A stretch of 32,000 nt of DNA from Pyrobaculum aerophilum str. IM2 (GTDB lineage Archaea > Thermoproteota > Thermoprotei > Thermoproteales > Thermoproteaceae), in contig NC_003364.1 of the NCBI RefSeq assembly GCF_000007225.1, positions 840,001-872,000 on the forward strand, given 5' to 3'. The position numbers and the translations under genes are program-made. The notes beneath the pieces are model-generated. The model worked only from the letters and a program-made list of their open reading frames with translations, was not told the DNA's origin and made no database searches. Shown one piece after another: positions 1-32,000 of the stretch; position 1 is the stretch's first letter, and the number at the start of each line of letters is the position of its first letter.

Positions 1-1
1 G

Positions 2-619
2 GAGTGGCTACTCCTCCATTACGCGGAGTATATAAACGAGACCCACCGTCTCTTTGTAACCACTCTGGCCGAGATAGAGGGCGGCGGCTACGGCCGGGCC
101 TTCACCTGGGCTAACTACTGGTTTAAGAACAAGACTGTCTACTTCGGCGACTGGATTGTGGTAGAGCAAAACGTCACGCTGTCACAGTACTACGCCTTGC
201 TATCCACGGCAGTAGACAGACTGGCCAAGAAGTGGCAGGCCTCAGACAAGCAGTACAAGCCCCAGGCATATCCGCAAATATCCCAAGCCCTGATGCAGAT
301 CTCAAGGGCAGTGGCAGGCACGGACATAGACGCCGTGATGAAAAAGGGATACGCGTTAGTAACTGACATACCTCCCATTGTCTCTGCGATATTAGGTGCT
401 GCGTCGGGTATTTGGTTTGCTTATCGAACTTACCAAGTTACTGGTGATATACGTAGGGCGGCTCTTTGCGGCGCATTTTACGGATTCACTGGAGCTTTCT
501 TTGGCTATTACGCACCTTTTGCCTGGAGTTGGAGTTTCTGGGCAGGCGTAAGGTGGTTCGGCTACGGAGCTATCATCAGAGCTACGGCATCTCTCAGCGG
601 ATATTGCCGTGTTTGGTGA
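2..619 (+). CDS. C-terminal part of a larger protein that runs off the left edge; it ends in a Gly/aromatic-rich hydrophobic tail
   Basis: The frame of the listed 158..619 ORF stays open back to base 2 (EWLLLHYAEYINETHRLF...GDWIV-VEQN), so the GTG at 158 is probably internal. The C-terminus (AFYGFTGAFFGYYAPFAWSWSFWAGVRWFGYG) is hydrophobic. The TGA at 617-619 overlaps the next gene's GTG at 609. Confidence 0.5.
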   Translation, partial: EWLLLHYAEYINETHRLFVTTLAEIEGGGYGRAFTWANYWFKNKTVYFGDWIVVEQNVTLSQYYALLSTAVDRLAKKWQASDKQYKPQAYPQISQALMQISRAVAGTDIDAVMKKGYALVTDIPPIVSAILGAASGIWFAYRTYQVTGDIRRAALCGAFYGFTGAFFGYYAPFAWSWSFWAGVRWFGYGAIIRATASLSGYCRVW

Positions 620-1052
620 GAAATACTTTGTTTTTTTCCCTGTCTTTCTCTCGGCCTTGGCCCTAATTATCTTGACGTATTATGCGTTGAACAGCGCCGC
701 GTCTAGCGACTGGGGGGTCTTTGAGTATTTAAAAAACGTCGCTGTTTCCCTCTCCATTGCGGCTTCTATTGCATCAGTCTTCCCGCCTGAGAGGCGTGAG
801 GAAATCGCGGTGCTAATGGGAGAGTTAGGCTCTGTGCTTGCCTTTCTTGCCGTTGCCGCCCCCAGTAAAATCTGGCTCTACGCCGCCCTATCTCTATCTC
901 CCCTGGCGATTTTCGGCTTAGTAAAAGGCGATAAAGAGGCTTCAATTGCGGCCGTGGTTCTCCTAACGGCGTATTTACTCCCGCCGTGGGCCTACGCGAT
1001 ATTTTTAGCGTTTTTCCTCGCCCCCATTTTCAAGTGGCGCGTTAAGACATGA
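609..1052 (+). CDS. small polytopic membrane protein, function unknown
   Basis: 147-aa ORF with about 4 hydrophobic helices. Its start overlaps the upstream stop, and its TGA overlaps the next ATG (ATGA at 1049-1052), which suggests an operon. Confidence 0.55.
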   Translation: MFGEKYFVFFPVFLSALALIILTYYALNSAASSDWGVFEYLKNVAVSLSIAASIASVFPPERREEIAVLMGELGSVLAFLAVAAPSKIWLYAALSLSPLAIFGLVKGDKEASIAAVVLLTAYLLPPWAYAIFLAFFLAPIFKWRVKT

Positions 1053-1765
1053 ATAACTGCATCCAGAGGGCGCCCCAACGGCGCCTAGATTATAGAGATT
1101 TCATCGCAATTCTAGCCATTTACCTGCTCTTCTCAATCTGGCTCTCACAACTAATACCCGAGGAGGCGCGCCTCGCCTACGCGGCCTTCACATCCTCTTA
1201 TTTCGTCGCGGCGTTTTTAACGGCCACGCCCTATTACAAATTCGCCGCCGCTGATCCCGCTATTTATTTCGCTACAATTCTCTACTTCCGCCTGGCCGCT
1301 GAGCCAGATCCGCTGTCCCGCGCGATTTCTCTCTTCTTTTCCGGCCTTATGTTGTTTTTTCCCTACGCCTGGGCGTGTTACTTCGCCGGCCTTCGGCCGG
1401 GCCTGCGCGGCTTGTTGCGATTCTGGGCCGTGGCAGGATCTGCGGCGTTTTTCCACGGGTTGCTGGCCGGGCCCGGGCCCTCCCTCGCCCTAAATATATT
1501 ACTAGCCGCGTTGTTCCACGCCTATCTCACAACGCAAAAGGCGTATTTACTCCCTTGGATATCCGCCGGCTTAGCCGCGGCGGCGCGCGGCGGAGATTTA
1601 GCCGAAATCGCCGCTACTGCGTTGCCGTATTTAACCACAGCAACATATATCTCCGCGCAGAGCGGGCTACTAGCCAGCAAGGCTCCTTTAGGCAAAAAGA
1701 GCATAGTGATAGCAAATTTGGGCGCATCACAGCGGAGGCAACCTATGGGCGCAGCGACCGAGTAG
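1049..1765 (+). CDS. polytopic membrane protein, function unknown
   Basis: 238-aa ORF made of repeated hydrophobic segments and translationally coupled to the upstream gene. It ends at a TAG. Confidence 0.55.
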   Translation: MNNCIQRAPQRRLDYRDFIAILAIYLLFSIWLSQLIPEEARLAYAAFTSSYFVAAFLTATPYYKFAAADPAIYFATILYFRLAAEPDPLSRAISLFFSGLMLFFPYAWACYFAGLRPGLRGLLRFWAVAGSAAFFHGLLAGPGPSLALNILLAALFHAYLTTQKAYLLPWISAGLAAAARGGDLAEIAATALPYLTTATYISAQSGLLASKAPLGKKSIVIANLGASQRRQPMGAATE

Positions 1766-2326
1766 GGATCACGGCGGCTACCAGGTGCTATGCGGAGTAC
1801 GGCCAATTACCCCTCTGACAATGCCTCTTTTACTAGCTGTATGGGCCGTTGTGCGGTTCCCGGCGCCCTTGGGGCCTTTGGGCGCCGGGGCGTTCTCTCA
1901 GAGCATAGCCGGGCGGCGAAGTTTTTATAACGACAATTCTTATAATCGTGGAGCGGGTTCTGAGTAACCGTATCTACTCCCGCCCTTGTGAAGAGACGGT
2001 AGATATTAGATAGCCGTCTGTGACGTCGGTTTCTGCCGTGGTTATGTTTCTTCAATAAACTGCCGTGAGTCCCGCTGTTGCGTTTTACTCAATATTCCCC
2101 CAGAGAAGTCGCTGTTATACACAGCGCTATTTTTTCTCTGACTACGGCCTACTTAGGGCTGAGGGGCGCTCCGATTGGGAAATTGCCCTTTTAGCCGATA
2201 CATCGCTTTTGGTGAACGTAGTCCAATAGCCGCTTTCTGGAAATGCCTCTGCTCGGCGGCTGAACGCGGTGTATGATACTCAAGGCCGAGCGGGCACGGA
2301 TTACCGCGTCGGGGTTAAGAGGATTA

Positions 2327-2404
2327 TGGCGGGCCCGATGGGATTTGAACCCACGACCTACGGCTTAGAAGGCCGCCGCTCTATCCAGGCTGAGCTACGG
2401 GCCC
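2327..2404 (-). tRNA. tRNA-Arg (anticodon UCU), CCA encoded, no intron
   Basis: The reverse complement reads GGGCCCG-TA-GCTC-AGCCTGGATA-GAGC-G-GCGGC-CTTCTAA-GCCGT-AGGTC-GTGGG-TTCAAAT-CCCAT-CGGGCCC-G-CCA. All four stems pair (two G-U pairs), the T-loop is TTCAAAT, and the anticodon is TCT. Confidence 0.92.
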
Positions 2405-2424
2405 TCTGGGTGGAGTATATGTCG

Positions 2425-2434
2425 GAATTTAAGC
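2425..2434 (-). promoter_or_regulatory. TATA-like box for the tRNA-Arg gene
   Basis: The minus strand reads GCTTAAATTC, centred about 25 nt upstream of the tRNA 5' end at 2404. Confidence 0.4.
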
Positions 2435-2533
2435 TTTTCCCCTAACCTCGCCGCAGTCAACTCAACGCCTGTGAGCCCGGGGCGAAGTCCATAATTAGAC
2501 GGGCGGCGCGCTTAAACCTGTAGCGTGCGCAAC

Positions 2534-2882
2534 TTAGCGTATCCACACCCTCGCCTTTCTCAACACGTCTACGAATTCCTCAAGCGACAGGCCGGATGGA
2601 CTCTGCGCCAGTCTTAAATCGCCAGTTTCTATGAACGCGGCACCCTATTGGCGGCGGCAGGCTGTTGATATATTCCCAGTCAGCCTCCCTCAGCCTCTCT
2701 TCCCGGAGCTCTCTCTTTCTAAAAGCAATGTTCACAGTCTCTTTGAACACCTCGCCCAGTCGATTAGAAAGGACGTGTCGGCAATGGCCTCGGTTGACAT
2801 GCGGTATTCTTGCCTTTTCAACTCGTTGAACTGTAATGCCGGCGATTTTAGCCGCGACGTACTGAGGCCAAGTTATAGTCCA
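2534..2882 (-). pseudogene. possible decayed gene next to the tRNA; protein-like fragments lie in two frames and its identity is unresolved
   Basis: Minus-strand translation gives WTITWPQYVAAKIAGITVQRVEKARIPHVNRGHCRHVLSNRLGEVFKETVNIAFRKRELREERLREADWEYINSLPPP. After a frame change it continues GAAFIETGDLRLAQSPSGLSLEEFVDVLRKARVWIR*. There is no start codon. AGI...IPH..R.HCRHV is only vaguely reminiscent of a tyrosine-recombinase box. Confidence 0.2.
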
Positions 2883-2990
2883 ATATTTATTTTACATACC
2901 TAATCGGGGGACGGCAACGAGGCTGGCAATCCCTTGCCTTATTGCGCCACGGCTTGCGTAAAACATATTTAGAGGAACCGGCTTCGAGGC

Positions 2991-3461
2991 GTGGGGCTGT
3001 ATCTATTTGGCGCTCTTGCGCTACTTCACTTACCTGTGGCGTGGGATTGGCTCTATTTGTTCTATCCGGCGCTATTTTCACTTGACGTATTTGCCCCAGT
3101 CGCTTATGTAGCCGTGGGGGTTGACCCCCTCGCCGCCTTCGTGGCGACGTGGACAGCCCTAACGGGGCTCTACGGCCTTACCTATGAGGCGGTGGGGAGG
3201 TGGGAGCGGTTTAAGAGACTTGTTGAAAAAATAGCCAAGTTAAGGGGGATTAGAGTGCGCTGGGCTGGGTACTTGGCTGTTGTGGCCTCAGCAGTTATGC
3301 TGGGCGCCATGCCCACGGCGCTTGTAGTAAGGCTACTGGGCCTGCCCCAAGTAAAGGCTCTTCTAATTTACGCAACAACTGCGCTGGCTTTTTCACTGTC
3401 CAGCGCCTATTTAACAGATCTCGTGAAAGAGTATTTCGCCTATTTAATCGTTGACTCCTAA
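2991..3461 (+). CDS. small membrane protein, function unknown
   Basis: 156-aa ORF with a GTG start. Two N-terminal and two C-terminal hydrophobic helices flank a basic amphipathic linker (RWERFKRLVEKIAKLRGIRVR). Confidence 0.55.
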   Translation: MGLYLFGALALLHLPVAWDWLYLFYPALFSLDVFAPVAYVAVGVDPLAAFVATWTALTGLYGLTYEAVGRWERFKRLVEKIAKLRGIRVRWAGYLAVVASAVMLGAMPTALVVRLLGLPQVKALLIYATTALAFSLSSAYLTDLVKEYFAYLIVDS

Positions 3462-3666
3462 GCCGCTACGGCGTCTTTTATTTAACACTGAAGAGCCCAT
3501 TTGCGGCTTCTGCCGTCTACGCTTTGGCACAGGCGTAAATCCGCGCTCCAACGTCTGGCAGAGGGCAGTTAGTCGCGCCTAAGTGGCGGGAGAATACTTT
3601 TATACTTGCCGCCATATCAACACATGGAGCTGGCGGATTTGATAAGCATATTGCTGTCGAAAGGCG

Positions 3667-4065
3667 TTGAGCAATGTGTTGTCGGAACCCCCACAGCTAA
3701 TAAGAGACAAGAAGGTCGAAAAAGATGACTTAATGCTAATACTGAACTACGCGCTTCTTGAAAGACTCAAGTCGCTAGACGACGGAGTTAAGTCGCTTGA
3801 AAAAGAGCTCGGCAAAAGGTTTAAATCTCTTGAAAGAGAGATAAGCGCCTTGAGATCAGACGTGAGAGAGATGCACAAAGACCTAAAAGAAATGCGAAGA
3901 GAGCTAAGTGAAAAAATTGAAAATATGCATAAAGACATGCGCGAACGGCTGGATCTAATAAACAACCAATTGAGAGTATTAAACGCAAATATAGCATCGA
4001 CATATGAGCTGACGTCTAAGGTAGTTGCAATGCTCATGGCAAAAGGGACTCCGCTACCCTCTTAA
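3667..4065 (+). CDS. small coiled-coil protein; start uncertain (TTG 3667 or GTG 3676)
   Basis: Heptad-rich E/K/R/L sequence with internal repeats (KSLEKELGKRFKSLEREISALRSDVREMHKDLKEMRRELSEKIENMHKDMRERL). There is no in-frame ATG near the 5' end. Confidence 0.55.
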   Translation: MSNVLSEPPQLIRDKKVEKDDLMLILNYALLERLKSLDDGVKSLEKELGKRFKSLEREISALRSDVREMHKDLKEMRRELSEKIENMHKDMRERLDLINNQLRVLNANIASTYELTSKVVAMLMAKGTPLPS

Positions 4066-4237
4066 GTCGCGGATTCGGCGCAACGGCTGGGCTACGCTTT
4101 TAACACTCGTCGTGTTTACGGAGATATTTCAACTGTCTAGATTTAACTGTCGCGCAAATAGTTGAAATATGATGTGTTAACGCCGTGTGGTACGGCGCGC
4201 CGTTTTTAGCCGTCGTGTTATCTCGTGCCAGCTAACA

Positions 4238-4472
4238 CGCTTTATAAAATTAAAAATTAACTACTAAATTTTAAAAGCGGATAAAAACTAGTCTAACAGT
4301 GAATTTTTCACATAACCATTAAGCTAAAATTTTTCGTAATACTTATCTAATATTTAATTAAGTCAAATATATTTTTAGATAAAAAATATACATTAATACA
4401 TATATTAATAACAAATTTTTTATATATTATATATTCAATTACTATTAGTAGTTGGCATTTTCCATTTAAATG
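4238..4472. other. extreme A/T-rich intergenic tract; candidate DNA-unwinding element, origin or island junction
   Basis: My hand count over 4261-4440 gives 29 G/C in 180 nt (about 16%), against roughly 45-57% in flanking lines. No ORF is present. The tract is flanked by inverted repeats: ATATTTCAACT at 4124-4134 with AGTTGAAATAT at 4160-4170, the CATTTAAATG palindrome near 4463-4472, and ATGGGTAACACCCAT at 4479-4493. Confidence 0.4.
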
Positions 4473-4789
4473 CATGTTATGGGTAACACCCATTATATAC
4501 ATCTCCTCTTTCTAATCCTTGGATAACATTAAGCTCACTCATATCTCTCCATTTCAGAATTTTATATAAAATGAGGAGATAGGCTCTATAGTCTTCAAGC
4601 ACCACTAAAGGAGGTCTGGGTTAAGGTGGTATAGCCCCTTGACAAATATATACACTTTTTAATCCCATGAACTCTGCGACGCAAGGCTTTCTATGCCAGA
4701 CACTGTTTTCGAGACAAAGTTTGAGACAATAAGCGCCCGTGCTTTTACAACTTAAGCTGAGGTTTTTAAATCAAGTCTTTCACATCTAT

Positions 4790-5050
4790 ATGGAGGTGTT
4801 TATTGCCAGCGTGCTGTTGGCCATCCTCATGGCTATTGGGTTAGTTGCTCATTTGAAAACCAACATGCCTAAGTTTTTAAAGGCCGTTGGCGTGGCGCAA
4901 CTGGCGCTAGCTATTGGTATTGCTCTTTACGTGGCGGTGACGCCCTTGTCGCCAGACGAGGTAATGTATTACCTATTTCTGGCCGCAGTGCTGTGGGCTC
5001 TCTCTTATATGGAAAGGTCTAAGTGGAGAAATGTCAGAGCTGTTAGATAA
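4790..5050 (+). CDS. small membrane protein (about 3 TM helices)
   Basis: The in-frame ATG at 4790 (MEVFIASVLLAILMAIGLVAHL...) lies about 24 nt downstream of TTTTTAAA (4763-4770). The ORF-track start at 4739 is probably an over-extension. The 3' end overlaps the next gene by 20 nt. Confidence 0.5.
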   Translation: MEVFIASVLLAILMAIGLVAHLKTNMPKFLKAVGVAQLALAIGIALYVAVTPLSPDEVMYYLFLAAVLWALSYMERSKWRNVRAVR

Positions 5051-5528
5051 ATTGAGAGAGAAATACAAAGAGGAGGGTTGGCGAAGACTGGAGGGACTGC
5101 CCCTAGAGGCGTACATTCTTGAATTGTTTTTAGAAAGAAGGCCTATTCTCTTCCCCGCGACAGTGGTGGAGAAGTACTCAATATTTGTTGTTGACTTCCC
5201 TATGGCTATGTCTATTGCCACTAAGAGACATGTGGAGAACATGTTAGAGACGACGTGGGATATTGTAAGGGAGCTGGGGCTGTGGTCGTCAAGTCACTAT
5301 ATGAGTAGCGTGAGACTCATAGTGCTGTCTAATTCTGTAGAAGATGAGGTAAGGAGATTAGCCGAAAGGTATAGAAAAATTAAGGGGATTAGGCTGGGTC
5401 TCCACGGACTAGTGAGACAATACTTAGTTGTGCTCGATCTCTCTCAGAGTATGGTTTATACACACAAAGATTTAAAAAAACAAAAGGGGTTTTTCGAAGA
5501 GCTACTTTCTGAACAAACCCCTCACTGA
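5031..5528 (+). CDS. hypothetical cytoplasmic protein
   Basis: 165-aa ORF with a protein-like composition and no motif I recognise. Its 3' end overlaps the convergent cstA 3' end by 27 nt. Confidence 0.5.
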   Translation: MSELLDKLREKYKEEGWRRLEGLPLEAYILELFLERRPILFPATVVEKYSIFVVDFPMAMSIATKRHVENMLETTWDIVRELGLWSSSHYMSSVRLIVLSNSVEDEVRRLAERYRKIKGIRLGLHGLVRQYLVVLDLSQSMVYTHKDLKKQKGFFEELLSEQTPH

Positions 5529-7358
5529 CAGCCTTAGCTCACTTGCAAATCTTATAAAGTCGCTGAAGGGGCCGCGGGGCAGAGAGAAACGGGTTGTTGT
5601 AGGGGTGCCCGCCGTCTCGCCCCTAACGCCTTCTCCATCTACATACTGTGGCTCTCTCGGCCTTTTTGCGGCAGTGAACCATCTAATTGAAGTGAATAGT
5701 ATAAGGAGGGCCAGTATTACAGTTATAACCGCAAGAGTTAATATAAGCGCGAAGGCCGGCAGATGTAAGGCATCGGCCAATGCCTTGCCAGTCTCAGAGC
5801 CGTATATACGTGAGTATTCAGTATAAATTGCACTTATTAACGGATTCTTCTGGGGCCCTTCTGGCAACGTGTATAGCCACACAGTTATTGTATGTAGCAA
5901 CGCAGTGAGCGTCGTTGCGTACATGTATGCAATACCTGGTATTAAGAACCACAGCCTTCTGCCGAAGTGAGCCAATACCACAGCTATAGTAGTTAACGCA
6001 AGAGCCACTAACACTTGGTTTACAGAGCCGAAGAGCGTCCATAGGGGCGTGGCGGTGCCAGCTAATGCGATGGTTAGCGATAGCAGAAAGCCTATAAACC
6101 CTGCCACGTATATGTTCTTTATCCCCAGTAATTCGTGAAGTGCATATCTCGTAAGTCTCATAGAGGAGTCCATGGTGGTGAAGCCAAAGGCAGTTGCCAC
6201 TAATGCGGCGAATGTTATTAATACTTTAACGTCAATAAAAGGCAGTATTACATTTAAGAAGCGCCCCCATCCAGTGACGACTGAGCCTAGGCCAGGACTA
6301 TACTCCTCCCAAGCCAGCGCTGTTGTCACGGCCATTAACGCCGTTATTCCAAGAAAGCCCTCGCCTAGCATAGCGCCGTAGCCTATGTGTCTGATATACT
6401 TTTCATTGGGCAATTGTTTTGCCGTTGTGCCACTGCTGACTAAGGAGTGGAACCCACTTGCCGCGCCGCATGCAATTAACACACTTACATAGGGCCAAAC
6501 AGGCCTGTTAGCGATGTCAAGGCCGAATTTAAAAGCCTCTTGAGTGTTCACTAACGGCGCTTGCAACGGGAAGTTTCCAATCAAAGCCCCTATAACGCCC
6601 CCACCGACTCCAGCTATAAGCAGAAATGTATTGAGGTAGTCACGGGGCTGGAGGAGGAGCCATACCGGGAGGATAGACGCAATATATGCATATATCATCA
6701 ATATGACTATCCACTCCACTATACCGAGTTTAATGGGATACATATAGCCAAGCCAAACCCCTAATACTATAAACGCTAAACCCACAATTGTGGAAACTAC
6801 TAGATTTACCCCTAACCTGTAGAGCAGAATGCCGGTGATTACTGAGCCTAACGTGAAGACCCACGTAGCCGTGGCGGTCTCTGGCGTTGTGCCAATCCAT
6901 AAAACTGCGATTAATACTCCAAATACCGCGTTTATTACAATAAGCAAAATGAGCATAACTCCTAGGAAAAATTTCCTCAACGTCTCCCCTAAGTACCTCC
7001 CGGCTATTGACATTATTGAGACGCCGCCGTGACGTACTGAGACAAACAGCGAGGTCATGTCTTGTACAGCGCCGATAAACACTGTGCCCAGTAGTATCCA
7101 GAGGAACGCAGGTAGGAACCCGAACACGGCAGCTATGGCGGGTCCCGCTATTGGGCCTAGACCTGCCACGGTGGCGAAGTGGTGTCCGAATAAGACCACC
7201 GGGTTAGACGGCACGTAATCAATTCCATCTCTTTTTCTATGCGCCGGAGTGGGCCTGTTCGGATCAACGCCCAGTGTTCTTTCAATAGCGCTGGCATACC
7301 ATTTAAATGCCGCAAAAAATACTATTATTGCTATTAATGCGATTATTGTACTGCTCAT
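5502..7358 (-). CDS. cstA: carbon starvation protein CstA family transporter (peptide/pyruvate uptake family)
   Basis: 618 aa and highly polytopic. The N-terminal region GHHFATVAGLGPIAGPAIAAVFGFLPA matches the conserved CstA signature (GHHFxxIAGAGPLxGP). Start is ATG and stop is TAG. Confidence 0.88.
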   Translation of the reverse strand: MSSTIIALIAIIVFFAAFKWYASAIERTLGVDPNRPTPAHRKRDGIDYVPSNPVVLFGHHFATVAGLGPIAGPAIAAVFGFLPAFLWILLGTVFIGAVQDMTSLFVSVRHGGVSIMSIAGRYLGETLRKFFLGVMLILLIVINAVFGVLIAVLWIGTTPETATATWVFTLGSVITGILLYRLGVNLVVSTIVGLAFIVLGVWLGYMYPIKLGIVEWIVILMIYAYIASILPVWLLLQPRDYLNTFLLIAGVGGGVIGALIGNFPLQAPLVNTQEAFKFGLDIANRPVWPYVSVLIACGAASGFHSLVSSGTTAKQLPNEKYIRHIGYGAMLGEGFLGITALMAVTTALAWEEYSPGLGSVVTGWGRFLNVILPFIDVKVLITFAALVATAFGFTTMDSSMRLTRYALHELLGIKNIYVAGFIGFLLSLTIALAGTATPLWTLFGSVNQVLVALALTTIAVVLAHFGRRLWFLIPGIAYMYATTLTALLHTITVWLYTLPEGPQKNPLISAIYTEYSRIYGSETGKALADALHLPAFALILTLAVITVILALLILFTSIRWFTAAKRPREPQYVDGEGVRGETAGTPTTTRFSLPRGPFSDFIRFASELRLSVRGLFRK

Positions 7359-7370
7359 ACAGCTTTTAGT

Positions 7371-7415
7371 AAATTATGTTTTTAAGTATTTCTCTGAGGA
7401 AAAATTTAAATTTTA
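7371..7415. promoter_or_regulatory. divergent promoter region with two TATA-like boxes (cstA and the ArsA-like operon)
   Basis: The minus-strand box CTTAAAAACA (7376-7385) sits about 23 nt upstream of the cstA ATG at 7358. The plus-strand box AAAATTTAAATTTTA (7401-7415) sits about 24 nt upstream of the GTG at 7432. Confidence 0.45.
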
Positions 7416-7431
7416 GCTTTTAAGCAATATT

Positions 7432-7758
7432 GTGTGTACCAACGCATACGTCCTTGAAAGAATTGAGAGGTATTTTAAGATCTTGAGGAATTTTAAAAAA
7501 GACATCGAAAAGGCGATAGCCGAAGTGGAAAAAAGCGGAAAGCTTGATAAAAAACGCCTTGAGAAATATTTAGAACTCTCTAACGACACCGAGATGGAGA
7601 AATTATTTGACTATGTGGGCATTTTCAAAATTGATCCAAAAAAAGAAATTTTAGAGCCTTTAGCAGAGTCTCTGGAGCTCTTAAGGGAATTCTTAAAGAC
7701 AGGCGACTTGTCCCTCGGAAAGAAATTACTGGAGTCCGCCAAGAGGATTAATGTTTGA
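7432..7758 (+). CDS. small all-helical acidic/basic protein; first gene of the ArsA-like operon
   Basis: 108 aa, K/E/L-rich and predicted helical. Its stop overlaps the next ATG (ATGTTTGA at 7751-7758). Confidence 0.55.
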   Translation: MCTNAYVLERIERYFKILRNFKKDIEKAIAEVEKSGKLDKKRLEKYLELSNDTEMEKLFDYVGIFKIDPKKEILEPLAESLELLREFLKTGDLSLGKKLLESAKRINV

Positions 7759-7984
7759 AAAAATCCGCCTCTTCTTCAAAGGCGCATTTCAACATAAATT
7801 AACTGGCGCCATAGAAGAGGATCTACACAGAAAAGACGCGGCAATGAAGTTATTTATACTAAGCGAATTTGCCGGCATTCCCAATCCCTTATCCTACCTA
7901 CTATTAGATATTATGCCTTACCTCCTCGCCAGTGGAGATATAGATGAGGCTTTTGAAGAGCCCAGCCTTGACTTCCACCCATGA
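7751..7984 (+). CDS. small protein of unknown function; second gene of the ArsA-like operon
   Basis: 77 aa. The ATG at 7751 overlaps the upstream stop, and its own TGA overlaps the downstream ATG (ATGA at 7981-7984). Confidence 0.5.
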   Translation: MFEKIRLFFKGAFQHKLTGAIEEDLHRKDAAMKLFILSEFAGIPNPLSYLLLDIMPYLLASGDIDEAFEEPSLDFHP

Positions 7985-16106: not shown

Positions 16107-17246
16107 TTAAGAGGCGGCGCCTTCAAAGGGCTGGCCCACGCCGACAGTATTGCCCACGCCTATTACTAACACAGACTCGCCTGGGGCCACGTTGTTTAAT
16201 ATAAAGTCAAGAACTCTTTTTGTGGTCTGGCCCACTGCGTTGTATATATCGCTGGTCATTGTGGTCAAGGCCTCTGACTGTCTCATTTTAATTAAGAAGG
16301 CGTAGAGCGGCACTCCGTATTTCGTGGCGTACGACTCAATGTTGAATTTCTCTACGCCAACGCCGCCCATTGCCACGCCTATGCCCTCGGCAATTTCCCC
16401 CGTCCTCTCTCCCTCCAGCCTCAAAGCCGCGTCTATAGTCACTATGTATTTAGGCCTGGCGTCTAGCCTCTGGAAGACGTACTCAACAGCCTCGTCCAGC
16501 CTTCCAACAGTGCTTCCAGACCCCTTGGCTTTTATTACGTACAGCTTTCTCCCCTGGTATTCGCACTCGGCCACAACGGTGTCCTTCACGTCGTGGTGAT
16601 ACACAACGCCGCCACACTGGCTTAAGACGTTGTACGCCACCAGGGGGCCTGCGCTGTCCCCAATGGGAACGCCTTTTATGAAAGAGTTAACCGCCTCGTT
16701 GACTGTGTCAGTCAGCTCTTTTAAAAGAGGCAGTAACATCGTGAGCTGTATCACCAAGTAAAAGGCCTTATACTTCCTCGCAGTCTTGTAATAGTGGTCG
16801 ACTATTTTGTATATGAAGTTCATGTACCTAAGCGCCTCCACCGCCGTGGTTAAGTTCTTTACTAACACCCCGTCTTCAACAAGCCTCCGTATCTCGCCCT
16901 CGTAAGTATCCACGTAGGTGTTAAGAATATGTTTAAACTTAGGAACTATTCCGTTGGGGTCAAGCGCCGTCGGCTCTATCACTGCGAAATCCACCATTTT
17001 CTTAAGAGTGGATTCGAGCTCAGCCCTCTGCACCTCCTTTCTTTTTACCTTGTCCAAGGCATTTAATACATTAGCCGAGGCGGCGTTTAACAGCTGTCCC
17101 AAGTATGATAAAAAGCCGCTTACCTGGCTGAGATATCTCCACATTTGCAAGTCTTGTAACATGAATATCAGCGCAAACCAAATTAGCATTGATATTATAA
17201 ACCACATCGGGTCGTACCCTGTTGCTTGGGCAAACATTGACGTCAA
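16107..17246 (-). CDS. conserved archaeal membrane-anchored protein, probably DUF1512 family
   Basis: 379 aa with an N-terminal TM helix (MWFIISMLIWFALIFML), a helical middle and a C-terminal alpha/beta domain (IGDSAGP...VIKAKGSGSTVGR...). Length and architecture match my recollection of DUF1512. This is unverified. Confidence 0.5.
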   Translation of the reverse strand: MTSMFAQATGYDPMWFIISMLIWFALIFMLQDLQMWRYLSQVSGFLSYLGQLLNAASANVLNALDKVKRKEVQRAELESTLKKMVDFAVIEPTALDPNGIVPKFKHILNTYVDTYEGEIRRLVEDGVLVKNLTTAVEALRYMNFIYKIVDHYYKTARKYKAFYLVIQLTMLLPLLKELTDTVNEAVNSFIKGVPIGDSAGPLVAYNVLSQCGGVVYHHDVKDTVVAECEYQGRKLYVIKAKGSGSTVGRLDEAVEYVFQRLDARPKYIVTIDAALRLEGERTGEIAEGIGVAMGGVGVEKFNIESYATKYGVPLYAFLIKMRQSEALTTMTSDIYNAVGQTTKRVLDFILNNVAPGESVLVIGVGNTVGVGQPFEGAAS

Positions 17247-17346
17247 TGCGTTAAAGACATATAAAAATTATTCAGCGATCGAGGACGTTATCACCGCTCA
17301 GTCGAATCCCATCATCACGAGATCTCAACGGCACTGTTTTAAAAAC

Positions 17347-18846
17347 TTAGACTTCCACCACGTCGCGGTCCCGCCCTCCTTCTCTAACCCCCTCTTTCCT
17401 CCGCATGCCGAAGGCAACAGCCCCTCCCACTGCTGTAGCGGCTATTAACACTTTGAAAAAGCTCTCCCGAGTCAAAGTGGGTAGTTTGGCAACGGGTTGT
17501 AAATTCACGAGGTATTTTACGCCGTTTATCTCCACGGCGACAGAATCGCTTAGAGGCAACAGCCTCACCACCCCGTTGCTACCCCTGAATTTCAACCCCC
17601 CTACGTATACTGTAAAACTCTCTATAGGCGTTCCCAACACGTCCACCACTCTCATCTCCTTGAACAGAGAGGAGGCGTTTACGGCTATTTTAGGAGCCGC
17701 CTTTGTTGTGTAATCCGCAACGTGCGTCCCGTTGTAGTAAAGCCTAATAGTGACGTTGCCGCCTAGCTTAACCACCTCGGGTTCGACAGTGGCGTTGAAG
17801 CCGGCAACGTCTAGAGATATGCTCGGCTTAACTAGATCTGTAAAAGCCACTACCTCACCGTTCTTGACCTCAGCCGGATATCTGTACATGACGTCTCCGA
17901 CTTTTACATAGACATTGTAGCTAATGCCCTCCACAATACACATAGCCACGGGGGAGCCATCCGCCGTAGTTACGGCGTATACGGGGAGATCGCTACCGTC
18001 AATAGTCTTGGCGGAGGCGCCTTTAAATCTCCACGTCTTCAAGCCGTTGGGAATGTAGTAAAAACTCAGGGAGTACTCCTCCCCCGTTTCGAGCTTTACG
18101 TAAACTTGGAGGGGCCTCTCCAGGGGGTTAGTAACCCACGCCGAGCCGTTGCACTCCCCGCTGACGGGTATGGAGATTTGCTCCACAACAACCCGGGGCT
18201 TTCCCACGGCGGCGGTTTGGTTGGGGGAGAACCAGAGAGTGAAGTCGGGAACCCACGGCTTTATGCCCTCTACTCTAACCCCTGCCGTCGGCACCACCAC
18301 GTAGAAATCGGGGCTTTTATCGCCTATATTGATGTATGTAATATTGGCAATGCCATATGCGTATATTTTAACGGGCCCGTAGATCACGTACTCCTCTATA
18401 TAAACCCCCAGCGCTTGCAGAGAGGAGACTTTGAAGTAAAAAGCCCCCTCTAGCTGGGGCTCTGTAAAAGATTTTACTCTAACTATTGCCGTGCTGTTGA
18501 CTTCCAGCGGCACGCCTTGGTAGATATACACGCTGTCCTCCCCCTTTACTGAAACGGGAATTGCAGGGGGGAGGGCCCTCCACTTGTCAATTCTTATTGT
18601 GACAAAATCGCCGCAAACTCGCCCTTTTACATATTTAGGCGTGGGGTACGGCTCAAAAACTGGTTGCGATAAAGCGCCGCTATAAGACACCACGCTCACA
18701 GAGGCTATCCCCCAGGGGGATATGGGATCAACATATGCCGAGAAGGCGGCGCATCCCCCCAGAGGCGCTGTGTAGACAAACGGAACAGCTCCGATGGGAA
18801 TAGACAGGACAGTGGCGTTAATTAGCAGTACTAAAAAGCCCAACAT
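17347..18846 (-). CDS. secreted, C-terminally membrane-anchored surface (glyco)protein
   Basis: It has an N-terminal signal-like segment (MLGFLVLLINATVLSIPIG) and a beta-rich body with many NxS/T sequons (NST, NIT, NQT, NGS, NAT, NVT, NGT, NAS). The C-terminus is a TM helix plus a basic tail (LIAATAVGGAVAFGMRRKEG...). Confidence 0.65.
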   Translation of the reverse strand: MLGFLVLLINATVLSIPIGAVPFVYTAPLGGCAAFSAYVDPISPWGIASVSVVSYSGALSQPVFEPYPTPKYVKGRVCGDFVTIRIDKWRALPPAIPVSVKGEDSVYIYQGVPLEVNSTAIVRVKSFTEPQLEGAFYFKVSSLQALGVYIEEYVIYGPVKIYAYGIANITYINIGDKSPDFYVVVPTAGVRVEGIKPWVPDFTLWFSPNQTAAVGKPRVVVEQISIPVSGECNGSAWVTNPLERPLQVYVKLETGEEYSLSFYYIPNGLKTWRFKGASAKTIDGSDLPVYAVTTADGSPVAMCIVEGISYNVYVKVGDVMYRYPAEVKNGEVVAFTDLVKPSISLDVAGFNATVEPEVVKLGGNVTIRLYYNGTHVADYTTKAAPKIAVNASSLFKEMRVVDVLGTPIESFTVYVGGLKFRGSNGVVRLLPLSDSVAVEINGVKYLVNLQPVAKLPTLTRESFFKVLIAATAVGGAVAFGMRRKEGVREGGRDRDVVEV

Positions 18847-18907
18847 GTAACAACGCCGGCGCTGAGTTAAATAGCTAACTCTTAAATAGGTCCCATATGT
18901 TTACGCC

Positions 18908-19204
18908 GTGAAGTGGTCGCTCTATGCCGTTTTATACCTAATAGGCGTCTTGACCCTGGGACTCCTCCTAATGGGGTTTGAGCAGACGGTCAGCGCAGCC
19001 TTAGATTTAGTTTTTCTCATAATTGCGATAGTATTGTTCAGACTGGCGCTACAAGACGTGTCAGCCGCGCTGGACATAGCGTCAGAAGACAGAGAGCGGT
19101 GGGAGCTGAGGGCAATACAGATCATACTAGTGGCCACTTTTATAATAGCCGCATCGGTGCTGACTTACGGGTTTTTACGATCGTTGTTCCCCTTTATACC
19201 CTAG
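18908..19204 (+). CDS. small membrane protein (3 TM)
   Basis: 98 aa with a GTG start and three hydrophobic helices. Its TAG shares the tetranucleotide CTAG (19201-19204) with the stop of the convergent coiled-coil gene. Confidence 0.45.
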   Translation: MKWSLYAVLYLIGVLTLGLLLMGFEQTVSAALDLVFLIIAIVLFRLALQDVSAALDIASEDRERWELRAIQIILVATFIIAASVLTYGFLRSLFPFIP

Positions 19205-20418
19205 CCCCCTTGTTTTTTCTGACACTCCTCTAACTGGGCCTTTAGTTGAGACAGCATGGCTTCTCTTAACAATAGGCTTCTGTAAAAAGCCAGCGTCTCT
19301 CTCTCTTGTTCTAACAAGCGCCTCTCCCATTCGTTAAGCCGCTGTTCCTCTTCCACTAGCCTCTTGGCGAATCGACCCAGGTTGTCCAGCAATTCCACTT
19401 CCTTCGCCCTAACAGCCTCCTCCAGCTTTCTGAGCTCCTCTTGTTTCTTCGCCACTGCGTCTTCAAACATCTTATACTTATTAACGAGCTCCTCAAGTTC
19501 CTGCCTCTTTTTCTCCAAGGCGCTTTGAACCTCCGCGAGCTCTTTCTCTTTTCTGGCAAGCTCGGCTAGTTTTTTCTCGATCTCAGCCGCCTGCGCCAGC
19601 AGCGATTTGGCGCGCTCTTCCTGTTCTGCAATCTGCCTCTGTTTAACTGCCAGCTCTTGCTCCATCTTCTTGAGATCAAACTCCTTTTTCATCAACTCCT
19701 CCCTGAGCTGCCTCAACTGCGCATCTCTCTGCTCCAGCTCTTGCAGGCGCGATGTTAACAGCGCGAGGGCCTTCCTGGCCTCCTCCAAAGAGCTCTTAGT
19801 TGGGTCTGACAACTCCGCAATTTTCCTCACGTTTTCTAACATGAGGGCCAGCTCCCCCTCCCTCTTCCTCAACGCCTCCTCTCTAGTCCTCAACTCGGCC
19901 TCTTTATAGGCAAGTTGCCGTATTTTTGCCTCGTATTCTTGCATCTTGGCGTTGAAGTCTTTCATTAACTCGAGCATCGCCGAGGCCACATTTCTTATCT
20001 GATCGCCCTGGGCCTTAATGGCGTTCAGCTGTTCCGCGAGGCCCTCTACTCTGCTGGCCACGGAGTCCAGCTTCTCCGCCACTGTGATAAACTGATTAGT
20101 AGCGTCTACAACCGCCTTGGCTGAGGCAGACAGCCTCTCAGCGACGGCGGAGAGCTCCGCCAGTTTATCAGCGGATGCGTTCAACTGGCCCACAACACGG
20201 TTTAGCTGAGTAGTGGCGTCAACTAAATCCTTGGAGACCCTGCTCAGCAGAGCCCCCAAGCCCTCAACGGATTTTTTCAAATCTAGGGAATTCGCCTTGA
20301 CCTCAGCCACCACTTCATTTCTCACCTGCTCCAGGCGTGTAGAAAGCGAAGTGACGTCAGCGGAAATTTTAGCTAATACCTCGTCCATCTTCTTCGAAGC
20401 GTCTTCGCGCCTAAACAC
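19201..20418 (-). CDS. long coiled-coil protein (405 aa) with no recognisable catalytic domain
   Basis: The N-terminal half is an A/S/V/L-rich heptad repeat (DATTQLNRVVGQLNASADKLAELSAVAERLSASAKAVVDATNQF...). The C-terminal half is E/K/R/L/Q-rich (ELEQRDAQLRQLREELMKKEFDLKKMEQELAVKQRQIAEQEERAK...). Confidence 0.7.
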   Translation of the reverse strand: MFRREDASKKMDEVLAKISADVTSLSTRLEQVRNEVVAEVKANSLDLKKSVEGLGALLSRVSKDLVDATTQLNRVVGQLNASADKLAELSAVAERLSASAKAVVDATNQFITVAEKLDSVASRVEGLAEQLNAIKAQGDQIRNVASAMLELMKDFNAKMQEYEAKIRQLAYKEAELRTREEALRKREGELALMLENVRKIAELSDPTKSSLEEARKALALLTSRLQELEQRDAQLRQLREELMKKEFDLKKMEQELAVKQRQIAEQEERAKSLLAQAAEIEKKLAELARKEKELAEVQSALEKKRQELEELVNKYKMFEDAVAKKQEELRKLEEAVRAKEVELLDNLGRFAKRLVEEEQRLNEWERRLLEQERETLAFYRSLLLREAMLSQLKAQLEECQKKQGG

Positions 20419-20453
20419 AGTGATTAATATACTCCAGTATAAATTTGCTACGC

Positions 20454-20786
20454 CTACTTACCCCTGCCCAACGCCTCTTGCAACGCGAGAAGCCTCTCTA
20501 ACAGCGCCATGCAGATCTCATCTCTCTTGCCCCTCTCCTCTATGATTAGCGACCTAATGGCGCTGGCGTTTTCCACAACAGCCAACGCCGCCGAGTTGAG
20601 CCTCTCCACCGCCTCCCTAACTGCGTTTATAATAACATCCGCGTTAGCGGGCTGTTGGGGCGCTTGGGATACTTTCTTTGAGAGATCCGCCACCTCCCTC
20701 TGTAATTTCGCCACCTCCTTTCTCAATTCTCTGATCTCCGCCAGAATTTCCACGACGTATTCGGGATAGGCGAATTCGTCAGCCAT
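20454..20786 (-). CDS. small coiled-coil protein (110 aa)
   Basis: The sequence has a helical heptad character (ILAEIRELRKEVAKLQREVADLSKKV...). It lies immediately upstream of the 405-aa coiled-coil gene on the same strand, with a 35-nt gap. Confidence 0.6.
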   Translation of the reverse strand: MADEFAYPEYVVEILAEIRELRKEVAKLQREVADLSKKVSQAPQQPANADVIINAVREAVERLNSAALAVVENASAIRSLIIEERGKRDEICMALLERLLALQEALGRGK

Positions 20787-20906
20787 GTAACTAACCGCAA
20801 TTCATAATTTATAAGTTACTCCTATAAAAGCGCCATCCTCTCACCCCCACGGCGCGCCGAATTTCCTCGGTAAGCCTCTGGGAGGGGCACTTTTACGCAC
20901 GTCGCC

Positions 20907-21165
20907 TTAACTGTCGCCGCACCTGTGGATCACTTTAATACAGTCGTCTACTAGCTTTATCTCCGGCTTTAGGTAGACGCCGTCGGGCGTATCGAATACG
21001 TAAAACGCAATTTTGTCGCCCACTTTGCAAATTGCTCTCAAGTCGGCCACGAAACACAATATCGGCTTACCCCGCCACTCCCACCAAAAGGCGCGCCTGA
21101 GGGAGTACTCGCCGATTAGCAGTTCGGCGTACCTCTCCCTACTCCGCTATTATTACCTTAGCCAT
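20907..21165 (-). pseudogene. small gene disrupted by a frameshift after codon 8
   Basis: The ATG at 21165 gives MAKVIIAE and then a TAG (21139-21141). The adjacent frame is open from 21146 and reads ...ERYAELLIGEYSLRRAFWWEWRGKPILCFVADLRAICKVGDKIAFYVFDTPDGVYLKPEIKLVDDCIKVIHRCGDS*, ending at the TAA at 20907-20909. Confidence 0.35.
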
Positions 21166-22317
21166 TTCGCACATGCCGTGGTGAGGCCCTAGCCGCCTTG
21201 CCCTCCTAGCCCGGCGGGATGGGCCACTTAAACCACTTGCGATACCACTCTTTCAACGCGGCCAGGCTCTTGATTTCCATACTACGCATTCCTCTACCAT
21301 TTCCCTCCCTCCGCTTGTACACGGCTAGACGCCCGCCTACGCCTCATAGGGCTATCTGTTACATATCCCCCCTCGCCGCGGCCACTGCGCTGGCCCGTCT
21401 GGGTTTTATGAACGCCGGGCTGACTGCGTAGTCCGCGAGGAGGCGCCGAAAAGCACACTGCAGTGCGTAATCACGGAGGCCCCTTCGGCGAAAACAACCG
21501 CGTTGCCCACGGCCAAATCCACTGCAAATACGCCACTGCGTCTTCAACGGCCATTTTCAACTCCCACGTCCTCAAGTCGGGCTATCCCTACACCTCTCCG
21601 CCACGTACTTCGCCATTGCCAGCGCCTTTGCCACCGCATAAGCCGCAGTTCTGATGTCCACTGGCTTTGGCAACAGGTGTGAGACAGCGCAAGATTCATA
21701 AAACTCGCATTTGCCCTCGGCAGTCCACCTAACGGCAACTGGCGGAAGGCTGTCCTCAAAAGAGGGCATTCCACCAAGAGGCCCAAGGCCCTTGGAAGAC
21801 GGCGCCCCGGAGGTATGAGGCGATAAGATGCGGCGTCTCTCCCGCGAGATCCCCGGCGGGCCTGCCGGAGGTCTTCTCTAAATACTCGCAAATTTCCCCC
21901 AGCCCTCGGCGTACAACATCTAGCTCTCTGTAGTGGAGGAGGGCGGGAGCCCCGGCCAAAAGACGGGAGACGCAGAACGGGCGGGGGTGTGATTTATCAG
22001 TAACGTTTAAGCTAATGCAAAAACGTAACGCTGATAGTATAGCTTCCCGCGAAAGCAGATTGAGGCAAGTAAAACTCGCAGTTATGCTCACAACGTTGTC
22101 CAGAGGACGGCGGTGGAGGACAGCGGGGCGTACAGAACAAGCCCCATCACAAGTCTCCCAGTCCACACGCCGCCACGTTGAGCAAGCGGTGTCTGTAGCG
22201 AAGGGGGCGGTAGGGTCAGAGAGGCGCCAGATGCAACGCTTATGGACAAGCCGCGACGTATAGGGTTTTTGAAGCGGCCAGTTGTAAATTTTTATTACGC
22301 CTTCTTAATATGTTTTT

Positions 22318-22809
22318 ATGGAGAAGCACGTGGAGAGAGAGGCGGTTATAAGAGATACTCTCCACGACTTTTCAATAGAATACGTAAAGGCTTTGGCCGA
22401 GGTGTTCGGGTGGAGAGTAGTCACGGCGCCTGCCAACGCGCCGGGGCCAGACGTGGTTATTGAACACGCCGTTGGGGAGAAAGCCGTTATGTTTATTGAG
22501 TCAGAAGTGGGCCACGACACGGGGAGCTCCCAGAAGTACTTCAAAAAGCTGTCTGAAAGGCTTAGGCCTTTAGTCGAGGAGTATAGGGCAAGGGGCGTGG
22601 GCTACTTTGCCCTAGTGATAATCGCGAACGCCCCCAGGAGGCTGACAAAATACCTCAGAGAGAATAGAAAAGAACTTGAAGAGGCGTTGGGCTTTAAATT
22701 GGAAGAGGGAATTACTGCCTTTGTAATACCCGTCTTGTTAGTAAAAGAAGTACTGCCGGCGGTATTTGTAAGAGCGCTTGGAGTAGCGGCTAGGCTTGCG
22801 CCGGGGTAG
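22318..22809 (+). CDS. PD-(D/E)xK-like (restriction-endonuclease-fold) protein, stand-alone
   Basis: 163 aa. The motif order E-V-x-G-W ... GPDVVIE ... AVMFIESEVGHD parallels the C-terminal domain of the next gene (EVGRW ... RVDAAF ... FAVVEVHVGGD). An AAATTTTTATTA box lies about 26 nt upstream of the ATG. Confidence 0.5.
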   Translation: MEKHVEREAVIRDTLHDFSIEYVKALAEVFGWRVVTAPANAPGPDVVIEHAVGEKAVMFIESEVGHDTGSSQKYFKKLSERLRPLVEEYRARGVGYFALVIIANAPRRLTKYLRENRKELEEALGFKLEEGITAFVIPVLLVKEVLPAVFVRALGVAARLAPG

Positions 22810-22810
22810 C

Positions 22811-22862
22811 CTTTTTGTCAAACGCCGCAAATAGGCCCGCGCCCGCCTCTTTTCTAGAGGCG
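22811..22862 (+). terminator. possible terminator: a T5 tract followed by a 7-bp hairpin
   Basis: A TTTTT run starts 2-3 nt after the stop codon. CGCCTCT-tttct-AGAGGCG at 22844-22862 forms a perfect 7-bp stem containing T4. Confidence 0.3.
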
Positions 22863-22927
22863 TCTCCGGTTATTACAGCGCCGATGGGCTGTGCGTAAAG
22901 CTAATATTCACCTAGCCGTACATTTAC

Positions 22928-23806
22928 ATGCCGGAGTACTGGCTCACCATGTTAGACGAGGAGAACTTCAAGTACACGGTGGAGAGGGGCATTTACGGCC
23001 TGCCCGAGAGCGCCAGCGGATTGGCCCAGTTGATAAAGCCCGGCCATAGGCTGGTGGCCTACGTAATGAAAAAGGGGTGTAGAGAGCTGTGCCAGTCCTT
23101 CGCCGCAGTGCTTGAGATCGCTGGCGAGTGGCGCAAATAGACAAAGCCCATCTGGCCAGACGAGAGGGAAAAGGGCATAGTCCTATACCCTTGGGTAGTC
23201 GACGTGAGAGTTCTGGCCAAGGGGAGAGTGGAGTTCTCCAAAGTGAAGGAGAGGCTGGAGGAGCTGTTGGGCAGAGGCCTAGACGCCAAGAGGCTTAGGC
23301 TGTACGCGCTTTACTACGCAAAACGCCCGCTGCCGCCAGGCGTCGGCGAATTTTTAGAGGAGGAGTTGCGGAAGGGGCAGGTAACTGAGGCGCGCGGGGC
23401 TGAGTTCACACACGAAGACCTCTTAACGGCTGTTGTAGAAGTTGGGCGTTGGCTGGACTTTAGAGTAGAGAGAGAGTACCACATTGACAACTTCAGAGTA
23501 GACGCCGCGTTTTTCAAGCCGCCTAGGGCCACTCCCTTCGCCGTAGTTGAAGTGCACGTCGGCGGCGATATTTATAAAGACTTGGCCGCTCTTAAACACG
23601 CCTATGACAGATACGGCTCTAAGCTGATATACGTTCTGGCGGGCGATGAGAAGGCGGTGGCCAGGCTTTTAGACGGCCAAGGCGCCTTCCACGAGATAAG
23701 AGAACACGTGGCGGTGATAAGGGCGGAGGAGCTCCTCAAATTGCGCGAGGCCCTGCGGCTGGATGGCGCCAGGAGGCTTTTAAAATGGCTCGAATTGGTA
23801 AAATAG
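22928..23806 (+). pseudogene. EVE/PUA-like domain fused to a PD-(D/E)xK-like nuclease domain, interrupted by one in-frame TAG at 23138-23140 (pseudogene or recoded CDS)
   Basis: The listed ORFs 22928..23140 and 23204..23806 share a frame, and reading through gives ...LEIAGEWRK*TKPIWPDEREKGIVLYPWVVDVRVLAKG.... The N-terminus YWLTMLDEENFKYTVERGIYGLPE...IKPGHRLVAYVMK...PIWPDE...YPWVVDV follows the EVE/PUA-like pattern. The C-terminus HEDLLTAVVEVGRWLDFRVEREYHIDNFRVDAAFF...FAVVEVHVGGDIYKDLAALKHAY is nuclease-fold-like. Confidence 0.6.
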
Positions 23807-23841
23807 CCGTTAGGCTTATGGGCCAATGACCAGTTTTACGC

Positions 23842-23991
23842 GTGAAATGCCCCTACTGCGGCTCTGAAAGCGTGGAGGCTGTGAAGAGTTGGGAAATGCC
23901 GAGGATGGGCTACCGCGTTACTCACTACCGCTGTAAAAACTGCGGCGGCCTCTTCAACCACTACGTGGGGAGGGGAAAGAGTTCGTGCTAA
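23842..23991 (+). CDS. unlisted 49-aa zinc-ribbon protein
   Basis: The GTG start gives MKCPYCGSESVEAVKSWEMPRMGYRVTHYRCKNCGGLFNHYVGRGKSSC. Its two CxxC pairs (CPYC, CKNC) are spaced like a zinc ribbon. It lies 35 nt downstream of the EVE-nuclease gene on the same strand and is below the 60-aa track cutoff. Confidence 0.5.
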   Translation: MKCPYCGSESVEAVKSWEMPRMGYRVTHYRCKNCGGLFNHYVGRGKSSC

Positions 23992-24811
23992 GAGTAGGGC
24001 CCAGGAGGCCTCCCGCAGGCGCAACCAGATAGTGCCTTTCTTGAATATTTATATAACTATACTCTTACGCCTCTAAAAATCTTTAGCCATTGACTGATCT
24101 CTTGTAGCCCCTTGGGCACCAACCAAGTCACCTTTGAGGGATGTTGTCCGTATTGGATCTCAAGCTGGGAAATGCCTGTGGTAATGTTGTAACTAAGATT
24201 CATTACAGATTGCCAATTCATATCAACGTGGCAACGCGCCTCTCGGCCAGCCTCATCGGGCTTAAAACAGTAGAGGCGCCGTCCGACGAAGAGATTTACA
24301 AGGCGGCGATACGCGGACCCTCCGCTGTTTCCCGCATGCGCTTTACAATGGCCGAGGACTACGTCTACAGAAACATCACCGTGGAGAGGGGGCCGCTGGA
24401 CGCTAGTGGAAGCTATCGCCCGCGTTGTGGATCTGAGGTACGAGTTCGTGAAGGGAGATCAGCCCGTGGATCAGTGAGCTGGAAAGGACTGCCGTCCGCG
24501 CATTATCGTAGAATATGAAGTGCACAGCGGCGAGAGGAAACAGTTCAAATGGAGTGGTACTGGAAAAAGCGACGGGTAAAGAGACGCAAAACAATAATGA
24601 CGCACTATTACGAAACAGCGCGGCCGACGGTCAAAGACGACGCAGAGGCCGCCGTGTTGAAGGCGCTGACTGGCAAGGCGAAAAAAGGCGAAATGCACCT
24701 CCTCGCCGACCAGTTTGACGCCCTGCGCCGGTTCAAACCGCTAAAAGACGCCGTAGACCAGCGGGGAGGGGGAAACCGAAATAATTATTTACAACTCCTA
24801 ACGAAAGCGCC

Positions 24812-25492
24812 ATGGGCTATGTCTCAAACAAAGCTAAAATCTTGGCGAAGTACGTCTCCCCAGATGCGTACATATACGGGCCGTCAGTCATCGGCGCCGG
24901 GAGTTTTATTGACGCCGCCGTGATCGGCTATCCCGCCCGCCAGAAAATTCTTAGCGGGTTTAAATCCCCTGACGAGGTCAGCAACGGGGCGAGGATAGGG
25001 GAGGAGGTCATTATTAGAAGCGGCGTTGTGATATATGAAGACGTGGAAATAGGCGACAGGGCCGAGTTTGGACACGGCGTTTTAGTAAGAGAGTTAACAA
25101 GAATAGGGCGCGGGGTGAGAATCGGCACCAGCGCCATAATAGAGCGCGATGTTAAAATAGGCGACAGGGCGTGGATTCAGTCTATGGTGTACATCCCCAA
25201 CGGCACTGTTATAGAGGAGGACGTCTTTATAGGGCCAAATGCCGTCATTACAAACGACAAGTACCCTCCCAGCAAGAGGCTCGCCCCAGTGGTAATTAGG
25301 CGGGGCGCTGTGATTGGGGCCAACGCGACTTTAATAGCAGGTATTGAAGTCGGAGAGGGCGCTGTCGTGGCCGCAGGGGCCGTCGTGACGAGAGACGTCC
25401 CGCCGGGGGTTGTGGTCGCCGGCGTCCCCGCCCGGGTTATTGGAAAGGCGGAGGAGTATATGAGGAAGCGGGCGGCTTACGAGCAGTCGTGA
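24812..25492 (+). CDS. hexapeptide-repeat (left-handed beta-helix) acyl/acetyltransferase
   Basis: It has a repeated [LIV]-G-x-x-x-x periodicity throughout ([31 protein letters not shown]...[44 protein letters not shown]). An AATAATTATTTA box lies about 24 nt upstream of the ATG. Confidence 0.8.
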
Positions 25493-25532
25493 CCGCCGGC
25501 GTTAAAACCGGCGCCTCCTCCTTTGGATTCGC

Positions 25533-26480
25533 CTACGCCAGCTCTTCTGCTATTGCCGTAATGAGCTCTACTGCGTGTTTTAAGTCCTCCTTGTGCGCCA
25601 TTTCAACAGGGGAATGGGAGTACTTAGTGAGTATTCCTATGGCCACTGACGGCACTCCCGTGACGAAAAAGGCCGCGGCGTCTGTCCCGCCGCCTCCCGC
25701 CCCTATTTGTATGGGTATCCCCCTCTTTTTAGCTATCTCCAACACCCTTTTAGCCAGTTTGTTGTTATAAGCGCCGTAGTTGTCAAATATCCTCAACACC
25801 GGACCGTTCCCCGGCTTCACGCCCCCAGTCCAGTTGGGGTGGCAACAGGCTGTGGTGTCTACAACCACGGCGTATTTCACGTCGAGGTGGTTTGCAATAG
25901 CCCTGGCCCCCATTAGGCCGACCTCCTCCTGGACGCTCCACACGAAAGTTCCCGGGGCGCCTCTTTTATACGCCTCAATTAACGCCCAACATCCGGCCCT
26001 GTCGTCTAGCGCCGTGGCGGAGACGTATTTCCCCACTTCGGCGTACCTCCTGGAAAAGGCGGCGGGCGTCATCGGCGACACCCCCAGGGCCTCGGCCTCT
26101 TGTCTGCTGGAAACCCCAATGTCGATGAAAAGTTCTTGCCACGAAATTTGTTGTTGCTGTTGCTGGAAGTGAGGCGGGGCAATGCCGATTACGCCCTCAA
26201 CTCTGAGCCCATCGCCGTATAAAACCACTGAGGAGCCGGGCAGAATTTTGTCGTCAATGCCCCCCACTTTCCTAAACTTGAGGCGGCCGTCTTCCTCTAT
26301 GTTAGTGACGAGGAGGCCCACCTCGTCCATATGGGCCACGAAGGCCACTTTAGAGCCCCTAACCACCACGTTGCCGAACTCGTCCACTTCCGCCCCGCCC
26401 ACTGCGTCGAGAATTCTCCGCCTGACCTCCTCCTCAAACCCAGAAACCCCCAGGGCCTTGGTGAGAGTTTCTAAATCCAT
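25533..26480 (-). CDS. M42-family metallo-aminopeptidase (FrvX/TET/endoglucanase-like)
   Basis: FVAHMDEVGLLVTNIEEDGRLKFRKVGGID is the typical M42 N-terminal metal-binding region. Further matches are DDRAGC, QEEVGLMGA and the C-terminal YSHSPVEM. It contains an unusual Q6 run. Confidence 0.8.
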   Translation of the reverse strand: MDLETLTKALGVSGFEEEVRRRILDAVGGAEVDEFGNVVVRGSKVAFVAHMDEVGLLVTNIEEDGRLKFRKVGGIDDKILPGSSVVLYGDGLRVEGVIGIAPPHFQQQQQQISWQELFIDIGVSSRQEAEALGVSPMTPAAFSRRYAEVGKYVSATALDDRAGCWALIEAYKRGAPGTFVWSVQEEVGLMGARAIANHLDVKYAVVVDTTACCHPNWTGGVKPGNGPVLRIFDNYGAYNNKLAKRVLEIAKKRGIPIQIGAGGGGTDAAAFFVTGVPSVAIGILTKYSHSPVEMAHKEDLKHAVELITAIAEELA

Positions 26481-26540
26481 GTGGGTCAGAAATCACTGTA
26501 TTATACATTTTTCGTTATATACCGCTTTCTATAACTAATC

Positions 26541-27206
26541 ATGCCGTATCACATCCGCGCCAAGCCTGAGGACGTTGCGCCTGTGGTAATAGGCGTGGGC
26601 GACCCCGCCAGGGCGAAACTATTCGCCTCCCTTATGGAAGAGGCCGTATTAGTAAACGAGCACAGATACCCAGTCTACACCGGCAGGGCCGCCGGCAAGA
26701 GGATCACCGTGGTTGCCCACGGCATAGGAGGCCCCTCTGCGGCGATAGCAATAGAGGAGTTGAAAATGTTGGGGATGGAAGTCTTTGTTAGAGTGGGCAC
26801 CGCCGGCTCTTTGGGGGATTTAAACGTGGGCGACGTCGTAGTCGCCGCCGCGGCCGCCGCGCCGACGGGAGGCGTATTAGGCGCATACTACCCTGGCTTT
26901 AACCCGCCGCTGGCCGCAGACCCCGGCCTGACTCTTAAACTCGCCGAGGCGCTCCGGGCGCGGGTAGGGTATGTGGTGTCAAGCGACGCCTTTTACGCAG
27001 AGGATCCCAACTTCGCCGAGTTTTGGAAGAGGCGGGGCGCCCTGGCGGTGGAGATGGAGTGCGCCGCGGCAATGGCCCTCGGCTGGCTCAGGGGGTTTAA
27101 AACTGGATGCGTGCTGGTCATATCAAACGTCGTGGGGAGGCACGAGGCGGTGGACTTAAGGGAGAAATTCACAGAAGTCTTTAAAAAAATAGTAGAGGTT
27201 TTATGA
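26541..27206 (+). CDS. PNP/UDP family 1 nucleoside phosphorylase (uridine/purine/MTA phosphorylase-like)
   Basis: GVGDPARAKLFA, HGIGGPSAAIAIEEL, RVGTAGSL and EMECAA are the family signature blocks. Length is 221 aa. Confidence 0.8.
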   Translation: MPYHIRAKPEDVAPVVIGVGDPARAKLFASLMEEAVLVNEHRYPVYTGRAAGKRITVVAHGIGGPSAAIAIEELKMLGMEVFVRVGTAGSLGDLNVGDVVVAAAAAAPTGGVLGAYYPGFNPPLAADPGLTLKLAEALRARVGYVVSSDAFYAEDPNFAEFWKRRGALAVEMECAAAMALGWLRGFKTGCVLVISNVVGRHEAVDLREKFTEVFKKIVEVL

Positions 27207-28841
27207 CCGCGGCGGAATATAGGCGTGTACAAGCGGCACGGGCACATCGTAGTAATTATCCGCCATTTTAATGTAGTAATTCTTATACTCATAATAATAC
27301 GGCGCCCACGGCACTGCATATTTGGCCTCCAGATCAACTAGTGCGTAGTAATTGAATATATCAAGTCTCGTCGTCCCCACGTATATTCCTACGCTGAGCG
27401 AGTTAAGAGCCAGTGAGACGTGTGGCGGCAACACAATGCCAAATCTTTTTAATATGACCCAGTCTGCAATGGCGCCTACGGGAAGCGCTATTTGAAAGTA
27501 AGTGCTACTCTGCGACGTGGCAGCCAAAGTATACCAAGAAACGTAGTAGTGGCTAACTGGATAAAGACTTTGTACAACTACTCTATCAACCTTGCCCTTT
27601 GCGAATAGTTCCAGTGTTGATGAGTATATCTTGTCCAGCGGCCCAACACCGTCGTTTGGATTATCGTCAACTTCTGCGTAGGGGAGGAAGTAATCTGAAC
27701 CCCAAATTCCGGCCAGCCACACGCCCCACGCCTCTACAGACGTGGGAGACCAGCTACCACAAAATACGGCTCCGTAGTAACTTATGTAACACCACCGCTC
27801 TTCCAATACGTACTTAACAGCTCTTATATCGCCGGTAAGCCCCGTGGCCAGAAGTGCGTCGCCAGTAAAGGTAGAGCTTACTGGTGTAAAGACGGAGGTT
27901 CCGTAATAACACAACGCACTATAAGAGGGTCTAAAATGGCATGATAAATCGAGTATTTCTTTCTGCTGATCCTGGCCGAGCACAATTTCAAAACCGGGCC
28001 CTGGCGCCTCTATTTCAAAATCATTGTTGTTAAATATCGCCATAGACATTTCAAAGGACAAAGTGGTAGTTGTCGTTGTGCTAAGAGAGATATAATGTTT
28101 GTGATCTATATTCTCTATGAAGTTACCGCTATAGCTGTCTACATACGTAATCAGCAACGGTACTCCCTCTGTCGACGCGTACGTCTCCGCGACGCGGTAT
28201 CTGTAACACGTAACAAAGCCGATTGGCGCAGTACATCCAACATCTATAGTTTCTGGCGGTTCGCTTTGGACTCTGTAAATGGATGCATCTGTATACGCGG
28301 CGACGCCCCTCTCTGTGGCTGTGGCGTTTAGCTTTACTTTAAACCTCGGCTTGAATTTTATCTTGGCGACTATCTCCCTGCCCACTGCCTCGCCTGGCCC
28401 CACTGGTATAGTGATTATGTCCGTGAGGAGGTACGTATCGTTGCCCTCTCTTTCAACTGTTGTGACGAAGGCCACTATGCCGAATCTCACCTCGTTAGGT
28501 TTGTAGCCCAGTTTCTTCGCCAGCTTTGCCGCCTCGGCCACGTACTTACTAATTGCCGCCCGCGCTCTGCCCTTCCCTTTTGCCACGCCTATGTCCTCAA
28601 ACCTCTCCATTGTGGGGCCGCTTAGAAATGCGGTGAAATTCACCGGCTGGCCTCTCTCGTCCACTACTTCAAGGACGAGAGTAGTATTCCCGTCACGAGA
28701 TTCTGACAAATACACGGCGACTCTGCCGTCTTTACTTACGTAGTAAGGCACCTCACTAACGGTCGCCTGTACCACTAGAAGATACGCCACAACTGCAACT
28801 GCCGCAAACGCCAGCGCCCCCAAAGCGGCTTTGATACCCAT
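27201..28841 (-). CDS. large signal-anchored extracellular protein, aromatic-rich, function unknown
   Basis: 546 aa with an N-terminal hydrophobic anchor (MGIKAALGALAFAAVAVVAYLLVV). The body is Y/W-rich and beta-rich, with a T6 run and NxS/T sites. An AAGCTTTAAAAAAGG box lies about 20-27 nt upstream of the ATG at 28841. Confidence 0.65.
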   Translation of the reverse strand: MGIKAALGALAFAAVAVVAYLLVVQATVSEVPYYVSKDGRVAVYLSESRDGNTTLVLEVVDERGQPVNFTAFLSGPTMERFEDIGVAKGKGRARAAISKYVAEAAKLAKKLGYKPNEVRFGIVAFVTTVEREGNDTYLLTDIITIPVGPGEAVGREIVAKIKFKPRFKVKLNATATERGVAAYTDASIYRVQSEPPETIDVGCTAPIGFVTCYRYRVAETYASTEGVPLLITYVDSYSGNFIENIDHKHYISLSTTTTTTLSFEMSMAIFNNNDFEIEAPGPGFEIVLGQDQQKEILDLSCHFRPSYSALCYYGTSVFTPVSSTFTGDALLATGLTGDIRAVKYVLEERWCYISYYGAVFCGSWSPTSVEAWGVWLAGIWGSDYFLPYAEVDDNPNDGVGPLDKIYSSTLELFAKGKVDRVVVQSLYPVSHYYVSWYTLAATSQSSTYFQIALPVGAIADWVILKRFGIVLPPHVSLALNSLSVGIYVGTTRLDIFNYYALVDLEAKYAVPWAPYYYEYKNYYIKMADNYYDVPVPLVHAYIPPRS

Positions 28842-29053
28842 GCAAGCCAGAACTCCTTTTTTAAAGCTTTACTCTCCCGACAAATAGCTGACAGGAGGCC
28901 TTTTTGCTAAGTGATGGCATGTCGAAGACGGGGCGCGCCACGTCGACGGCCTAAGCCGTGAGGTATGTCGGCGATTACTAGTCCAGGCGATCTCGCCTTT
29001 TTTAATGCCACGGATTGGGGCGGGCGCGGTTTATGGAGGCCATCTCGGCCGTT

Positions 29054-29383
29054 TTAACCCTCCTTTGACGTCTTTATCGGACTTAGGCTAGTTACTCCGG
29101 AGCTGGGACTCCCGCGACTAAAGCGCCTAGAGACAACAAATTCCTCGTAGTCTCTTAGGCACTCTTGGCAGAGGGCTAGCTCTACGGCTTCGCCTATTCT
29201 GAGATAGCCGACATTGCTGTAGTCTAGTTTTTTTCCGCATAAGTCGCAACGGACGTCGAAAGCCGTGAGGAATAGTTTCAGTTCAGTTTCAGTTATTTGG
29301 CTGTAGTGATAGCCCCCAGTTTTAAAAAGCCGTTTTTTCCGGTTTTTTAAAAGTTTTAGTGAACTCTCTCTGAGTGTCTTCAC
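29054..29383 (-). CDS. small zinc-binding (CxxC...CxxC) protein; start uncertain
   Basis: The core is RCDLCGKKLDYSNVGYLRIGEAVELALCQECLRDYEEF. I prefer the GTG at 29383 because the ORF-track N-terminal extension (to 29533) overlaps the divergent membrane gene and is compositionally poor. Confidence 0.4.
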   Translation of the reverse strand: MKTLRESSLKLLKNRKKRLFKTGGYHYSQITETELKLFLTAFDVRCDLCGKKLDYSNVGYLRIGEAVELALCQECLRDYEEFVVSRRFSRGSPSSGVTSLSPIKTSKEG

Positions 29384-29427
29384 GATTATATAAAAGATTT
29401 TTAAGAGACTTAAGGCTGAATCGCCGC

Positions 29428-30267
29428 GTGTTTGAGCTACTAAAATACGGGGGGGCCATTGCGCTTGGTTACGCGTTGGGGAAGGCCCTTCGGAGGAGGC
29501 CGCCCCAGTGGGTCTTCGCGTTTGTAGTGGCACTGTTAGTATTTTTCGTGGCGGCTAACGCCTCGCCGATCATATCTGTTAATTTAGGCGGGTTTGTGGC
29601 CGTATCGCTCCTCTACGCCTTAGCGCTGGTATTTGCCTCAGCTCTGTTGGGATCGCTAATTGATAGAACAAGCGGCGGCGAAACAGCTCAACGCCCTGTT
29701 ATTTCGCTGTACGCGCTGTCGGCCTTAATTGCAGGCCTTATAACTGGACACTTCGTGAGGCTTAACTACTCCGTTGCCGTCGACCCGCTACTCTTATTTC
29801 TCTTATTAGTGGCAGGGGCTGATATGGCTTGGGTCCCTCTTAGGCTTGAGAAGTCAATGCTGGCGTCGCCTGCGATTTCCCTAGCGTCTGCGGCGGCGGT
29901 GGCGCCTATATTCACGTTGTTCTTCGGCATTACTCCGGCCGTCGCGTTCGGCTTGGGGTGGTACAGCTTCGCCGGGCCGTATTTGGCGGGGGCGGGAGAC
30001 GCCGTTGGAGGCGCGTACGGGCTGTTGGTGAACTTCCTCAGAGAACAGCTCACATTTACCCTAGCCCCCGTGCTGGCCATGCGCTTTGGGAAAGCGGGTA
30101 TTTTAGCCATGGGGGGAGCCACCACTATGGACACCACCCTCCCGCTGTACACCGCTCTGTACGGCTCCGCCTTTTCGCTCTATGCCTTTACAAACGGAGT
30201 ATTATTAACTCTAATAGTGCCGATACTTCTCCCATTAGTTCATCAATTATATACTTCAATTATATAA
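29428..30267 (+). CDS. polytopic membrane protein, probably DUF340/LysO (lysine exporter) family
   Basis: GLGWYSFAGPYLAGAG...LVNFLREQL...GGATTMDTTLPLY resembles the conserved C-terminal blocks of the LysO/DUF340 family as I recall them. The start could be the GTG at 29428, downstream of the TTATATAAAAG box at 29386-29396. The track start is 29374. Confidence 0.5.
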   Translation: MFELLKYGGAIALGYALGKALRRRPPQWVFAFVVALLVFFVAANASPIISVNLGGFVAVSLLYALALVFASALLGSLIDRTSGGETAQRPVISLYALSALIAGLITGHFVRLNYSVAVDPLLLFLLLVAGADMAWVPLRLEKSMLASPAISLASAAAVAPIFTLFFGITPAVAFGLGWYSFAGPYLAGAGDAVGGAYGLLVNFLREQLTFTLAPVLAMRFGKAGILAMGGATTMDTTLPLYTALYGSAFSLYAFTNGVLLTLIVPILLPLVHQLYTSII

Positions 30268-30313
30268 AGAGAGGTACAACGGCAAGGAGTTAAATATAGA
30301 CAGATTTCTGCCA

Positions 30314-30472
30314 ATGGTACGAGTGCGGGACGTCTTGGGCATCTCCGCCGCCGCGTTAATTCGCTATGGGGTTAACCCTGATGACGACGTGGCACGCGCC
30401 ATTGATATACTTGAGTTAAAGGCGCCCCATTTGGCAAAGCTGTTGAGGTCTATTGCTAACGGTGCAGCGTAA
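30314..30472 (+). CDS. unlisted 52-aa protein (MVRVRDVLGISAAALIRYGVNPDDDVARAIDILELKAPHLAKLLRSIANGAA); paralogue of 11844..12002
   Basis: ATG start with a TAAATATAGA box about 19 nt upstream and a TAA stop. It has the same length as the 11844..12002 product and aligns to it without gaps, sharing the blocks V+DVLG, RYGVxPDDD and KAPHLA. Confidence 0.6.
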   Translation: MVRVRDVLGISAAALIRYGVNPDDDVARAIDILELKAPHLAKLLRSIANGAA

Positions 30473-30481
30473 TGCCTCCGC

Positions 30482-31051
30482 CTACTGCGCCTGCCGCCAC
30501 CTGGGGGTAAAGCTGTGTTTCACGCCGAGGGCGTCTAGGACTCTGCCTGCGAACGTCGTTACCAGCTCCTCAAGCGTCTTTGGCCTTGTGTAAAACCCCG
30601 GGGCTGCTGGCATGACAATGGCCCCGGCCATAGTGGCCAGTTCCATATTTCTAATGTGCACCAGGGAGAGGGGGCTTTCCCTGATTACTAACACCACGCG
30701 CCTCCTTTCCTTAAGCCCAACCTCGGCGGCTCTCGTGATGAGATTTAGCGTGATGCCGTTAGCTATCGCCGCGAGGGTCTTTGTGGAACACGGCACAATA
30801 GCCACCGCGTCTATTGGATAACTGCCGGAAGCCGGGGGGGCCGTCATGTCGTGCTCATCCCAGACGTAATCTGCAAGCGACTTCACCTCCTCCACGTCGT
30901 AATCGGTCTCCAGGCGCATGACTCTTTCCGCCGTTTTAGAAATCGACAAGTGGACCTCGACCCCCGCCTTTTTCAACAACTCCAGCACTTTAACGCCGTA
31001 AATCACCCCCGAGGCCCCAGTTATGCCGAGGAAGACTCTAGATATATACAT
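30482..31051 (-). CDS. ubiX: flavin prenyltransferase UbiX/Pad1 family
   Basis: MYISRVFLGITGASGVIYGVKVLELL..., PCSTKTLAAIANGITLNLITRAAEVGLKERRRVVLVIRESPL...HIRNM...GAIVMPAAPGFY are characteristic UbiX blocks. I prefer the ATG at 31051 over the TTG at 31066. Confidence 0.88.
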   Translation of the reverse strand: MYISRVFLGITGASGVIYGVKVLELLKKAGVEVHLSISKTAERVMRLETDYDVEEVKSLADYVWDEHDMTAPPASGSYPIDAVAIVPCSTKTLAAIANGITLNLITRAAEVGLKERRRVVLVIRESPLSLVHIRNMELATMAGAIVMPAAPGFYTRPKTLEELVTTFAGRVLDALGVKHSFTPRWRQAQ

Positions 31052-31748
31052 ACACCTCGTTGTCAATCACAACGCCGTCGTCTGTTTCCCTGCCGCCGTG
31101 GAGCAGATATATCTCCTTCTTCGCCACTTTCACCTCGCGCCTCTGTACAGGCGGGAGAGACGCCGCGCTCTTTAAAATATCCGCCACTTGGTGGGTAAGG
31201 ACGTGGAAATCCCTCGGGGGTATTCTAAACACAAGGCCGTGGCTGTATTTAAGCGTAAAGGCTCCTTCTGGGGTGTGGGGCGACGGCGTTATCCTCCTGA
31301 CGGTTAATACCTGAGCCGCCGCCTCGGTGGTGGCTGCGATTTCAAACTCCTTTCCCCCCAGGAACACCGCCACTACTCTGGGCCTCGCCTTGTGGTAAAA
31401 CGCCGTGATCTCCCTCGCCTCCGCAGTCCTCAGCGTAAGGAAGTCAAAGTATGGATCTGCACCGTCTAAGCTTACTACGGCGCCATTAAAAGCCCTTTCG
31501 TTCACCACGGGCGCGGCCGCTGTAGGGGGCAGATCCACTACGCCTTTTTTCCACTGGTATATCAAAAGGGCCAAGAAGTTGACCGCAGGCCAGTCGTCTG
31601 GGCGGAATCCAGAGAGGGACAGAACTGCCTCACTGCCGCTGCCGAATATCAGCGGCCCGCCCCCCAATAGAGAGGACAGCAGAGCCCGCACGTAACTCAC
31701 GCATGTGGTATTTGACGTCAGCGCCTTGTAGGGGTGGAGGAAATACAT
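31038..31748 (-). CDS. hypothetical protein (236 aa) whose 3' end overlaps the ubiX start
   Basis: The ATG at 31748 has an ATTTTTATAAC box (31768-31778) 20-30 nt upstream. I recognise no motif. The 14-nt overlap with ubiX suggests co-transcription. Confidence 0.5.
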   Translation of the reverse strand: MYFLHPYKALTSNTTCVSYVRALLSSLLGGGPLIFGSGSEAVLSLSGFRPDDWPAVNFLALLIYQWKKGVVDLPPTAAAPVVNERAFNGAVVSLDGADPYFDFLTLRTAEAREITAFYHKARPRVVAVFLGGKEFEIAATTEAAAQVLTVRRITPSPHTPEGAFTLKYSHGLVFRIPPRDFHVLTHQVADILKSAASLPPVQRREVKVAKKEIYLLHGGRETDDGVVIDNEVYVYI

Positions 31749-31767
31749 AAGGAGAGAGTATTAACCC

Positions 31768-31798
31768 GTTATAAAAATCTGCGTGAAGTATATAATAA
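31768..31798. promoter_or_regulatory. divergent promoter pair (two TATA-like boxes)
   Basis: The minus-strand box ATTTTTATAAC (31768-31778) serves the ATG at 31748. The plus-strand box GTATATAATAA (31788-31798) serves the ATG at 31816. Confidence 0.45.
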
Positions 31799-31815
31799 CA
31801 AGTCGCAATATCCAC

Positions 31816-32000
31816 ATGCCCAGGAAGAAGAACAAAGTGCCGCTGGAGAGAGTCTCTTTGAGATTTCCCTCCGAGTTGCTAGTGAGAATGGACCGCCTTA
31901 TAGAAAGGGGTCTGTTCAAAAGCAGAAGTCACTTGGTTAAAGAGGCCTTGAAGGAGCTGTTAAAAGATCCCAAATACCAAGAGGCCTTAAGAGAGGAGGA
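31816..32000 (+). CDS. ribbon-helix-helix (CopG/NikR-N-like) regulator, 3' end cut by the window edge
   Basis: MPRKKNKVPLERVSLRFPSELLVRMDRLIERGLFKSRSHLVKEALKELL is a paralogue in pattern of the 15393..15623 product (MPR.K...vS+..P...L..+D.L+.RG+F..RS...+.AL++LL). It is not in the ORF track, and the listed 31734..31940 ORF is in another frame. Confidence 0.65.
   Translation, partial: MPRKKNKVPLERVSLRFPSELLVRMDRLIERGLFKSRSHLVKEALKELLKDPKYQEALREE

Follow-up and report, generated by a model that had tools for sequence, protein, structure and literature searches.

Three neighboring genes in the window (the whole 32,000-nucleotide stretch of Pyrobaculum DNA that was analyzed) are probably the remnant of a small archaeal defense island, and the intact form of the middle gene, a fusion of a modified-base reader to a nuclease-like domain, would have specified a single-chain restriction endonuclease of the type IV-like, modification-dependent kind. 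What we observed are domain identities, predicted folds, lesions, gene fusions and gene neighborhoods; from these we infer type IV restriction as the best account of the locus, along with nuclease activity, modification dependence, the identity of the base that is recognized and the function of the zinc ribbon. A first-pass annotation had likewise proposed a type IV restriction module. Its proposal stands as regards the predicted reader-plus-nuclease architecture and the company the genes keep, in that a Pfam scan of 19 ORFs from the window found no DNA methyltransferase among them, but it does not stand as regards an intact gene, the reading frame being broken by a TAG codon.

Layout of the islet and its lesions

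The three plus-strand ORFs between positions 22318 and 23991 exist as previously described (Table 1), and all of the motifs that had been quoted for them were found in their translations. Judged by comparison with related sequences, the three genes are more than chance ORFs, because the fusion protein has full-length orthologs at 47-96% identity, the 163-residue protein has 44 homologs, and the zinc ribbon gene shows purifying selection (dN/dS 0.06-0.23). The flanks, which had been called decayed, indeed hold the debris of older genes: both borders are PaREP2 fragments, with a PaREP2a remnant upstream and PaREP2b remnants downstream, the latter matching their profile with 22.4 bits (profile positions 59-105) and 91.8 bits (positions 436-507 of 512). 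Flanking DNA is 90-96% identical between strains. An AT-rich inverted repeat (22280-22304 and 24772-24796) was considered as the ends of a mobile cassette and set aside, a 10-nucleotide seed match being about what chance provides in 4.2 kb.

Table 1. Features of the islet and its borders (positions in the window)
Feature	Position	Strand	Remarks
163-residue protein gene	22318..22809	+	intact ORF; restriction-endonuclease-like predicted fold
EVE-nuclease fusion gene	22928..23806	+	292 codons; nonsense codon inside
EVE (PUA-like) domain	22928..23272	+	residues ~1-115; helical linker then to residue ~155
In-frame TAG	23138..23140	+	codon 71; TCG (Ser) in relatives
C-terminal restriction-endonuclease-like domain	23399..23803	+	residues ~158-292
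Zinc ribbon gene	23842..23991	+	49 residues; four Cys; GTG start
G-rich run with 1-nucleotide deletion	23968..23979	+	DNA alignment with orthologs
Strain-specific 0.84-kb segment holding the 163-residue protein gene	22036..22878	.	blastn against L001
PaREP2a C-terminal remnant	20907..21059	-	68.5 bits to Pfam PF07903, covering positions 74-122 in a profile of 122
PaREP2b remnants	24141..24923	+	Pfam PF07775; two ORF fragments, internal deletion

The arrangement of the three genes differs between strains. A metagenomic contig that is 99% identical to the window (L006) has the same arrangement of 163-residue protein and EVE genes. In the closest relative, L001, the 0.84-kb segment is exchanged for 2.45 kb of DNA containing a gene for a 350-residue protein and a radical-SAM gene. 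The trio is thus not a fixed unit, since L001 lacks the gene for the 163-residue protein; strict conservation in a housekeeping context in all relatives, which the first-pass annotation had said would refute its proposal, is not what we found.

The 292-codon frame of the fusion gene is open only if the TAG is read through, and ORF calling yields instead ORFs of 70 and 200 residues. In two close relatives, L001 and L006, codon 71 is TCG (Ser); the DNA alignment of the window with L001 at this codon sets AAATAGACA against AAATCGACA, and the L006 translation runs ...EWRKSTKP... across it. Ser or Pro occupies the position in 11 of the 11 orthologs that cover that column. What had been presented as a 292-residue read-through product is, measured against the two close relatives, a gene in which a nonsense change has turned TCG into TAG, and we rejected programmed read-through as the default reading because these relatives have a Ser codon at that position.

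The zinc ribbon gene is also damaged. Compared with IM2-type and L009-type orthologs, it has lost one nucleotide from a G-rich run, which turns the conserved tail ...KEFVLRVG... into ...KSSC and a stop, so that the product has 49 residues as against 56-58 in the orthologs and its conserved C-terminal strand is gone; the tail is kept in distant homologs and in fusion proteins. The zinc ribbon gene of L001 has suffered a second, independent frameshift, which suggests relaxed selection on this gene in the lineage. With a nonsense codon in the EVE-nuclease gene and a frameshift in the zinc ribbon gene, the islet is decaying. Nonsense codon, frameshift and segment replacement between strains together make rapid gene turnover visible.

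The EVE domain and the C-terminal domain of the fusion

The N-terminal domain of the fusion had been described as EVE/PUA-like, a description that both profile and predicted fold bear out. The 292-residue translation, scored with X in place of the stop codon, matched the Pfam EVE profile (PF01878) over residues 4-112 with 34.3 bits, above the gathering cutoff of 23 (E = 2.8e-8), and the ortholog P0003 reached 47.5 bits. The AF2 model (pLDDT 84.7 overall and about 79-94 for residues 1-110) resembled solved EVE structures in a Foldseek search of the PDB, with PH1033 (2hd9) matched at E = 9.6e-9 and a TMt of 0.75, and with further matches to MJECL36 (2p5d, 2e-7), to YTH domains (about 1e-5) and to VcaM4I (1e-4). 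Among the conserved aromatic residues of the domain, W68 and Y87 are nearly invariant and Y4/W5 are found in most orthologs. Intact fusion orthologs of 291-295 residues occur in Pyrobaculum and Vulcanisaeta; the gene also exists as split ORFs in Vulcanisaeta, and a pattern search across the GTDB representative genomes hit nothing besides P. oguniense and a single Vulcanisaeta MAG. EVE domains, we note, can also read modified RNA.

The C-terminal domain had been likened to a PD-(D/E)xK or Vsr-like nuclease core, and it is the former likeness, as a predicted fold, that survives. Its AF2 model (pLDDT 84-95) consists of a helix (residues 162-175), three strands (179-186, 189-196 and 205-210), a helix (215-229) and a further strand (232-237), the alpha-beta-beta-beta-alpha-beta topology of a restriction-endonuclease-like core, and acidic residues lie in the canonical strands. 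Its key residues comprise H162, D192 (strand 2), E208-V-H210 (strand 3), K223-H224-A-x-D227 (the helix that follows) and G-x-F-H255-E256. In a Foldseek search of BFVD, the 292-residue model matched viral proteins named as PD-(D/E)XK nucleases or restriction endonucleases (E values 9e-4 to 1.7e-2, probabilities 0.94-1.0) and also a viral Mrr-domain protein, and its Foldseek alignment with MspJI extended over 337 columns (E = 6.8e-5). Vsr had no Pfam match, and its one trace among the many PD-(D/E)xK matches in BFVD was a viral "DNA mismatch endonuclease" (E = 5.9e-3).

The family to which this domain belongs comprises 362 representative proteins and has no Pfam model. The Asp of strand 2 is invariant (140 of 140 members) and the Glu of strand 3 nearly so (137 of 140). 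The canonical Lys of the PD-(D/E)xK motif is missing, its position being held by Gln in 76, His in 28 and Glu in 22 of the 140 members (H210 in the window); what is kept is a strand-2 D and a strand-3 E-x-(Q/H/E). No curated nuclease family scored above threshold in Pfam, NCBIfam, PADLOC or PHROGs; the best profiles below threshold were Mrr_cat (0.015) and MTES_1575 (0.01), each in single members, and searches of PDB sequences with profiles built from 9 and from 43 sequences gave chance matches only. Among the N-terminal partners in 143 scanned members were EVE (27 members), Mrr_N (7), DUF1802 (7), MrcB_N (2), HARE-HTH (2) and YTH (1), and the N-terminal regions of 53 members share a BLAST cluster with the EVE ortholog of the window; a literature search on DUF1802 found nothing relevant. 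The domain always lies C-terminal to readers of DNA or of modified bases (EVE, YTH, Mrr_N, McrB_N and HARE-HTH) and looks to be a widespread, unannotated effector module that has been joined to many different readers. With neither a curated profile nor a solved structure, the family would be missed by current defense annotation.

The zinc ribbon, the 163-residue protein and their neighborhoods

With its four Cys (C3, C6, C31 and C34), the 49-residue product is a zinc ribbon, as had been proposed. It is 80-84% identical to its Pyrobaculum orthologs, and its signature is KCPxCG...KSW...CxxCG...YY...EFVLRV. Its best NCBIfam match was Lar (TIGR03655), which scored 22.9 bits where the cutoff is 39.6 (E = 8e-5), and generic zinc-ribbon profiles in Pfam gave numerous matches of similar strength. 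In two lineages, represented by L023 and by the distant protein P0074, the zinc ribbon and the nuclease domain form a single fusion protein in which the ribbon stands in the place of EVE. As a separate gene it adjoins the nuclease gene in the window, in L001 and in L002-5, and it lies beside members of the 163-residue family in L030, L031 and L047. These are minority associations for the latter family, the zinc ribbon being present in 4 and the C-terminal domain in 2 of the 41 loci that contain it. From these fusions and adjacencies, the zinc ribbon appears to be a recurrent partner of the C-terminal nuclease-like domains in hot-spring archaea, most likely one that binds DNA or regulates, either as an alternative or as an auxiliary subunit. 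Our search of the literature on BREX surveys found no relevant earlier description of it.

The 163-residue protein had been called nuclease-like and a paralog of the C-terminal domain. The first claim is supported by a predicted restriction-endonuclease-like fold (AF2 model, pLDDT 75, topology a-b-b-b-a-b-a-a-b-a) whose second and third strands carry acidic residues. Its alignment has 22 invariant columns, and the conserved residues include H16, E28, G31-W32, P44-D45, E61-S-E63 and H66, of which P44-D45, E61 and E63 are invariant in the family; the acidic triad is near-invariant across 36 members, and the canonical Lys is again missing. The protein matched no family in Pfam, NCBIfam, PADLOC or PHROGs, and Foldseek returned FokI (2.1e-3, probability 0.99), Hjc, the BspD6I small subunit, VRR_NUC and RecU from the PDB with weak E values. 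A viral origin was considered and is not supported, the family having no relatives in IMG/VR. As for the second claim, the support for kinship is marginal: hhalign gave the pair a probability of 1.9-2.2% and a pairwise P of 0.022-0.025, and the profile score was 19.6 as compared with 12.6 +/- 2.2 for column-shuffled profiles, 1 of 60 shuffles reaching 19.6. The two models have an identical order of ten secondary-structure elements, and the motifs H, GW, D and E-x-[EQH]-V-G-x-D are in register between them.

No named defense system was matched by PADLOC for any of the three proteins, in agreement with the first-pass annotation, which had been unable to assign one. The neighbors of fusion orthologs are of several kinds: PglX with BrxL, a TaqI-like restriction-modification (R-M) system, NOV_C and Cas6, and Csa1-Cas1-Cas2-Cas4. 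Searches of the window by tblastn with Pyrobaculum PglX and BrxL found neither. Descent of the trio from a longer row by simple deletion of PglX and BrxL was considered and discarded, as the order of 163-residue protein, EVE and zinc ribbon genes does not fit, only the EVE and zinc ribbon block being common to the window and the IM2-type row. N6-adenine methyltransferases and BrxL are often adjacent, and the nucleases could work inside those systems rather than autonomously.

We picture the intact system as follows. The EVE domain would flip a modified DNA base into its pocket, and a helical linker would tie it to the C-terminal domain, which would cut near the base through a metal site formed by D192, E208 and H210, with the canonical Lys replaced as in BamHI and BglII. 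The zinc ribbon would contribute DNA binding or regulation, and the 163-residue protein would be another nuclease-fold protein, one that has no reader, carries an E...PD...E-x-E site like that of BamHI and at times neighbors the zinc ribbon and PglX-type methyltransferases. In the window the system is in decay, and the PglX and BrxL genes that lie next to the pair in other Pyrobaculum are absent. More tentatively, the zinc ribbon could be a dedicated new partner of two related Lys-less families and, with PglX-type proteins and BrxL, belong to an uncharacterized defense system of the Thermoproteota; in such a system the ribbon, in cis as a fusion or in trans, might target or license the nuclease, and the EVE-fused form might add modification sensing. 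Linked to the nucleases by two independent fusions and by PglX/BrxL neighborhoods in hyperthermophilic archaea, the ribbon is a directly testable partner. Epigenetic mapping could make use of a thermostable, modification-dependent endonuclease of Pyrobaculum as a tool, and both the type IV systems of archaea and the DNA modifications found in the archaeal viruses that they would target are poorly explored.

An alternative, which we consider unlikely, is that the three proteins belong, as accessories or effectors, to a BREX-related (PglX/BrxL) or type IIG-like system of archaea, with the zinc ribbon as a conserved small subunit, the nuclease-fold proteins as cutting or regulatory components, and the window as what was left after loss of the methyltransferase core. 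The IM2-type row, which runs EVE-nuclease, zinc ribbon, a 75-residue gene, a PglX-like gene of 1239 residues and BrxL, is what this would lead one to expect, and in other Pyrobaculum the zinc ribbon keeps its place immediately upstream of PglX, also in loci where an R-M insertion parts it from the EVE gene. Similarly, zinc ribbon, PglX-like gene and 163-residue family stand in one row in L042 and L043; in L026 PglX is followed by BrxL and, 1.6 kb downstream, by the 163-residue family; a PglX-like gene is nearby in L030; a BrxL-like gene comes after a zinc-ribbon-nuclease fusion in L062; and the fusion of L023 lies beside a DUF1156 methyltransferase. However, the EVE-nuclease occurs with neither PglX nor BrxL nearby in L001, L014, L016 and L017, most loci with the 163-residue family lack both genes, and the precomputed Pfam gene tables of related loci contain neither of the core genes PglZ and BrxC. 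Defense genes, moreover, cluster in islands without functional coupling, and the co-location of BREX with type IV systems for complementary protection is documented in work cited by PMC12839542.

Two further alternatives concern the proteins themselves and the lesions. Under one, the nuclease-like domains would be inactive, serving in DNA binding, regulation or oligomerization, or EVE would read modified RNA as part of an RNA-directed toxin or a housekeeping factor. The loss of the canonical Lys from both families and the lack of any nuclease profile above threshold fit with this, as does the fact that EVE and YTH domains read RNA in other contexts (PMC7641849; PMC6765204). Yet the acidic triad is near-invariant in 140 members of the C-terminal domain family as well as in the 36 of the 163-residue family, BamHI is catalytically active with Glu in place of the Lys (PMC3025578), and the Mrr_N, McrB_N and HARE-HTH partners are DNA-directed. 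Patchy distribution and repeated inactivation (the TAG in the window, the split ORFs in Vulcanisaeta) further argue against housekeeping, and we regard this alternative as very improbable. Under the other, the locus would be fully functional, the TAG and the homopolymer frameshift being errors of sequencing or assembly, as they could be, or the TAG being suppressed or bypassed, for example by reinitiation at the GTG at 23204 to give a 200-residue, reader-less nuclease. That the zinc ribbon lesion falls within a G-rich run, that the stop is followed by a 200-residue ORF starting with GTG, and that the rest of the gene is undamaged and 96-99% identical to intact relatives can all be cited in its favor. 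It is nevertheless quite unlikely in our estimation: the TAG is a clean C-to-A transversion outside any homopolymer, the independent frameshift in L001 suggests relaxed selection, both flanks carry decayed PaREP2 genes, and we know of no stop-codon suppression system in Pyrobaculum. We retain type IV restriction, by a fusion now broken in the window, as the preferred reading.

Comparison with known systems

The likeness of the 49-residue protein to Lar (TIGR03655 / PF14354) is that of a small CxxC...CxxC protein encoded beside restriction genes, and with a score under the cutoff it is a lead only. BREX islands with co-resident type IV systems resemble the IM2-type and other Pyrobaculum loci, where the EVE-nuclease and zinc ribbon genes have PglX-like and BrxL genes directly next to them; such islands differ from the window, which has neither gene, and from the related loci, whose Pfam tables have no PglZ or BrxC. 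Mrr (Mrr_N plus Mrr_cat) shares with the fusion the plan of a reader followed by a C-terminal restriction-endonuclease-fold effector, and its winged-helix reader Mrr_N is found in 7 of the 143 members of the C-terminal domain family. In contrast, Mrr_cat (PF04471) gave no match, only 2 of 43 members reaching an E value of 0.015, which makes this another effector family.

BglII has Gln at the Lys position and, as Lukacs and co-workers are said to have found in 2000, is active with a variant residue there. The Gln, His or Glu at this position in the C-terminal domain family likens it to BamHI, OkrAI and BglII. The 163-residue family, for its part, presents E28-x16-D45-x15-E61-x-E63 in the same order and with nearly the same spacing as the site residues E77, D94, E111 and E113 of BamHI (PMC3025578). 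There is no detectable sequence homology to BamHI or BglII; the 163-residue protein has its best PDB matches by Foldseek in FokI, Hjc and RecU rather than in BamHI, and the locus gives no sign of a cognate methyltransferase partner.

MspJI has an SRA-like reader and a D...Q-x-K site. With VcaM4I/TspA15I (6yex; PMC6765204), MspJI (4f0q) shares with the fusion the two-domain logic of a base-flipping reader of the PUA superfamily and a nuclease, and for EVE/PUA-HNH enzymes dependence on modification has been demonstrated (PMC6765204). Identity to the fusion of the window is only 10-16%, however, the high rmsd points to other domain arrangements, and the nuclease of VcaM4I is an HNH domain, unlike the C-terminal domain described here.

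Finally, the fusion architecture already has a place: EVE-PD(D/E)XK is a published, predicted class of type IV restriction systems (Bell, Wolf & Koonin 2020, PMC7641849), and to that extent the central gene is no surprise. The fusion of the window departs from the class in having a nuclease family that is without a Pfam model and that carries E-x-H/Q/E instead of E-x-K. It resembles the class in joining an N-terminal EVE reader to a C-terminal domain of the restriction-endonuclease fold in one polypeptide, in its defense-island context, and in its fast evolution and patchy distribution.

The islet and its lesions

Three same-strand genes lie at 22318-23991, as the first-pass annotation had described, and all of the motifs that it quoted were found in their translations. 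The middle frame runs through without a break only when the TAG at 23138-23140 is disregarded; mechanical ORF calling returns it as pieces of 70 and 200 aa. The decayed, ORF-poor stretches on either side proved to be decayed copies of the Pyrobaculum-specific repeat genes PaREP2a and PaREP2b. Because these repeat genes form the flanks and housekeeping genes lie beyond (PheRS, CstA, ArsA-type ATPase, M42 peptidase, hexapeptide transferase, nucleoside phosphorylase), the trio is a small variable islet.

Features of the islet and its flanks
Feature	Position	Strand	Basis or extent
PaREP2a C-terminal fragment	20907-21059	-	Pfam scan
163-aa ORF	22318-22809	+	ORF calling
292-codon frame, interrupted by TAG	22928-23806	+	ORF calling and translation
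49-aa ORF	23842-23991	+	ORF calling
PaREP2b fragments (two)	24141-24923	+	match profile positions 59-105 and 436-507 of 512 only

Set against L001:1614-3499, the locus of the closest relative, window 20842-22036 is about 670 bp short in its PaREP2a gene (the BLAST pieces overlap at 20842-20984). Where L001 has a 164-aa minus-strand gene, the window has two shorter ORFs that overlap (21544-21891 and 21756-22166), a split that suggests further decay upstream of the islet. Downstream, the PaREP2b C-terminal remnant ORF (24549-24923) overlaps the start of an intact hexapeptide-repeat transferase gene (24812-25492) by about 110 bp. An AT-rich 25-nt inverted repeat (22280-22304 and 24772-24796, 80% complementary) encloses the three genes and the PaREP2b remnant; its 10-nt seed match is about what chance would yield in 4.2 kb, and both arms resemble promoter-type A/T boxes.

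Comparison with related loci, a step beyond the first-pass annotation, indicates that the trio is no fixed unit. Window 22036-22878, which holds the 163-aa gene, is replaced in L001 by 2.45 kb carrying a 350-aa gene and a radical-SAM gene, and homology restarts 50 bp ahead of the EVE start codon. With IM2-type loci, homology is confined to the EVE and zinc-ribbon block (22937-24000). Orthologues of the EVE-nuclease gene neighbor, in one context, a PglX-like methyltransferase and BrxL; in a second, a TaqI-like R-M system followed by the zinc ribbon and PglX; in a third, NOV_C, Hjc, and Cas6; and in a fourth, Csa1-Cas1-Cas2-Cas4, directly adjoining the split Vulcanisaeta ORFs described below. 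A pattern scan of GTDB representative genomes recovered only P. oguniense and one Vulcanisaeta MAG. The distribution of the EVE-nuclease is accessory, not housekeeping, and so the trio is not strictly conserved in a housekeeping context in relatives; the surroundings of the EVE-nuclease there are varied and of a defence type.

Also missed earlier was the inactivation of the EVE-nuclease gene. DNA alignment sets AAA-TAG-ACA in the window against AAA-TCG-ACA in L001; the metagenomic contig L006, 99% identical and alike in gene order, encodes Ser at this codon, and every orthologue that spans the position carries Ser or Pro. The TAG is a single C-to-A nonsense change and no conserved read-through site. 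The zinc-ribbon gene, compared with its IM2-type and L009-type counterparts, lacks one base in a G-rich run (about 23968-23979), and through this deletion its product ends in ...GKSSC instead of the conserved ...GKEFVLRVG.... The L001 gene (L001:7003-7103) has a different 1-nt deletion, which likewise shifts the frame ahead of the EFVLRV tail. These different deletions point to relaxed selection on the zinc-ribbon gene in the window/L001 lineage; they resemble decay that set in separately in each strain, or else miscalled homopolymers. In Vulcanisaeta (L017:4597-5504 and L018:4630-5504) a frameshift has apparently split the gene into overlapping EVE and nuclease ORFs, in what appears to be another inactivation. 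Judged on sequence only, any of these lesions may conceivably be a sequencing error.

An EVE domain joined to a modular nuclease-like domain

With its stop replaced by X, the middle-gene product matches Pfam EVE (PF01878) over residues 4-112 at 34.3 bits (cutoff 23). Intact full-length orthologues (291-295 aa) share 96% identity in a MAG labelled P. aerophilum, 72% in P. aerophilum IM2, 69% in several further Pyrobaculum, and about 53% in Vulcanisaeta. The N-terminal half of an AlphaFold2 model built from the orthologue alignment (mean pLDDT 84.7) resembles two EVE proteins of known structure, MJECL36 and PH1033 (the latter at Foldseek E 9.6e-9, TMt 0.75); together with the Pfam score, this upholds the proposed EVE/PUA-like domain. 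The next matches are YTH m6A readers, followed by two modification-dependent enzymes, VcaM4I and MspJI, the alignment to MspJI covering 337 columns (E 6.8e-5). All orthologues carry an insert in the EVE domain with a nearly invariant Cys pair (G-C51-R-E-L-C55, residues 47-55, window 23066-23092), which could form a disulfide bond or bind a metal.

In the model a helical linker leads into an alpha-beta-beta-beta-alpha-beta core (residues 162-237, pLDDT 84-95), with D192, invariant in the family, in strand 2 and E208-V-H210 in strand 3. The family signature of this C-terminal domain (C-domain) is H...G...R-x-D-V-x-W...P...F-E-V-[Q/H/E]-x-x-G-[N/D]...L-K-H-A-x-D-x-W...G-x-F-H-E. Ahead of the last motif, at 23663-23680, the window and its 96% relative read LLDGQGAF, a small in-frame deletion in a loop that is LLDEALQGAF in L006 and all other orthologues. 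The acidic residues are nearly universal (D in 140 of 140 members, E in 137), and the canonical Lys position is occupied by Q (76 members), H (28), or E (22). BglII reportedly also has Q there. BamHI and OkrAI are catalytically competent without Lys, using the site E77/D94/E111/E113 (PMC3025578).

A profile search of 1.84 billion cluster representatives with the C-domain gave 362 representative proteins at E <= 1e-3 (177 at <= 1e-10); among the matches listed it lies at the C-terminus, save in a few where it is near the N-terminus (for example P0181, P0205, and P0125). Scanning 43 isolated C-domains with Pfam produced no covering model, only sub-threshold hits to Mrr_cat (0.015) and REase_MTES_1575 (0.01), and a PDB sequence search returned no relatives. 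The N-terminal partners among 143 members are EVE (27), DUF1802 (7), Mrr_N (7), MrcB_N (2), HARE-HTH (2), DUF5655 (2), YTH (1), and, in a few, assorted winged helices; by BLAST clustering of N-terminal regions, 53 members group with P0003, the orthologue of the window's EVE gene. Such partners are specificity domains typical of type IV restriction enzymes. The C-domain defines a modular, unannotated effector family, apparently uncharacterised.

The zinc ribbon and the 163-aa protein

The 49-aa ORF is a real gene: its product falls in a small family that shares four invariant Cys and one invariant Trp, along with a conserved YY motif and a C-terminal EFVLRV strand, and dN/dS of 0.06-0.23 indicates purifying selection. 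One Vulcanisaeta MAG (L023:3812-4474) has the ribbon where the EVE domain would be, joined in frame to the same linker and nuclease domain, and the same fusion recurs in P0074 (213 aa), a distant C-domain member about 28% identical in the nuclease domain. These two independent gene fusions are strong evidence that the ribbon works with the C-domain nuclease.

The ribbon is present at 4 of 41 loci with a 163-aa family member, immediately upstream and divergent at three (L030, L031, and L047) and separated from it by a PglX-like methyltransferase gene at L042. The distant lineage of L031 has the whole trio again (EVE-like-C-domain protein, ribbon, and 163-aa family member), adjoining Mrr_cat-TPR and helicase-NOV_C genes. 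More widely, the ribbon and the C-domain or 163-aa nucleases recur beside PglX-like, BrxL-like, or DUF1156 methyltransferase genes. These associations, those with the ribbon included, are in the minority, as most of the 41 loci hold no such gene. L042:1071-5893 and L043:3-3165 are operon-like rows of ribbon, 1216-aa PglX/Eco57I-type methyltransferase, 163-aa family member, and 140-aa ORF, in which the methyltransferase start overlaps the ribbon stop. At L019:5001-5509 a 112-aa BrxL fragment directly follows the ribbon, where the PglX of sister Pyrobaculum loci is deleted. L062:4381-7692 holds a MazE/AbrB-like 52-aa gene, the P0074 fusion, a 189-aa BrxL-like ATPase fragment, and a superfamily-1 helicase. 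The L023 fusion adjoins, divergently, a 1042-aa DUF1156 (COG1743-type) methyltransferase (L023:569-4477), the methyltransferase of DUF499/'Hma' BREX-related systems.

The 163-aa protein has 44 homologues, most in hot-spring metagenomes; that of Thermofilum pendens bears the UniRef name 'Restriction endonuclease type IV Mrr domain-containing protein'. Its family has 22 invariant columns, including E28, G31-W32, P44-D45, E61, E63, and H66, with H16 nearly invariant. The model (pLDDT 75) matches FokI (2.1e-3, prob 0.99), Hjc, the BspD6I small subunit, VRR_NUC, and RecU in Foldseek, and its ten-element order (a-b-b-b-a-b-a-a-b-a) is identical to that of the C-domain model. As modelled, the two share a fold and motif layout; the earlier term 'paralogous' goes further than the evidence, specific kinship being marginal. 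The hhalign probability is about 2% (pairwise P 0.022-0.025), the score of 19.6 compares with 12.6 +/- 2.2 for column-shuffled controls (1 of 60 shuffles reaches it), and HMM-versus-sequence searches gave no significant match.

Proposed activity and known systems

The reading with the most support, which we consider more likely than not, is that the intact EVE-nuclease would act as a modification-dependent endonuclease of type IV-like, single-chain design, with the 163-aa protein as a separate nuclease. The EVE domain would read a flipped modified base, in DNA or possibly RNA; the C-domain would cut at a metal site of the D/E/(H,Q,E) type; the ribbon would bind DNA or license cleavage, as an auxiliary or as an alternative module; and the 163-aa protein would act as a reader-less nuclease that occasionally shares the ribbon as partner. 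The analysis demonstrates the predicted folds, the motifs, the fusions, the gene neighborhoods, and the lesions; from these are inferred the catalysis, which modified base is read, whether DNA or RNA is the target, and what the ribbon does. The main rival, in which the three genes serve as accessories of PglX/BrxL-type systems and the window retains only leftovers, draws on the PglX and BrxL neighborhoods; neither PglX nor BrxL was found in the window, and we regard this alternative as unlikely.

The earlier interpretation is upheld in part: it stands in its EVE-nuclease and zinc-ribbon calls, is weak on paralogy, and overlooked the inactivation and the non-conservation of the trio. The interest of the locus lies mainly in the modular nuclease family, so far unannotated, and in the zinc ribbon as its partner, the latter an unexpected result, and not in the EVE-nuclease idea. 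Among known systems, the ribbon scores 22.9 bits against the Lar restriction-alleviation family, whose cutoff is 39.6, a weak similarity and a lead only, and the E28-x16-D45-x15-E61-x-E63 array of the 163-aa protein has the same order as the BamHI site and nearly the same spacing (PMC3025578). The EVE-nuclease architecture is of an already known, predicted kind, because Bell, Wolf and Koonin list EVE-PD(D/E)XK fusions as putative type IV restriction endonucleases (PMC7641849) and modification dependence has been demonstrated for PUA/EVE-HNH enzymes (PMC6765204).
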